Program-made: the position numbers and the translations under genes | Shown: positions 1 to 64,000 of the stretch, one piece after another | Layout: each line of letters opens with the position of its first letter | How positions within the stretch are numbered: position 1 is the stretch's first letter | The notes under the pieces: generated by a model | The model's input: only the letters and a program-made list of their open reading frames with translations | The model's database searches: none | What the model was told of the DNA's origin: nothing | DNA from: an uncultured virus (IMG/VR IMGVR_UViG_3300036766_000780) | Lineage: Duplodnaviria > Heunggongvirae > Uroviricota > Caudoviricetes | Virus record (IMG/VR): IMGVR_UViG_3300036766_000780 | DNA length: 64,000 bases | Reading direction: 5' to 3' (one strand)

Positions 1-442
1 TAAATAAGCTACCAATCCTAACTTCATCTCCAACAACAACTCCTCCAGAAATCAAAGCAAGTGGAGTACCGGCAACTGAAGAAAAAGTCATAAGAGGACC
101 ATTTTTAGTAACCGTTACTTGTGTGGTAGCGTCGTGACCTTCAGATCTTGGAGTCCTAAATAAAGGAAGGGTGCCTGAGTTATATTGTATAACGTAGGTA
201 TTTGACGACCCGCTTTTTGCAGATATGTTATAAGTAGTTGTATTGTCGTCAGAAATAGAAACTACGCCGGAAAATAACTCTAAAGATTGACCTGATTGTA
301 ATTTCAATGACTTAGCTGATGGCTCTTCTATTGATATACCCTGTAGGTCGGTTGTCCATTTGACTAAATTTCTGGTTGGAGAGTTTGTAGAGTTATCATC
401 GTCATATCCATTTATAGCTATAAGAAGGTTCAAAAGGCTCAT
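1..442 (-). CDS. Putative virion structural protein, 3' end outside window
   Basis: Hand translation from ATG at 442 (MSLLNLLIAINGYDDDNSTNSP...) stays open to the window edge; GGAG RBS; AATCTTA motif upstream; S/T/G-rich, beta-strand-like. Confidence 0.65.
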   Translation of the reverse strand, partial: MSLLNLLIAINGYDDDNSTNSPTRNLVKWTTDLQGISIEEPSAKSLKLQSGQSLELFSGVVSISDDNTTTYNISAKSGSSNTYVIQYNSGTLPLFRTPRSEGHDATTQVTVTKNGPLMTFSSVAGTPLALISGGVVVGDEVRIGSLF

Positions 443-533
443 TTTATCTCCGATTTGGGGTATAATTATAAGATTGCGATTTTTTAGACCATTTTTTTGA
501 TCAAAATCTATATATTCTTCTCAAACTCACCTA

Positions 534-3500
534 TTAATACCACAAAACACGTTTTTTCGTCTTGTTTTTGTCGTTTTCTCCAGCATTTTTGTCGCCAGGA
601 GCAAGTTCTTTAACTTTATTGATCATGATGCTTTTATTTGCTTCATCTGCTGTTTCTTTAACCGATCTTTTTACTTCTGTGCGATTTCCTGTAGATTGAG
701 TGAACATAATCTTACCTCCCTTATTGAAAAGATTTTGGAAAGGATACCTGATACTATCCATGATGTCGGATATACCATCGCTATCGTGAAACGGCATACC
801 TTCTATAACATCTCCCTTGGCATCCAGCTTCCATTTATATTCACCAAAGGCATCTATTATCATCTTATTTTCAGGCGTGTTTAAAACAAATAATCGTCTA
901 TTTCCATTAGAATCAACTATCCTTGATTGAACCGCTGTTATACCATCCACAACTACTTTAGTAAATTCAGGACACATAATCCCGTTTCTTTTTAAGGTTT
1001 TTATATAAGCCGGATAAGCTTGATCTACATACCATTTTTCTATTTTCCATTTATCATTTAGTTCCTTACAGGCTTTTACTATATCGTCTAGTTCTAGCTT
1101 ATTTTCTAAGAATGAGTCAACTATCCAGACCTCTCCGTTCGGTAAAAGAGCTAAAACCATCAAAGAAGTAAAATCGGTATAACCCCAATCTGCTCCGCCT
1201 ATAAACGTTATACCTAAATTTAATAGATAATTTCTTAGCACTTCAAAATTAGAAACTACTTGTTTTTCTCCTAATAATCTTTCTATAGCGGCATCTACGC
1301 TTAATACGTTTTTTAAATTATCAAATCTAGGATAAACTAAGCCGGAACTTGAAGGTTTTTTACACAAAAGCTGTGCGTTTGCCATGTCAATGGGTAATTG
1401 TTTAAAATTGTTACGAACGGCAGATAGAGGCTTATATAATGCAGTTTTACTGACTTTCGGTCTTCCCACTAGATAATGTCTCATTACGGGTAACATTGGG
1501 TGTTTAGCTATACCAGCATAAGCCTCAAACCTTTCGTAATCATTCTTATTTTCATGAGAAAGCTTGTTCCAATCTTCTTCGCTAATATTACTCATCGGAA
1601 GCTCTGGAGTAATATATCTTACAACTTTAGGCTCATCGACTTTTGCTGTTTCGTTACTTATGGGTTGAGTGATATCTATAATATTCCATCTTAATAATAT
1701 ACCTCCGGCATCTGCGGTTTGCCGTATTGTTTTTTCCATGAGTCCGCCAGCAAATTTTCTAGTAGACAAATAAACAGTAAGGGGAAAATATTGTTTATAC
1801 GTAGAGGGGATCATTTTCGCTTCATCTAATGCTTTAGGATTTTGAATCAAATCCAACTCGTCTACTACGAGTAGAGGGGTGTGATCTGAGTTATGAACTA
1901 GGATATTATTTGCAAAAAAAGATTTTAAATGCTCATCCTTAGTATCAATAGATATATCAAAAAGCTCTCTATACCCTAGATATATAATTTTTGAAACTTT
2001 TAAAGTAAGTTGATTTCTTATTTTTTTTGAATAATCTCTATATTTTTTTCTATTTTTCTCTATTTTAGAAATACTCCAATAAAATCCATTATGACTTGAA
2101 TTATCTTTTAACGTAGTTGCCTTAGCTGTATCTATGAATCTCCTAAATCTAATATGAGACAATGGCGTCCGTAGCTTATATATTAAACTTTTAACAAAAT
2201 ATGGTCTTAACATTTCACTAAAAAATCTAGAATCATTTTTTTCTATTCTAATTATTGGATATATTTTTTTGCTAGAATTGGTGGTTGAATATAGGTATGA
2301 CGATATATTAAATTCTTTCAATTTATTTATTATTAAATTATTTTCTTCTTCATTGAATGAACATGTTGCGATATCTAAATAGCCTTCTTTACAAATACCT
2401 ATTGTCTTATGATTTGCCATTCCATCATCCATTATGAAATATGCAAACCCCTCTATGTCCAATCTGTCCATCCATTCTTTAGTTACTTTTTTTCTGCCAT
2501 CTTTGTGTGTTATTTGTGATATATGTTTAAAAATAGGGTATGTTTTTGTTATTATTTTTTTTGTATAATATTTTTTATTCTTAAATACTTTATAATGAGT
2601 ATACTCTCTAAATTCTATATTATTTTTTTTAAAAATTTCTTTAATTTCATCTAAATATTCTGATTGATCGGGCGAATGTGTTACTTGATATCTTACACTA
2701 CCACTTGGCAATATATCTAAAGAGGCATCTCCTAACAATGTACCTAATATTACTTGTTTTAGGTTTCTTTCATATTTAATTTCTTTTCCACATACTTTTG
2801 TTTCTATAGAAATATCGCCCTTGGGTATCGTTAAGGTTCCTATTTTTAATTGATCGGCAGTTATCCATCCTCTATTAGTAAATATCTGATGATCTGTACT
2901 ACAAATCAAATTACTACCGTCTTCAAAATATATTTCTATAGTAGGCTTTATAGTGGGTCCTACAAATTTTATACTTTGATAAATTCTTGTGTTATTTCTA
3001 TAATCATGAGTAAGAATTTTATCTTCTAATGATACTTCACATATTTTTTTATCTCCATTTTTAGTAGTTACTATTGTATTACGATCTAAACAATTAGTTC
3101 CTTGCATGGTAGCTACTAATAATTTTAAATATATATTTTCATTGTCAGGGGTAATCCATTCTATTTTTCTTTTATTATCCGATACCTTTTGCCATCCATT
3201 TTTTTCTAAATAAAATTTTATTTTCTTAAAAAAAGTATTAACATAGCTAATTGCTTTTTCACTCTGAGAAAGGATAGAAGAAAGATGACATATTGATATT
3301 TTAAAATGAATCATAGTTAAAACTTCTATGATTGCTGCGCTCAAGGTTTTAAATGAATCTCTGGAGGACAGCATCGTTACTTGGGGAATGTCTGCGCTTT
3401 TTCCCGTCTTAATTAAATTATATATCTCCCACATAGCTTCTACGGGAGAACTATTAGATTCTGGATAAACGTGCCCCATAGGCATATCCATGTCTAGATA

Positions 3501-3593
3501 TAGATATATCCATTCCTTTAATTCTTCGGCAGAATTTAAAGGAGCTAAAATAGTATCTATCTTAATTTTTTCAATTTCTTCGTTACTTATCAT
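534..3593 (-). CDS. terL: Terminase large subunit, interrupted by an intein
   Basis: Walker A-like SSRDSFKT, Walker B LLVVDELD, RNase H-like nuclease motifs GADWGYTD and DIMDSIRY. Confidence 0.9.
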   Translation of the reverse strand: MISNEEIEKIKIDTILAPLNSAEELKEWIYLYLDMDMPMGHVYPESNSSPVEAMWEIYNLIKTGKSADIPQVTMLSSRDSFKTLSAAIIEVLTMIHFKISICHLSSILSQSEKAISYVNTFFKKIKFYLEKNGWQKVSDNKRKIEWITPDNENIYLKLLVATMQGTNCLDRNTIVTTKNGDKKICEVSLEDKILTHDYRNNTRIYQSIKFVGPTIKPTIEIYFEDGSNLICSTDHQIFTNRGWITADQLKIGTLTIPKGDISIETKVCGKEIKYERNLKQVILGTLLGDASLDILPSGSVRYQVTHSPDQSEYLDEIKEIFKKNNIEFREYTHYKVFKNKKYYTKKIITKTYPIFKHISQITHKDGRKKVTKEWMDRLDIEGFAYFIMDDGMANHKTIGICKEGYLDIATCSFNEEENNLIINKLKEFNISSYLYSTTNSSKKIYPIIRIEKNDSRFFSEMLRPYFVKSLIYKLRTPLSHIRFRRFIDTAKATTLKDNSSHNGFYWSISKIEKNRKKYRDYSKKIRNQLTLKVSKIIYLGYRELFDISIDTKDEHLKSFFANNILVHNSDHTPLLVVDELDLIQNPKALDEAKMIPSTYKQYFPLTVYLSTRKFAGGLMEKTIRQTADAGGILLRWNIIDITQPISNETAKVDEPKVVRYITPELPMSNISEEDWNKLSHENKNDYERFEAYAGIAKHPMLPVMRHYLVGRPKVSKTALYKPLSAVRNNFKQLPIDMANAQLLCKKPSSSGLVYPRFDNLKNVLSVDAAIERLLGEKQVVSNFEVLRNYLLNLGITFIGGADWGYTDFTSLMVLALLPNGEVWIVDSFLENKLELDDIVKACKELNDKWKIEKWYVDQAYPAYIKTLKRNGIMCPEFTKVVVDGITAVQSRIVDSNGNRRLFVLNTPENKMIIDAFGEYKWKLDAKGDVIEGMPFHDSDGISDIMDSIRYPFQNLFNKGGKIMFTQSTGNRTEVKRSVKETADEANKSIMINKVKELAPGDKNAGENDKNKTKKRVLWY
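1890..3092 (-). mobile_element. Intein (401 aa) with LAGLIDADG endonuclease in TerL
   Basis: GTN|CLDRNT start, STDH block B, ILVHN|S end; LAGLIDADG-like VILGTLLGDASL and FAYFIMDDG. Confidence 0.92.
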
Positions 3594-3970
3594 TTAGATC
3601 CAAAAAATAACCATCTTAATCTTTGCAAGAAAGTTTTATTATTCTTTTCTAATTCTTCCATTCTAAGAAAAAGCATATCGACCCGACCATTAACTTGTTG
3701 AGCCTTATGAACAGCGGATTCAACCCTATTACACACTCCCTGTTCCCTAGATTCTAATCCGTTTAGTTTAGGAAGCATGAGTCTCATTCCCTTAATCGCC
3801 CTTAATGCCAATTCCTTAGTATCTACCTCTTTCTCTTCTCTTTTATAATTAGCGGCTAATTTCTTTTCAGCTTCTTTTAAACTTACTTGATTAATTTTGG
3901 CGTATTCTTTAGCGGCTTCTTTTAACGCTTCTAATTGTTCTGTTTCTTCGTTATAACTACGATTGTCCAT
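3590..3970 (-). CDS. Hypothetical coiled-coil protein overlapping the terL start
   Basis: ORF track; 4-nt overlap with terL. Confidence 0.6.
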   Translation of the reverse strand: MDNRSYNEETEQLEALKEAAKEYAKINQVSLKEAEKKLAANYKREEKEVDTKELALRAIKGMRLMLPKLNGLESREQGVCNRVESAVHKAQQVNGRVDMLFLRMEELEKNNKTFLQRLRWLFFGSK

Positions 3971-4116
3971 TAGAATTTCCTTGTTTTTTAATTTTATTTT
4001 TTAATCTTTTTCCGCCTCTTCCTCTATCCTAACATTATTATTTCCCATATCCCTAGCATATTTTGAACTCAAATCCGTAATTGCAAGTTCTCTTAATTCA
4101 ATTGTCATAAAACTCC

Positions 4117-5874
4117 TTATTGGCGTAAATTAGCCTCATTAATTAAATCTTCTGCGTTATCTAAACTTCTATTAAAGTTAATCTCATCTCTAGTATCTTG
4201 TATTTCTAATGCATTATTTCTAAAAAATACGACCATTCCACCCAATGTTCCCATTACAGAGGATATAGAGATCGCATTACTTAATGCTTGTTTGATAGCC
4301 AGGGTAGCATCAAATAATCCTAATTCTTCAGCATCACCGTATACGTGATTTTCTACATCATAAACTATAGATTCATCGTTTGCTAATTTATTCTGTATCA
4401 CATTTATATCTTCTAGATTATACCCTGCATTTTGTAATAACTTATGAAAAGGAGCTATTAAAGAAGGAGAGACAACTTTTTCAAATATGTAACAATCTGG
4501 ACTATTTAAAATCATGTTTATAAGAACCCTGCATCCTCCAGGAAGACATCCATGAGAAATAGCGGCTCTAACCGCACAAACAGCATCTTCAGCTCTATCA
4601 GAGCTTTCTTTAAGTTCTCCGTTAGAAGATCCATATATCTTTAATTGTGCTATACCGCTAGTAAGTTTACCTAGCCTTTCTTCTAATAAGATTTTCTCTA
4701 TCTTGGATTCGGATTGTTCTATTTGTTTCTTAATAGTGTCTGCTCTTAACTCAATATTAATGGACTCTGATTCTCCGACTAAAGTAGTTCTAAATCTATA
4801 TAATTCTATCTTTTCCATATTTTTACCAAAATCCTTCTCGGTAAACTCAGACAGAGAATTGTTCATGTCGAAAACCTTAGCTCCCGTAAACGCAGAGATA
4901 TCCATGAGAAAGTTTGTCTGAGAGTTAATTATCTGACTTATAGGAGTTCTTAAGGGAACTATATTTATAGTGCCAGGATTAGGAAAGTTAAAAGCTAACG
5001 TAGTTAAGACTTGATCAGAAAAACCATGGGCAACTAGGACTACGTTTTTAAACTCAGAATTACCTTCCACATAAGCCCTACCTATTGATTGTAGAATATC
5101 ATTCACCTGAACCATGTCGTTTACGGCTCCATCAAATAATATAAACAAGGGCTTATCTAATATACATCTTTGATTAGCTTGATCATTTATAAACGCCGGG
5201 TGAAATTTACCTATAGACTCTTCATACCCTCTTTCAATAGGGAACCCCTCTACTAGGTTAACGCCGAACGTTCCCCCCTTACCGGATAGTTCTTGTATGG
5301 TTACGTGAGAAGAACTAGAAAAGCCAGTTAACTCAAAAGCTTCCATAACAGCCCTAGCCATTTTTTTATCACCATTTGCTGAAATGGTAGCTACTTTTTC
5401 TAACAAATATCTATTTTTATTTTTAACAGCAATTGAGCTTTTTTCAATATATGGAATCATAAAATCGTTTAAATGACCGTTTATGATCCTAACAACTCTT
5501 TGAGGGCTTTCTTTTGGATTTTCTTTGCAAAATTTAAGAAGATTCTTTGTTAACTCAGCGGCTATAATAGTAGCCGTAGTGGTTCCATCTCCAGCTTCGT
5601 TAACCGTTCTTACCGCTACGTCTCTTGTCTGTTCTGTTATAAGGTGTTTATAGGCATTTTCATATCCTAAAGCCCTAAAGATGGTAACTCCGTCTTTAGT
5701 GTTTTTATTAGGGATTTCTGGAAGATCTGATTCTATGATGATGTTCCTACCGCCAGGACCAAGAGAATGTCCTACGATTGATGAGATTTCGTCTAAAGTT
5801 TCTACAACTATCTTTTGTATCTTATTGATATCACTCAAAAACATCTTGGCTGGGGTTTTGACTTTTCTGCTCAT
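4117..5874 (-). CDS. groEL: Phage chaperonin (GroEL/Cpn60 family)
   Basis: SLGPGGRN, TKDGVT, AGDGTTTAT and LPGG motifs. Confidence 0.93.
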   Translation of the reverse strand: MSRKVKTPAKMFLSDINKIQKIVVETLDEISSIVGHSLGPGGRNIIIESDLPEIPNKNTKDGVTIFRALGYENAYKHLITEQTRDVAVRTVNEAGDGTTTATIIAAELTKNLLKFCKENPKESPQRVVRIINGHLNDFMIPYIEKSSIAVKNKNRYLLEKVATISANGDKKMARAVMEAFELTGFSSSSHVTIQELSGKGGTFGVNLVEGFPIERGYEESIGKFHPAFINDQANQRCILDKPLFILFDGAVNDMVQVNDILQSIGRAYVEGNSEFKNVVLVAHGFSDQVLTTLAFNFPNPGTINIVPLRTPISQIINSQTNFLMDISAFTGAKVFDMNNSLSEFTEKDFGKNMEKIELYRFRTTLVGESESINIELRADTIKKQIEQSESKIEKILLEERLGKLTSGIAQLKIYGSSNGELKESSDRAEDAVCAVRAAISHGCLPGGCRVLINMILNSPDCYIFEKVVSPSLIAPFHKLLQNAGYNLEDINVIQNKLANDESIVYDVENHVYGDAEELGLFDATLAIKQALSNAISISSVMGTLGGMVVFFRNNALEIQDTRDEINFNRSLDNAEDLINEANLRQ

Positions 5875-5916
5875 TTAGGCTCCTTTTAAATACTTTTGTA
5901 ATAATACCATAAAATG

Positions 5917-5945
5917 TTGACAGATTTACACATTAGTTGTATAAT
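5917..5945 (+). promoter_or_regulatory. Consensus sigma70 promoter
   Basis: TTGACA (5917-5922), 17 nt, TATAAT (5940-5945). Confidence 0.8.
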
Positions 5946-5951
5946 ACTGAT

Positions 5952-6068
5952 ATGAAATTAGATTTAATCAAAGAAAAAATTAAAATGATTATTTTTTGTA
6001 CTATTGCATTATTAGGTATGCAATTAGGAAAATTTATCTCAGAATTTATGATGTCTTTGATTTCTTAA
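5952..6068 (+). CDS. Small hydrophobic peptide (38 aa), probably leaderless
   Basis: MKLDLIKEKIKMIIFCTIALLGMQLGKFISEFMMSLIS; ATG 6 nt after TATAAT. Confidence 0.5.
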   Translation: MKLDLIKEKIKMIIFCTIALLGMQLGKFISEFMMSLIS

Positions 6069-6696
6069 AATTAAAAACCATAGGCTTGTTTGTGGGTCTA
6101 TATTGTTCATCGCATATAGATGCATTTATATAAGTCATATTACCTTCTTTGTGAATCCCATATCCGCAATGAATGTGTCCACTTACGTGTAGTTGTAGAT
6201 TTTTTAAATCATATATCTTTTTAGCTAGGTCCAGGCATCCAACGTGTTCTCCATGAACATAATCTAATATACCCTGAACAGGACCGTGGGTCACTAATAT
6301 ATCTATATCTAAGGGTATTTTATCCCAGTGTTTCCTTATTTCCTCTCCTCTGTGTCTATTATACGCCCAATTACAAAAAAAAGGCGTAATTGCCGAACAC
6401 CAAATTTTAGCATTATCTATCTCTACTAATCCCTCTTCTATAAAGTATACTCCTGGACAAGCCTCCTCTGCAATTTGTTTAGATAAGCTAAAATTCTTTT
6501 CTACTCCTAGTTCATGATTACCCTGAACCGAAATTATAAACTTAGCATCTTGTTTATTGAGCCATTCATGAAATTTTCTAACTTCTTCTAATGTACCCCT
6601 AAAACTATAATCACCACAACTAATTAAAATATCACATTTAGGTATTTTTATATCGTTAAATCTACAATGAGTATCGCTTATGCAGACTATCTTCAC
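6046..6696 (-). CDS. Calcineurin-like metallophosphoesterase
   Basis: SDTH, CGD, GNHE, THGP and GHIH motifs. Confidence 0.92.
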   Translation of the reverse strand: MKIVCISDTHCRFNDIKIPKCDILISCGDYSFRGTLEEVRKFHEWLNKQDAKFIISVQGNHELGVEKNFSLSKQIAEEACPGVYFIEEGLVEIDNAKIWCSAITPFFCNWAYNRHRGEEIRKHWDKIPLDIDILVTHGPVQGILDYVHGEHVGCLDLAKKIYDLKNLQLHVSGHIHCGYGIHKEGNMTYINASICDEQYRPTNKPMVFNFKKSKTS

Positions 6697-7763
6697 CCTA
6701 ACCCCAACGGTCCCTTAGTAGAGGTTATAAAGGCATCTTTAAATCTTTTCTTATGATTAACTAATTGATCTACAGCTTCATCTATGGTTATATCATCTAA
6801 ATCGCACCTGTCAACACACTCCTGTAGATGGGCGATAGAAAATACATTCTTTGCGGCTATTTCTGCGGATTTAATTTCTTTTTCGTCTAAAACGTCTTTT
6901 TCTAACATAAATTTTAAAAGATCCATAAACTCTTTAGCGTTGGGTGTTTTTAGTTCTATAACCTTATCAAATCTTCCAGGTCTATCTACTAATGCTCCTA
7001 CGCTGTTTTCTGGATTATTCGTTGTTCCCATTATAAAAGTAGGAACTCCTTTAAAGGGTCTTCCAACTCCATCTAATAAATTTAATAGTGAGGATTCAGA
7101 GGTTTTTCTATATCCTCCATCATTTTCTGTCACTCCTCCCTCAATATCTTCTATCACCAAAATTAATTTTTTAACATCTTTCGCAAAGACGCTGTCGTTA
7201 ATAAAAAACTCATTAACTTCTGATGACTTAATAGAAGATGTATCCCATATTATAACTGTAGTTCCTGGTTCTTTTAGAAATTGACGACACACTGTGTTTA
7301 CATTTGAAGATTTTCCAGCGCCTGGCAAGGAACATAACAATATAGCTCTTTTGGGTTCTCTTTTCCTTTTCTCATAAACATGAAGCCTAGAGAAAAATTT
7401 ATCAGCTTCAGCTAATATGATCTTACTGCTGTCTATTGATTTTAATAACTTATATTCTCTCAATTCTATTTTTTTTAATACTAGTTCTGATTTTTCATAA
7501 GAAAAATTAAAACATCCTGGTTTTATTTGTATCTTAGGGGTTTCTTCGTTCTCATTTTCTTCATAATCAAACTGAATTATAGCGTCTTCTTTGGTAAGTT
7601 GTATAGTGAGATCTGATTGAGGAAGTTCTGATTTCTCTTTTAGGTCTTTTAGAGAGGTGATTTTCCTTACTACGAACTTACCCTTGTTATTTCCTGTTTT
7701 GGAAACATTAGGAGAAAAATCATCTAATATGTCTTGAAGTTCCCTATCAGACGGTAGACTCAC
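6693..7763 (-). CDS. AAA+ ATPase
   Basis: PGAGKS Walker A, VIEDIE Walker B, TTN sensor, DRPGRFD. Confidence 0.9.
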   Translation of the reverse strand: MSLPSDRELQDILDDFSPNVSKTGNNKGKFVVRKITSLKDLKEKSELPQSDLTIQLTKEDAIIQFDYEENENEETPKIQIKPGCFNFSYEKSELVLKKIELREYKLLKSIDSSKIILAEADKFFSRLHVYEKRKREPKRAILLCSLPGAGKSSNVNTVCRQFLKEPGTTVIIWDTSSIKSSEVNEFFINDSVFAKDVKKLILVIEDIEGGVTENDGGYRKTSESSLLNLLDGVGRPFKGVPTFIMGTTNNPENSVGALVDRPGRFDKVIELKTPNAKEFMDLLKFMLEKDVLDEKEIKSAEIAAKNVFSIAHLQECVDRCDLDDITIDEAVDQLVNHKKRFKDAFITSTKGPLGLG

Positions 7764-7987
7764 ATTATATCCTTATCTTCAGTGAATCTATAAGAAGAAT
7801 CTGCGCTTAGATATTCTTTGTTTATACCGATTTGATCTTTTAAAAGAGGTTCTCTTCGTTGAAAGTCTGAGTTAAGCAAGAGATATTCTTTTTGAATACG
7901 CCAATGATCTATAAGATTTCTCTTTTTAGAAAAATGATTATACTTGCCAGCATATAAAAAACGTTGTTTTTTTTCTTTTATCCCCAT
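7760..7987 (-). CDS. Hypothetical protein
   Basis: ORF track; overlaps both neighbours as in an operon. Confidence 0.55.
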   Translation of the reverse strand: MGIKEKKQRFLYAGKYNHFSKKRNLIDHWRIQKEYLLLNSDFQRREPLLKDQIGINKEYLSADSSYRFTEDKDIM

Positions 7988-8490
7988 ATTTTTTTCTTCC
8001 TTTCTTCTATTATTTTATTGACAGATGTTTCTGCTATCTCTATAGCTTCCTTCATTTCTACAGCTTTGTCCATCTCTTTCATCTTAACATCGGCTTGTTT
8101 TTGTATTTTTTTCTCTATGTGTTTTTCTATTTTTATACCAAGCCCTTCGTTTATTTTATCCTGTATGTCTTTTAGCTTTAATTCGTAGTGTTTTACTCTA
8201 ATTTTAGCTAATTCCAATAGATAGAACGTTTCATTAGCTTCTAGTTCAAGTTCCGTAGGAGGACGTCCATTTTTCAATTCTCTATATTCTACGTTACAAG
8301 GTACTTTATTAGCCCAGTTATGAGGAATTTCTTTCTTATTTACGGTGTAATCGGCAACTCTAGATTGCCTTCCTGTATACACACATACAATTTCTTCTTT
8401 CTTGTCACTCATAATATAAAAGGAAGCTATGGTAACAAACAAGGAGGAGGAAGAGAAATAACCCATAGCTTCTAGGACATTATACCACAA
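7978..8490 (-). CDS. Hypothetical protein; true start probably at MGYF or MSDK
   Basis: The ORF-track start overlaps a TGGTATAAT promoter element. Confidence 0.55.
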   Translation of the reverse strand: MWYNVLEAMGYFSSSSLFVTIASFYIMSDKKEEIVCVYTGRQSRVADYTVNKKEIPHNWANKVPCNVEYRELKNGRPPTELELEANETFYLLELAKIRVKHYELKLKDIQDKINEGLGIKIEKHIEKKIQKQADVKMKEMDKAVEMKEAIEIAETSVNKIIEERKKKIWG

Positions 8491-8507
8491 AAATAGGGGT
8501 TAGGCAA

Positions 8508-10175
8508 TTAAGAGCCATAAGAAACATTAACCAAGTCCTTCTGCCAAACTTTTTTACCACAATCCCAAATACGCTCATATCCTATAGATTTCGCCATTTC
8601 GTTTTCAGTATTACCTATAGCTCCTTTTCTAGCTAAGTCAGCTTTTTTACATGCTTGTTTTTGAATTCTACGTTGGATAGGTCCTTCTTGATAAACATAA
8701 GAGTAGTCTTGTCTATATTCATTTATTAACGTAAATCCTAACTTTTTATATACATTTCCTTGGCTCCAACGGTTATCTGACCAAGATACTATCTTATCAA
8801 ATCCACAGCTTTTTGCCGATATCTCTAAGGCTTTTAATAATCTAGAGGCTCCTCCTACTATATTATATCCGTCTTTAAAGGCAAGTCTATTTAATATTAA
8901 AGTTTTTCGTTCATCGTTGATTCTATGGTGCTTACTTCCTGTCATTACAGCTACCAATTCATTGTTATAATATAAGCCAAAAGACATGACATGTTTAGCC
9001 TTTCCTTGAATATGATTTTCATTTAAAAAATTTTTAGCGATATCTGGATCTTGTATGGCTCTTACTTCACATTTTCTGGCATATATAGTATGTTCATTTT
9101 TCTTTAAAACTGATTTTAAAAAATTTTTAATTTGGTTCTGTCTGTCTCTCCATTCATCTTCAAATATAGTTATAAGTCTAATTCCATTTTCTTCTGCCAT
9201 TCTCATCTTATCAATATGAGATCTTTGACCTCCGCCAGCTCTATGTAAATTAGATTCTTTATGCCAATATAATCCACAATATTCAATTCCTAGATTTAAT
9301 TCTGGTATATAAATATCAATCTCCTTTCCTTTTGTTTTTCCCTTGAACCTATATCTTTCAGATTTAAAGCCTAAAGAATCTATCCAATCTTTTATAGCTA
9401 TTTCTGTTTTTGAAATTCCTATGTTATTGCATGTAGGGCAATCTTGTGCAAAAAAGTTAGAAAATCTATTTATTCTTTCTTTTCCACATTTTTTACAGAC
9501 AGCTTTTAGAGAGTGTCTCTTTATAGAATAGCTTTCTTTTATTAATGTATATCCTAATTTATCTAATTTATCCTCTATTTCTTTTAGAGATACTATAGAT
9601 CCACATTTATTCTTAGGATTTCCCTGATATAATTTAGATGAAATTTTATAATAAAAAGAACCGTCTTCTGCTTCTATTTTATATTTACCGTTCTCGAATC
9701 CTACTATCTTGCCAGAGCCATCAGGGATTCTAGATTGAGCTGATTCTAAACTTAATGTTTTATCTATTAATGCAGCTTCTTGGTGTGTTCTTAAGACACT
9801 TTCTAATCCCTTTTGAATAAGAAATTCTTTTGAATTGCCTGCATGTAATCCTAGTTCCTTGCATATATGTTTTAAAATTATTTTTGTATTGTTTTTATAT
9901 GCTTCTTCGCTTATTTCTATTAGTTTATCATATTTGTTTGTATTTTCTTTTGTTTTCCATTTATTTAAAATAATTCCATTTCTATTACAGAAATTAGTAA
10001 TAACCCCTCTAGACATAATCCATGTTTTATTAATTTCTTTTGTAATCTCTATTAAAGTATATCCCTCTTTAGACATTCTCTCAATAATTTTTATTACGTC
10101 TTCATTTAATTTAGTTATATTTGGCATAACATTTCTCCTTAAGGACACTATACCACGGAATAAGCGATAAGTCAA
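8508..10175 (-). CDS. Hef-like free-standing homing endonuclease (Zn ribbon, PD-(D/E)xK, C-terminal GNAT-like domain)
   Basis: CxxC pairs; EIDIYIPELNLGIEYCGLYWH; NHIQG...GGASRLL...SDNRWS..GNVYKKLGF; probable start MPNIT behind AGGAG. Confidence 0.78.
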   Translation of the reverse strand: MTYRLFRGIVSLRRNVMPNITKLNEDVIKIIERMSKEGYTLIEITKEINKTWIMSRGVITNFCNRNGIILNKWKTKENTNKYDKLIEISEEAYKNNTKIILKHICKELGLHAGNSKEFLIQKGLESVLRTHQEAALIDKTLSLESAQSRIPDGSGKIVGFENGKYKIEAEDGSFYYKISSKLYQGNPKNKCGSIVSLKEIEDKLDKLGYTLIKESYSIKRHSLKAVCKKCGKERINRFSNFFAQDCPTCNNIGISKTEIAIKDWIDSLGFKSERYRFKGKTKGKEIDIYIPELNLGIEYCGLYWHKESNLHRAGGGQRSHIDKMRMAEENGIRLITIFEDEWRDRQNQIKNFLKSVLKKNEHTIYARKCEVRAIQDPDIAKNFLNENHIQGKAKHVMSFGLYYNNELVAVMTGSKHHRINDERKTLILNRLAFKDGYNIVGGASRLLKALEISAKSCGFDKIVSWSDNRWSQGNVYKKLGFTLINEYRQDYSYVYQEGPIQRRIQKQACKKADLARKGAIGNTENEMAKSIGYERIWDCGKKVWQKDLVNVSYGS

Positions 10176-10279
10176 CTAAATTAATATTAAGATAGGTTAC
10201 ATAGGTAGATATAGATCATTGAATGATAATTTGATTAAAAATATTAATAGGTAAGTAAAGATCTTAATATGATACAAAT

Positions 10280-10305
10280 AAAAAAGCCCCCTAAAAAGGG
10301 GGCTT
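10280..10305 (-). terminator. Rho-independent terminator after the capsid gene
   Basis: AAGCCCCC/GGGGGCTT stem followed by a T tract on the minus strand. Confidence 0.85.
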
Positions 10306-10335
10306 AACTTATTGAAATTATTAAGTTTTAACTAA

Positions 10336-11718
10336 TTAAAGTTGACCAGAAATTCCTTCTAAAAGTACGTTCTTTCTTGGTTGCTTAACAGCCAAGCAAA
10401 GGAAACGAAAGTGCGCTTCCGGCAAACTTAGGTCACTTATCGCGAGCTTTAGCTTACTATATGCACTAAGCTGTCTTAAATCCATTGTGTTCCCTTGGAT
10501 TAAGTAACCAGTTACAGATCCTGGGGTTCTATTCCCAAGGTCTACGAAACTAGCACCAGCGCCATTATCTTTTACTCTTCCAATGAATTTAGCACTTGGT
10601 CCAGATCCACCGATTTCTGAACGATATACGTTGTAGTATCTAGCACCAGAAACAGCAGAGATAACCAAGGTAATAGCATCACCAGCAGAAGCAGTTTCAC
10701 TAGCAGCGGCAGAAGCAAGAGATTCGCCTCTTTCATTAGCTGAAGTTACATAATAAGCATAAGCTCCTGCATCTAAAACAGAAGCAGCATTAGCACCAGC
10801 AGAGTGTGTGAAAGTTGGAGCAGAAGGAGATCCAGCTCTAGATCTAGCTGGACGTGTTTTTCCAGACAAGAAACGAGAAGGTTCAATGGCAACCAATGCA
10901 CTTGAAGTCCATTGAGTTCTTAAATTAGCTCCTGAAGCTTCTTGAGCTGAACCAGCAAGCATAATACGCTCTTTTGCGTGAGCGATTTTGTTATATTGAC
11001 TTAAACTGATAGGATCTAATAGAAGTTTATCAGCAGATCCATGATTCATTGCTGATTTTACAGCAGCATCTTCGATTGAAGATTGAGTCATAGTTCCATC
11101 AACTGAAACGATGATTGATTGGTCAGAACCATATTCAGCAAACATAAGATCTTGAGTGTTACTTTGAGCATCAGATTCTCTAATCTGAGCATCAGCTCCT
11201 CTCATGTTAGGCATACTAGCAGCAGCAAGTGGGTTTCCATCGAAAACACCTGCGTTTGAATAGTCTGCTTGTCCACGGAAAGAGTCAAACTCGATGTCAG
11301 CAGCAAGTTTCATAGCAGCATCGTTTGATGCTCTATCTTCTGCTTTAACACCATCAAATGCTCCGATCATGTTAGCAGCAACTGTTACTCGTCTCATTGT
11401 TGAATAATAAGACATCGGAACAACTGCTCTGATATAGTTAGAAGTATCTTCTTCGCCGATTCCACCCTCACTTTGAGCAGATCCACCGAAAATACCGTAG
11501 TCTAACTGACGGTTAAATTGAACTAAGGTAGACTTAGCGTCTTGAACCTTTAGCATTTTTTGTAGTTTAATGTGTGAGTCGTCGAAAGTAACAACTTCCA
11601 TGATAGGAGATAGATCTTCTATCTGTAAAGCTGAACCTTGGACTAGAGTGCTTGGAGAAGCGTCGTATCGACCCGCTTCCAATGCTTTTAATAGATCACT
11701 TAATTGATTCTCGATCAT
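10336..11718 (-). CDS. Major capsid protein with an inserted Ig/FN3-like domain
   Basis: N-terminus LLKALEAG..SPSTLVQGSALQIEDL resembles SPO1/A511-type capsid arms; biased codon use; follows the scaffold gene and precedes a terminator. Confidence 0.85.
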   Translation of the reverse strand: MIENQLSDLLKALEAGRYDASPSTLVQGSALQIEDLSPIMEVVTFDDSHIKLQKMLKVQDAKSTLVQFNRQLDYGIFGGSAQSEGGIGEEDTSNYIRAVVPMSYYSTMRRVTVAANMIGAFDGVKAEDRASNDAAMKLAADIEFDSFRGQADYSNAGVFDGNPLAAASMPNMRGADAQIRESDAQSNTQDLMFAEYGSDQSIIVSVDGTMTQSSIEDAAVKSAMNHGSADKLLLDPISLSQYNKIAHAKERIMLAGSAQEASGANLRTQWTSSALVAIEPSRFLSGKTRPARSRAGSPSAPTFTHSAGANAASVLDAGAYAYYVTSANERGESLASAAASETASAGDAITLVISAVSGARYYNVYRSEIGGSGPSAKFIGRVKDNGAGASFVDLGNRTPGSVTGYLIQGNTMDLRQLSAYSKLKLAISDLSLPEAHFRFLCLAVKQPRKNVLLEGISGQL

Positions 11719-11727
11719 TTTATCCTC

Positions 11728-12414
11728 CTATAATAGGTGTTTTATAGATTCAACTGTAATTTTTGAGTCACAAAAATCAACAACCAAATCATGTTCTGTT
11801 TTAGTAAGTTTACCGTTTCTAATTTTATCACTGAGACGTGCATTGATTTCTTTCTTAGTAAGTTTAGAAGTATCAACTCCAACGATTTTTTCTTCACTTT
11901 CATTTTTCTTAACAAAAGCAGCTTCTGAAGTTACTGCTTTTCTTTGTGGAATAGCAAACTTACCAACAATCTTAGTAATAGCGTTTGTAGCTGCTTCTAG
12001 ATTCTTTTTAAGTTCTTCGTTGGCTTTTTTAAGTTCGTCTTTTTCTTTTTCTGATTTTGCGAGTTTTTCGCTATCTTCTTTGTTAGGCTCTTCAGATTTT
12101 TTAACTTCAACTTCTTTAACTTCTTCTTTATCGCCGAACATAACTTTTTTGATAGACTTATAATGAGCTTCAGCTTCCGCTTTAGCCATGCTACCGTAAA
12201 GGTTTTCAAGTTCTTTAATATCTTCTGCGTCATAGCTTAAATCCTCAGTAGGAGCAGGAGCTTCTGTTTTAGCTTCTTGTTTTACGGCTTCAACAGAAAC
12301 TTCAGATTTTTTAAGATCTTCTTTGTCTTTTTGAGCTTTAGCAAGATAATCGCCAAATTCAGTTTCTACTTCGCTGATGAGTTTCGCCATATCTTGTTCT
12401 GTATATTTTTTCAT
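11728..12414 (-). CDS. Capsid scaffold protein
   Basis: K/E-rich coiled coil directly upstream of the capsid gene; many xxK|SE sites. Confidence 0.7.
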   Translation of the reverse strand: MKKYTEQDMAKLISEVETEFGDYLAKAQKDKEDLKKSEVSVEAVKQEAKTEAPAPTEDLSYDAEDIKELENLYGSMAKAEAEAHYKSIKKVMFGDKEEVKEVEVKKSEEPNKEDSEKLAKSEKEKDELKKANEELKKNLEAATNAITKIVGKFAIPQRKAVTSEAAFVKKNESEEKIVGVDTSKLTKKEINARLSDKIRNGKLTKTEHDLVVDFCDSKITVESIKHLL

Positions 12415-12439
12415 AATAAGATATCCCTTAGGTTAGTAA

Positions 12440-12850
12440 CTAGTTTCCTTTATTTGCCCAACGAACGTCATACTGAAGTTCTGTTCCAGCAGAAGCTTCT
12501 GCTGTTGCAAGAACAGTTGCATGACTTTTTATAATAGTTTTCATTCCTAGTTTTACAACTTCAACCATAATTTCCGCTACTTTCAAGGTTAATGAAGAAG
12601 CGTTTGCTCTTGAAGCAAGACTAAGTTTATGAGGAGAATAAGCTAGTAAAGATCCACCAAATACGTCTTTAGAAACTGCGTCTTCTTGTTCAATAAGAAT
12701 AGAAGCTTCGTCAGTGTTAAGTGTCAATTTTGGATATCCACCTGAAGTAGATTGATCGACTGTAAAGCCACGACTTACTAGTCTTTCTTTAAGATCTCTC
12801 GCTAATGCTTCGGCTTTTGCTGTACTTTGTATTGACATGTTGTCCTCCAA
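12440..12850 (-). CDS. Putative head protein; probable start MSIQ
   Basis: First gene of the capsid operon; GGAGG RBS; late motif upstream. Confidence 0.65.
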   Translation of the reverse strand: MEDNMSIQSTAKAEALARDLKERLVSRGFTVDQSTSGGYPKLTLNTDEASILIEQEDAVSKDVFGGSLLAYSPHKLSLASRANASSLTLKVAEIMVEVVKLGMKTIIKSHATVLATAEASAGTELQYDVRWANKGN

Positions 12851-12889
12851 AAAAATAATTATACGTTTTCACGTATTGTTTTAGGTCTA

Positions 12890-13006
12890 TAAGATTTAAG
12901 ATTACGTTAATAAAGGTATCATTAAGTAAAATCAAGTAGTTGGATGTAAGTTATGAAATTTAGGGAGATGCTTAAGTAATGGAAATGTAGAGAAAAGTAA
13001 TCTTTA
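12890..13006. promoter_or_regulatory. Divergent late-promoter region with an IHF-consensus box
   Basis: Tandem AATCTTA on minus (12890-12903), AATCTTTA on plus (12999-13006), AATCAAGTAGTTG at 12930-12942. Confidence 0.6.
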
Positions 13007-13037
13007 AAGGGTAATATATAGATAAGGACAGATTATA

Positions 13038-15371
13038 GTGAAAGAAAATATTGGAACTTGGATTCATGGAGTTGGTTCAACGTCTGATCTCGATTCGAGC
13101 GGAGAAAGAATAGAAATTAAGGGAATAGATATATCATCTTTGATGCTAGACGGTGTCATAAATTTTGAGCATAAAAACGATAATGCTACACAAATAGTTG
13201 GTAAGGTTTTAGAAGCTAAAAAAATATTAGAAAAAAAAGATTGTGAAAACAAAGCACATGAATATTTTTGGGAAAAAGTAGGGAAAAAGCCTTATCTTTA
13301 TATAGCCGCAGTTTTATTTGATGGTCAAGGTCATTCTGGTGCTAAAGACGCTGTCGCTATGATGAATTTCGACAAGTTAACTGATAAAGAACAAACAAGA
13401 CATACGATAGGATTTAGTATAGAAGGTTCTCGTTTGGAAAAAGACGGTAGTGTGATTAAAAAATGCGTGGCAAGAAAAATTACAATTACCAACCTTCCTT
13501 GTAATAAAATGTGTATAGCTGAAATAATGGACGATCCAACAATTTCAAGTGGTTATAAGTTAATTAACAAAGATAAACTTAAAGACATCGTTAAAAAATG
13601 TGAAGATTTAGAATCTGATTTGAAAAAAAGCGATAAATACATGAGAAGTTTGGCTTTCAGAGCTAAAAAACCTATAGAGCCTAAAAAAGACTATACAAAA
13701 ATATCATCTACTCATGGCGAATCTAAACCAGGACAGGAAATAAAACCTAAAAGAACTATACCAGCGTCTTCTATATCTAATACTGATAAACTTAAAACTG
13801 GAGATAGGATATCTTACAGTAATAAAATCAAAGGAAGAAGCGGCGCATCTATATATAAAGACCCCAAAACTTGGGAGAAAAAGGATAAATTTATGTCAAA
13901 CGTTAGAAAAGCCATAACCGCTAGTTGTGGAACGGGTTCTTCTCCTAGTACTAAAGTTGGCGGAGAAGCATTATCTAGAGAAAAAGTAATGAAAAGCTTA
14001 TCAGAAGAGGCTTGGAAAAACTTTGAAAATAAAGAAGAATTAATTGAATTTTTAAATGAAAAAACTCCTGATTTTAATGAAAAAGAAATATTGGCATTTG
14101 CTAAAACCTATGCTTACGTAGACATGAAGAAAAAAGAAATGGTATTGAATGACTTAGCTCCTATGCAAAAGCAGGATTCAGAAGATTTAGAAAAAGCTAG
14201 TAAGCCGATTCACGAAATGACCAGAAAAGAATATGAGAATACTTATGGTAAACCAAGAAAGAATACAACAGTAACTGGAGGATTCCATCCTCATAAAGAA
14301 GCCGTTGAGATAGCTATAAATCAAGGAAAATCGGTTCCAGATGAGGTTTTAGATGATTATCCTCATTTAAAAAATGCAAAAAAAACAGACGTAGCTAAGA
14401 CAGATATATATTCCGCTATTCTAGGAGACGCTATTAGAGGTGGATCTACTGGAAAATCTGAACATGGCGTTCCTGGAAAAAATAGACCCCTACATGAAAA
14501 GGGAGTAAATCCAACTGTTAGTGTTGGAAGAGATGTTAAAGATGGTAAAATGGTAGGTCATTATAAAGAGCAGAGTTTACAAGGAATAAGAACTAGAAGA
14601 GGCGATGTTGAGGGAGCTAAAAGAGCTGCCAAAGAAATTATCTCCGAACAAAAAGAAATGCCTAGACCAAATCTACCTAAGTCTGAAATAGCTAAAGCTA
14701 GGGTAGATGAAGGATTAAAAGGTAAAGAAAAGAAAAAAAGAAGAACAGAAAGAAATAAAGACCTTGAACAAAAAGGCGTTCATGCACCGGCTTATTCTGG
14801 TGGTTTTAGGGGTATGGATTATAAGATAACGGATAAAGACTTGAAAAGTAGTGGCAGATCACAGGCTGGTGCGATTGCCAGGCAATTAAAACATAAAGCA
14901 GCTACTCCTAGTGCTAAAGATCGTTCTAAAAAAATAATTCTAGAAAGACATGGGAAGGTAATTTCTGAACAAAAACAAATGAAAAAACCAAATTTACCTA
15001 AATCTGAACAAGATTTTGCCAGTAAGCCAGGAGCTTATGATGCTAAGATGAGACAGCCCGCTATGCCTAAAACATCTGCTCAAATGGATAAGCCTAAGAT
15101 GCCAACTATGAAATCTGAAGGTAGAAGATCTGGTGATGTTTATGGAGTTCATTCTCCAAGATCATCTGATAAACCTGGAGAATCAGAAGCTGGACATGCT
15201 GCTAGAGGTGCTACTAAGATTAAGGGCGAAAAGGGCGATTTTTTACGAGAAAAAGCTAAATATACACATGAAAAGAAAATAAAAGAACAGAAAGAAAGTA
15301 CCAAACCTAATTTACCTAAATCAGAGAAAGATTCTGTTGAAGATGTTAAGATTGATCTAAAAAAAGATTAG
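13038..15371 (+). CDS. Prohead protease with a long repetitive C-terminal extension
   Basis: DSSGE, NFEH and GFSIEG motifs of HK97/assemblin-fold prohead proteases; extension holds three PNLPKSE modules. Confidence 0.8.
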   Translation: MKENIGTWIHGVGSTSDLDSSGERIEIKGIDISSLMLDGVINFEHKNDNATQIVGKVLEAKKILEKKDCENKAHEYFWEKVGKKPYLYIAAVLFDGQGHSGAKDAVAMMNFDKLTDKEQTRHTIGFSIEGSRLEKDGSVIKKCVARKITITNLPCNKMCIAEIMDDPTISSGYKLINKDKLKDIVKKCEDLESDLKKSDKYMRSLAFRAKKPIEPKKDYTKISSTHGESKPGQEIKPKRTIPASSISNTDKLKTGDRISYSNKIKGRSGASIYKDPKTWEKKDKFMSNVRKAITASCGTGSSPSTKVGGEALSREKVMKSLSEEAWKNFENKEELIEFLNEKTPDFNEKEILAFAKTYAYVDMKKKEMVLNDLAPMQKQDSEDLEKASKPIHEMTRKEYENTYGKPRKNTTVTGGFHPHKEAVEIAINQGKSVPDEVLDDYPHLKNAKKTDVAKTDIYSAILGDAIRGGSTGKSEHGVPGKNRPLHEKGVNPTVSVGRDVKDGKMVGHYKEQSLQGIRTRRGDVEGAKRAAKEIISEQKEMPRPNLPKSEIAKARVDEGLKGKEKKKRRTERNKDLEQKGVHAPAYSGGFRGMDYKITDKDLKSSGRSQAGAIARQLKHKAATPSAKDRSKKIILERHGKVISEQKQMKKPNLPKSEQDFASKPGAYDAKMRQPAMPKTSAQMDKPKMPTMKSEGRRSGDVYGVHSPRSSDKPGESEAGHAARGATKIKGEKGDFLREKAKYTHEKKIKEQKESTKPNLPKSEKDSVEDVKIDLKKD

Positions 15372-15372
15372 T

Positions 15373-15759
15373 ATGAAATCTAAACGTGTTGCCGCAGCTC
15401 TTATAACGGATGATTCAGATAACATATTAATAGGTAAAAGAAACGATAACGGCAAATATACAAATCCAGCAGGAAAAGCTAACGTAAATGAAGATATCTA
15501 TGACGCAATGGTTCGTGAATTAAAAGAAGAAACCGGATTAGACGCTATAGATCTATCAATCGTTAAAGTTAAAAAAATTAACGACATGCTTATATATCTT
15601 TTCAAAGTAACGGTAGATAAGAATCAAAAAATAGATACATCAAAAGATCCAGATAAAGAATGTTTGTCATGGGACTACATTGATCCTAATGACGTTGTTG
15701 AAAATCTACACATACCACTAGAAAGAAACGTTTTACTACAATACTGGGCTAATAATTAA
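15373..15759 (+). CDS. NUDIX hydrolase
   Basis: Nudix box GKANVNEDIYDAMVRELKEETGL. Confidence 0.9.
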   Translation: MKSKRVAAALITDDSDNILIGKRNDNGKYTNPAGKANVNEDIYDAMVRELKEETGLDAIDLSIVKVKKINDMLIYLFKVTVDKNQKIDTSKDPDKECLSWDYIDPNDVVENLHIPLERNVLLQYWANN

Positions 15760-16607
15760 GCCGGACCTAAAACCTCTACCTTTCTACATCTAATTTTTGC
15801 AATATTTTTCTTATAAATAACCATATCTTTTGAATGAACTAGACATTTTAAAACCTTTCCTACGTTAAAAGATAACGCTATCTCGGGCGAATGACACAAA
15901 TGTAATCCACCCCCACATTCTCTATTTTTATTACTATCAAAATCATTACAAGTAACTATGTTTTCGTATTTCACTTTTCCTGTATGGAAATCACATAAAG
16001 TTTCAGGATTAACTGATTTGTAAAGAATATATCTACCATCAGAATTTTTTTCACATAAACTTAAAAAATCTTTTTTAGAATAGTTTAATTCTTTACCTAT
16101 GTGGTTCAGTACATTGCTTGTTTTTGATTTACTCTTTATTTTAATCTTTACTCTTAAGCTAACTGTAGAAAATCCTAAAAGCTTTAATATAACAAAAGTA
16201 GAAAAAACAATAATAAAAGAATAATCAAAAGCCACAACCCTTGAGTTTCCCCGAGCCGCAACACTTGAGTTTCCATAAGCCACAACCCTTGAGTTTTCCC
16301 GAGCCGCAACACTTGAGTTTCCATAAGCCACAACCCTTGAGTTTTCCCGAGCCACAACCCTTGAGTTTTCCCGAGCCACAACCCTTGAGTTTCCATAAGC
16401 CACAACTCTTGAGTTTCCATAAGCCACAACCCTTGAGTTTCCATAAGCCACAACCCTTGAGTTTTCCCGAGCCACAACCCTTGAGTTTCCATAAGCCTTA
16501 TTTATATGAATTGTATGCTCAGATCTAATTTCAATTAAAGTGAATTCTTTAAAGGAATCTGGCAAAGAATCTAAATCTTTTTGAGTTCTTACGATTATAT
16601 TTTTCAT
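15756..16607 (-). CDS. Octapeptide-repeat (beta-helix-like) phage protein
   Basis: About 11 (G/E)NSxVxA(Y/R) repeats plus a C-terminal CGGGLH domain. Confidence 0.75.
   Translation of the reverse strand: MKNIIVRTQKDLDSLPDSFKEFTLIEIRSEHTIHINKAYGNSRVVARENSRVVAYGNSRVVAYGNSRVVAYGNSRVVARENSRVVARENSRVVAYGNSSVAARENSRVVAYGNSSVAARGNSRVVAFDYSFIIVFSTFVILKLLGFSTVSLRVKIKIKSKSKTSNVLNHIGKELNYSKKDFLSLCEKNSDGRYILYKSVNPETLCDFHTGKVKYENIVTCNDFDSNKNRECGGGLHLCHSPEIALSFNVGKVLKCLVHSKDMVIYKKNIAKIRCRKVEVLGPA
16229..16497 (-). repeat. 24-bp coding tandem repeat
   Basis: GCCACAACCCTTGAGTTT(C/T)CC units encoding 8-aa repeats. Confidence 0.9.
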
Positions 16608-16621
16608 ATACTCCTCTATAA

Positions 16622-16906
16622 TTAAAGATCAAATCCTAATTCTTTAGCTTCTTTTATAGCCATATAATTTCCACCCTTTTCGCCTAATATTCTTGTTCTT
16701 AAATAGCTGATCTTTTGAAATTCAATAAATGTACCTTCTGGCTCTACAATTTTATAAACTAATTTTGTAGATGGATCTTGAAAAGTAGATCCAATTCCCT
16801 CTTCTTTTAAAAGAAGATTCATTTCCTCTTTCATTGATTTCATCTGAATTTTTACTTCTTCGTACTTTACTAGCATCATAACGAGCTTTTGTTGTCTTTC
16901 TGTCAT
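16622..16906 (-). CDS. Hypothetical protein
   Basis: ORF track; AGGAG RBS. Confidence 0.7.
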   Translation of the reverse strand: MTERQQKLVMMLVKYEEVKIQMKSMKEEMNLLLKEEGIGSTFQDPSTKLVYKIVEPEGTFIEFQKISYLRTRILGEKGGNYMAIKEAKELGFDL

Positions 16907-16914
16907 AAATTCTC

Positions 16915-17166
16915 CTATTTAGATGATAAGTACTTAACTTTGCCATTATCCATGGCAAAGATAGCTTTAGTGTGTTTATTAGAAGCCATAAATTTAAAAA
17001 CCCTAACAAGTTCTTTCTGATCAGCTCCTTTATTTAAAAGTGTAGCTGTTATTTCATCAAGATCTCCAAGATACTCCACTCTTTCATTAACATACAGGAT
17101 GTAATCTCTAAATTTCTTATTAAACCTTAATTCAATAATTTTTGCTTTCATTTTAATGAACCTCAT
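16915..17166 (-). CDS. Hypothetical protein
   Basis: ORF track; operon spacing. Confidence 0.6.
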   Translation of the reverse strand: MRFIKMKAKIIELRFNKKFRDYILYVNERVEYLGDLDEITATLLNKGADQKELVRVFKFMASNKHTKAIFAMDNGKVKYLSSK

Positions 17167-17377
17167 TTAAATTTATCAAAATATCGCCTTTACTATTTAA
17201 TATGCCCGAAGTTATCATATCGGAAGCTGTTCTGCCATAAAAACCTTGTAACTTCCAAACCATCTTATTCTTTAATAAAGCAGAGAACAGCCTTATTGTT
17301 TCAACCTCAGAAAGAACTCCGTGTTCAAAATCAAGAAGATCTGCTAGATTGGTAGTTTGTTTGTTTTTTATTTTCAT
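17153..17377 (-). CDS. Conserved small phage protein
   Basis: WKLQGFYGRTA motif; TTGACA-17-TATAAT promoter ends 6 nt upstream of the ATG. Confidence 0.7.
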   Translation of the reverse strand: MKIKNKQTTNLADLLDFEHGVLSEVETIRLFSALLKNKMVWKLQGFYGRTASDMITSGILNSKGDILINLNEVH

Positions 17378-17447
17378 ACATCAATTATATCATAGTTTTT
17401 ATGGCTTGTCAAGGCGTATTATTCAATGATTTTAAATGGTTACGCTA

Positions 17448-17475
17448 TTGACTTTAAAATGAAATATGATATAAT
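17448..17475 (+). promoter_or_regulatory. Sigma70 promoter of the tRNA
   Basis: TTGACT, 16 nt, TATAAT with an extended TG, 6 nt before the tRNA. Confidence 0.75.
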
Positions 17476-17481
17476 GTAATT

Positions 17482-17555
17482 GCTCCCATAGTTTAGCGGC
17501 AAAACCGTACTCTTATAAGGTACAGAGGAATGTTCAATTCATTCTGGGAGTACCA
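17482..17555 (+). tRNA. tRNA-Ile with UAU anticodon
   Basis: Acceptor GCTCCCA/TGGGAGT; D stem GTTT/AAAC; anticodon stem GTACT/GGTAC with loop CT-TAT-AA; T arm GAATG-TTCAATT-CATTC; discriminator A and encoded CCA. Confidence 0.9.
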
Positions 17556-17668
17556 TCTTAAAATAATAATTACATATAACTTATTGATTTTATTCATTTA
17601 ATCATTTTTTTGTGAAATAAAATACAATCTTTAATTTATAAGTTGATAAACAACAACACGGAGAAATT

Positions 17669-18397
17669 ATGTCATTATCACAAGACGCAAGAAAAAGATT
17701 AGTAATAGCTGTAACTGACGCTACTGTTGGAAAAGAGATAGCAGATTCTATGGATGAATCGGCTGCTATAGCCGCTAGAGCATCTGGAGAAACTGATTAT
17801 GAAGGTTCTCATTCGTTCCAATCCGTAGCACCAGATTTAAGCGTATCCTCTGGAGTTGGTTCTGCTGATGGATCAAATCCTAAATTTATAGCTGCTATAA
17901 TGGGAAATATAATAGGAGCATCTTTAACTAAGGCTGCAAACTATTTAGCCGGTGTTATCGGAGCTTATAGCCTAACTGGCACAAGAGCCTCTACATATCC
18001 TTCTGGAGCTGTTTTAGCTCAAATTTCTGACACAACTACAACCGCCGACGGAGCCGTTGTTGCTTATATTGATGGAGACTCAGGAGTAACTACTGCTAAT
18101 GCTGCTTTTAAAGCTATGTCAAATAACAGCAATGCTGGATCTGGATTTAGTTATGGACTCGATCTAACCTCTCCTGCACATGATGGATATAACGCTTTGG
18201 CTATTTTAAAAGCCGATGTTCGTATGTCTAACGACGTTTGTATACTTCAAAAAGCAGGATCACCCGTAGATGGAACAACAGGAGCTGGATTTGCTGGTCC
18301 AGGATCAATGTGTGTGGATACTTCAGGAAAAGATGTTTATATTAACGCTAACAGTAAAGCTTCCCCAACATGGAAATTGATAACAAGAGCTGCTTAA
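17669..18397 (+). CDS. Putative virion decoration/fibre protein
   Basis: A/G/S-rich; late motif at 17626; C-terminal GSxxVDT...YIN...W module. Confidence 0.65.
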   Translation: MSLSQDARKRLVIAVTDATVGKEIADSMDESAAIAARASGETDYEGSHSFQSVAPDLSVSSGVGSADGSNPKFIAAIMGNIIGASLTKAANYLAGVIGAYSLTGTRASTYPSGAVLAQISDTTTTADGAVVAYIDGDSGVTTANAAFKAMSNNSNAGSGFSYGLDLTSPAHDGYNALAILKADVRMSNDVCILQKAGSPVDGTTGAGFAGPGSMCVDTSGKDVYINANSKASPTWKLITRAA

Positions 18398-18412
18398 CAA
18401 GAAGAAGGATTT

Positions 18413-19114
18413 ATGATTTCTCGAGATACAGAATTTAGACTCATACAGACAGTTACTAGCCAAAAGATCGGTGAAGAAATAGCCGCTAGATTAGCCGTTA
18501 GTGTAACTCCTTCTACTGCCGATGATGCACAAGATATTCTCGATATCTTAGATCCAAGAAGTAATAAGAGTATAGCCGAAAGATTAAACGAAGATTTATC
18601 CGGTGACGGCGACGGTTCTGCCGGAACCGAATTGGCTAGAAAAATTAATGGAATGGTAAAAGTACTTCAGGCAAAAGCTAACGGAATAGGACAGCCAGCT
18701 CAAGCAGCTCATTTTACTGGACAAGTTACAGGAATGACTACTGATGTTACAATAACTTCCGCACACACAGGAACTATCGGAAATAGTGTAGCCCTTTTAT
18801 TCGATGGAATTAAAACAATAACAACCGTCATTTCTGACTGGAATACGGCTCATCCTACAAACACAGTAACTCTAACCGCAGGAAGCGGATCTCAAGTTCC
18901 AGCCAATAGTCAAGAAATTGACTTATCCGGTGGACACGTTGATACTGATAATGACCTATCTGCTGCTAAATCAGCTATGGGGAATCAACACATGAGCAAT
19001 GCTCATTTTGAAGTGTTAGTCGATGCACTTGCCGATAGAGCTTCTGCTAAAGATTTTAGAAAAGCATATAACACCATGGTTGATTCTATCTACGCTACGG
19101 TCTTAGGAGCATAA
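18413..19114 (+). CDS. Putative virion structural protein
   Basis: N-terminus paralogous to the 17669 protein; T/G-rich insert. Confidence 0.6.
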   Translation: MISRDTEFRLIQTVTSQKIGEEIAARLAVSVTPSTADDAQDILDILDPRSNKSIAERLNEDLSGDGDGSAGTELARKINGMVKVLQAKANGIGQPAQAAHFTGQVTGMTTDVTITSAHTGTIGNSVALLFDGIKTITTVISDWNTAHPTNTVTLTAGSGSQVPANSQEIDLSGGHVDTDNDLSAAKSAMGNQHMSNAHFEVLVDALADRASAKDFRKAYNTMVDSIYATVLGA

Positions 19115-19115
19115 C

Positions 19116-19289
19116 ATGAAAAAACAATCAGATAAAATGAAACTTCTTATTCAATCAATCAAATTAATTAAAGAATCTCCTAAAAAAGAAGAAAAATCAG
19201 TTGAAGAAAAATCAGTTGAAGAAAAATCAGTTGAAGAAAAACCTGTAAAGAAAGAATGGAAAAAGAAGAAAAAAGAAGAAAATCAATAA
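19116..19289 (+). CDS. Small K/E-rich protein (57 aa) with three EEKSV repeats
   Basis: Hand translation; AGGAG upstream; 15-bp tandem repeat GAAGAAAAATCAGTT. Confidence 0.55.
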   Translation: MKKQSDKMKLLIQSIKLIKESPKKEEKSVEEKSVEEKSVEEKPVKKEWKKKKKEENQ

Positions 19290-19317
19290 TCTCCCAATAA
19301 TTAGATAAACCAAATCG

Positions 19318-19343
19318 AACCCTCTTTTTTTAGAGGGTTTTTT
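19318..19343 (+). terminator. Rho-independent terminator
   Basis: AACCCTCT/AGAGGGTT stem followed by a T tract. Confidence 0.75.
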
Positions 19344-19923
19344 ATTTTTCAAATACAATTTTTTTAATCTTTTCATGTGTCTCTAGTATGGATTCGCCCT
19401 TATAGGTGTTAATTTTATCATAGGATATGTTATAGGTTAGTAAGCTACTATCCATGCTCCTAAATCCCATTATAGAAGTTCTTATCTTATCTAAATTATC
19501 TATAGTTAAATCTGTGGATTTACACTCAACGGCTTTTTGACAATTAATTCTTTCAATACAAACATCCAAATCTCTAGGGATTAAGAGTATATTTTTTACT
19601 CTGTAATTACGGCTTATGTTTTCATAAGATCTAAAAGATTTTCCGTGATTCTTCAATACCGTTTGATGATTTAATCCAGACATCAGGCTATTAACAACAT
19701 TAGATATTATTGAGCCGTCGCAAACAATAACTAGTTTTGGATTAAGTTTTATTAAACTTTCTATATTTTTTAGCTTATTTTCGCAATCCTCGTCGTTATC
19801 ATCTATAGTAAAACTAACAACCCTGGTTTCTATTTTAAGTTCTTTAAATTTAAGGCAAAGCATGCCTACCTGTAAGCTTTTACCGACTCCTACGGGACCG
19901 TCTATCGTGACTATGTTGAACAT
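19342..19923 (-). CDS. Thymidylate-kinase-like P-loop protein, divergent
   Basis: IDGPVGVGKSLQV P-loop; canonical DR motif reads DG. Confidence 0.65.
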   Translation of the reverse strand: MFNIVTIDGPVGVGKSLQVGMLCLKFKELKIETRVVSFTIDDNDEDCENKLKNIESLIKLNPKLVIVCDGSIISNVVNSLMSGLNHQTVLKNHGKSFRSYENISRNYRVKNILLIPRDLDVCIERINCQKAVECKSTDLTIDNLDKIRTSIMGFRSMDSSLLTYNISYDKINTYKGESILETHEKIKKIVFEK

Positions 19924-20014
19924 GCTTTATTATACCACGGATTGCCATGGAATAGTAATCTTTAATACATGTACCTGCGTAAGTAATTGAAAAAACAGGC
20001 AAATAGGAAATAAT

Positions 20015-20440
20015 ATGAGACTAAGCGGAAGAGTTCTAAGGAACGTGTTAGACGTAAATCACTGGCAACAATCTAATCAGGCTTTTGTACAAGAAGGTCA
20101 AGAAAATACCATTTATGTTCAATTAATGGACGCAGATTTCAGTACGGCAAATGCCGAACGTTCTCCTGCTTTTATTGAGTTTCCCATTAGATATCTTTCT
20201 CAAGCAAGTGCTGTTTCCGTGTTTGCGAAGTTTGACGCTATTGATGATGAAGACGCTTTTGAGATTACCGGAACTAAGCCCTTTGCTGATGATAAATCTA
20301 TCTGGAAATTTGTGTTAGCTGATGATAAAACTCCTCGGTCCGGCAATTTAATAATTAGAATCGTTGAAGACGGAGTACAAAGAAGTTTTTTAATTAAAAA
20401 CGCCGTTGCGGTTGAGACGTTAAATATTGGGAGCTGTTAA
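20015..20440 (+). CDS. Putative structural protein
   Basis: Late motif at 19957; beta-rich. Confidence 0.6.
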   Translation: MRLSGRVLRNVLDVNHWQQSNQAFVQEGQENTIYVQLMDADFSTANAERSPAFIEFPIRYLSQASAVSVFAKFDAIDDEDAFEITGTKPFADDKSIWKFVLADDKTPRSGNLIIRIVEDGVQRSFLIKNAVAVETLNIGSC

Positions 20441-21255
20441 TGAGCGTTGACGAAACAAAAAAATTTGGTACGAAAGCTTATCCGATAGAGGCTAATTATA
20501 CTTCTTCTTTATTAACTAGAGTCGAGCCGATGCTAACTCCTGAATTATTAAAATCAAGATATTTGAAGGGAATTGATTTAAAAGATTTTACAGATGATGA
20601 ATTAAAAGATCAAATAATTTTATCAACAAATGAATTTGAATCATTGACAAATTTAACTGTGAAAAAAACTCAATACAAAGAAAGAATACCTTATGACTAC
20701 GCTTTGTATCGTGCATTTTTACATTTTAAAAGTAATCATAGACCAATATTAAGTTTGCAAAGTTTTGTAGTTGAAAGTTCTAACGGACAAGAAGTTTATA
20801 AACTACCGGCAGATTGGGTAGAAAGTGGTTTTTTTTTGAAGGGGCAAATTTCGCTACTTCCGATTTTGACTGTGTTCGGTACGAGCGGAGTAATAGCGAC
20901 AGCTTCCCCTAGTGGCGCATTAATATTTTTACAATCCCTTACAAATTTTAAGTGGCTCCCAAGTTTTTGGTCCGTAACCTATACGGCAGGATTATGTCAC
21001 GATGATAATAAATTACCTATTATTGTGAATGATGTAATCGGCATGGGGGCTGCAATTGATATTTTAAGTATTAAACAAAATCAAATTAAATATACATCGC
21101 AAGGAATTTCACAAGATGGGATTTCACAAAACAGTTCTTCCCCTGGAAGTCAGACTTTTCAAAAAAGAATAGAACAGCTTGAAAAAGACAAAGAAAGATT
21201 AATGAGAAAAATACGACAAATTTTCAATAGTCGTTATTATGTCTCAAATATATAG
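20440..21255 (+). CDS. Putative head-tail adaptor / head completion protein
   Basis: V.YTAG, SQGISQDGISQ and a terminal helix, as seen in adaptor proteins; genomic context. Confidence 0.55.
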   Translation: MSVDETKKFGTKAYPIEANYTSSLLTRVEPMLTPELLKSRYLKGIDLKDFTDDELKDQIILSTNEFESLTNLTVKKTQYKERIPYDYALYRAFLHFKSNHRPILSLQSFVVESSNGQEVYKLPADWVESGFFLKGQISLLPILTVFGTSGVIATASPSGALIFLQSLTNFKWLPSFWSVTYTAGLCHDDNKLPIIVNDVIGMGAAIDILSIKQNQIKYTSQGISQDGISQNSSSPGSQTFQKRIEQLEKDKERLMRKIRQIFNSRYYVSNI

Positions 21256-21293
21256 AATTTGACTTTTGTCAATATCTATGGTATTATCATAAT

Positions 21294-22031
21294 ATGTTTA
21301 TATATAAGATTACAAATAAAATTAACGAAAAGATCTATATAGGTCAAACAAAAATAAATCCTATAAAAAGATTTAAACAACATTGTTGTGCCAAAACCAT
21401 ATTTGGAAAAGAAATAAGATTGGTCGGAAAAGAAAATTTTTCTTTAGAAATAATTTGCGATAATATATTGGAAAAAGATATACACAATCTTGAAGTTGAT
21501 TATATAAAAAAATACGATTGTATTTATCCTAATGGATATAATCGAAATAAAGGCGGCGTTTATAATAAGGAAATGTGCCAAGAGGCTAGGGATGCCATAG
21601 GCAGAGCACATAAAGGGAAAAAATTATCTGAAAAACAAAGATTAATATTAAATTCCATTATGTCTGGCGAAAACAATCCCAATCGTAGAAAAGTTATTTG
21701 TTTGAACAATGGCAAAATATTCGATAGTCTGACCGAAGCGTCTATATGGTGTAACGATAAAAATATCAGTAATTGTGCTAAAATATCAATGTGCTGTAGT
21801 GGTAAAAAATATAGCTATAAGGGATATTTTTGGTCATATTTAGACAATATCGCAGAACCTGTAATAAAAACTAATCGTAAAAAAGTTAAATGTATTGAAT
21901 TAGATAGGGTATTTGAATCGGTTACGGAGGCGGCTGATTATTTAAAAGCCGATTTGAGTTATATCGCCAAATGTTGTAAAGATAAATCAAAAAAATGTAA
22001 AGGCTATACTTTTCAATATATTACAGATTAA
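21294..22031 (+). CDS. GIY-YIG homing endonuclease with NUMOD-type DNA-binding repeats
   Basis: FIYKITN..KIYIGQT...RFKQH, NGYN, two F.S.TEA...I.KCC repeats; own sigma70 promoter. Confidence 0.9.
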   Translation: MFIYKITNKINEKIYIGQTKINPIKRFKQHCCAKTIFGKEIRLVGKENFSLEIICDNILEKDIHNLEVDYIKKYDCIYPNGYNRNKGGVYNKEMCQEARDAIGRAHKGKKLSEKQRLILNSIMSGENNPNRRKVICLNNGKIFDSLTEASIWCNDKNISNCAKISMCCSGKKYSYKGYFWSYLDNIAEPVIKTNRKKVKCIELDRVFESVTEAADYLKADLSYIAKCCKDKSKKCKGYTFQYITD

Positions 22032-22086
22032 TCGCTGTCTGTCAACCTAAACTTGACAAATACCGTATAAAATGGTACAATATCTC

Positions 22087-23286
22087 ATGTATAAAAAAGT
22101 CTTAAAATCTATCCTTGCAAACCCTTTTAACGCTTTCCTATCTAAAATGGAGAAAGCTCCTCATTCTATCCATGACAAGCTTCCGCATGTAATATTTTCA
22201 GCAGAGAATCCTTCTCATCCTTCAAAATTTACCCTGACCCATGATGAGGCATTAAAAATGCTTCATAATAAGGGCTATAACGCCGAAGAAATGACAGGTC
22301 ATTACGGAAACGTTCCAGAAAAATCAATATTAGTTCATAATCCACCTAAACACACCATTAAGCATTTATTAAACCTAGCTCAGAAATTAGGTCAAGAAAC
22401 GGCTATAGTTTCTAACGGTCATTCTCATGAGCTTCATTATCTAAACGGCGATAAGGCTGGGAAGCATTATAAAGGCTCTGGGACATTATTCCATACTAGC
22501 ACAAATCCAGAAGATAACTATAGTCAATTGAATACCGGAGAAAAATTCTCTCATAATTTTGATTTCGATAACTTACATAAAAAATCAGATTTATTTAAAA
22601 ATAACGAACAGATAAAAAAATCAGAAGATGACGCTTCTTATTTAAAACTTTACAAAGCAGAAAAAACTCATGCGTTACAAAATGCAGGTCCAGAAACTAA
22701 ACTGATACATTATTCTCCAGAACAAGGTCTTAAAAGTATAGATCCAGAGCATCATGGAGTTAGAGGTATCGGCTCAGAAGCCAAACAGGGCGCACCGTCA
22801 CATAAGATGTCATTTCATTACGCAGAAGGTGTTAAGCCAGAGTCTGTGGTTACTTCTGGAGCAAAATCTAAATATGTTAGCTCTTTAGGTGATAAAAAAT
22901 TATACGACATAGGGCAAGATCCTATGGGATTTAGAAATAAAGCTAAAGAAAGAATGATGAAGCTTGCTCAAAATAGAGAAGTTAATAGAGGGATAGTCAG
23001 ACCGGATGATTTAAAAGATGCTTTTCATCAGGAGATAAAAACTGCTGGTTATCATGGTATATTTAATTCTGCATTAGATGACACTATGAGTCACGTAGTT
23101 GGAATGTTTATTCCGATGAAACCAGAAATAGAACATAAAATACATCCAAATGACTTTAAAATGACATCTACTATAAATCATCACGACGAAGACAGATCTT
23201 TAAGTAGAGCGAAAGATTTTGCTGATAAAACAGGTCATCATGATTTTAAATTCTTACATAATTTAAGTTCACAATTTAAGAAGTAA
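22087..23286 (+). CDS. Two-domain protein: DUF3293-like plus putative ADP-ribosyltransferase-like domain
   Basis: IFSAENP...GHYG..EKS...LGQE; LIHYS...IDP...GYHG. Start moved to MYKK because ATG 22072 lies inside the promoter. Confidence 0.55.
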   Translation: MYKKVLKSILANPFNAFLSKMEKAPHSIHDKLPHVIFSAENPSHPSKFTLTHDEALKMLHNKGYNAEEMTGHYGNVPEKSILVHNPPKHTIKHLLNLAQKLGQETAIVSNGHSHELHYLNGDKAGKHYKGSGTLFHTSTNPEDNYSQLNTGEKFSHNFDFDNLHKKSDLFKNNEQIKKSEDDASYLKLYKAEKTHALQNAGPETKLIHYSPEQGLKSIDPEHHGVRGIGSEAKQGAPSHKMSFHYAEGVKPESVVTSGAKSKYVSSLGDKKLYDIGQDPMGFRNKAKERMMKLAQNREVNRGIVRPDDLKDAFHQEIKTAGYHGIFNSALDDTMSHVVGMFIPMKPEIEHKIHPNDFKMTSTINHHDEDRSLSRAKDFADKTGHHDFKFLHNLSSQFKK

Positions 23287-23287
23287 T

Positions 23288-26200
23288 ATGGCAGTTTACA
23301 AGAAAATTCAAAAGAAATTACAAGACAATTCTGACAGATTAAAAAGCATTAAAAATGAAGAAGAGCTTTTGGATTATATTAATAATCCATCTTTTAATGA
23401 AAAAGATTATATAAATATAATGATGCGTAATCTCCCCTATAATTTTGACGAAAGAGATGACCGTGCCAACGAAATATTAACCAAAAGTAAATTCAATAAT
23501 CCTAAAGTGAATGGAGAAATATTAAATAAATTACAGGAAAAACCTGAGGATCATAATAGAGCGAGAAGAATTGTTAATCATGTTGCAAGTCTTTATAATT
23601 TATCTGATGAACAGCTAGATAATTTAGTTGGAAACGATGTTCCAGATAATCCATATAATACTTTAACCAGATCGGTTAGATCTGAGATAATAAAGAATCC
23701 TAACTTTAAAAAAGAACATTTAAAGAAGTATATAACTAAAAATCCAAATGAATTGCGTTATGCCATGGATAGTAAATTATGGGATGATAAACTAGAAAAT
23801 GATGTTTTATTAGACGAAAATATTACAAATAATTTAGATATAAATTCTTTTATAGATAGAAAAAGACATGAACGAAAAACAATCAGTTCAGTAGTTGCAA
23901 AGTCTTTGTTGGATAGAACAAACGCATCTAATGCCAACAAACAGTATACAGATTTTTTAATGGATTCTATCTCTCCTCAAGATAGGAAACTATTCATTGA
24001 TAAAAAATTAGGAATAGAGGGCGGTAAAAAAGAAGTAAAAGACGGTGATGAATGGGATAACTGGGAAAAAGGTAATGAACATGACAATAAACTATCTAAC
24101 TATCTAGCCGGATCTAAATACTTAACAGACGAACAGGCAGATCATATAAAAAGACACGGTGATTTAGCCACTAAGGTTGAGCTTTATGAAAATCCAAACG
24201 TAGACCCTAAACACGGCGCAGAGATGTTCCAGAAATGGAACGATGATGAATCTCACAAGGGTTATGATCAGGAAGAGTTTAATAATTACATGGGTAAAAA
24301 ACATGATATTTTAGACGAAGAAGAGGTTCCTGAAAACGTTGTAGAAGAGTTACAACAAGAAATTTATGATCATGTTAACTATTATGACGATGTAGCTAAT
24401 AGCTATTCAGAACAAGACTTTCTTAGAACAAACGAAGGAAATCGATTTTTACGAGATGTCTGGGATGAGGGATTAAAAGATGAAGATTACGAAGCTATCG
24501 GAGAGAAATTAAGTTCGCAAGGTGACTGGACTGCTAAAAATCCTGACTATGATCCAAAAAAAGCAAAAGAGGCGGCAGAAAATAATGAGGAATATGATGA
24601 GCCAGAAGAAATAGATTATAATAATAATGATAAATATAAAATAGAGGATCACCCAGATTTTGAGGCAAGAGAGCAAGACGTTATTCATGATTATATTAAT
24701 TCTCAAATAGAAGATGAAAAAATACCAGGAAATGAAAATCCACAGGACCATGATGATTTTTACGAAGCTTATAGTGAATCTCAAGGATATCAGGATGCTG
24801 TAAATCAAGTTGTTAATGACTATTTAGATCGAGCTAAACAAGACTGGAAAGAAAAAAATAAGAGTGAATTATTAGGTAAGGCTCATGAGGATGTTAGGCT
24901 TATTCCAGAACATCTAAAAGAACATATCCCGCAATATAAGCAATTAGAAGAAAAACAAAAAAAGAAGATAATGGAGGGAGGTCATTCTGGATTTCTAGAT
25001 CAATCTATTGAGAATAGAACTCATGAGCATGAATACGGCGAAGATCAACATCTTTATGAGATGGCTAAGGATTATGCCGATGCTAACGGCGGATCTATTG
25101 ACGTGGGCACTATGCACAAACTTTTTCCTAACCAGAAAGACAAGTGGAAGAAGATATTCGGAGATGAGGGCAAGTTATCCTCTAACGACATACAAGAAAA
25201 AATTAACGCAATTCCAAAAACTAAATATGACACGTCTTACGGAAAATGGGATGAAGGTCAGATGCAGAATTTAAACAAACAGAATCAGGTTATATTTAAA
25301 CTGGATCATTCTCCTGAAAGTTTAAAGCCGTTGTTAGAAGATAAGGAACTATACGATACGTTTAAAAAAGTACAAGACGTTAGTAAAAGAAGCGGACACC
25401 CAACTAGAGATCAAACTATAGGATGGGCTAGGGTTGACACTTCAGATCCTAAGCATTGGATGGTTGATGAGCTTCAGTCTGATTTCGGTTCAGCGGCTAG
25501 AGATTATTTAAAAAGAGAAGGAGCTGGGGATAAAGCCGATCATATACAAAAAATTATTGATTATCATAAGAACTGGAGAGAGGCGTTACTAAATAAGGTA
25601 ATAAAAGAAGCTAAAAAACATGGCGCAGAAAAGGTGTCAACTCATACCCCAGAAAGCAAGGCTCAACATACTGGAGCCAAACACGAACATTCGGGTTATA
25701 ACGATAGCTATAAAAAAGTACCAAGAGCCATGGGATTCAGACCTTCCAAGGGTGAAGATCTTCCTTTGAGTGAAAGAGGTAAACAGACTTTGACTATGAA
25801 AGCCGAAAATCCAGGAGATAAGGCAAGTAAGCATACTGATGCGGCTATTTGGCATAATAAAATGGCTCATCTTTATAGGGACCAGGAAGGTTGGTCTGGA
25901 AACGCACCCGATCCAGATGCTGCTCTTGAGGCTCATCATAATAAAATGACGAATTTACACATGGAAGAACATGATAAATTAGATCCTTCTAATAAAGATT
26001 TGGTTAAATTAGATGTTTCCGATTCTGATGATCTTAAAACAACTGCTAAATCTGCTCAAGAACAAAAAAAACCAGCTTCTCATGAACACGACTCTGCTAT
26101 CGGCAAACCCTTAAGACAAGCATCTATAGCTCCAGGTCATACTTTTGACGTTAGTCCTAAATTTTTAAAGAAATCTATAGCTTATGTTTATTCTGAGATG

Positions 26201-29200
26201 TTGGAAGATTTAATTAAAAGTGAACACGATTATAAAATATCTCACAATATGAAAGATGGCGTTCTTCACGTAAAAGCTCATAACAATGGTGAAGAAGTAG
26301 GTCATGCTAAATTTTCTACAGATAAAGTTAAAGATAAATATTTAAAAGAAAACAGAGAAACATTTAAAGTTAAAGGAACTATGCCAGAACATGTCCATGT
26401 TGATAAAGAACATAGACAAAAAGGCGTTGCTACTAAGATGTACAACCACGCCGAAAAAGTTGTTGGTCATAAATTAACTAAACCTCCTAAAGAGCATCAA
26501 ACAAAAGATGCTGAAGATTTCTGGGGACATAGAGTTAAAAAGAACTTATTTGAAGTTACTAATATATCTAAAGCTGAACTTTTATCTACAGAAGACGTGA
26601 ATCCCTTAATGAATAGGATGGAAGATAAGTATTTTGTTAAAAGATCTAAGTTAGCTATATTATTATCGGAACTTAAGGATAGACTCGCTCAGGGTGATTC
26701 TGACACATCAGTTAGATATAATAAGAATAGAACCATATATATGGACAACAAAGACATGGATTCTTTCAAAGATAACATGGACGAGATTAAACCTAGGTTC
26801 AAGGTAAGAATAAGACAATACGCTCCAAACATGGAAAAATGGGAAGACGTAGCCTATCTTGAGTTAAAAGTTAAGATGGAAGATGGAATGACCAAGAAGA
26901 TAAGAGTTAGGATAAAAGAAGAAATGATAGACGACATCGCTATCCACGGTAAGGAACTAATCGTTACTAATGAATTAATAGATATTAACAGAGACATACA
27001 AAAAGACGAGTTATGGAGAAAGGCTGCTTTTATAAATTCAGTAATTTCTAAATACGGATTTAAAAAACAATTAGAGGTTCAGTATGAGCGCAGAGCTTAT
27101 TCTGACAACGAGATTAGGATAACTGTAGACGATAAGTTAGAATATATGGATACTAGGGAGATTGATCGAGACGTAATGAAATCCATAACCGATTCGAGTA
27201 AATGGAAGAAGATGTCCGCTAATATTAAAAGAATAGAAGTTAAAGATTATGTAATAGTTGAGGTTAAGCACGAAGGAACCAAAGATAAGTGGGTAGATGA
27301 ATTATTAGATAAGGTTAACGCCAAATCTGTAAGATTTTCTAAATATTGCGGAGCTTTGATCACTTTCATAACAAGCGGAAAATCAGAAGGATTTGTTAGT
27401 AGAGTTCATAAAATTGATTCTGACACTATAAAATCAATGATGGACGGAACTATGTTAAAATCAGAATTAATTAAAACAGAATTATCTTTTGAACGAGAAA
27501 GCGAAATAATTAAAGAAAATAAGAAAAAGCCAGAAGCTCATCGACGACATAAATTCAAAGCAGCAAAATGGACTCATCCTAATGGACATCCTAGATGTAA
27601 AATTTGCGGAGATGAAGAAAGAACTGGTGGAATTTGCGGACCTATTGAAAAGTCACTAGATATGTTTAGTAAAAGCATATTTGATTGTATTGATTTAAAG
27701 AAAGGGGCTATGAAAAGATTATATCCCTTTAATCCAAATAAAGATATATCGGAAGAAGAAAGAGAATCGGTGGAAACTTGGGTCGGAGGTTATGCAAAAG
27801 GAAATCCTGATGAGATTAGACAAAAAATTCCCCAAAGTAAAAAAAATCCTCTTCAAAGAGGTTTGAATAAATTACATGGACTTACTGACATAAAAAAAGA
27901 TCCTAAAACTGGCAAAAGAATGTTTTTACTACATAGAGGAGCTTCTCCTTTTGAGAATGATTCGGTTAAATTTAAAGGAAGTCATTCTAAATTATCTTCT
28001 TGGACTCCTGATTTAAAATCAGCTCAGGAATTCTATACTAGCTCAGGGGCTAATAGAGAAGATGTAAGAGATTATGAAGAAGATCATGGGCGAAAATTAA
28101 ATCCAAACCCCGGTGTATTATCTGCATGGATTCCAGAAGATCAAATTCATTATATACCTAATACTATAGGATCAAAATCTAAGGATGTAGATCAGAATTA
28201 TTGGGATAAGGATTCCTTACCTAAAGAGCCACTGAGAAGAGAGGAGCATGAGATTATAGTAAAACCGCATAAATTAATATTTGCTAAATCAGGATCTTTT
28301 GAACATTTGCAAGAGAAACCTAATCGAGAGCAAACTTTACATAAGAAAATAACTTCTAAAATGTCTCCAGCTAAACAATTTTTAGAAGATAAAGATAAGG
28401 CATTTGATAAAAGCATATTTGATTGTATTGATTTAAAGAAAGGTAGTTTACAATCTAGGTTAGGAAGTCCATTAAAATCAATACCGGAAAAAGAACAGAA
28501 AAATGTTGAACAATGGACCGGAGGCGTAACACCAGGAATTATAGAAAATTTACCTAAAATGTCTAAAGAAAATATGACCAGGGCTTTAAATAAATTACAT
28601 GGTAGAACTGAAGTTAAAAAACATCCAGAAACAGGCGAAAGAATGTTTTTATTACATAGAGGAATGGGTCCGGCAAAACCTGGACAAATCCCTGAATCAG
28701 CGTCTCCCTATTCAGAACGTTCATCCTGGACTCCAGATTATGGAACTGCGAAATCATTTTCCACTCTATTTAATGATCCCGAAGATAGCGATGAAGAAAA
28801 TGAAGATTTAAATGGACATATATATTCAGCCTGGATACCGGAATCTAAAATAAGATATTTTGTACCTCTAGCTGCCAATAAGAAAACGATAGGATCTCAT
28901 AACATAAATGAAAGTGAAGTAATAGTAGAACCGCATAAATTAATGTTGGCAAATCCCGTTTCATTAACCTCCAAACAGGCGGTTAATAAAAGAATCAGCG
29001 AAAGAAAGCATATATCAAACATATCCAGTTCTCCAGAAAGCAAAAGAGCTAATCTAAATAGCTTTAATCGTGCATATAAAAAACAAAAAACCTCAGACGA
29101 TATGCGTTCTCCAGCTAAAGAATTTTTGGAAGATAGAGATAAGGCATTTGATAAAAGCATATTTGATAGCATTAATTTAAGAAAAATAGAAGATCTAAAT

Positions 29201-29959
29201 AAAAAAAATAATGATTTTAAAAATATTGCTAGCGATTATGCTAAATCAAAAAATCTGGCTCTTTCTCAAAATCCATCAAATGTTGAATTAAATCCTAGTC
29301 ATGGTAGAGAAATAGCTAACGCATACGAATCAATGCAACATAATCCTAGTGATCCGCATGTTAAAAAATCATATAATGCTTTAATAAAAGAAACAGGAGA
29401 TCAATTTAATCATCTTTTGAAGAATGGATTGAAAGTTTCTAAAATGAAGCCTGACATGGGAAATCCATATAAAAATTCTAAAGATTTAATAAAAGATTTA
29501 AAAGAAAATAATCACATGTGGTATTATCCTACAGAACTAGGTTTCGGAACTAATAATCAACCAAAAGATCATCCTATGTTACAAGAAACGGAATTTACTC
29601 ATGAAGGAAAAAAAATGCCAGCTAATGATGTTTTTAGGGTAGTTCACGATGCCGTACATGCTATTCATGGAAGTACTTTTGGACCTAAAGGGGAACATCA
29701 AACATATTTAACACATAAGCAATTATATAGTCCAGAAGCTCAAGGAGCATTAGCTACAGAAACCATGGGTCAAAATAATTGGGTAAACTGGTCCAAAAAA
29801 TACGGAGAACATAATCGTAAAAATCCTTCTAATACTGTTTTTGCAGAACAAAAAGCTGGTTTATTACCTAACCACATACTTTCTAGAGAATGGCATAAAT
29901 CACAAAATGTTGAATCTAAATCTCCAGCTAAACAATTTTTAGAAGGTAAAGATAGATAA
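23288..29959 (+). CDS. Large polyvalent effector protein (acidic region, GNAT-like, GNAT, VTC, Zn finger, two ART-like, zincin-like domains)
   Basis: VDKEHRQKGVA (GNAT); EDKY..KVRIRQY..LELK..YERRAY..RITVD..EVK..FSKY (VTC); two LLHRG..SSWTPD..ExEhhV units; FRVVHD..FGPKGE..ETMGQN. Confidence 0.8.
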   Translation: MAVYKKIQKKLQDNSDRLKSIKNEEELLDYINNPSFNEKDYINIMMRNLPYNFDERDDRANEILTKSKFNNPKVNGEILNKLQEKPEDHNRARRIVNHVASLYNLSDEQLDNLVGNDVPDNPYNTLTRSVRSEIIKNPNFKKEHLKKYITKNPNELRYAMDSKLWDDKLENDVLLDENITNNLDINSFIDRKRHERKTISSVVAKSLLDRTNASNANKQYTDFLMDSISPQDRKLFIDKKLGIEGGKKEVKDGDEWDNWEKGNEHDNKLSNYLAGSKYLTDEQADHIKRHGDLATKVELYENPNVDPKHGAEMFQKWNDDESHKGYDQEEFNNYMGKKHDILDEEEVPENVVEELQQEIYDHVNYYDDVANSYSEQDFLRTNEGNRFLRDVWDEGLKDEDYEAIGEKLSSQGDWTAKNPDYDPKKAKEAAENNEEYDEPEEIDYNNNDKYKIEDHPDFEAREQDVIHDYINSQIEDEKIPGNENPQDHDDFYEAYSESQGYQDAVNQVVNDYLDRAKQDWKEKNKSELLGKAHEDVRLIPEHLKEHIPQYKQLEEKQKKKIMEGGHSGFLDQSIENRTHEHEYGEDQHLYEMAKDYADANGGSIDVGTMHKLFPNQKDKWKKIFGDEGKLSSNDIQEKINAIPKTKYDTSYGKWDEGQMQNLNKQNQVIFKLDHSPESLKPLLEDKELYDTFKKVQDVSKRSGHPTRDQTIGWARVDTSDPKHWMVDELQSDFGSAARDYLKREGAGDKADHIQKIIDYHKNWREALLNKVIKEAKKHGAEKVSTHTPESKAQHTGAKHEHSGYNDSYKKVPRAMGFRPSKGEDLPLSERGKQTLTMKAENPGDKASKHTDAAIWHNKMAHLYRDQEGWSGNAPDPDAALEAHHNKMTNLHMEEHDKLDPSNKDLVKLDVSDSDDLKTTAKSAQEQKKPASHEHDSAIGKPLRQASIAPGHTFDVSPKFLKKSIAYVYSEMLEDLIKSEHDYKISHNMKDGVLHVKAHNNGEEVGHAKFSTDKVKDKYLKENRETFKVKGTMPEHVHVDKEHRQKGVATKMYNHAEKVVGHKLTKPPKEHQTKDAEDFWGHRVKKNLFEVTNISKAELLSTEDVNPLMNRMEDKYFVKRSKLAILLSELKDRLAQGDSDTSVRYNKNRTIYMDNKDMDSFKDNMDEIKPRFKVRIRQYAPNMEKWEDVAYLELKVKMEDGMTKKIRVRIKEEMIDDIAIHGKELIVTNELIDINRDIQKDELWRKAAFINSVISKYGFKKQLEVQYERRAYSDNEIRITVDDKLEYMDTREIDRDVMKSITDSSKWKKMSANIKRIEVKDYVIVEVKHEGTKDKWVDELLDKVNAKSVRFSKYCGALITFITSGKSEGFVSRVHKIDSDTIKSMMDGTMLKSELIKTELSFERESEIIKENKKKPEAHRRHKFKAAKWTHPNGHPRCKICGDEERTGGICGPIEKSLDMFSKSIFDCIDLKKGAMKRLYPFNPNKDISEEERESVETWVGGYAKGNPDEIRQKIPQSKKNPLQRGLNKLHGLTDIKKDPKTGKRMFLLHRGASPFENDSVKFKGSHSKLSSWTPDLKSAQEFYTSSGANREDVRDYEEDHGRKLNPNPGVLSAWIPEDQIHYIPNTIGSKSKDVDQNYWDKDSLPKEPLRREEHEIIVKPHKLIFAKSGSFEHLQEKPNREQTLHKKITSKMSPAKQFLEDKDKAFDKSIFDCIDLKKGSLQSRLGSPLKSIPEKEQKNVEQWTGGVTPGIIENLPKMSKENMTRALNKLHGRTEVKKHPETGERMFLLHRGMGPAKPGQIPESASPYSERSSWTPDYGTAKSFSTLFNDPEDSDEENEDLNGHIYSAWIPESKIRYFVPLAANKKTIGSHNINESEVIVEPHKLMLANPVSLTSKQAVNKRISERKHISNISSSPESKRANLNSFNRAYKKQKTSDDMRSPAKEFLEDRDKAFDKSIFDSINLRKIEDLNKKNNDFKNIASDYAKSKNLALSQNPSNVELNPSHGREIANAYESMQHNPSDPHVKKSYNALIKETGDQFNHLLKNGLKVSKMKPDMGNPYKNSKDLIKDLKENNHMWYYPTELGFGTNNQPKDHPMLQETEFTHEGKKMPANDVFRVVHDAVHAIHGSTFGPKGEHQTYLTHKQLYSPEAQGALATETMGQNNWVNWSKKYGEHNRKNPSNTVFAEQKAGLLPNHILSREWHKSQNVESKSPAKQFLEGKDR
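27670..29954 (+). repeat. Dispersed direct repeats at domain borders of the polyvalent gene
   Basis: Identical 36-mer at 27670-27705 and 28408-28443; TCTCCAGCTAAA-type repeat at 28364, 29108 and 29921. Confidence 0.9.
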
Positions 29960-30027
29960 GTAATTGATTTTACTATATAACTTGACTTTTATAGGTAAAA
30001 ATGTTATAATACAGGTAGGAGGGATAT

Positions 30028-30570
30028 ATGAAATCCTTAATACTTTTGTTTTTTATGACTTTTACTCTTAATTCAATAGCTATGGATTGCTCTAAGCATC
30101 CGATCTATTGTAAAATTAAGACTTTAAATCCTAAGATGGATAATACGACGGCTAATCAGTTTAGTAACTTAATAGCCAAATACTCTAGAAAATATCGTCA
30201 AGATCCTTATAGAGCTATTGCTATAGCAATGCAAGAATCGGGGTTAAGGAATGTTAACAAAGCCAGTAATGGATTGATTCTGGAAAATATCTGTGATAGT
30301 GATGGAGTTTGTGAGGAAAAGTTTAGAGAAAGTATTATTTATACGGATATAGGTATATTTCAATTTCATGTCGATACCATAAGGAATTATAATATTGACG
30401 TTAATCTTTTAATTAGTAATATGGAATATGCAGTGGAACAATATTTTAAATTAATGACTAAGAAAGTAAAAATGTGTAAAGATCTTGGAGAAGATGCTTA
30501 TCTTTGTTACCATAGTAAAACAAAAGAAGAAAGAGACAAGTATAAGGTATTGGTTGAGAGATATTTATGA
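30028..30570 (+). CDS. Exported SLT-like lytic transglycosylase
   Basis: Signal peptide; IAMQESG catalytic Glu; GIFQ and YHS motifs; TTGACT...TGTTATAAT promoter. Confidence 0.78.
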   Translation: MKSLILLFFMTFTLNSIAMDCSKHPIYCKIKTLNPKMDNTTANQFSNLIAKYSRKYRQDPYRAIAIAMQESGLRNVNKASNGLILENICDSDGVCEEKFRESIIYTDIGIFQFHVDTIRNYNIDVNLLISNMEYAVEQYFKLMTKKVKMCKDLGEDAYLCYHSKTKEERDKYKVLVERYL

Positions 30571-30623
30571 TATGCCATAAAGCAGTTAGATAAAGAATTA
30601 ATCTTATTTTATAGGGTAAATAA

Positions 30624-30896
30624 GTGTTTACAGAAAAAGACTTAGAAGACCACAGAATCATAGCTTCTGGGATGGATTGGGACGATCTAGCGGATATGGT
30701 TATAACTCTAGAACTAGAAAGACATGAAATGATAGAAATACTATCTAAGCATAAAATCAAACTATACGATAAAATTATAGATATATATGAGGTGGAAAAA
30801 ATCTCCATCATGTCTAGATATGAGAGGATCTATAACAATATTGTACACTCTAGCAATAAAAACGAAGATGACGAACTTAACAACGAAGAAATGTAA
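30624..30896 (+). CDS. Hypothetical protein
   Basis: ORF track; AATCTTA at 30600. Confidence 0.55.
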   Translation: MFTEKDLEDHRIIASGMDWDDLADMVITLELERHEMIEILSKHKIKLYDKIIDIYEVEKISIMSRYERIYNNIVHSSNKNEDDELNNEEM

Positions 30897-30970
30897 CTAG
30901 TTGAAATCTCGTATAAAGCATCCTTAAAATCACTCAAAATTGCAATCTTTACTCTAAGAAGGAGTATCTC

Positions 30971-31492
30971 ATGGAATTAAAAGCCGACGAAATAAAAAGT
31001 ATTAAAACAATAGGCAAGCTACACGGAGACGACGTTAAGCTTATTTTAACTAACGGAGGGTTTTTCATTGCCGTTGGTAAAAAGAGCAAGGGAAGTCAAA
31101 AACCAGATAGTTTAGCCGCTGGATCGCATCAAGCTATAGTTTCTCATCAAATTGAAAAAACCTACGGTAAGGATTTTGAACCCGCTATATTCAAGTCTGA
31201 ATCAGAGAATATGGGTAAATTAGAAATTCACACGGACGTTTTATCTCCAGATTTAGTAAAAAATGGCGTAGAAATCTTCTCCATAACTAAATTTAATAAG
31301 ATAGACTTCATTGCTTATAGATATGGCTCAACCCTAGCTAAGTACGAAACAGAGTTTAATTCAAAAGAACTAACTATAAAAAGTCATCATATCAACGGCA
31401 TTTCTCAAAACGATGAGTTATTTAAGGGAATAGCTATGGCTATGAAAAAGAAAATGAATGATTTAGGTATATATGAGGCTAAGGGTAAGTAA
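30971..31492 (+). CDS. Hypothetical late protein
   Basis: AAGGAG RBS; late motif at 30944; IFK|SE site. Confidence 0.65.
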   Translation: MELKADEIKSIKTIGKLHGDDVKLILTNGGFFIAVGKKSKGSQKPDSLAAGSHQAIVSHQIEKTYGKDFEPAIFKSESENMGKLEIHTDVLSPDLVKNGVEIFSITKFNKIDFIAYRYGSTLAKYETEFNSKELTIKSHHINGISQNDELFKGIAMAMKKKMNDLGIYEAKGK

Positions 31493-32400
31493 TGCCAGCA
31501 AAACCTATTAAGGGACCTCAGGTAGATGCACTGCCTAAGTCTCCTCCAGACATTACCCAGATAAGTTTAAACCTTGAGATGCAGGATGATTTTGTAACTT
31601 CTCATGCTGTTGCCTTTGTCCATTATAGGGCTATTCCTTCTCCTATTGGCTTAAAAGACGTAGGAGAATACAGAAGAAGCGAAACATTAGATACTATTTC
31701 TGAAAATGGATTTATATATAAAAAGTGTGGTGTTTTTAGTGCAGTACTCCTTTCTAATAGTAAAGAGAAAAAACAAGTAGAAGGCGGTCTTTTTGATTAT
31801 TCAACCGCTAGAATAACATTGCCTAGGTTTTATGATCCTGATAGTCCAGAACATGCTGGCGATGAAATACACTTATGTCCCGGAGATAGAGTATATATTA
31901 AAGATTTAGAAGTAAAAGTAGTAAACTATCAAAGAGTGGAATATGAGCCTAAACATGTAGATTCATTACAATTTCCAGCACTTTGCGTTGAATTTCTAAT
32001 TGATTCCCTAGGAAGAGAATATCAAGAAAATATGGATTTTAAAGTAGATAAAAACGGAAACATAGACTGGATAGTTGGTAAAAAAAATCCTGGAATTGAT
32101 CCAGATACGGGTAGAGGTAGAATATACTCTATAAGGTACAAATATAATGCCCATTGGTATATAGCTAGTATCCCGAACGAAGTTAGAGTAGGAAGAGTCA
32201 CAGACGGAGATGTTAGAAAACCAGCTAGGTTTCCTTACAATGCAGTTATTCAAAGAGAATATATTTACCATAACCATGTTAGACCTCCGGCGGGCACACA
32301 GGGTAAAAATATTGATGAGAGAACGGTATCAAAACCTGTAGAATCTATAGATCCAAATAAATACAAAGTTAAGGTAAATATTAACAATTTTGAAGAGTAA
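31492..32400 (+). CDS. Putative neck / head-closure protein
   Basis: Context; PGDRV and YSIRY motifs resembling myovirus neck proteins. Confidence 0.55.
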   Translation: MPAKPIKGPQVDALPKSPPDITQISLNLEMQDDFVTSHAVAFVHYRAIPSPIGLKDVGEYRRSETLDTISENGFIYKKCGVFSAVLLSNSKEKKQVEGGLFDYSTARITLPRFYDPDSPEHAGDEIHLCPGDRVYIKDLEVKVVNYQRVEYEPKHVDSLQFPALCVEFLIDSLGREYQENMDFKVDKNGNIDWIVGKKNPGIDPDTGRGRIYSIRYKYNAHWYIASIPNEVRVGRVTDGDVRKPARFPYNAVIQREYIYHNHVRPPAGTQGKNIDERTVSKPVESIDPNKYKVKVNINNFEE

Positions 32401-32445
32401 AACCTAGTAATTTTGAATAGTAATCTTTAATTTAGGAGAATTTTT

Positions 32446-32910
32446 ATGAGAGCAATAATTGATATTTTTAGAAGAAAAAATAAATCCGTTCAAGACATGG
32501 GTCTTTTAGAAAACGTAGTTTATAACGAGTCCGCTGGTGCAAAAAAAGTAATAATAATTGAACCAGTAGTGAAGGCGGCGGTTGGCTCTTCAGATTCATA
32601 TGCTTTTGGTTCTTATGTTAAGGTTACAGGAACTGCATATACGCTAGATTGTTTAGGAAAAGCTTACGATACTTCTAAAACCTATAGAAGAGGTGACTTA
32701 GTAACTCAAAGTTCTAACGTATATATTTCCAATACTGACGGCGTGACCGGAACATTTGACGCTAGTCACTGGACGTTAATGTCTGCTAAATCAATCGGTC
32801 CTGTAACCATAACCGCTGGAGCCGTTGTCTGTGTAGGAAAATGGCACAATACTGTTTCCGTAGCTGGTTTTTTAATCGAAGAAGAAAGCATAATTAGTAA
32901 AGTAGAATAA
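32446..32910 (+). CDS. Putative virion protein with a CBM5/12-like module
   Basis: YDTSKTYRRGDLV...Y...W; late motif at 32422. Confidence 0.6.
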   Translation: MRAIIDIFRRKNKSVQDMGLLENVVYNESAGAKKVIIIEPVVKAAVGSSDSYAFGSYVKVTGTAYTLDCLGKAYDTSKTYRRGDLVTQSSNVYISNTDGVTGTFDASHWTLMSAKSIGPVTITAGAVVCVGKWHNTVSVAGFLIEEESIISKVE

Positions 32911-32911
32911 T

Positions 32912-33910
32912 ATGAAAAACAAGTATGTTTCTATAGCTAAGAAAATTCTTGGCGATGACATATTTGAAGAACTTAAGAAATCAGAAATTGGTTCTGGTAT
33001 ATTTAAATTATCTACTAAAACTACAGTTGATCCAGAAGAATTAAAAATAGCACTACAAATAGTTCCCAGAGCTATTTTATCAATGCTTATTCATAATTTA
33101 AAACCTATGGAAATAGGGGGAGCTAAAGAAATACCTGTCTTTTTTCAAAAAGAAGCCGTCATAAGAATTAATAAAAAGGCTTCTGATGTTTATTCTGGTG
33201 ATATAATTTCTGAAGGAAAAATATTAACTGAATTTAAACATAGATCTCTCCCTGGTGTTGGATTAGTACTAATGTCTACTTTTGAATTATATGAAATGGC
33301 TGATGTTAAGCAAATAGCAGAAGATAGGGAAAGTGAAGAACAACCTAAGGTTTCTAAACTTTATGACATAATAGACGACAGAATAAAACTTCATTGTTTG
33401 ATAAAAGACGTAGTGGACCACAGGATATCGGAAAGAGAAGCTATACAAAAACTAATAAACGAAAGAATAAATGAATCTGTTGAAGAAGCAAATCAAGAAC
33501 CCGAGGATACGGAAGATTCTGATTCTGAAATAATAGAAGAAGAAAAATCTACCGATGCTGGCGAAATAAACGAAATGCAAATGAACGAAGAAGAAAATGA
33601 AGGTGAAATAGAAGATATGAAAAAAAATAAGAAAAACAAATTAAAAGAATTTTTAGAACAGAAAGAAAAAGAAAAGCACGAAATAGTAGAATTAGATAAG
33701 AACGAGAACATATCTTGTCCTGATTGTGGATTTGAATTATTTAAAGGCGAAGATCATTTTAATCTTTGCATTTGTTATGGTGAGAATTTTAATAAAAAAA
33801 TAGAAATAAAAAAATCATCTGGGAATAAATATAAATTCAATTTTCCCAAATCTTTTGATATAGAAAATATAAAAATGTTGCGTGACGCAATTAAAATAAA
33901 TAAGGAATAA
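32912..33910 (+). CDS. Hypothetical protein with acidic linker and Zn ribbon
   Basis: LKK|SE site; CPDCG...CIC. Confidence 0.65.
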   Translation: MKNKYVSIAKKILGDDIFEELKKSEIGSGIFKLSTKTTVDPEELKIALQIVPRAILSMLIHNLKPMEIGGAKEIPVFFQKEAVIRINKKASDVYSGDIISEGKILTEFKHRSLPGVGLVLMSTFELYEMADVKQIAEDRESEEQPKVSKLYDIIDDRIKLHCLIKDVVDHRISEREAIQKLINERINESVEEANQEPEDTEDSDSEIIEEEKSTDAGEINEMQMNEEENEGEIEDMKKNKKNKLKEFLEQKEKEKHEIVELDKNENISCPDCGFELFKGEDHFNLCICYGENFNKKIEIKKSSGNKYKFNFPKSFDIENIKMLRDAIKINKE

Positions 33911-33911
33911 T

Positions 33912-35156
33912 ATGGAAAAGCATGAAAATATGGTTTTTTTAGCTACAAATGGTGATTCGGTCGGTGATCATATCGGAAACGCTATAGCTTCTGATGATCA
34001 CGAAGGGCTTAAGAATATAACTTCTTCTGTCAAGAATGGTCATTCGATGATAGAACAGTGGGTTGTTAGCCATGGTGGCGAAGTTGTAATATCTAGTGGT
34101 GACGAAAATATTTTAACAATACCTCAACAAGCTTTAGACGAATTAGAGCAAGTTAAAGATAAATATTCAGAACTATCTGGAGTTACTTTAACTATAGGTA
34201 TTGGTTCGAGTATGTCTGAAGCAGCAAAAGCTTTGATATATGGAAAAATGAACGGTAAGGATCAAATAGTAGAATATAGCCCAGAAATGGATGAACAGAT
34301 ATCTGGTTCAGGTGAAGTGGGTGAGGGAGAAGGAGAAGAAATTCCATCTTCTGAAAGTATCGATCATGAGACTCAAGAGGATGAGCAATCTCAAAATGGA
34401 ATGGAAGAAGGACAGCCAGGAATAGAAACTTCAGAAGAAGAACAAGAACAGGCGGCTGAAGATGAAATGGCTCATGAACAAGAAATTCCCGGTGATCATG
34501 AAGGTTTTAGTGCTGATACCGCACAAGGAACACTAGATGCAGATCAACAAGATGAGTTAGGTGCTGATATCGGTCAAGAAGAATTTCCTCCTACCAATGA
34601 TGATTCTGATTTAGAAGAAAACGTAGACGATATAGTTGGAGATGATCAAGAAGGTATCGAGGACGAATCTAGTATGCCTGATGAATCTGAAGAAATGATG
34701 GAAGACGAAGATAACCAAGAGGGTGATGATAAATCTGGTGCGATTTCTGACATGATGCACGCAAACATGGGCGATGAAGAAGGAGAAGGGCAACTTGAAG
34801 AAGACGGAGTTGATCCAGAACAAGAAGAATTAAGACAAGATGTAGCTGCTGCCTTAGCTGCTTTTAAACAAAATAAAACTTTTATGGAACAAGCTAAACA
34901 ATCAGATCCTAGATTATATGAGGCTACTATTTTAATGTTAGATTCTATGATTAGAATGGCTAAAAAACTTAATATTAAACCAGAACAAGAAGCTGAAAAA
35001 TTACAAGCAACCGATTCTATTCCAGAAGCAGACTCTATGCCGATGGAAGAAGATGAAAATGCTCAAGAAGAAATGCCAGGTCAAGAACAGTCTGAAGAAG
35101 AATTAGAAGAGGAAGCTCCTCAAATAAAAAAGCCGATAGGCAAGCCATCAAAGTAA
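33912..35156 (+). CDS. mCpol (minimal CRISPR polymerase)-like domain with a long acidic tail
   Basis: FLATNGDSVG...SSGDE...TIGIG..MSEAAKAL..GK..GKDQ pattern; D/E-rich C-terminal two thirds. Confidence 0.7.
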   Translation: MEKHENMVFLATNGDSVGDHIGNAIASDDHEGLKNITSSVKNGHSMIEQWVVSHGGEVVISSGDENILTIPQQALDELEQVKDKYSELSGVTLTIGIGSSMSEAAKALIYGKMNGKDQIVEYSPEMDEQISGSGEVGEGEGEEIPSSESIDHETQEDEQSQNGMEEGQPGIETSEEEQEQAAEDEMAHEQEIPGDHEGFSADTAQGTLDADQQDELGADIGQEEFPPTNDDSDLEENVDDIVGDDQEGIEDESSMPDESEEMMEDEDNQEGDDKSGAISDMMHANMGDEEGEGQLEEDGVDPEQEELRQDVAAALAAFKQNKTFMEQAKQSDPRLYEATILMLDSMIRMAKKLNIKPEQEAEKLQATDSIPEADSMPMEEDENAQEEMPGQEQSEEELEEEAPQIKKPIGKPSK

Positions 35157-35164
35157 AAAATCCG

Positions 35165-35419
35165 ATGAGTTTGCCTGATAGGTCCACAAAACATATTCCC
35201 AAACATTTGTTACCTGTTGGTTCCTTTAAGAACGGTAGAATAAAAATAAAAGATCCAGTAACAGGAAAAGTATCCTGGAGAGGTGGACGGAAAGGGCTTA
35301 TGCGTGATTGGGATGGAAAACCTACTTCACATAATTATAATAAGAAAGACGCAAAGCAACAAAAAAGCCATACCGTTCATACAGGAAGAAATCCAAATAA
35401 TAGAAAGAGAAGCGAATAA
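35165..35419 (+). CDS. Small basic protein
   Basis: ORF track; operon spacing. Confidence 0.6.
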   Translation: MSLPDRSTKHIPKHLLPVGSFKNGRIKIKDPVTGKVSWRGGRKGLMRDWDGKPTSHNYNKKDAKQQKSHTVHTGRNPNNRKRSE

Positions 35420-37381
35420 ATGAATGATTTTGATCTTACTTTTGAAATTGACGTAGATGCATTAGCTTCACAAATAAAAGATTTGAAAGAAGAATTTAAA
35501 GCAGAATTGACTAAAGGAATAGGCAACGTAGCCGCAATGACTCATGGCAAATTACTTGATTTGGCAAACGATGAGATGCACTCTTTAGCTCAAAAATATA
35601 AAGATGCCGTATCATTTCGACAAGTAGACGATACCTTATGGATTGTATCTCTAGATGCTTCCGCCCTTTGGATCGAGGAAGGAAGAAAATGTGTTGTTTA
35701 TGGAAATTCAAAAATGCATAAACCTAAGGTTTTAACTCCTGACGGCGAGATATTTATAGATAAATTAAAAAAGGGTATGTTGGTTTTGAATCAATATGGC
35801 AAGTGGACAGAAGTTATTGATATATATGACGAATTATTAGTAGAAAAAAGTAAATTTATACCACATAAGGTTGAGATTTGTAATTTTTGTCCAGAAAATA
35901 ATAAACTAAATAAGAGAAAACATTTGGTTTGTTTTAAAATGGAATGTGCAATTTGTGGAAAAATACAAAAATGGAACAAATATAATTCCGCATATAAAAA
36001 AATAAGATGTCAGGAATGTTTTAAAAAACAAAAATTAGTAAAAATAGAGATATCTGGGCATTTAAATAGTTCTCTTAATTCTGGGAGTTGTAGCACATTA
36101 ATCTTAACAGAAGATCATAAAATTATGACCCAATTGGGGTGGATTGAGGCAAAAGACATAAATCCAAATTTACATAAAATTCAAATACCGTCTTGGAATA
36201 AATGTAAAACTTGTGATAAGCCAACTTATCTGTATAATAATTTTTGTTACGATAAAAATGGAAGTCCCTGTTCGGGCAAATATACAATTCTTAATACTTT
36301 AAAAAATGGAAATCATCAATGCCAGAAACCTGATGCCAGAGCTAACTATTTAAAAACATTATTGAATACTATAAAAGAAAATAAAACCGAAAAAAATTTT
36401 GAAGAATTAGTAAAAAAAATAGGATTTTCTGTAGATTTTTATAATAAAAACATAAACATGGAAAATATAGATTGTATAAGAGAATATCCTAGTATAACTA
36501 AACCTGGTGTATCGAATTGGAATCAGTTTTATTATATAGATTTTTATTTCCCTAATCTTAATTTAGCTATAGAAGTAGATGGGAAGGCTTTTCATTGTGA
36601 AAAAAGAGATAAAAAAAGAGATGCTATAATAAAAAATAACTTAAAATGTGACATAATAAGAATTCCATCAAAAAATGTATGGAAAAAAGATTTTTTAGAA
36701 AAAACATTAATACCTATTTTAAAAAATCATTCTGATGAAATAAATTATTTACCATTTAACTCATATAAGGTATCTAAATTTAATTCCAAAAAATATTCTG
36801 GTAATAACAGACGATGGGACATAACAGTTAAAGAAGGAGAAAGTTTTGTATGTCAAGGTATGCTTATACATAATTCTGGTTTTCAAGAAGAATTGCTTCA
36901 CGGAAAAAGCTCAAAGGTTTCTAAAGACGGAACTAGATATGCTGTGATTCCTTTTGAACACTCTAAAGCTCCTTCTCAGCAAACTTCATCGGCAAAACAA
37001 TTAACAGATCAAATAAAATCAGAATTAAAGAAAAGAAATATTTCATACAAAAAAATAGAATACGGAGCTGACGGTTCTCCAAGATTAGGACTCATTCATA
37101 AATTTGATATAGAATCAGCCAGACCGTCTAGAATATCGGGAATAACTAAAGCTAGTCATCCGGCGTTAAGTGGAGTTTCTATATATCAAAGAAAAATGCC
37201 CGGTGGAAAAATTAAAAGAGATATAATGACATTCAGGGTTATAAGTGAAAAAAGTAAAGCAGAAGGTAAATGGGTACATCCAGGAATGGTTGGATATAAG
37301 TTAATGGATAAAAGCTTAGATTGGGCGTTCGATTTATGGGAAAGAGAAATATTACCAGACATAATAAAAAAGTTTAATTAA
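35420..37381 (+). CDS. Putative neck/tail-completion protein (258-aa extein) interrupted by an intein
   Basis: A.WIEEG and WVHPG motifs; position upstream of the sheath gene. Confidence 0.65.
   Translation: MNDFDLTFEIDVDALASQIKDLKEEFKAELTKGIGNVAAMTHGKLLDLANDEMHSLAQKYKDAVSFRQVDDTLWIVSLDASALWIEEGRKCVVYGNSKMHKPKVLTPDGEIFIDKLKKGMLVLNQYGKWTEVIDIYDELLVEKSKFIPHKVEICNFCPENNKLNKRKHLVCFKMECAICGKIQKWNKYNSAYKKIRCQECFKKQKLVKIEISGHLNSSLNSGSCSTLILTEDHKIMTQLGWIEAKDINPNLHKIQIPSWNKCKTCDKPTYLYNNFCYDKNGSPCSGKYTILNTLKNGNHQCQKPDARANYLKTLLNTIKENKTEKNFEELVKKIGFSVDFYNKNINMENIDCIREYPSITKPGVSNWNQFYYIDFYFPNLNLAIEVDGKAFHCEKRDKKRDAIIKNNLKCDIIRIPSKNVWKKDFLEKTLIPILKNHSDEINYLPFNSYKVSKFNSKKYSGNNRRWDITVKEGESFVCQGMLIHNSGFQEELLHGKSSKVSKDGTRYAVIPFEHSKAPSQQTSSAKQLTDQIKSELKKRNISYKKIEYGADGSPRLGLIHKFDIESARPSRISGITKASHPALSGVSIYQRKMPGGKIKRDIMTFRVISEKSKAEGKWVHPGMVGYKLMDKSLDWAFDLWEREILPDIIKKFN
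35690..36874 (+). mobile_element. Intein (395 aa) with Zn ribbons and a DUF559/Vsr-like endonuclease
   Basis: GRK|CV start, LTEDH block B, WDITV block F, LIHN|S end; YIDFY...IEVDG..FH..DKKRD. Confidence 0.88.
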
Positions 37382-37382
37382 T

Positions 37383-37571
37383 ATGAACAACGATAATGCA
37401 ATTATATTGTTTTCCATTTGCTTCGTAATGAATGTATTAATATTTATGCTCAATATTCAATTCATAAGTGAACAATGGAATAAAGCAAGTTTATCAAATA
37501 AATTTAAATTACTTTTTATAGGAGCGTTACCGTTATTAGTAATAGCTTCTTTATCGTATAGGTCGTTATAA
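37383..37571 (+). CDS. Small membrane protein with two hydrophobic segments
   Basis: ORF track; tight spacing to both neighbours. Confidence 0.5.
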   Translation: MNNDNAIILFSICFVMNVLIFMLNIQFISEQWNKASLSNKFKLLFIGALPLLVIASLSYRSL

Positions 37572-38566
37572 TGGGACTTTGGCAAGGTGATGTAATTTTA
37601 AAGACCGCAATAGAGCTTATGATCGACGATATAAAAAAAGATCCGTGGCTCATAGAAGATATATTTTCAGATCTTCTAGAAAATCCATATCTGAAAGAAA
37701 AATATGGGATGAAAGAAATTCAAAGAGCTAAGGATTTCTTACTAAATAACAGAATAAATCTTTATATGCAGCATAGATTAGACAGTCAAAATTTTCCTTG
37801 TGTTACTATATCTGAAGGAGCTATGGATGAAGATAAATCATTAGCAACTTTAGCGGATCAATCAGAGATAGTTGATGAATTAGAACCGGACAAAATAGGT
37901 AAACCTATATCTTTTATAGTAAATCCTTTTGATGTTGTTTCTTATGATCAGACTAACGGTATAGTAGAAATGCCATCAAATTCTAATTTTAAATATATTT
38001 CTACAGGAATGTTTGCGGTTGATCCAGATACGGGTAACGGTTATGAGATATTAGGAAAATCGGGGAAAAATAAGTTTAAGATAGAAGCCGGTGTTGATTT
38101 AGATGTTAGTAGATTAGCTATTGTTCCTAAATACCAAGTTTACAGGGCTAGGAGAGAAAGGATAGTTTCTCAAACTAGTTACACGATAGGCTGTCATTGC
38201 GAAGGAGATCCAGGAAACTTAATATTCATTTTTAACCTAGTTAAGTACGGATTATTGAGATATAGGGAAGGACTCTTTGAATTTAGTCAATTTGAATTAT
38301 CGACCATCAAATGTACTGATATGGTGAAGAATGATGCTTTTGGTAAAGAGAATGTATATTCAAGGTTTATAGTCTTATCCGGTCAGGTTGTTGAGGATTG
38401 GATAAAATCTCCTTTTAGAATAATAGAAGCTGCCGATATAAAATCTCCTAGCGAAGATGAAATTAATTTAACAAATGTAGGTATAAAAGTAATAAGCAAT
38501 AAAAACACTATAGAAGAGTCTGAGGAAGCCGAAAATGACCTTTGGGTTACTATAGATGACGAATAA
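37571..38566 (+). CDS. Putative tail terminator/completion protein
   Basis: FPCVTI motif; position before the sheath gene. Confidence 0.55.
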   Translation: MGLWQGDVILKTAIELMIDDIKKDPWLIEDIFSDLLENPYLKEKYGMKEIQRAKDFLLNNRINLYMQHRLDSQNFPCVTISEGAMDEDKSLATLADQSEIVDELEPDKIGKPISFIVNPFDVVSYDQTNGIVEMPSNSNFKYISTGMFAVDPDTGNGYEILGKSGKNKFKIEAGVDLDVSRLAIVPKYQVYRARRERIVSQTSYTIGCHCEGDPGNLIFIFNLVKYGLLRYREGLFEFSQFELSTIKCTDMVKNDAFGKENVYSRFIVLSGQVVEDWIKSPFRIIEAADIKSPSEDEINLTNVGIKVISNKNTIEESEEAENDLWVTIDDE

Positions 38567-38579
38567 CAATCTTTAATTT

Positions 38580-38837
38580 ATGGAAAAGAAGTACACGGAT
38601 AAGGATTTGGCGAAAGAATTAGCAAAATCTATGTATAAATACGTAGAAAAGGCATTAAGTCATAAAAAAGGCGTTATAGCCGATGTTCTGGATCTAAATT
38701 TTGTTGCAGAAGCGGATACTAGTAAGATACCTCCTGTTAAGACTGCTGTAGTTAACAAGTCTAAATCATTGAAATTAAAGACTTTTATTAATAAAAAGAA
38801 GATGAAAAAATTAGAAATGTCACCTTCACAATCTTAA
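38580..38837 (+). CDS. Small putative internal head protein
   Basis: KKYTDKDLA N-terminus shared with the scaffold; late motif at 38568. Confidence 0.6.
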   Translation: MEKKYTDKDLAKELAKSMYKYVEKALSHKKGVIADVLDLNFVAEADTSKIPPVKTAVVNKSKSLKLKTFINKKKMKKLEMSPSQS

Positions 38838-38870
38838 TCTTTAATATATTGAAAGTATAGAGGAATTTTT

Positions 38871-39872
38871 ATGTCCGAGAAGAAATATACAGAAAAAGAA
38901 GTGGCAATCGCTGTACTTAAAAAATGTGCAGAAATGTATAAAAGTAGCGATTTGTTTAAAACAAACACCGCTCATGAAATAGAAGGCGGTCAAGAGCCTG
39001 ACGGTGCTGGAAACGCAGAATGTCCAGAACAATTGCAAACTGGAGAAGCTACTAAACCAGAAACTGGATCTGCAAAGTCTAAGAAAAAGAAGTCAGGAGA
39101 GGCTGTAGAGGAAGAGTCTGAGGAAGAAGGATCTGAAGAAGAAGAAGAAGCGGATGAACACGAAGAGTCTGAGGATAGTTTATCTGGCGAAGAAAAAGAA
39201 GAAACTCACGAAATAGCCGAAGACGAAGCTGAAGAAGAAGTTGATGAACATGAAGATGAGATGCACGAAAAAGAACCTAAAAAAGAAGATAAGAAAGATA
39301 AAAAAACTTTTGGTAAATCCGAACAAGATGTGGTCAAGGCTGATGAATTTGATAGACAACAAGGTCAAAGGGGGGTACATCATGGGGAACCTACAAGGGA
39401 TAAAGTTATAGAAAATCCAGAAAGAAGTTATGGTCAAAGTTATGCGGGCGTAGCAGCTAAAAAAGCAAAAAAATTCCTATCATCTAAGAATCCACATGAG
39501 ATAGCTCATGGAAAAGCTTTGATGGAAAGCGCAAAAAGAGAACATAAGCATGTTATCTCCGAACAGAAAGAAATGCCTAAACCAAATCTTCCTAAATCTG
39601 AAAAATTAGCTAATTTTATTAGCAAAAGATTAGAAAAAAGAGGAAAGTCTCCGGTTGGTAAAAAAATTTCTAAGCTTGTTGTAGAAGGAAAACCACAAAA
39701 ACAAGCTATCGCTATGGCACTTGAAATGAAGAGAAAGGGAAGATTAACGCCAGAAGGCGGATATAAACGAGTAAAGAAACAGATGCCATCTGCATCTCCT
39801 GGTCAAGTTAATGTAGCTCCTCCAGCAGCTCCTGTGGCTCCTATGATGGGCAAGGGTAAAAAAGATGTCTAA
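38871..39872 (+). CDS. Acidic/basic putative internal head protein
   Basis: KKYTEKEVA N-terminus; PNLPKSE module; E-rich tract. Confidence 0.65.
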   Translation: MSEKKYTEKEVAIAVLKKCAEMYKSSDLFKTNTAHEIEGGQEPDGAGNAECPEQLQTGEATKPETGSAKSKKKKSGEAVEEESEEEGSEEEEEADEHEESEDSLSGEEKEETHEIAEDEAEEEVDEHEDEMHEKEPKKEDKKDKKTFGKSEQDVVKADEFDRQQGQRGVHHGEPTRDKVIENPERSYGQSYAGVAAKKAKKFLSSKNPHEIAHGKALMESAKREHKHVISEQKEMPKPNLPKSEKLANFISKRLEKRGKSPVGKKISKLVVEGKPQKQAIAMALEMKRKGRLTPEGGYKRVKKQMPSASPGQVNVAPPAAPVAPMMGKGKKDV

Positions 39873-40116
39873 GAAAAAAAGTAACGATATTAAAATTAAG
39901 GAATCTATGCCAGATATAGCAAAAGAGCCTCTTAAAATGAGGATGAAAAAAAACAATGAAAGAGAAGAATTTAGACAGTTTTTTATAAAAATTAAGAATA
40001 AATTACAACTTAAAAATAGTATGGAAGAGATATTATGGCTCCATTTAAAATCTTCAGGTTTTGATAAATCTGAAAAGTTTGAAGATGGAATTCGGCATTT
40101 TGGATATAATCTGTAG
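39865..40116 (+). CDS. Hypothetical protein upstream of the sheath gene
   Basis: ORF track. Confidence 0.6.
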   Translation: MSKKKSNDIKIKESMPDIAKEPLKMRMKKNNEREEFRQFFIKIKNKLQLKNSMEEILWLHLKSSGFDKSEKFEDGIRHFGYNL

Positions 40117-40133
40117 TATAAGGAGAATAATAT

Positions 40134-42290
40134 ATGAGTCAAAGAATTTCAAATGATTTTATAAATACCAACATTCCTGGGGCGTATTTTAAGACAGCGG
40201 TTAAATCAACTCCTATCGGCACTGCTTCTAGCGGTATTATAACGATTATAGGAGAAGCTTCTGGTGGAGCTAGTTATTCTCAAGATTCTGTTAATCTTAA
40301 GGATAATTTTTTTACTCCTGACCAATTAGACCAAATTACAAGAAAATACATATCGGGCAATATAATTGATGCCTTTAGAGCATTATCTTCTCCCAGTAAT
40401 GATGCAGATATTGTTGGATCAGCAACTAGAATATACGTTCTTAAGACTAATAGCGGATCTCAAGCTTCTGCCACTATAGTTACTGCTTATGGGAGCTTAA
40501 AAGATAAAAATTATGGAATTAATGGAAATAAGATTTTCTATCAAGTTTCACAAATAGCTGATGAAGCAGGTCCTTCTCACGAAGGAACTGATATTCCATC
40601 GTTAGGTGCTGGATTAACAAATGCTCAATTTGCTATTCGTTTTGATGGCGGAGCACAAACATTAATTAATGTTTTCACTGGTGCTACAACTTTATACGAT
40701 ACAATAGCAGAAGTATTTGCTTTAATAGATGCAGCTCTTCCGGCTGGATTAAGTTGTGTTGCTTCTACCGATAACCTAGGTATTAAAATATTTGCAGACA
40801 CGGATGCTTCTGCTAACCAAAAAGGTTATGGAAAAAGTTTTGAAGTGATTGAAACGGTTTCTGGAGATTTAGCTAAACTAGGTTTAGTCGAAGATTTATA
40901 CGTTTCCTCTCAAGAACCTGAAGTACAGGTAGATGTAAAAAGAACAGATACGGGATTAAACGAATCTTCTGATGTTAAAGCAGAAGTGGCTTTTACTATT
41001 GGATATGAAGGCACAACTGCCGTAATGACTATAAACGCTACTACCTTAACCACAACAGTAACTGGTGGATCTGGAGCTAACTTATCAATAACTCTAGCGG
41101 ATCGTCGCACAATAAAAGATTTAGCTGATTTTATAAATAGTCAAACAGGATATACAGCTTCTGCCGTAACCGGCTCCACACAGATTCCGCCATCAAAACT
41201 TGATCAAGTTTCTGCTTTAGGAATATGTTCTACCGGGTCTGATTTAGAACCAGGAAGAATTAAAAAATCATTATCAAATTTCGAGAACGCACTTAGTCAA
41301 AGCATTGCTGTAGATTTTACCGCAACAGCTACTAAAGGTCTTCCAGATGAGATGGCTTTTGTTGCTTATTTAAGCGGTGGAACATTAGGGGCTACTTTAG
41401 CTGCCGATGTTATCACTGCAATAGATAAAATGGAATCAATTAATACAAATTTCATAGTTCCTCTTTTTTCTAGAGATGCTTCTGAAGACATAACAGATGG
41501 ATTAACAGATAGCTCATCTACTTATACTATTGCTGCTACTAATGCAGCAGTTAAGAGTCACGTTCTAAAAATGTCAACTTCTAAATTAAAAAAACATAGA
41601 AGCGCAATTTGTAGTATCTGGGGATCATATTCTGATGCGGCGGCTCAAGCTTCTAGCTTAGCAAACGCTAGAATTTCTCTTTGTATGCAGAAATCTTCTC
41701 AAGTTGATAGCTCTGGAACAATAGTTAATCATTTTCCTTGGCACACATCGTGTATTGCTGCTGGTATGCAAGCTGCTGGATTCTACAAAGCAATTGTTAA
41801 CAAACTTGCTAACGTAATAAGTTTTGAAGATCCGTCAGGATTTGACTCTGGTAATCCAGGAGATGTTTCTGCCGCTATAGATGCAGGATTATTGTTCTTA
41901 GAACAAGCAATCGTAGGTAATAAATGGATCTCAGATCAAACTACTTATGGAGTAGATACTAACTTTGTATATAACAGTATTCAAGCCATGTACGATGTAG
42001 ATTTAGTTTCTTTAGATTTAAGTAATAGTTTTCAGGTAGCTTTCGTTGGTAAATCACTTGCAGACGTAGATGCCAGTACTGCTCTTTCTTTCTTAGCTTC
42101 TAAGATGGAGAGTTATAAAAAACAAAAACTAATCGCAGCTTCTGACGATGCTCCATTAGGATTTAAAAATGCAAAAGTTAGTATAAATGGACCTATTTTA
42201 GAATTATCGCTAGAGATAAAACCAGCTTCTGCAATATATTTTATAGCTATCTCTATAGAGGTTTCTCAAGTACAGAGTAGTGCAGGTTAA
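40134..42290 (+). CDS. Tail sheath protein
   Basis: N-terminal IPGAY..IIGEASGG; LSGGT; C-terminal sheath domain; precedes the tube gene. Confidence 0.88.
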   Translation: MSQRISNDFINTNIPGAYFKTAVKSTPIGTASSGIITIIGEASGGASYSQDSVNLKDNFFTPDQLDQITRKYISGNIIDAFRALSSPSNDADIVGSATRIYVLKTNSGSQASATIVTAYGSLKDKNYGINGNKIFYQVSQIADEAGPSHEGTDIPSLGAGLTNAQFAIRFDGGAQTLINVFTGATTLYDTIAEVFALIDAALPAGLSCVASTDNLGIKIFADTDASANQKGYGKSFEVIETVSGDLAKLGLVEDLYVSSQEPEVQVDVKRTDTGLNESSDVKAEVAFTIGYEGTTAVMTINATTLTTTVTGGSGANLSITLADRRTIKDLADFINSQTGYTASAVTGSTQIPPSKLDQVSALGICSTGSDLEPGRIKKSLSNFENALSQSIAVDFTATATKGLPDEMAFVAYLSGGTLGATLAADVITAIDKMESINTNFIVPLFSRDASEDITDGLTDSSSTYTIAATNAAVKSHVLKMSTSKLKKHRSAICSIWGSYSDAAAQASSLANARISLCMQKSSQVDSSGTIVNHFPWHTSCIAAGMQAAGFYKAIVNKLANVISFEDPSGFDSGNPGDVSAAIDAGLLFLEQAIVGNKWISDQTTYGVDTNFVYNSIQAMYDVDLVSLDLSNSFQVAFVGKSLADVDASTALSFLASKMESYKKQKLIAASDDAPLGFKNAKVSINGPILELSLEIKPASAIYFIAISIEVSQVQSSAG

Positions 42291-42331
42291 GAATAATGAC
42301 AATTAATAAAATTATATTAAGGAGATAATAT

Positions 42332-42790
42332 ATGGCTAAGGCAAAAGTATACACAGGTGCGAAAGCGAAAATTTTCGTAGACAACGTTTTAGTAGGAATA
42401 TTTGATAGTTGCAGTTACTCTGTAAACGTAGGAGCAGAACCTATTCATATTTTAGGTAGATTTGGTCCTGCTGAAATTACTCCAACTTCTGCTGAAGCAG
42501 TTACGGTATCTTGTACTGGTTTTAGAATTATCGGAAATGGCGGACACGTTTTACCTAAATTCCCTAAACTTCAAGATCTTTTGCAATTAGAATCTGTTAG
42601 GTTAGATGTGATCACAAGAGATGGATCTGCAACTCTACCTATTATGTCCGTATTCAATTGTATCCCTGTATCTTACAGTACGGGTGTTAATGCTAAATCA
42701 ACTTCAAGAATTAATATTTCATACCTTGGAACGAATTCTAGCGATGAGAGTGGAGCATCGGATGAAGGGGATGCGGTTAATTTACCATAA
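42332..42790 (+). CDS. Tail tube protein
   Basis: 152 aa, beta-rich, EPIHILGRFGPAEI, directly after the sheath gene. Confidence 0.8.
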   Translation: MAKAKVYTGAKAKIFVDNVLVGIFDSCSYSVNVGAEPIHILGRFGPAEITPTSAEAVTVSCTGFRIIGNGGHVLPKFPKLQDLLQLESVRLDVITRDGSATLPIMSVFNCIPVSYSTGVNAKSTSRINISYLGTNSSDESGASDEGDAVNLP

Positions 42791-42816
42791 TCTAATTACT
42801 ATAATAGAGTTGTGTC

Positions 42817-43155
42817 ATGGATAATCAAGAAATTATATACGATCTTCTTAAAGAAATTAGGGAAGATCAAAAAGATCTAGCTGAAAAAAGCAGTAGCCAT
42901 AGAGAAGAAACTATAAGATGGCAGACAGAAGCTGGCTTTAGATTAGGTAACATAGAAGTCGATTTAAGAGAACACAAGGAAGGTGTTATCCAAAATAGGG
43001 AAGCTCTTGAACTACTACATAAAAGAGTTGAAAAATTAGAAGAACCGACCAAAGTCAGCAAATACTTAAATAAAAAAATAATGAAAATAGGTGCGGTTTT
43101 AATACTTATAATAGGCGTTATAGCTAAAGCTATAAAATTAATAAAAGGTCTGTAA
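42817..43155 (+). CDS. Coiled-coil protein with a C-terminal TM (holin/XhlA-like candidate)
   Basis: RVEKLE followed by a hydrophobic C-terminus. Confidence 0.45.
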   Translation: MDNQEIIYDLLKEIREDQKDLAEKSSSHREETIRWQTEAGFRLGNIEVDLREHKEGVIQNREALELLHKRVEKLEEPTKVSKYLNKKIMKIGAVLILIIGVIAKAIKLIKGL

Positions 43156-43204
43156 AGACCATTACCTGAAGGGTCAGGTAATTAGGTAAAGGTAAGGGAA
43201 TAGT

Positions 43205-43789
43205 ATGGCTCTAGAGCGTAACTGGTCAGCCATTTCTGCACGTCCTTTAACCTCAGACGGAACCGATTCCGGTAAAGTCACAATCTCTTCCACTAAAAAT
43301 TTCAAAGTAAAACAACAAGTTTTAATCAAAGCCACTACTCAACCAGATTTATTGGTTGAAGTAAAAAGAGTTATTTCCTCTACAGAATTGCTTGTAGGAC
43401 CCAAAGGGAGTATCAAGCTAAGAACAAACATATCCTCTTACACTACAGCCTTATCTGCCTCTATATCAGCTCCAGAACAAGAAAGACCGAGTATCTCGCC
43501 TGCTGATTATGAAAGATTCGTAATAGAAGAAGAACCAACTTTAGCTAAAAGAGTAATATTAGTTGATTCTTTAGGTAATAAAATTGATGATGATGACGGT
43601 GCAATAGATGTAAACATTGTTAATAAATTATTTAAGAAAAAGAAAAATAAAATAACAATGACTTATGATCCAATCACTCAAGACATGGCTACTATAACAA
43701 CTTTATTAAATGGGATTCCTCAAGAAATAGGGACCTTAACTTACGATTCTTTGTCTAATTTGATTGACATAGAAGTAGTGGACGCATAA
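43205..43789 (+). CDS. Putative virion protein
   Basis: ORF track; tail module context. Confidence 0.6.
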   Translation: MALERNWSAISARPLTSDGTDSGKVTISSTKNFKVKQQVLIKATTQPDLLVEVKRVISSTELLVGPKGSIKLRTNISSYTTALSASISAPEQERPSISPADYERFVIEEEPTLAKRVILVDSLGNKIDDDDGAIDVNIVNKLFKKKKNKITMTYDPITQDMATITTLLNGIPQEIGTLTYDSLSNLIDIEVVDA

Positions 43790-43790
43790 T

Positions 43791-43997
43791 ATGGCACAAA
43801 ATAGAATAAAACCAATGTACAATCCTATCGAAGATGAGATTCAATTCATAAATGATTTGGAAATGGGTTGGACTGTAAAAAATATACCAAAAGCATCATT
43901 TAAAGTATTAAATGGTTATACAAGAGTTTATCCAAATTTAACTATTCCAGACGGAATGATTATTGAAGTTGAAGATGGTGGGGAGTTGATCGTCTAG
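43791..43997 (+). CDS. Small fibre-associated protein
   Basis: LTIPDG..IEVEDGGELIV; coupled to the fibre gene. Confidence 0.55.
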   Translation: MAQNRIKPMYNPIEDEIQFINDLEMGWTVKNIPKASFKVLNGYTRVYPNLTIPDGMIIEVEDGGELIV

Positions 43998-46900
43998 TGA
44001 GTATTTTAAGAACTAATGAAATAAAGCCAGTATCTGCACCAGGAATTGGAATAGGTGCGCCTAATATTCAACCCAGTGCTTTAATAAATATACAAAGTAC
44101 TGAACAAGGTGTTGCATTACCTAGAATGACTACAGCACAACGAAATGCTATAGTTTCTCCTATTGAAGGTTTATTGGTTTATAATCTAGACGATGGTAGA
44201 TTAGAACAATATACTAGCGGTCAATGGACCGTTGCTGGTAACGGATTATCTCCAGTAAAAAATGTATTAAGGGTAATAAAAAATACAGTTTTAAACGAAA
44301 ATGATTTTTCTTCCATAAATGATGCATTAGCTTCTATTTCTGATAACTCTCCAACAAATCAATATTCTATTGAGATTGGTCCTGGAGTCTTCGTAGAAAA
44401 TCCTATTCACATGAAGCCTTATGTATATGTTAAAGGTCAAGATTTTGATTCAACTGTTATTGAGGCAAATGATCCTACTGAACATCTAATATTCGCATGT
44501 GAATTCTCTTCTATTAGCGATTGTTTACTAACAGGATCTACTTTATCAGGCAAAGCATTAATCTATTATGCAAGTACCACTGGTACATTACAAACTGCAT
44601 TTTGGGCTGAAGATGTAAGATTCGGACACGCAGATACATTAGCTATTGCCAATGGAACCTTAGCTCATTCTAATCTTTTTGTAAATAGTTGTAGATGGGG
44701 TGGAATGTATCAATTCACTACTGGTTTTATAGCAAAATCATCTGGTATTCCTTTAGGAAGAATTATATTAAGAAATTCTACTAGTTCTAAATTATCTACA
44801 CCTTTTCCTACTGATATGTTTGTTGTAGATGGAGTTGGATGCGAATTACATCTTAATTCTATAATATCTAGAACTGGAGAAGTTGGTTTAGGTGGAACAG
44901 GAATAAGAGTTAGGAATGGCGGTTTTCTTAGAATTCTCTCAGCCGATATGGATGGATGGACTAAAGGTCTTTGGGTTGAAGATATAGGAGCAGCGTGTAC
45001 TGTTATTGGCGGTGTTTTAACTCTTGTAAATAATACAATTGATGTACAAGTAGATCCTTCTACTTTAACAGGTGGATTAATAGTTGCAGACGGTGATGAT
45101 ACAAAAATCATTCTTAATAGTGCCTTAACAAATTTTGGATTTATTAGTTTAAGCTTAGAAAATGGAAATATAGTTGTTAGTGGTAAATTAGAACAAATAC
45201 AACCAGACGGAACGTTTACCGATATTAGTACATTGGCATCCAATTCTTCTCCTATGGGAATTTTAAGTGATGGAGATATAACTATTCCTATCAGCGGAAC
45301 TACTGTAACTGTAACTTCTGGAAGTGGATATTTACAAAAATCAGACGGTAGTTTAAGAAAAATAATCTGGGTAGATACTCCAATAACTCTTCCTAATCAT
45401 AGTACAAATTATTTATACTTTGATGAAAATGGTGTATTACAACACAATCCTGTCGTTCCTAATTTTATACAAAATATAATAGTAGGTCGAGTCGTAACTA
45501 ACAATGGAGATATTCTTATAACGGAAGAATCTGGGTTATTAGCTACTCATAATTCCAATAATATTGGTGAAGCTTTAAGAAAAGGATTAGGACCTATATA
45601 TGCTAGTGGGTCTACAATATCAGAAACTGGTACAAGAAATTTAACGGCTACTACTGGATCTTATTTTTATGGAGAAAGAAATTTTTTATTGAATGGTGGA
45701 AGTCCAATTTCTTTTGATACTTTTTATCAAGATGGAAGTGGTGATTATGTAGTAACTGAGAATGATACTCAAATAGATAATACCAAATGGGATGATGGTA
45801 CTGGTACTTTAGCTTCCTTAACTGCTAGTTATTATGCTAAACATTCATTATATGCTTTAGGAGATTCTACTGGAGATTATGATAACGAAGCATATTTTAC
45901 TGTTTATTCACAAGCAGAATATTCCGTATTAACACTAGCACAACAAGGAGATCTTCCAACTCCTCCACCTTATTTATCAGAAGCTGTAGTTTTAATTGCT
46001 TCAATAATTGTTCGGCAAGGAACTGCAAATATAATAGAGATTAGAGATGAAAGACCAAGGGTTGGTTTTAAGTCTAGTGGTGTTTCTGCTGCTACTTTTC
46101 ATAGCGGTCTTCTAGGATTAATAGCACCTACTGATGATCATACTCAATATATACACATTGATGGTCGCAGAGCTATGACTGGAGATTTAAGTTTAGGTAC
46201 ACATAACTTAACTAATATTGGTACGGCTAATGGCGTTACTATAGAGAATCATCATGCGAGGCATCAAACTGGTGGAGCAGACGCTATTCCAACAGTAACC
46301 ACCTCTATTGATGGGTTAATGTCTGCTTCTGATAAAACAAAATTAGATGGAATTCCAGCATCAGCAGTTCCTACTTCTCGCACTATAATAGCTGGAGCTG
46401 GACTAACTGGTGGAGGAGATTTAAGTACAGATAGAACGCTGGATGTGGTAGCTAATGCAGATGGATCAATAATTGTTAATGCAAATGATATTCAAGTAGG
46501 AATTCTAGCTACAGATGTTCAACACGGCAATAGAGGTGGGGGTGGACTACATTCAGTAGCTACAACTTCAGTTGCCGGATTTATAAGTGCTTCTGATAAA
46601 ACAAAATTAGATACCTTATTAAATGAAATATTAGTGACTCAAGGAGCAGGATTAACAGCAAATTATTCTGCCGGATCAGTCAGAATAAACGGAACTACCT
46701 ATACACTTACCGCAAGCTCTATAACAGTTGCTACAGGAGCAACCAATGGTAGAATTTATGTTGACGTAGATGGAGTAGTAAAATCTACAACTTCCACATC
46801 AACTCCAGCAAATGCAGTACCACTAGCAATCTTTTCAAGTAGCGGTGCAGCTATTACTGCTCTTTCCGATAATAGAACTTTTATTAACAATAATATAACA

Positions 46901-47833
46901 TTTGGTGCGTCAGGAGATATGACTACGATTACTCCAAGTCAAAGTGCAGCCGCAGGTTCTACTAATAAATATGCAGATGCAGGACATACACATTCTTCCG
47001 CAACAGGGACTCCTTCTACTATTAGTGGTAATGCTAATACCCAAGGAGCATCTTCTAATATTCCAAGATTAGATCATACTCATCAACTTACTGCTACAAC
47101 GGCTTTAAACGATCACGTTCCACAATTTGATGGATCAAACTGGCAAAACGTTTATCCAGAAGCTCTTAGAAATTCTTCACATGCTTGGATGAAGTTTGAT
47201 GATTTTTTTACTGGTAATAATAATAGTACGAATAACAATATTTCTGGTGATTTGAATTGGTTTTTTAATAAAAATGGTGCAGGCGGTACGGGAGATGTGA
47301 GTTCTACATTAGTAGATGGTAATCACCCTGGTATTATTAGATTACAAAGTGCAGCCGGAGGCGGTAACTATGTATCAATGGTATTAGGATTTCTTGCATT
47401 AGGCGGTGGAGCTTTAGAAATAGAATATTTAATTCAATTAGAAACGCTTGCTACGGTGACTAATGATTATGTTATAAGATTAGGGTTAGGAGATACAGTA
47501 GATGCGGATCAAGTAAACGGAGTATATTTTGAATATAATAGGGCTACAAGTGCGAATTGGTTAATAAGAACTGCTAATGCAAGTACAAGAACTACCACAA
47601 CTACAAGTACTGCGGTCGCTACCGGATCATGGATAAAATTGCATATATCTATAAATGCAGCAGCAAGTAGCATTACATATTCTATTAACGGATCAAGCGT
47701 AGGAACTATTGCGACAAATATTCCAACAGCAGTTGTTCAATTTTTTATGCATCAAACAAGAGCGGCTGGAACTCCTGTTGGATTTAATGTTGACTATTTC
47801 AGTGCTTATCAAAGATTTACTAGTGCGAGATAG
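43997..47833 (+). CDS. Tail fibre / receptor-binding protein
   Basis: LPRMTTAQRNAI..EGLLVYN; FSSINDAL..IGPG beta-helix start; DDHTQY; two GxxSASDKTKLD repeats; HTH repeats; lectin-like C-terminus. Confidence 0.8.
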   Translation: MSILRTNEIKPVSAPGIGIGAPNIQPSALINIQSTEQGVALPRMTTAQRNAIVSPIEGLLVYNLDDGRLEQYTSGQWTVAGNGLSPVKNVLRVIKNTVLNENDFSSINDALASISDNSPTNQYSIEIGPGVFVENPIHMKPYVYVKGQDFDSTVIEANDPTEHLIFACEFSSISDCLLTGSTLSGKALIYYASTTGTLQTAFWAEDVRFGHADTLAIANGTLAHSNLFVNSCRWGGMYQFTTGFIAKSSGIPLGRIILRNSTSSKLSTPFPTDMFVVDGVGCELHLNSIISRTGEVGLGGTGIRVRNGGFLRILSADMDGWTKGLWVEDIGAACTVIGGVLTLVNNTIDVQVDPSTLTGGLIVADGDDTKIILNSALTNFGFISLSLENGNIVVSGKLEQIQPDGTFTDISTLASNSSPMGILSDGDITIPISGTTVTVTSGSGYLQKSDGSLRKIIWVDTPITLPNHSTNYLYFDENGVLQHNPVVPNFIQNIIVGRVVTNNGDILITEESGLLATHNSNNIGEALRKGLGPIYASGSTISETGTRNLTATTGSYFYGERNFLLNGGSPISFDTFYQDGSGDYVVTENDTQIDNTKWDDGTGTLASLTASYYAKHSLYALGDSTGDYDNEAYFTVYSQAEYSVLTLAQQGDLPTPPPYLSEAVVLIASIIVRQGTANIIEIRDERPRVGFKSSGVSAATFHSGLLGLIAPTDDHTQYIHIDGRRAMTGDLSLGTHNLTNIGTANGVTIENHHARHQTGGADAIPTVTTSIDGLMSASDKTKLDGIPASAVPTSRTIIAGAGLTGGGDLSTDRTLDVVANADGSIIVNANDIQVGILATDVQHGNRGGGGLHSVATTSVAGFISASDKTKLDTLLNEILVTQGAGLTANYSAGSVRINGTTYTLTASSITVATGATNGRIYVDVDGVVKSTTSTSTPANAVPLAIFSSSGAAITALSDNRTFINNNITFGASGDMTTITPSQSAAAGSTNKYADAGHTHSSATGTPSTISGNANTQGASSNIPRLDHTHQLTATTALNDHVPQFDGSNWQNVYPEALRNSSHAWMKFDDFFTGNNNSTNNNISGDLNWFFNKNGAGGTGDVSSTLVDGNHPGIIRLQSAAGGGNYVSMVLGFLALGGGALEIEYLIQLETLATVTNDYVIRLGLGDTVDADQVNGVYFEYNRATSANWLIRTANASTRTTTTTSTAVATGSWIKLHISINAAASSITYSINGSSVGTIATNIPTAVVQFFMHQTRAAGTPVGFNVDYFSAYQRFTSAR

Positions 47834-47835
47834 AT

Positions 47836-48354
47836 ATGAATTTAGCAGTAAGATTATACTCCAGCATAGATTCCAATAGTAAGCCCTCTGGAATTCCCGA
47901 CAATTGGGTATCAGACGTAATAGAATTATCCATAGACGATATAAGATTACCGGATAATTTATCTGCAAATGACGGTTGGATGTTTATGACAGATTCTCAA
48001 TTATCAGACTATAAAATTCAATACAAATCTGAATACGATATTTGGTATTCTGCAATGAAAGCTCCTTCACTACAAAATAAAATTACTAATAGAATTCTTC
48101 AAGCAATGGAATTTGGAAAACAGATAATGGCAGAATACGCAGCAGAGAACGTATTAGCTGGACTCACTATACCTCAAATACAAGATATTCTATTAAGAAC
48201 AGCAAAAATACAATCTGATCTCATGACTGGATCTTTATATACAGCACTAGTTGAAATAGATTTGGTTCAAACAGATGACACGGTAATTACGCCAACTAAA
48301 GTTAAAGAATTTAGAAATAAAATACAAACCTATTTAGGGTTACCATTAAGTTAG
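47836..48354 (+). CDS. Putative fibre assembly/accessory protein
   Basis: Directly downstream of the fibre gene. Confidence 0.5.
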   Translation: MNLAVRLYSSIDSNSKPSGIPDNWVSDVIELSIDDIRLPDNLSANDGWMFMTDSQLSDYKIQYKSEYDIWYSAMKAPSLQNKITNRILQAMEFGKQIMAEYAAENVLAGLTIPQIQDILLRTAKIQSDLMTGSLYTALVEIDLVQTDDTVITPTKVKEFRNKIQTYLGLPLS

Positions 48355-48360
48355 GAATAT

Positions 48361-48861
48361 ATGAACAACATAATAATAGGTTTTTCTAAACCAAAAAAAT
48401 GGAAGATATTTGCTTGGTTAATAATGAAGGGTTATAATATACCTTATGACCATGTATATGTGAAATTTCATTCAAGTAGATATGATCGAGATTTAATATA
48501 TCAAGCAAGCGGAACTATGGTTAATTTTATGAGTTCCTCTGTATTTTATAATAATAACGATGTTATAAAAGAATTTTCTATAGAAACTAACGATGAAGGT
48601 AAAATAAAAGTCATGCAGTTTGCAATAGACAATGCAGGAAAACCTTACGGTATAAAAGAAGCTTTTGGTTTAGCATTAGTTAGAATATTAGATATGATCA
48701 GCATTACTATAAAAAATCCATTCGCTGATGGCGGATTTACTTATGTTTGTTCAGAGATGGGTTGGTATATACTAGAAAAAATAAGAAATAATATTAAGAT
48801 AGACAAAGATCCAGATGACATAACTCCATTAGATCTATATAATATATTATCTAATTTATAG
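48361..48861 (+). CDS. Permuted papain-like (NlpC/P60, YiiX-type) enzyme
   Basis: His (YDHV) precedes GKPY, VCSE and TPLDL. Confidence 0.78.
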   Translation: MNNIIIGFSKPKKWKIFAWLIMKGYNIPYDHVYVKFHSSRYDRDLIYQASGTMVNFMSSSVFYNNNDVIKEFSIETNDEGKIKVMQFAIDNAGKPYGIKEAFGLALVRILDMISITIKNPFADGGFTYVCSEMGWYILEKIRNNIKIDKDPDDITPLDLYNILSNL

Positions 48862-48942
48862 CCCTATATCTATCTTTTTGATATTTTTTAATTCTCTCTG
48901 AATTTTTTCTGTAATATCCTTTTTAAATATCTTTATTTTGAA

Positions 48943-49377
48943 TTAACGCCTAATAGAACCAGCGGCAAAAACAGCTAAAACCGTCACCGCTATTCCCGAG
49001 GCAAAAAAAAAGTAATTTTCATATCTCGATAATCTTTGTTCTTTATTTAAAGAACTATTTTGACTATAAGATTCTTCTCGCCATTTTGAAGTTCTCTCGT
49101 CCGCTTTATCTAAAGCTAAATCTTTGAGAGTTATGGTTTTTCTTAAATGAGTGGATTCATCATTTTTAGCAGCAACAGCCTTATTTAAATCATCAATCTG
49201 CTGTTTTTGTTGTTTATTTTCTTTTACTAAACGACCAACCTCAATATGACAGTCTTTATTATAAATATAATTATCGCCCTGTTGCTGTATAGTTGATACG
49301 TCACAATTACCGACATATTCAGCAAGAACGCTATTGCTAAATGTAAGTAAGATTATTAAAGCTATTATTTTTTTCAT
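48943..49377 (-). CDS. Exported coiled-coil protein with a C-terminal TM (spanin-like candidate)
   Basis: Signal peptide, Cys pair, coiled coil, hydrophobic C-terminus. Confidence 0.5.
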   Translation of the reverse strand: MKKIIALIILLTFSNSVLAEYVGNCDVSTIQQQGDNYIYNKDCHIEVGRLVKENKQQKQQIDDLNKAVAAKNDESTHLRKTITLKDLALDKADERTSKWREESYSQNSSLNKEQRLSRYENYFFFASGIAVTVLAVFAAGSIRR

Positions 49378-49706
49378 TTTTTATTCCAATCTGTATTAAC
49401 ATCATCTTTTTGTTCTGATGTGTTTTTAGCATCTTCTATGTGTTTATCTGCTTCATTTTTGGCTTCGTTTGCTTTAGCAAGTTCATCATTAGCTTGTTTA
49501 TTTAGTTTATCTTGATCTTCCTGTAGTTTATTATCGTCTATCTGAGTTTTCTTTAAGTCATCATTAGCTTTAGAAACATTTGAATTCATTAAGAATTTTA
49601 AAACAATAAAGATTAAGGCTAACGGAGCTAAAATATAGAATAATATTTTACGCAGTAAACTAGGATTGTTTTTTAAAGCATTAATTTTGTCTAAAATATA
49701 GTTCAT
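49374..49706 (-). CDS. N-terminal TM plus coiled coil (i-spanin-like candidate)
   Basis: Single TM followed by a K/D/N-rich coiled coil. Confidence 0.5.
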   Translation of the reverse strand: MNYILDKINALKNNPSLLRKILFYILAPLALIFIVLKFLMNSNVSKANDDLKKTQIDDNKLQEDQDKLNKQANDELAKANEAKNEADKHIEDAKNTSEQKDDVNTDWNKK

Positions 49707-49762
49707 ATTCCCTAACTAATGTTTTTATAGATATTAACGAAATTGTTAACATGACTAAAAAC

Positions 49763-49987
49763 TTAAGCAGCTTTTTTCATAGAAACGGTGTCATTTTCTG
49801 ACACTTTTTTACTCAACTCAGATTTGAGTTGAGTAACCTTGGACATTTGAAGTAACCTATCTGCTTCAAAAATATAGGTCTTCCAAGAGCTTATGTTATT
49901 TTCCTTAAGAACCTGAGCCAACATAAGATATGTTCTAAATTGATCTAAACATATATTTTTCACACATTCTCCTATATTATACCACAA
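49763..49987 (-). CDS. Hypothetical protein; true start probably GTG behind AGGAG
   Basis: The ORF-track start overlaps TGGTATAAT. Confidence 0.45.
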   Translation of the reverse strand: MWYNIGECVKNICLDQFRTYLMLAQVLKENNISSWKTYIFEADRLLQMSKVTQLKSELSKKVSENDTVSMKKAA

Positions 49988-50145
49988 CTTTTATTTTTTA
50001 GTATAATAAGCTATTACACAAAGTTGGTAAATAACGGCTAAAGAGAATAATCCTTCTAAAATCAAGTTCTGTGTAGTCATTAACATAAAGTCTCCTTTGT
50101 TTTGTTACTTATATTATAACACATTTTGAGGATCATGTCAATAGT

Positions 50146-50721
50146 CTAAGTATATGAAATTAAAGAGATATATTCTTCAGACCTTAACTTATACATTCCC
50201 CTAAGTAATTGATTTTTAAACTCAGTCTGTAACTGACTTTTAATTCTATGTGCTTCCAATGATAATGATTCTGTCCAATCACTCAAGAATTTTTGTTTAG
50301 TCCAAGCTACTAAGATATCGTTTTTAGGCATGTGTTCTCTATCGCCATAGGTCGGTTTTTTTACTACATTATAACTAAGTTTTTGATCTGGAATGTTAGG
50401 AATTACATGGTTTTCCATGTTATTTTCTTGATTTGGAGGATAATATTCAAGCATAAGCATATCATAGTCACCACTTACGTTCTCTTTCCAACCTTTATGT
50501 TTACCCGTTCCCTTAGATCCCTCTAAAGTTACTAAAAATTTAATAACATTAGTCTTAAAATATCGAGCTTCTACTTTATCTATATTAGATTTCCTAAACA
50601 GATCAAAAAGTTCTCGTAAGATTTCCTTCCTGATCATTTTTTGGAATTTAGTTTTACCATATTCTTTTTGAATATTATTTTTCCAATAACTAAAAATTAC
50701 ATTTGATTCAGAATCAGTCAT
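50146..50721 (-). CDS. Hypothetical protein
   Basis: ORF track; overlaps the upstream gene. Confidence 0.6.
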   Translation of the reverse strand: MTDSESNVIFSYWKNNIQKEYGKTKFQKMIRKEILRELFDLFRKSNIDKVEARYFKTNVIKFLVTLEGSKGTGKHKGWKENVSGDYDMLMLEYYPPNQENNMENHVIPNIPDQKLSYNVVKKPTYGDREHMPKNDILVAWTKQKFLSDWTESLSLEAHRIKSQLQTEFKNQLLRGMYKLRSEEYISLISYT

Positions 50722-51352
50722 TTTTCATTTCCCTGTATTTTTGTTTTTCTTCTGGCGATAACTTATCGAATTTATTAGATATCCATCCTCTTTCATATTT
50801 TATATCTTCTCCTATTCCATATTCATCATAAGCTCTAATTACAGCTTCTTCTTGTAAAGAAAAGAAATCAGCACCATGTAAGGTATATAGTATTTGAGTT
50901 ATAATGGGTTTTATCACTTTATAAACACCCGATTTTGTTTTAGGTAAATCTTTAGTCGGTTCTCTAAGTTTGATAAAATCACCACATTTTAACATAGTAT
51001 GAACTAAAAGTTTATATTCTGCTTCGTTTATAGATTTATATTCAGTATTTATATCTGAAGCAAATAATTTAACCAAACCTCCTCTGCTAAACATAAATGT
51101 TTGATGCCTGTGTGTTAAAATAGAGTTAACTATAGTTCCCATTCTTATAATGTTGGGATTATCATGGCTATATAAATAGTCTAATATTTCCCTACTTTCT
51201 CCTTTAAAAACATCTATTTTACTAGTATTTTTAAGAATAAAATCATCTTTAAGGGTATTCCAAGCATCGAACATTTCTTTTTTATCCATAAATTCTCCTT
51301 GAAATAATATACCATAATATTTGATAAAAATGCAATAATTTAAAAAATACAT
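50714..51352 (-). CDS. Hypothetical protein; probable start MDKKE
   Basis: AAGGAG before the internal Met. Confidence 0.6.
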   Translation of the reverse strand: MYFLNYCIFIKYYGILFQGEFMDKKEMFDAWNTLKDDFILKNTSKIDVFKGESREILDYLYSHDNPNIIRMGTIVNSILTHRHQTFMFSRGGLVKLFASDINTEYKSINEAEYKLLVHTMLKCGDFIKLREPTKDLPKTKSGVYKVIKPIITQILYTLHGADFFSLQEEAVIRAYDEYGIGEDIKYERGWISNKFDKLSPEEKQKYREMKND

Positions 51353-51581
51353 AAAAAAATCCCGTCAAAATTTAAAAAAAGCCTGTATTAGTATTTGTAT
51401 TAATAGTTATATTAATGTTAATATTGGTATTTATATTCGTCTGGAATCCAACTTTAACTTCTTTTTTAAATCTAAATCCTAAAACCAAATCCAAAAACCT
51501 TAATTCTGAGGAATACTTTTCTTACTTGAAAAGAACATTCGTGAGACATTCAAGTGACGCCGCTTTTTTAACCGCTTAAAA

Positions 51582-51643
51582 AATAAAGATAAGGAAAATT
51601 GAAAAGAGCTTTTTCTTTCTTTTCAATTTTCCCTATCTTTATT
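51582..51643. repeat. 26-bp inverted repeat (1 mismatch, 10-nt loop)
   Basis: AATAAAGATAAGGAAAATTGAAAAGA at 51582-51607 versus 51618-51643. Confidence 0.9.
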
Positions 51644-51811
51644 GTAGCTCAATTTGAACCTAGCTTATGGTTGTTTTGAACCTAGTGCATGGGTCATGAG
51701 TCTATATTTGATCTAATACGGAATAAAAAGACCAAATATGGATTTATTGCTTAAATAACCACAAAAGACTAAAATACATATTTTTATGGTATTATAGGCA
51801 AAGGAGATCAA

Positions 51812-52303
51812 ATGTCAGAAAAAATACAACTTAATGGATCAACAGCTTCATTTAGTATCAATGAGATAGGAGAGTCATCGGGACAAACCTATATGGGTAA
51901 CTTTAAAGTAAGGTGTATCCTATCGCCCATAGATAGGCTAAATATTGATAAAACTTATCGTGAATTGATTGGTAAAGATAATCCATATATGGCGGCTCAG
52001 GAAGCTTTAGACATTGCTTTTGCGCTTTCTCAGTTAAAATACAGGATAATTGATTTTCCGGCGTTCTGGCAGGGTTTCCCTATTGATGGAGGACACGTAG
52101 ACCTTAACATAGTTATGAACGTTTTAAATCAATCTGTGGATGCGGAGGAGGCATTTAAAAAAGAACATACAGAACGTTTAAAGCAAATCCAAGAGAAATT
52201 AACAGAAAAGATCAAAAAAAGAGAAATAGTTCCAGAGGTTGAAGAAAAAGAAGAATCTGAAGTAAATGAAGAAGAAATTCCAACATTAAACCTGGATGAA
52301 TAG
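51812..52303 (+). CDS. Putative tail assembly chaperone
   Basis: Y.G.F.V...S..D motif and P.FW; upstream of the tape measure gene. Confidence 0.6.
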   Translation: MSEKIQLNGSTASFSINEIGESSGQTYMGNFKVRCILSPIDRLNIDKTYRELIGKDNPYMAAQEALDIAFALSQLKYRIIDFPAFWQGFPIDGGHVDLNIVMNVLNQSVDAEEAFKKEHTERLKQIQEKLTEKIKKREIVPEVEEKEESEVNEEEIPTLNLDE

Positions 52304-52752
52304 TGAAAGATTTTGATATTTATCTTTTAAAACAAACCGAGGCTATTTCTGATCGGTTAAATAATTCAGATATATTATTTTATCGTAAAATATGTCGTTG
52401 GTATAGTCGTACATTTTTTACTCCGCTCCATATGGTTATGGATGGTCAGACCATTCCTTGGGATATAGTCTTACAACATTACTATGATAATAACATAGAA
52501 AGATTATCTTACAATGAAGTTTTAGAACTAGCTAAAAGAGAATACTTGCCCGGTTTAAAAGAAGAAGTAGAGAAAGAAGATGAAGAGTTGGATAAAGAAT
52601 TAGAAAAAGAACAGGAAGAAAATATAAAGAAACATAAACCCAAACAAAAACAAATAGTTACAAATGATACAGAAATATCGCAATCTTTAAATGACAATGA
52701 AAGTCAACCTTTAAATGAACCAAAAGAGATGCGACTTAATTTTGAAGATTAA
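52303..52752 (+). CDS. Putative second tail assembly chaperone
   Basis: RWYSRTF.TP; between the chaperone and tape measure genes. Confidence 0.5.
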   Translation: MKDFDIYLLKQTEAISDRLNNSDILFYRKICRWYSRTFFTPLHMVMDGQTIPWDIVLQHYYDNNIERLSYNEVLELAKREYLPGLKEEVEKEDEELDKELEKEQEENIKKHKPKQKQIVTNDTEISQSLNDNESQPLNEPKEMRLNFED

Positions 52753-52859
52753 TGATATCAAACTCTAACTAGTCCAAAAGACATGAGTAAGATATTGTCA
52801 GTAAGATTTTTATCCTAAATAATCCAGAAAAACATCATGAAATAAACTAAGGCAAGCCT

Positions 52860-55364
52860 TTGGCAGATAATAAAGAAATCAGGATCAAGGCTATCATAGA
52901 TACGGCAGACCTTGACGCACAAATAAGTCGTATCAAGCAAAAGATGACTCAAGCCACCTCAAGCGCACAAACGCTTCAAAGAGGTCAATCTATCGGTGCG
53001 TTTTCTCCTCAAACTCAAGCTTTGTTCGCCGGACAAGCTCAAAAATCATTCCATCAGTTACGTGAAGAATTCAACCTTTCCGAAAGACAATCAAGAAACA
53101 TGGAAAAAGACATTAGAAATATAACTTCTAGGGCTAATTCCATGAAAGACATAGCCACTAAAGAAAAAGAAGTTAATAAACTATTAGAAGATCGTGAAAA
53201 AATAGAAAATAGATTGATGCATATTAAAAAAGCTCAGGTTGGGTTTTTAGAACAAGCCAAGACTATTGATCCTAACTTATCTGGTTTTAGGATGGCTGGT
53301 GGAACACAGGGTCCAGAAGCCTTAGCTGGTGGAGGTAACTTTAACATAGGTAGGATGCAAAACTATCGTGGTTTTAGAGGCATGGGATTTGGTCAGGGAT
53401 CATCTAGGTTGTTAAGTTCAATGGGCGGTCCCATTGGCGTTTTAGGAGGTTTAGGAGCAGTTGCTAGTACTGGTGCTAACATAGGAATGTCAGTAGCAGA
53501 TGAACTAGCTGAAAGACAGAGAAACATAGCTATGGCGCAAGGTTCTGCTATGAGTATGGCTGCTACGCCGTTAAGACAACAAATGGCTGGTAGAGGATAT
53601 GAAGCTGCTATTTTTGCACCTGAAAGAGAAAGGGCGTTTGACACCGTTGGTAAGGAAATGGAGAGTAGGAGAGCTAGAGATATAACCAGAGGATTAAAAG
53701 ATGCAGTTTCCGAAGGACTCTCCCAAGGTTTTAAATTCGCAATAGCCGGAGCGGCTGGTGGAGCCTTAGCTGGTGGAGTTGGAGCAGGTCCTGGAGCTAT
53801 CGGCGGTGGATTACTAGGTTTTGGTATGGGTGCCTTTGGTAAGATGGCTGATAAAGGTTTCCGTGGTGCTTTATTTAACACACAAGAATATAAAGCAGGA
53901 TTAACAAGAGAAGGATTTGAAAAACAACAACAACTAGAACAAGCTTACAAACTCTTAAACATGGATAAAACTTTAGGTTTTGAAGAGTTACAGCAAAATA
54001 TGGGATTTTACAAAGGATTTGGTAGAACTTTTGGAACAAGTAGACCGACCACTAGAGGTGGATTGTTAGGCGGCATATTAGGTGCTGGTGTTAGCAGAGA
54101 AAGCGGTACGGATATTGCTACTCAGATGATGGGCGCATCAGGTATGACAACAGGTCCCGGTCAAGTTGGTGATATAAAACAAGCTTTTATGTTAGGACAG
54201 GGCGGAATGACAAATGCCGGTACTGTTGTTGGTCGTATGCGTGGGTTAATGGGCGGCATGACAACTCAAGGTATTGACGAGGCGATGAGGCGACTTTTTT
54301 CTGAAGCTATGAAAGCAGGGATCAACGATTCTAAAATGGTTGAGGAAATGCGTAAATTTACAGACGTCACCTCAGACTTAGCTTATAGACAAGGTGGATC
54401 TGACATAGCTAACGTTGCGTCAGAGTTTGGAAGAGGAATGATAGGAACTGGCGGTAGAGATATACAAGCAGCAGGAGCTGCCTATCAGATGAGAAATCAA
54501 GAAACTGGAAAATTAGGTGGATTGGAAGGAGCAATGAAATTCGCTTTTTCCGGTTCTACAGAAGGTAAGGAAATATTAGGAGGATTGTCGGGAAACTTTG
54601 AAGACACTTCTGCTTTTTTAGGATTAAACGTAGCAAATCTAGACCCAGGAAATCCACAAGTTAAGTATTTAATGAGTAAGATGGGAATAACTGATTTTGG
54701 GGAGTTTAAGGGTAGATGGCGTAAAGCACAAACATCTTCAACTAGTCCGAGAGGTGGAACTAGAGAATTAATGACAAAACTTGGCGGATTAACGAGTGGA
54801 CAAGATTTCAAAGCAGCGGTTGGAGGCGGCGGAGAAGCTCAAGACGTTTACGGACAATTAATTGGAGCGTTGGGAGTTGAAAGAGGCGAAGGATTTAGAA
54901 CGTTAGGTCAACGTGAACAAGAATCTTACATCCGTTCTTTAGTAACCGGAGAAACTCCAGCGGATCAAGTTGGCGGAGCCGGATTAAAATCGGCTTTTGA
55001 ACAACGTGGTGCAGAGAGTCCGTTTACTAAATTAGAAGCAGCTACCGCAGCGGATCAGCGAGAATCAATGGGAAGATTAGATGATAATATCGACCAATTT
55101 GCTAAGGCTGCTGAAAATTCAGCGAGAGGTGCTGGCGAAGTTAACAAAGCTATGGAATTATTTAAAGGATCAATAGGACTCGGAGTGGAGTCTATGAATA
55201 TATTAAGAGACGCAATGGTAGCTATTCGTGAATACTCGCAAGGAGGAGATAAAGCTTCTCTTGACGCTAAATTAAAAGCCTTACAAAGCAAGATGACGGA
55301 TCAACCTATAACTACTGGTAATAGTTCTTCATCTATATTCCAGAGAATAATGTCAGGTAGATAA
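52860..55364 (+). CDS. Tape measure protein
   Basis: N-terminal IRIKAIIDT, coiled coil, G/A-rich hydrophobic repeats; TTG start. Confidence 0.75.
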   Translation: MADNKEIRIKAIIDTADLDAQISRIKQKMTQATSSAQTLQRGQSIGAFSPQTQALFAGQAQKSFHQLREEFNLSERQSRNMEKDIRNITSRANSMKDIATKEKEVNKLLEDREKIENRLMHIKKAQVGFLEQAKTIDPNLSGFRMAGGTQGPEALAGGGNFNIGRMQNYRGFRGMGFGQGSSRLLSSMGGPIGVLGGLGAVASTGANIGMSVADELAERQRNIAMAQGSAMSMAATPLRQQMAGRGYEAAIFAPERERAFDTVGKEMESRRARDITRGLKDAVSEGLSQGFKFAIAGAAGGALAGGVGAGPGAIGGGLLGFGMGAFGKMADKGFRGALFNTQEYKAGLTREGFEKQQQLEQAYKLLNMDKTLGFEELQQNMGFYKGFGRTFGTSRPTTRGGLLGGILGAGVSRESGTDIATQMMGASGMTTGPGQVGDIKQAFMLGQGGMTNAGTVVGRMRGLMGGMTTQGIDEAMRRLFSEAMKAGINDSKMVEEMRKFTDVTSDLAYRQGGSDIANVASEFGRGMIGTGGRDIQAAGAAYQMRNQETGKLGGLEGAMKFAFSGSTEGKEILGGLSGNFEDTSAFLGLNVANLDPGNPQVKYLMSKMGITDFGEFKGRWRKAQTSSTSPRGGTRELMTKLGGLTSGQDFKAAVGGGGEAQDVYGQLIGALGVERGEGFRTLGQREQESYIRSLVTGETPADQVGGAGLKSAFEQRGAESPFTKLEAATAADQRESMGRLDDNIDQFAKAAENSARGAGEVNKAMELFKGSIGLGVESMNILRDAMVAIREYSQGGDKASLDAKLKALQSKMTDQPITTGNSSSSIFQRIMSGR

Positions 55365-57283
55365 TGTCTGATTCACCATTTACACAATCAATTAGAAAAA
55401 ACACAGAAGATTCGCATCAAGCGAGTCCGGCATATGTTATTACTTTTGTTAGATGGGCAAATAGAGATCCGGTAAATTATCAAGATCCACAAAACCCAAA
55501 CACAGACCCAACACAACAAGTTAGAGAACCCTTAGTTGTTATAAACGATTGTATCAGTTTAAACGCAGGTAATTCTAAATCAGGATTAAGTTCTAGTTGT
55601 ACAGCAACTTTGTTAGCTGGTGAGATTAATTATTCTACCGCCGTTCATCCGGGCGATTACATGATAGTTAATATGTTAAACTATGAATCAGATGCGGTTA
55701 AGGTAGCTCAAAAAGCTTTAGCACAACATCCGATAAATAAATACGAAGATGGCTTTAAGGGTGTCTATAAGATACAGAAAGTTAGAAGACGTTTAGTCGT
55801 TAATCCAGAGAGCGGCGTTAAACAGGTAGCTTATACTGTTCACGCTTTTGGCTTTACAGAGTTAAACACTGTAATATATTACAATCCAGCCATATCTGAA
55901 AAATTTGCTAATTCTGATGTTCTATTTATAGCACAGTTTGCTGATTTTTGGAATCAATTCGCTACTTCTAAAGATAACACTAGGAAAGTACAAATAGTGT
56001 TGAAATACTTAATTCAGGCTATATTAGGCAAAGGAATAAATAGAAACGATTTTACTATTCCAGCTACACAAAATAATCAATTCATAATTCCTCAATTGTT
56101 AGGTAAATTACTTAACCGACCAATATCTAAAGTTGCTACTGATATTTACAATTTCTATTTTGGTATATGGAGTTTGGCAACCGGATCTACAAACGAAACC
56201 CCAGGACAAAACTTTAACAGTATGTTTGAACAGTGGGATCAAGATAGTAATTTTTACAGAGTTAAGGGCAATAGAGAAATGCAAGGATGGCGTTTATTAG
56301 CTGCTGAGAATTGGAACTTTAAGCAGATATGGTCTATATTAAGTTCTTACCTTAACGGTGCGATAAATGAAATGTACACAACTTATAGAGTTGGTCCTGA
56401 CAATTTTGTTTATCCATCTATAATAGCCAGACAAAAGCCTTTTAGCTCGGATCACTTTTTAAATCCAAATAGAATTAATAACGTAGATAATTTACCAGCA
56501 GTTAACACAACTCATACTAAATTTTCTTCTTTACCTAGATGGAGGATTTCTCCTGATTTATTGTATGATATTGACTTAGGTAAAGACGAAGCATCTAGAG
56601 TTAATTTTGTACAAGTTTTTGGTCGCAGTATAGCGGCTTCTGATCAAGAGAATCAAGCATCTCAGATAGGGCTTGGTAACTTTTTCTTTAATCCTATAGA
56701 CGTTAAAAGACACGGATTAAAACCTTCAGTTATAACAACTGAGTTTGATTTCCCTGGCGGAACTGGTGAAAACGTCAAACAATCAAGAGCTTGGGCTTAC
56801 TTATTGTTTGATATGATGTATGCTGGAGAGTTAAGAGAATCTGGGACTTTAACTTTTTACGGGATACAAGATCCTATTTCTGTTGGCGATAATATAGAAT
56901 TTGACAATAACATATATCACATAGAATCAATAAACCATATATTTCAAATAGCACCAGACGGCAAGAAGTTTTTTAGAACTTCATTAACTTTATCTTTTGG
57001 CACTAGTCTTGATAGTGATGATACGGCTCCTGTTTATCCTCAAATGGAAAACACATTTGCAGACAACGAAAGAGCTGATGATTACACTAACGAAAGAATA
57101 TTGCCAGGGAATTCAGACACTCAAGATATTCCATATGATTCTACTAGAAAATATGGTGAAAAAATTAGAGACGGTGTTGATAAATCGTTTACGTTGGATG
57201 AAAACGTTAAGCCTAGAATTTCTAGTATAGAATATCAAGATGACGGAAGCAGCGATAATAAGAAAAAGAAAGGTAAGAAGTAA
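55364..57283 (+). CDS. Baseplate hub protein
   Basis: C-terminal SGTLTFYG...ISVG...YHIESINH.F...T.LTL pattern. Confidence 0.72.
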   Translation: MSDSPFTQSIRKNTEDSHQASPAYVITFVRWANRDPVNYQDPQNPNTDPTQQVREPLVVINDCISLNAGNSKSGLSSSCTATLLAGEINYSTAVHPGDYMIVNMLNYESDAVKVAQKALAQHPINKYEDGFKGVYKIQKVRRRLVVNPESGVKQVAYTVHAFGFTELNTVIYYNPAISEKFANSDVLFIAQFADFWNQFATSKDNTRKVQIVLKYLIQAILGKGINRNDFTIPATQNNQFIIPQLLGKLLNRPISKVATDIYNFYFGIWSLATGSTNETPGQNFNSMFEQWDQDSNFYRVKGNREMQGWRLLAAENWNFKQIWSILSSYLNGAINEMYTTYRVGPDNFVYPSIIARQKPFSSDHFLNPNRINNVDNLPAVNTTHTKFSSLPRWRISPDLLYDIDLGKDEASRVNFVQVFGRSIAASDQENQASQIGLGNFFFNPIDVKRHGLKPSVITTEFDFPGGTGENVKQSRAWAYLLFDMMYAGELRESGTLTFYGIQDPISVGDNIEFDNNIYHIESINHIFQIAPDGKKFFRTSLTLSFGTSLDSDDTAPVYPQMENTFADNERADDYTNERILPGNSDTQDIPYDSTRKYGEKIRDGVDKSFTLDENVKPRISSIEYQDDGSSDNKKKKGKK

Positions 57284-58335
57284 TGTTTGATAACGACGAT
57301 TATAATCCAATACTGCCTTCTTCTTTGTTAGCCTTCGATCATGACGGAGTTACAGATGCTTATAAGAACTCTAAGTCTAATTTTTCCTTAAAAACCGGAA
57401 TAGTTATAAAGAGTTACGATACTAATGATCCACAAAACGTATCTGGTGTTGCGGTTGAGTATGACGTTTTAACTATTGATCAGAGTAAGGATCATGGAAC
57501 ATCAGGTGTTATTTACAAGAAATGTCTTTCTGTTGATGGCTTTGGCGGACTCTCCGACTTTATGGAAGCAAAACTAAGACCTGCGTCTGATAAGAAAGTC
57601 ATAAAAGACGCAGAAATAGGCAATAGTGATGGCGCAATAGTTATGCTTCTATGTATCAACGGAATAGAGGATAGAGGCGTTATAATAGGCTCACTAAAGC
57701 ATCCAGGCAGAAAAACAAGATTAGATAAGGAAGCTGGACTTCACCTTGAGGGAGAGTATAACGGCTTAAATTGGAAGATAGACAAAGATGGTGCGTTAGC
57801 GGTTACTTTTAGATCTGCTACAGATTCTAAGGGTAAGGCTTCTGATGAGAAATCGGGTGGATCTAATTTTAAGATAGAGAAAGACGGATCTATAGAATTA
57901 AACGATAATAACAAAGAAAAGATAAGAATTGATAAAACTAATAAAACAGTTACTATAAATGCTGAGAAAGATATATCAAACACTACAGAGGGTAACTTTA
58001 ACGTAACTGCTAAACAATCAACGAATGTAACGACTACAAAAGATATATTAATGGCAGCATCAGGTAATTGTAAACTTACTAGTCAGGGAGATTTTACTGT
58101 TGAAGCACAGGCGTCAGGCAACTTAAAAGCTAGTTCTTGGAACATTAAGGCTGATGATTTTATTGAAGCCAGAGCTGGAAGTATTAGATTAAGTTCATCT
58201 CAAGTAATGGTCGGACAAGGTGGAACACCAGCGGTTATAAACTCAACGCAAGTTCTTACGTTTGTTCCTCCTGGAATTCCTTCTATTGGGATTATGATTG
58301 GACCTTTTAGCGGATCTGTTTTTATTGCGAATTAA
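57283..58335 (+). CDS. Baseplate spike (gpV/gp5-like)
   Basis: OB-fold-like N-terminus (VMLLCING...GVIIG) followed by beta-helix repeats. Confidence 0.72.
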   Translation: MFDNDDYNPILPSSLLAFDHDGVTDAYKNSKSNFSLKTGIVIKSYDTNDPQNVSGVAVEYDVLTIDQSKDHGTSGVIYKKCLSVDGFGGLSDFMEAKLRPASDKKVIKDAEIGNSDGAIVMLLCINGIEDRGVIIGSLKHPGRKTRLDKEAGLHLEGEYNGLNWKIDKDGALAVTFRSATDSKGKASDEKSGGSNFKIEKDGSIELNDNNKEKIRIDKTNKTVTINAEKDISNTTEGNFNVTAKQSTNVTTTKDILMAASGNCKLTSQGDFTVEAQASGNLKASSWNIKADDFIEARAGSIRLSSSQVMVGQGGTPAVINSTQVLTFVPPGIPSIGIMIGPFSGSVFIAN

Positions 58336-58628
58336 TCTATCATCATAATTTGAATAAATTATTTTTGAATAAATTATTAAAGAAAAATATAAAACCGTTA
58401 TTATAATGAATCTTAAATAAATATGACCGTTATTTAAAAAATCAGTAGAAGTAATAATATAAATTATAGAAATAAATAAAGAACTTATTAATCCTATAGC
58501 AATAAATATCATTAATCTTTCTTTAAATGCATCTGTTAATGTTTTAAAGTTCATAATTAATACCCATATATCAATTTTCTGCCATAATAAATAAAACACA
58601 TGACTGATCCAATATGGAACGTTTCCCA

Positions 58629-58819
58629 ATACTCTACTTTACAAGACCTCACACTACCGCACCTCTACGTTACTATACCTTACCTCACAATACCTATACT
58701 TGACGTTACCTCACATTACCTATACTTTACCTCACAATACCTATACTTGACGTTACCTCACATTACCTATACTTTACCTCACAATACCTATACTTTACTA
58801 TACGTCACAGTACCCTACC
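58629..58819 (-). ncRNA. Pentamer array of 37 NGT-NN units; candidate VIPR-like guide RNA
   Basis: Every unit has an invariant GT (16 GGT, 9 AGT, 8 TGT, 4 CGT); 31 units of 5 nt and 6 of 6 nt; begins 1 nt after the stop of a RAMP-like fragment. Confidence 0.7.
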
Positions 58820-58820
58820 A

Positions 58821-59013
58821 TTACTCAGTTAAAATGTAAGTAAAAGTTCCATATCCAGCGTTTCTCCATTGACCTAATCCTTTAAGTTGTCCGTAAGAAA
58901 GTAAAGATTCTAAAACCTCCCTAGTTAAGGGTGAATTTTTCATAACCATCAAGTTAAAAGATAAGACGCTTCCAGCAGGAACGACTTCAGATCTAGCTAA
59001 ACTAACCCGTGGC
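58821..59013 (-). pseudogene. C-terminal fragment of a solitary Cas7/RAMP-like protein
   Basis: PRVSLARSEVVPAG...LLSYGQLKGLGQWRNAGYGTF with a RAMP-type G-rich loop; in-frame TAG upstream at 59052-59054. Confidence 0.75.
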
Positions 59014-59051
59014 TTTGCAATCGGGGCATTCCGTTGGTTTGGTAAACATGG

Positions 59052-59183
59052 CTACCCTCCAAATTCGCTGTAATGCTCCTCTCGGGATGCTCCGCAACGC
59101 AAGCATGTGACCCTTAACCCAAACAGCGTCGATGTTTTCTGGGTCTTCCCGTGCCCAAACAGCCAACAAATTAGTTTTTTCAT
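59052..59183 (-). CDS. Small Zn-binding prophage-type protein (DUF1660-like, 43 aa)
   Basis: MKKLICWLFGH...CLRCG from hand translation. Confidence 0.6.
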   Translation of the reverse strand: MKKLICWLFGHGKTQKTSTLFGLRVTCLRCGASREEHYSEFGG

Positions 59184-59186
59184 GTC

Positions 59187-59459
59187 TCAGTCCTTTAGTG
59201 AGAACTTATGCCCACGAAGTTCAACATCAAGGGGTCCGAGGTCTGTGTAGCCCTGCCAGCCGCATTTCACACAGCAGTACCCATCGGCGTCGTTACAGTC
59301 GCCGTTGCGTTCCTTCTCGGTGGTGTCGCCGCACTCAGGGCACTCAAACTTTCCAGCCATGACCTCAATGAGCGCCTTGGAATAGGCTTCCGCCTCGCTA
59401 TCTTTACCTCTGAGCACCAAATCAATTACATGCTCTGTGGTGGTATTTGCCTTTCTCAT
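59187..59459 (-). CDS. Small Zn-ribbon protein in the GC-richer insert
   Basis: CPECG...CVKCG; AGGAGG RBS. Confidence 0.65.
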   Translation of the reverse strand: MRKANTTTEHVIDLVLRGKDSEAEAYSKALIEVMAGKFECPECGDTTEKERNGDCNDADGYCCVKCGWQGYTDLGPLDVELRGHKFSLKD

Positions 59460-59559
59460 AATCGGTGTCCTCCTACTAATACTTTACCAAAACCATCAAA
59501 TATTGCAAGATCTAAATGACTCACAAAGTCACAGATATGTAACTATTGATGTTTTTGAA

Positions 59560-59661
59560 CTATGTTCTTGAATTAGGCGCAACGTGGTGGGGCAGGTTGA
59601 AAGAGTTAGTTCCAAGCACGTCTCTGGTCATTGTTAAAGTTACTTTGTAGTTTTTCATCAT
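59560..59661 (-). pseudogene. N-terminal fragment of the same Cas7/RAMP-like gene
   Basis: MMKNYKVTLTMTRDVLGTN, then runs into foreign sequence and stops at 33 aa; AGGAG RBS. Confidence 0.6.
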
Positions 59662-59682
59662 AAAATTCTCCTTGTTAAGATC

Positions 59683-59711
59683 ATTATACCACATATTAAA
59701 ATAAAAGTCAA
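59683..59711 (-). promoter_or_regulatory. Sigma70 promoter of the RAMP/array locus
   Basis: TTGACT, 17 nt, TATAAT with an extended TG. Confidence 0.8.
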
Positions 59712-59874
59712 ATAAAGTGGGCTTTCCACCCACATCGCTGGTTTGTCGGCTCTATAAACGTAGCCGCACCGTCTTTTAAGCTGTTTTACAGCACCATTAC
59801 TGGCAAGTTTCCACAGACTATTGGTTACATGGCATGACATAGAGAATTGGTGTGATAACCTTAGCCATGTAACC

Positions 59875-60228
59875 TCATTTTATGTATTCACTTATTCCAA
59901 CTAATCTACCATAACACCTAGTTGAGCATAATGGATAATTACCAGCAAATTGAACGTCTTCCTCTTTCATTTCCTTACCACACTCTTCACAATAAACAAT
60001 ACCATCAAATTCTACATATTCACCAGTAATTCCTCCTGAAGGAAACTGTTTAGCTGTTGGATCAATTATATCACCATTTTTATTAACTGTCCACCAATGC
60101 CCTTGTTCACCCCAAAAAGGACAATAATAAAATCCTCTAACAAGTCTTAAGGTAGGATCATTCTTAACAAGTTCTTCGCTCATTTCCTTACACTTGCCAC
60201 GATATTTCATATAGTTAGATTGAGTCAT
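59875..60228 (-). CDS. Papain/transglutaminase-like protein with a C-terminal Zn finger
   Basis: GKC...GHWW...IDPT triad-like pattern; CEEC...CSTRC. Confidence 0.6.
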   Translation of the reverse strand: MTQSNYMKYRGKCKEMSEELVKNDPTLRLVRGFYYCPFWGEQGHWWTVNKNGDIIDPTAKQFPSGGITGEYVEFDGIVYCEECGKEMKEEDVQFAGNYPLCSTRCYGRLVGISEYIK

Positions 60229-60230
60229 AG

Positions 60231-60425
60231 TTAATTCTTCTCTAAAGCTTTTTCTAATGTTTTCATAGCTTCGTTCACACCATACAGGGACTCATGAAGA
60301 TTCTTTATAACTAGATGATGATTGCTACTTTGGTTTACTCTTAAGATCCTAGCATAAACATCCATAAGTTCTTTAAGTTCTTCTTTGTCTTTTTCCTTTT
60401 CTTTGTCCGTTAAGTGTAGACTCAT
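60231..60425 (-). CDS. Hypothetical protein
   Basis: ORF track; operon spacing. Confidence 0.55.
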   Translation of the reverse strand: MSLHLTDKEKEKDKEELKELMDVYARILRVNQSSNHHLVIKNLHESLYGVNEAMKTLEKALEKN

Positions 60426-60832
60426 TTTATTTCCATATATCTATATTGTGTGGTTCTAGCATAATATTTGTCGTCTTTTTGAAAGAATGAATTTTGTGAG
60501 CTAAAATAATTATTAACACTCCAGCCCGGCTCAGCAGCCAATGAAGCATACTTTAAAGCATCTATTATTCGTTGTTCGCCATAGTTAGATTTTGGCATTT
60601 CAAACACTAACTCTTTTTGCTCTTTAATCTTACCAACATTATCTAATCCTCTTATTTCAAATTCTATTGGTATGCAGGCTTGACCTGTGATTGCCCTAGT
60701 GAAATCTTCTAAAGATAAACTAAGTTCTAAAAATTTGATATCAGAATTTTCATCTTGTATTTCAATATTCATTCTAGAAACGCCATAACAGATAGGTTTG
60801 CTTATTGAAATATTTCCCTCAAGTTTTTTCAT
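60422..60832 (-). CDS. Hypothetical phage protein
   Basis: ORF track; AGGAG RBS. Confidence 0.65.
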   Translation of the reverse strand: MKKLEGNISISKPICYGVSRMNIEIQDENSDIKFLELSLSLEDFTRAITGQACIPIEFEIRGLDNVGKIKEQKELVFEMPKSNYGEQRIIDALKYASLAAEPGWSVNNYFSSQNSFFQKDDKYYARTTQYRYMEIK

Positions 60833-60842
60833 AACATTTCTC

Positions 60843-61565
60843 CTAGTTACAGTTAATTGTTCTTTTAGAAACGATAGTGTTATTGTTAACTAATATAGCA
60901 CCTGAGTAAACAGTTATAGTAAACTTAATATTACCAGAACTTACTAATTGCAGTCTAATATCTGTTCTTCTAGATCCAGTTAGCAATGTACCGCCATTAT
61001 CTAATAGATTCTGAGCTGCTGTATATGTATAATTTCTAGGGTTTAAGATCACATCGCCATTTTGCACCAATAAATCTACATCTGTGATAGATAGATGGGT
61101 TGTTAAAGAATTATCATAGTTGTTAACAGAAGTAAGGAACTGTCCAGAACTGTCAAAGCTAACTCTCCCAGCGTGATCAACTAATAACTCAACCTGACCG
61201 CCGTTATCACATCGCCAGAATCCTTCCAGGCTTTGTGGAACTTCTACCGTAGTCGGTACATTTACATATTGAACGTCTGTTTTGTTACAAGCCATAAGAA
61301 ACACCGCTAAGAACAATATAATCAATTTCATCAATTTCATCAATTTCATATATTCTCCTATTGTGTTTTGTCTTTTTTTAGACAAAACAAGTCCGTTATC
61401 TTTGATAAATGATAGTAATTCATCGGAAAAATCTTCTGATACATATATTTCGCCTTGATATCCAGCGGTAATTAAGTCATAATCGTTTTCAAGACCAAAT
61501 ATACCTTGAGATCTATCTTTCATAAACTCATCAATTATTTTTAGAAATTTTTCTTCAGCAGTCAT
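60843..61565 (-). CDS. ORF containing an internal lipoprotein gene (start 61349)
   Basis: Internal AGGAG followed by MKLMKLMKLIILFLAVFLMAC lipobox. Confidence 0.6.
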   Translation of the reverse strand: MTAEEKFLKIIDEFMKDRSQGIFGLENDYDLITAGYQGEIYVSEDFSDELLSFIKDNGLVLSKKRQNTIGEYMKLMKLMKLIILFLAVFLMACNKTDVQYVNVPTTVEVPQSLEGFWRCDNGGQVELLVDHAGRVSFDSSGQFLTSVNNYDNSLTTHLSITDVDLLVQNGDVILNPRNYTYTAAQNLLDNGGTLLTGSRRTDIRLQLVSSGNIKFTITVYSGAILVNNNTIVSKRTINCN

Positions 61566-61575
61566 TTTATCCTCC

Positions 61576-61872
61576 TTATTTTAACTCAATTGTTACGGTT
61601 CCGTTTCTAAAATCACTACTATTGATAGTTCCGTCTAATTCTCTCTTTTCTACTATAGTCATTCTTGTCCACTTTGAAATATATCCAGCATCTTTATGAA
61701 TACCGATAGGACTGTTTCTTTCCATTTCTCCTACAGTGTAACCATTGTCTCTCGCCCAATTCATAGCATCATAATAGGCAGAAAAGGTTGTATTGTTGCC
61801 TGTAAATATGATCTTTTTGTCTTCTATCGTAACGTCGCCTACATAGAACCCTACTTTTCTTGAATTATCCAT
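61576..61872 (-). CDS. Hypothetical phage protein
   Basis: ORF track; GGAG RBS. Confidence 0.65.
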   Translation of the reverse strand: MDNSRKVGFYVGDVTIEDKKIIFTGNNTTFSAYYDAMNWARDNGYTVGEMERNSPIGIHKDAGYISKWTRMTIVEKRELDGTINSSDFRNGTVTIELK

Positions 61873-62017
61873 ACACTATCTCCCTTGCTTCTTTTAAAAG
61901 CTCTATATTAGTTGGATATGCATCTGAGTCAAAGTCTAGGATATCTAATACATCTTCTTTAGATATGCCATCTTTTTTGAGATTTCTAAACCATAAAATT
62001 AATTCTTGTAAATTCAT
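61865..62017 (-). CDS. Small hypothetical protein (50 aa)
   Basis: Hand translation MNLQELILWF...; GAGGAG RBS; TTGACA-16-TATACT promoter at 62038-62065. Confidence 0.6.
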   Translation of the reverse strand: MNLQELILWFRNLKKDGISKEDVLDILDFDSDAYPTNIELLKEAREIVYG

Positions 62018-62110
62018 ATTTGCTCCTCGTTTAAATCAGTATATCATATCCAGAAATAATGTCAACTTCAACAAAATGTGTTTAATAATGGTATCGCAAC
62101 ACGTTTTAAT

Positions 62111-62170
62111 AAGTCCATATTTGGCACTTTAACGTATAAAAAGTCCATATTTGGCACTTTAACGTATAAA
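62111..62170. repeat. Perfect 30-bp tandem duplication
   Basis: AAGTCCATATTTGGCACTTTAACGTATAAA twice. Confidence 0.95.
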
Positions 62171-62278
62171 AAGACCTTATTCTTCAATGTGAACCTAGAA
62201 GTAACTTGGCACGTTACCTATGCTTATTATGTAGTTGAGTTGACGATAATGTCAATTCAGATGCTTAATGAATTCATG

Positions 62279-62713
62279 TTAAATATGTGACGCAAGTTCT
62301 TGATAATAGTAGCCTTTGTTATAAATGTAACAGCCAGATGACCCAAACGTAGTTGGATACATTATACTTAAAGGGCATCCATTCATGCTTTTACCTGTAT
62401 TATGTCCAAGTCCTAACACACAGTGACCAAGTTCGTGCATTATTAGTATCTCTTTTTGATCATCGCTAGCCATAGACCAGTAAACAGGATCTATTTGAAT
62501 TACTCTAACGCCGTTCCCATAAGTTAAGCATTGACCTATTGTAGGTAATGGTAATACTTCAAATTCAGCACCGATATTAACTGGGTTTACTCCTATATAA
62601 TTATGAAATCTATTAAAATATTCATCAAACTCTGGATCAACAGAAATTGAATGTTGTTCCATGTAAGTTTGTTTACCACATGCGACTAACAATAATAGTA
62701 TTATAAATCTCAT
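62279..62713 (-). CDS. Lipoprotein metzincin-like metallopeptidase
   Basis: LVAC lipobox; HELGHCVLGLGH; SIM Met-turn. Confidence 0.85.
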   Translation of the reverse strand: MRFIILLLLVACGKQTYMEQHSISVDPEFDEYFNRFHNYIGVNPVNIGAEFEVLPLPTIGQCLTYGNGVRVIQIDPVYWSMASDDQKEILIMHELGHCVLGLGHNTGKSMNGCPLSIMYPTTFGSSGCYIYNKGYYYQELASHI

Positions 62714-62938
62714 AATTTATTATACCATATTTAGACAAATTATCAACTTTTATGGTAATATGATGTATGGCGAAAAATCAATCACTTACATTATTAGGAT
62801 ATGTCAATTTTTTAGTCATTAGATGGATAAAAATACAATATATGAATAAGATTACAGAAGCTCACATATTAACCTTACCACACTGGGACATAGCTCAATC
62901 AATGTATAAGGGTCTTGTCTTATATATAAAGGAATCGT

Positions 62939-63493
62939 ATGCTTAATAAAATTGTAGAACTGCTAATCGCTTTTATGCCCCTAATCCTATCCTTTGTCTT
63001 TATAGGTATAGCTTACGTTAAGAATAAAAACTTAATGAGAATAGACTGGGCAACTGTTAAGAAAGTAACTTTAATAGTTTTATTAGCTAAACTAGTGAAT
63101 ATAGGCATAATAGATCTACAAGTACATCTGGGGTTAGTTAGTAAGATCCAATTATTGGAAGGCACTCAGATGCCAATGCCGTTTTGGTGGTTTTTCATGG
63201 TCTTTTGGGAAGACGGGTTTTACGGCTTAGTTATCTATTATTTAATGGAAGTTGATAAAATATTGCCTAAGTTTGTTAAAAAAATCATTATATTTGGTAT
63301 TTGCTTTAACTTTATGTTAGGACATTTGTATCAAGGAGCTATAGGAATGTTGGCAATCCTGTATCCTTTTTATATTAGTTATAAATACGGTAAAAAGAAC
63401 GGATTCGGTACTGTAATGATTTGTCATATTTTGTTTGACTTAATAAGTTACATGATGTATAGTTTCTATGTGAAGGTAATTTTATGGGGATAA
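62939..63493 (+). CDS. CPBP/Abi-family intramembrane metalloprotease
   Basis: Several TMs; WED, F...H.YQG and H...D motifs. Confidence 0.75.
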   Translation: MLNKIVELLIAFMPLILSFVFIGIAYVKNKNLMRIDWATVKKVTLIVLLAKLVNIGIIDLQVHLGLVSKIQLLEGTQMPMPFWWFFMVFWEDGFYGLVIYYLMEVDKILPKFVKKIIIFGICFNFMLGHLYQGAIGMLAILYPFYISYKYGKKNGFGTVMICHILFDLISYMMYSFYVKVILWG

Positions 63494-63686
63494 AATAAAC
63501 AACGCATCTTGTAAATTAATAAAGGATATGTAAAATGGACAAGTTACAATTAATAAATACAATCGTTAGCGGACTATTGTCTATGCTTTTAAGTAAGACG
63601 GGCATTGTTAATATAGCATTTAAAGTCTTATTTATGGTATTATTTGTATATAATGTACTTAGATTAGCAGGAAGAGTATAAAAAGT

Positions 63687-63902
63687 ATGACTAAAAAAGA
63701 ATTTGAACAACTAGGCAAAAATATTCTTAAATGGAAACGTGAGTACTATAAACTAGGTAACCCATCTATTTCTGACGTAACTTATGATTATCAAGAATAT
63801 CTATATGCTCAAGAAGCTACTAAGAGAAAGATCGAGAAGAATGAATTAGGTGAGATAATTGATGGGAAGTTTTATATTAACGTTGGATATGTAGGAGAAT
63901 AA
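63687..63902 (+). CDS. Stand-alone NAD-dependent DNA ligase domain Ia-like protein
   Basis: EYYKLGNPSISDVTYD matches the LigA YY...P.ISD..YD motif. Confidence 0.65.
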   Translation: MTKKEFEQLGKNILKWKREYYKLGNPSISDVTYDYQEYLYAQEATKRKIEKNELGEIIDGKFYINVGYVGE

Positions 63903-64000
63903 AATGAATACGCCAACCCTAGACCCATACAAGTTTGACTATGATGATGTTATCGAATGGGTTGTTGACTCACTACAAAGAAAGTGTCTATCAACCAAAT

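Follow-up and report, generated by a model that had tools for sequence, protein, structure and literature searches.

A window of 64,000 nucleotides (the whole stretch of DNA that was analysed) from an uncultured large myovirus carries on its minus strand a tract of 5-nt units built on an invariant GT, which, as judged from its sequence, is a vrRNA-type guide array of a VIPR system in the alternative YNNNG format, and which adjoins a vipr gene whose core is gone: only the two ends of the gene are left, and a GC-rich segment of foreign DNA lies between them. The reading that accounts best for these elements, and that we hold with somewhat more belief than doubt, is that the locus is the remnant of a VIPR system and that the array is a recent, functionless relic.

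VIPR (Viral Interference Programmable Repeat) is a recent addition to the literature: a preprint of April 2026 introduced it as a lone ancestral RAMP protein (Vipr), found mostly in phages, together with vrRNAs made of GGY/NN pentamers, and the target is read via the NN bases, each third target base being skipped (10.64898/2026.04.26.720920). Seven types are distinguished in that description; moreover, its methods name YNNNG repeats as an alternative format and mention staggered arrays, whose consecutive vrRNAs are joined so that each begins with the end of its predecessor (10.64898/2026.04.26.720920). Since GT-NNN is equivalent to YNNNG and the punctuated layout of the present tract fits staggered arrays, the format is already in print, at least in the wording of those methods, and it is shared by the relatives of the locus; the NGT triplets and 6-nt units that the original prediction had taken for a variant thus lose that status. 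Almost all of the experiments described so far concern one clade (SUSP1, type II), and the locus, with its protein gene destroyed and its array intact, provides a natural example from the GY-NNN clade, which is large and uncharacterised.

Features of the vipr-array locus and its surroundings (positions are those of the window)
Feature	Position	Strand	Remark
vrRNA-type array	58824..58628	-	37-38 units on an invariant GT
Tandem 47-nt duplication in the array	58680..58795	-	two exact copies plus 21 nt
Inverted-repeat arm, 13 nt, 92% complementary	58612..58624	-	partner at 58842-58854, so that the pair brackets the array; the downstream arm includes the terminal palindrome
N-terminal Vipr stub, 33-codon ORF with stop	59563..59661	-	Vipr homology only in 59661..59596
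C-terminal Vipr stub including stop, last ~63 codons	58821..59012	-	last beta-strands and G-loop
Foreign replacement segment, 583 bp	59013..59595	-	GC-rich, with unrelated small ORFs, between the stubs
Cassette ORF, 90 aa, small zinc-ribbon protein	59187..59459	-	AGGAGG ribosome-binding site
Cassette ORF, 43 aa, DUF1660-like	59052..59183	-	20.7 bits, below the cut-off of 21.4
Cassette ORF, 15 aa, CxxC motif	59002..59049	-	read from sequence
Terminator-like hairpin with T run	59717..59733	-	ends the upstream operon; also in the module-less G001
Sigma-70-type promoter, TTGACT-17-TATAAT with TG extension	59683..59711	-	11/12 consensus matches
ORF, 103 aa, AT-rich, two hydrophobic helices and basic tail	58243..58554	-	ATG at 58554; part of the inserted module
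Accessory module	58329..59684	.	replaced by 159 unrelated bases in G001 and X2

The GT anchors of the array extend from 58824 to 58632 and are spaced by 5 nt (31 times) or 6 nt (seven times), with 38 anchors and 37 units in all and one additional GT within a single unit. Counting the spacings in the subrange 58629-58819 confirms the 37 units on an invariant GT that had been predicted there, six of them 6 nt long (GTATAG five times and GTAGAG once); a seventh 6-nt unit overlaps the upstream stop codon, and the array starts 1 nt past the stop codon of the preceding minus-strand frame. The G and the T are invariant in all 30 of the 5-nt units, and the remaining positions vary (n = 30 each): the third base is A in 19, C in 3, G in 8 and T in none, the fourth is A in 19, C in 2, G in 3 and T in 6, and the fifth is A in 9, C in 4, G in 9 and T in 8. 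Degeneration is absent from the array, the GT being kept in 37/37 units and the punctuating G in 7/7 of the 6-nt units. The extra G partitions the tract into seven blocks of 6, 4, 5, 4, 5, 6 and 7 units, six of which close with a 6-nt unit whose added base is a G. A chain search on both strands finds no second GT chain of this kind in the 64-kb window, and chance produced none beyond six units: this was the maximum in 1000 shufflings of the array tract and likewise in 100 versions of the window simulated with a first-order Markov model.

The exact 47-nt higher-order repeat of the original prediction is also present, 58681-58727 being identical to 58728-58774, and the self-match at offset 47 is exact over 69 nt, up to 58795. 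The periods reported by TRF within the array (21, 26 and 47) are those of two alternating block lengths and their sum, and the same program detects no array of the repeat-spacer (CRISPR) kind in the 64 kb. The small hairpin predicted at the 3' end exists as a palindrome (58627..58616), but its stability does not rise above that of shuffled sequences (z +0.81; 159 of 200 shuffles fold as well). The structure of the whole array region, including the inverted repeat that brackets it, does not exceed shuffles either (z -0.37), and the bracketing repeat may well have arisen by chance. A tail of the SUSP1 type (pseudoknot) is absent from the array, which is one contiguous tract, and Rfam recognises no family in 57500-61000 at E values up to 5 and tRNA only over the whole 64-kb window.

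A coding origin of the tract was considered as well, because one plus-strand frame of 79 codons (58600-58839) stays open through it and could be translated into a low-complexity protein. This candidate was rejected and is extremely improbable: a conserved codon repeat could not yield a 5-nt period interrupted by single steps of 6 nt, the frame has no Pfam match, and its openness follows from the composition of the plus strand, where 9 G in 191 bases make two of the three stop codons rare. Furthermore, 78 of the 84 related loci described below show an array at the equivalent position, with equal rhythm and unrelated letters.

These loci derive from a scan of IMG/VR in which 587 stretches matched, 542 of them with relatives; the best 80 of the 542 were taken together with four loci from a first scan. 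An array, defined as at least 20 period-5 G anchors on the gene's strand that start no more than 900 nt downstream, follows the gene in 78 of the 84 loci (best 80 of 542, plus four), against 0 of 84 Markov controls. The search for arrays behind homologous genes had been proposed as a check together with the identification of the tract as a VIPR-type guide RNA, and this identification is upheld, since form, strand and position match those of a vrRNA array. Six loci have no array downstream (L013, L017, L018, L021, L029 and L037); in L017, the array lies upstream of the gene, and in L021, the downstream DNA comprises just 121 nt. With a stricter G-Y anchor and a minimum of 12 units, 26 of the 84 loci still pass, against 0 of 84 controls. 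The three closest relatives (L007-L009; 47-59% identity) possess GY arrays of 49 to ~190 units right behind the stop codon, and this adjacency of array and stop codon in the relatives implies co-transcription with vipr.

The format of the arrays is likewise a property of the family. Only a single G is fixed family-wide; for the base that follows, the sub-branch nearest to the window mostly uses T or C, and a gut sub-branch C or A. The 6-nt units terminate in G in the window (7/7) as well as in L009 (25/26) and L053 (18/19), and in the arrays of the relatives the extra G delimits blocks of ~6-8 units. Single-G punctuation is used by almost all relatives.

The original prediction placed the array directly behind a RAMP-like gene, and both the position and the RAMP family are borne out, but what precedes the array is only the remnant of such a gene. 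Specifically, alignment with homologues reveals that, of a Vipr protein of ~265 aa, residues 1-~24 and ~201-265 are all that the window retains; ~177 central codons are missing and the locus has no intact Vipr frame, so that the system is not intact. The N-terminal stub matches the family profile at positions 2-23 with an E value of 0.0018, and the C-terminal stub at positions 142-201 with an E value of 6.5e-28; the latter preserves the G-loop (G-x-G-Q-W-R...G-Y-G-x-F) and is 54-68% identical to intact homologues. The same profile, built from 71 proteins, matches nothing else in the 64-kb window, and a second Vipr is found neither there nor in G001, the nearest viral record (55 kb); the window covers part of a phage whose genome has roughly 160 kb or more, the longest contig of run X1 measuring 162,948 bases.

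The length of the foreign segment is close to that of the replaced part of vipr, so that the event was an exchange and not a simple insertion. Its GC content in sliding windows peaks at 0.51-0.54 over 59050-59499, against ~0.30-0.38 in the flanks and ~0.33 for the phage. Each of the three cassette ORFs is preceded by its own ribosome-binding site, and the shortest is probably truncated by the right junction. Among 5.8 billion proteins, no more than two are homologues of the 90-aa ORF, and viral contigs contain no relative of it; a comparison with metagenome contigs yields one weak zinc-ribbon match, and its neighbours in the Atlas are generic zinc-ribbon proteins. A sediment sample from another study (X2) contains low-depth relatives, ~88-95% identical, of the region of this ORF alone, which would be compatible with a separate lineage of cassette donors in a similar habitat. 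A similarity to arrays to the left of the cassette was also inspected and set aside as chance, the best local alignment scoring 20 and shuffles up to 29.

The stubs, the cassette and the array belong to an accessory module located between two convergent transcription units of the phage, whose window codes for a tail sheath, a major head protein, a GroEL-like chaperonin, homing endonucleases and one tRNA. Sample X2 holds a sister phage that lacks the module, one contig joining 58328 to 59685, and the same module-less arrangement is present in G001. The stretch itself occurs in one public run, the sediment metagenome X1, from which it probably originates. As the window is metagenomic and the module is confined to this single sample, the GC-rich insert might be an assembly chimera and the real phage might possess an intact vipr gene; we regard this as very improbable. 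The Logan assembly of X1, based on the same reads as the original assembly, contains a 3375-bp contig that covers 58766-60300, both junctions included, with 0 differences, and its depth of 12.9 equals, to a good approximation, the 11.9 of the 29.6-kb contig that flanks it. In addition, the insert has the start of a gene on one side and the end of the same gene on the other, correctly ordered and oriented, an arrangement that is unusual for chimeric joins. The one place at which the Logan assembly is interrupted lies within the 47-nt repeat, and the depth of 25-32 there is that expected for ~2.5 copies.

None of the cas families is matched in searches of 28 window ORFs against PHROGs and eight against Pfam, the ORFs neighbouring the array have no Pfam or PHROG match that points to DNA binding or nuclease activity, and the 103-aa ORF of the module, a two-helix membrane protein by its sequence, is not recognisable as a vap gene. 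A blastn comparison of the locus with 50,697 phage records returns no match.

The predicted promoter is located 22 nt 5' of the start codon of the N-terminal stub, after the terminator of the upstream operon, and it presumably drives the vipr-array unit. As this promoter is intact and the stretch leading from it to the array contains no predicted terminator, it is plausible that the array RNA is still produced; among the public runs that hold the stretch, no RNA datasets are listed.

The protein family to which the stubs belong is large and viral. A query with 59 C-terminal residues collects 71 proteins of 111-302 aa, the intact homologues having 195-280 aa. The AlphaFold model of a near homologue (P0002), computed with the 71-sequence alignment, has a mean pLDDT of 90.3; Foldseek relates it to Csm3, type VII Cas7 and Cmr4 (best E 4.5e-7), and a VIA scan relates it to type VII Cas7 (Z 10.3, rmsd 2.7 over 134 residues) and Csm3 (Z 10.0), with CRISPR RAMPs throughout the best 20 rows. 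The intact homologues therefore model as Cas7/Csm3-like RAMPs, and the family profile also matches the G-loops of Csm4 and Cas7 (E 2e-5 to 8e-4). As for its distribution, tblastn of P0002 retrieves four unannotated faecal phage records and no cultured phage, and species-representative prokaryote genomes contain 55 loci of the family, in MAGs of many phyla.

The link to the characterised clade runs through the G-loop. Compared with the structure of SUSP1 Vipr (36pp_D), the family profile gives a weak match (E 0.54-0.66); in the 90.7-kb SUSP1 genome (KT454805), however, the single ORF that it matches (E 0.0045) is the Vipr gene, which has tailed GGY-NN guides downstream. An hhalign comparison with SUSP1 Vipr reaches a probability of 77.6% (E 1.9e-5), restricted to the last 50 C-terminal columns, and it pairs the G-x-G-D-W-R of SUSP1 with the G-x-G-Q-W-R of the family, so that D177-W178-R179 correspond to Q-W-R. 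In the published description of SUSP1, D177 and H17 read G1, W178 and R138 hold G2, and R179 holds Y3 (10.64898/2026.04.26.720927). The G-x-G-Q-W pattern occurs in 83 of the 84 loci, L005 having F-L-Q-W-R, and the residue aligned with the G1-reading D177 is Q in all 84 (best 80 of 542, plus four). The aspartate that reads G1 is thus missing in the clade in which G1 is no longer fixed, a coincidence that is suggestive for a comparison of one clade with one clade. The change from D to Q in the G-loop may have converted the guide code from GGY-NN to GY-NNN, in which one more base, the third, is free, and the glutamine of the relatives, taken together with their single-G punctuation, supplies a concrete hypothesis for the change of guide format.

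From these elements, we infer how the locus may have been transcribed, how its RNA may have been bound and how its function may have been lost. In the intact state, one strong promoter would have served a lone Cas7-like Vipr gene and the guide array, the latter written in 5-nt steps of a fixed G-Y and three variable bases and cut into short blocks by the extra G. By analogy with SUSP1 as described in the preprints, one Vipr protomer would bind each 5-nt unit, with the fixed bases flipped out and the variable bases shown to double-stranded DNA in a gapped code, and a rival element would be silenced as a result. The central ~177 codons of vipr were exchanged for the 583 bp of GC-rich foreign DNA, and the three zinc-ribbon ORFs of the cassette would now be served by the vipr promoter. 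The present transcript would consist of the N-terminal stub, the three cassette ORFs, the C-terminal stub and, as its 3' part, the array, and since a cognate protein is lacking in cis, the locus alone would give rise to no RNA-guided complex.

The perfect state of the array fits two histories equally well, namely a very recent loss of the protein or a continued selection on the guides. The second would apply if the array worked on its own, its RNA being loaded in trans onto a Vipr protein from a co-infecting rival phage or from another locus of the same phage, which it would redirect or misdirect. This possibility is a minority view to be taken seriously, and it has a precedent: in the published survey, 346 vipr-null phages retain one or two solo vrRNAs after a clean deletion of vipr-vap1, and satellites carry solo decoy vrRNAs that misdirect the Vipr of their helper (10.64898/2026.10.15.759431). 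The flawless GT register and G punctuation and the strong promoter upstream are also in its favour. A more specific version, in which a solo G-punctuated array from a clade other than SUSP1 is retained as a weapon or decoy that borrows the Vipr of a rival phage, while the zinc-ribbon cassette has captured the vipr promoter in what was possibly the disarming event, appears rather unlikely to us.

The search for targets weighs against a working solo array. The window and G001 were scanned under seven pairing rules, in which the NN is combined with 0-3 skipped bases or with a skip of 2 nt at the 6-nt units, NNN is read contiguously, or the register is shifted, and nothing exceeded controls with shuffled units. 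The rules with a 1-nt skip, contiguous NNN and shifted register gave nothing above shuffled controls over the 84 related loci, nor did a scan of 71 Vipr proteins with degenerate peptides or scans with single blocks under the 1-nt-skip and contiguous-NNN rules. The possibility that solo guides spell a neighbouring gene as a rival allele was followed as well and gave nothing above the controls. Moreover, a comparison with the 10,357 units in 306 arrays of relatives reveals no guide in common. Under the rule published for VIPR, the blocks hold just 8-14 informative bases and are A-rich, and the local target searches are low-powered for this reason. The blocks of the window, with 4-7 units against the ~6-8 of the relatives, and with a composition rich in A and a partly duplicated content, carry little information in themselves, and the second Vipr that such an array could use within its own genome is absent from both the window and G001. 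We therefore favour the functionless relic, which we consider somewhat likelier true than false, over the array acting in trans, because the locus provides no Vipr that could hold the RNA, shield it and display its bases.

Guides that persist without their protein are likewise in print, for the SUSP1 family (10.64898/2026.10.15.759431). With respect to the cases described there, the present locus indicates that loss of vipr with retention of guides extends beyond the SUSP1 family, and that the gene may be lost by replacement as well as by deletion.

The closest published counterpart of the locus is formed by the VIPR systems with YNNNG repeats and staggered arrays (10.64898/2026.04.26.720920). 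Both are characterised by a lone Cas7-like RAMP family in viral DNA, by 5-nt units with a fixed G-Y on the gene's strand and adjoining the gene, and by contiguous blocks devoid of tails, with no CRISPR array or cas genes nearby. In contrast to those systems, as far as they are described, the Vipr gene of the window is reduced to two stubs and the blocks are shorter, with 4-7 units. Compared with the type II system of SUSP1, which comprises Vipr (ALH47069.1), vap1 and four vrRNAs, the G-loop can be aligned (10.64898/2026.04.26.720927) and the units are of 5 nt, their second and third positions being G and Y; some SUSP1 units begin, as in the window array, with T or A and not with G. Conversely, the guides of SUSP1 are described as separate RNAs of ~100 nt that all end in a conserved pseudoknot tail, their fixed bases include GG where the window array has a single fixed G, and no homologue of vap1 is recognised at the window locus. 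The backbone proteins of class 1 CRISPR systems (Cas7, Csm3, Cmr4) resemble the family in the predicted fold of the intact homologues and in the sequence of the G-loop, but those systems differ from the locus, which has neither a repeat-spacer array nor a cas match, follows a period of 5 and not of 6 nt and resides in a viral context.

Lastly, the VIPR-null phages with solo vrRNAs share with the window the persistence of guide genes after the working vipr gene has been lost (10.64898/2026.10.15.759431). In the phages of that survey, vipr-vap1 is cleanly deleted and one or two tailed guides with predicted targets remain (10.64898/2026.10.15.759431), whereas the array of the window is without a predicted target in the searches made; in the window, the core of the gene has been swapped for foreign ORFs, both gene ends have been kept and the guides form a punctuated tract of 37 units. 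The kind of system is therefore already published, within the scope of these descriptions, and what is particular to this locus is the manner in which the protein gene was lost.

The stretch upstream of the accessory module, probably a VIPR remnant, is 98% conserved in G001, the nearest viral record and a sister phage that lacks the module, and it carries an 11-bp perfect hairpin, directly behind the stop codon of the upstream gene, followed by an intrinsic terminator. The stretch, which has no match in Rfam, could contain paired terminators or encode a small RNA with secondary structure. In the sister phage (locus L001, 1340-1500), a promoter-like site resembling that of the window is followed by 159 unrelated bases at the position of the VIPR module. 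Within the module itself, the product of a 103-aa ORF comprises two hydrophobic helices and a strongly basic tail and found no match in Pfam or PHROG; the 3' end of the ORF overlaps the end of a convergent tail/baseplate gene.

Elsewhere in the window, a 1019-aa ORF, an HNH/homing endonuclease, and the major-head-protein ORF carry the signatures of selfish elements, and the phage encodes its own chaperonin. Two further repeats were observed, of which the 24-nt tandem repeat sits within a minus-strand ORF of 283 aa with weak RIIB-like PHROG matches and is probably an 8-residue protein repeat.

Features of the window beyond the guide array
Feature	Position	Strand	Remarks
ORF, 1019 aa	534-3593	-	LAGLIDADG homing-endonuclease domain mid-ORF, intein-like
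GroEL-like chaperonin	4117-5874	-	PHROG 5725, E 1e-83
HNH/homing endonuclease, 555 aa	8508-10175	-	
Major-head-protein ORF	10336-11718	-	Family match split over two separate stretches
Tandem repeat, 24 nt	16229-16497		11.2 copies, 84% matches
ORF, 103 aa	58243-58554	-	AT-rich, GC about 0.20
Conserved upstream stretch	59717-59875	-	
Perfect hairpin, 11 bp	59823-59833 / 59864-59874	-	Directly after stop codon of upstream gene
Direct repeat, 30 nt	62107-62181		2.5 copies, 93% matches; intergenic or small-ORF region

In the arrays of intact relatives, too, whole blocks are duplicated in tandem, exactly or nearly so (L009, 3620-3700; L073, 2430-2600), and these arrays, devoid of an adaptation module, may grow by duplication of blocks that then diverge. 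Within the family of lone Cas7-like RAMPs with G-punctuated period-5 arrays, some sub-branches fix G and then A or C rather than a pyrimidine, as in L006 (3150-3700), where A follows G in 75% of the units, and in gut-type loci such as L030, L041, and L084, so that Y does not hold throughout this clade as the fixed second base.
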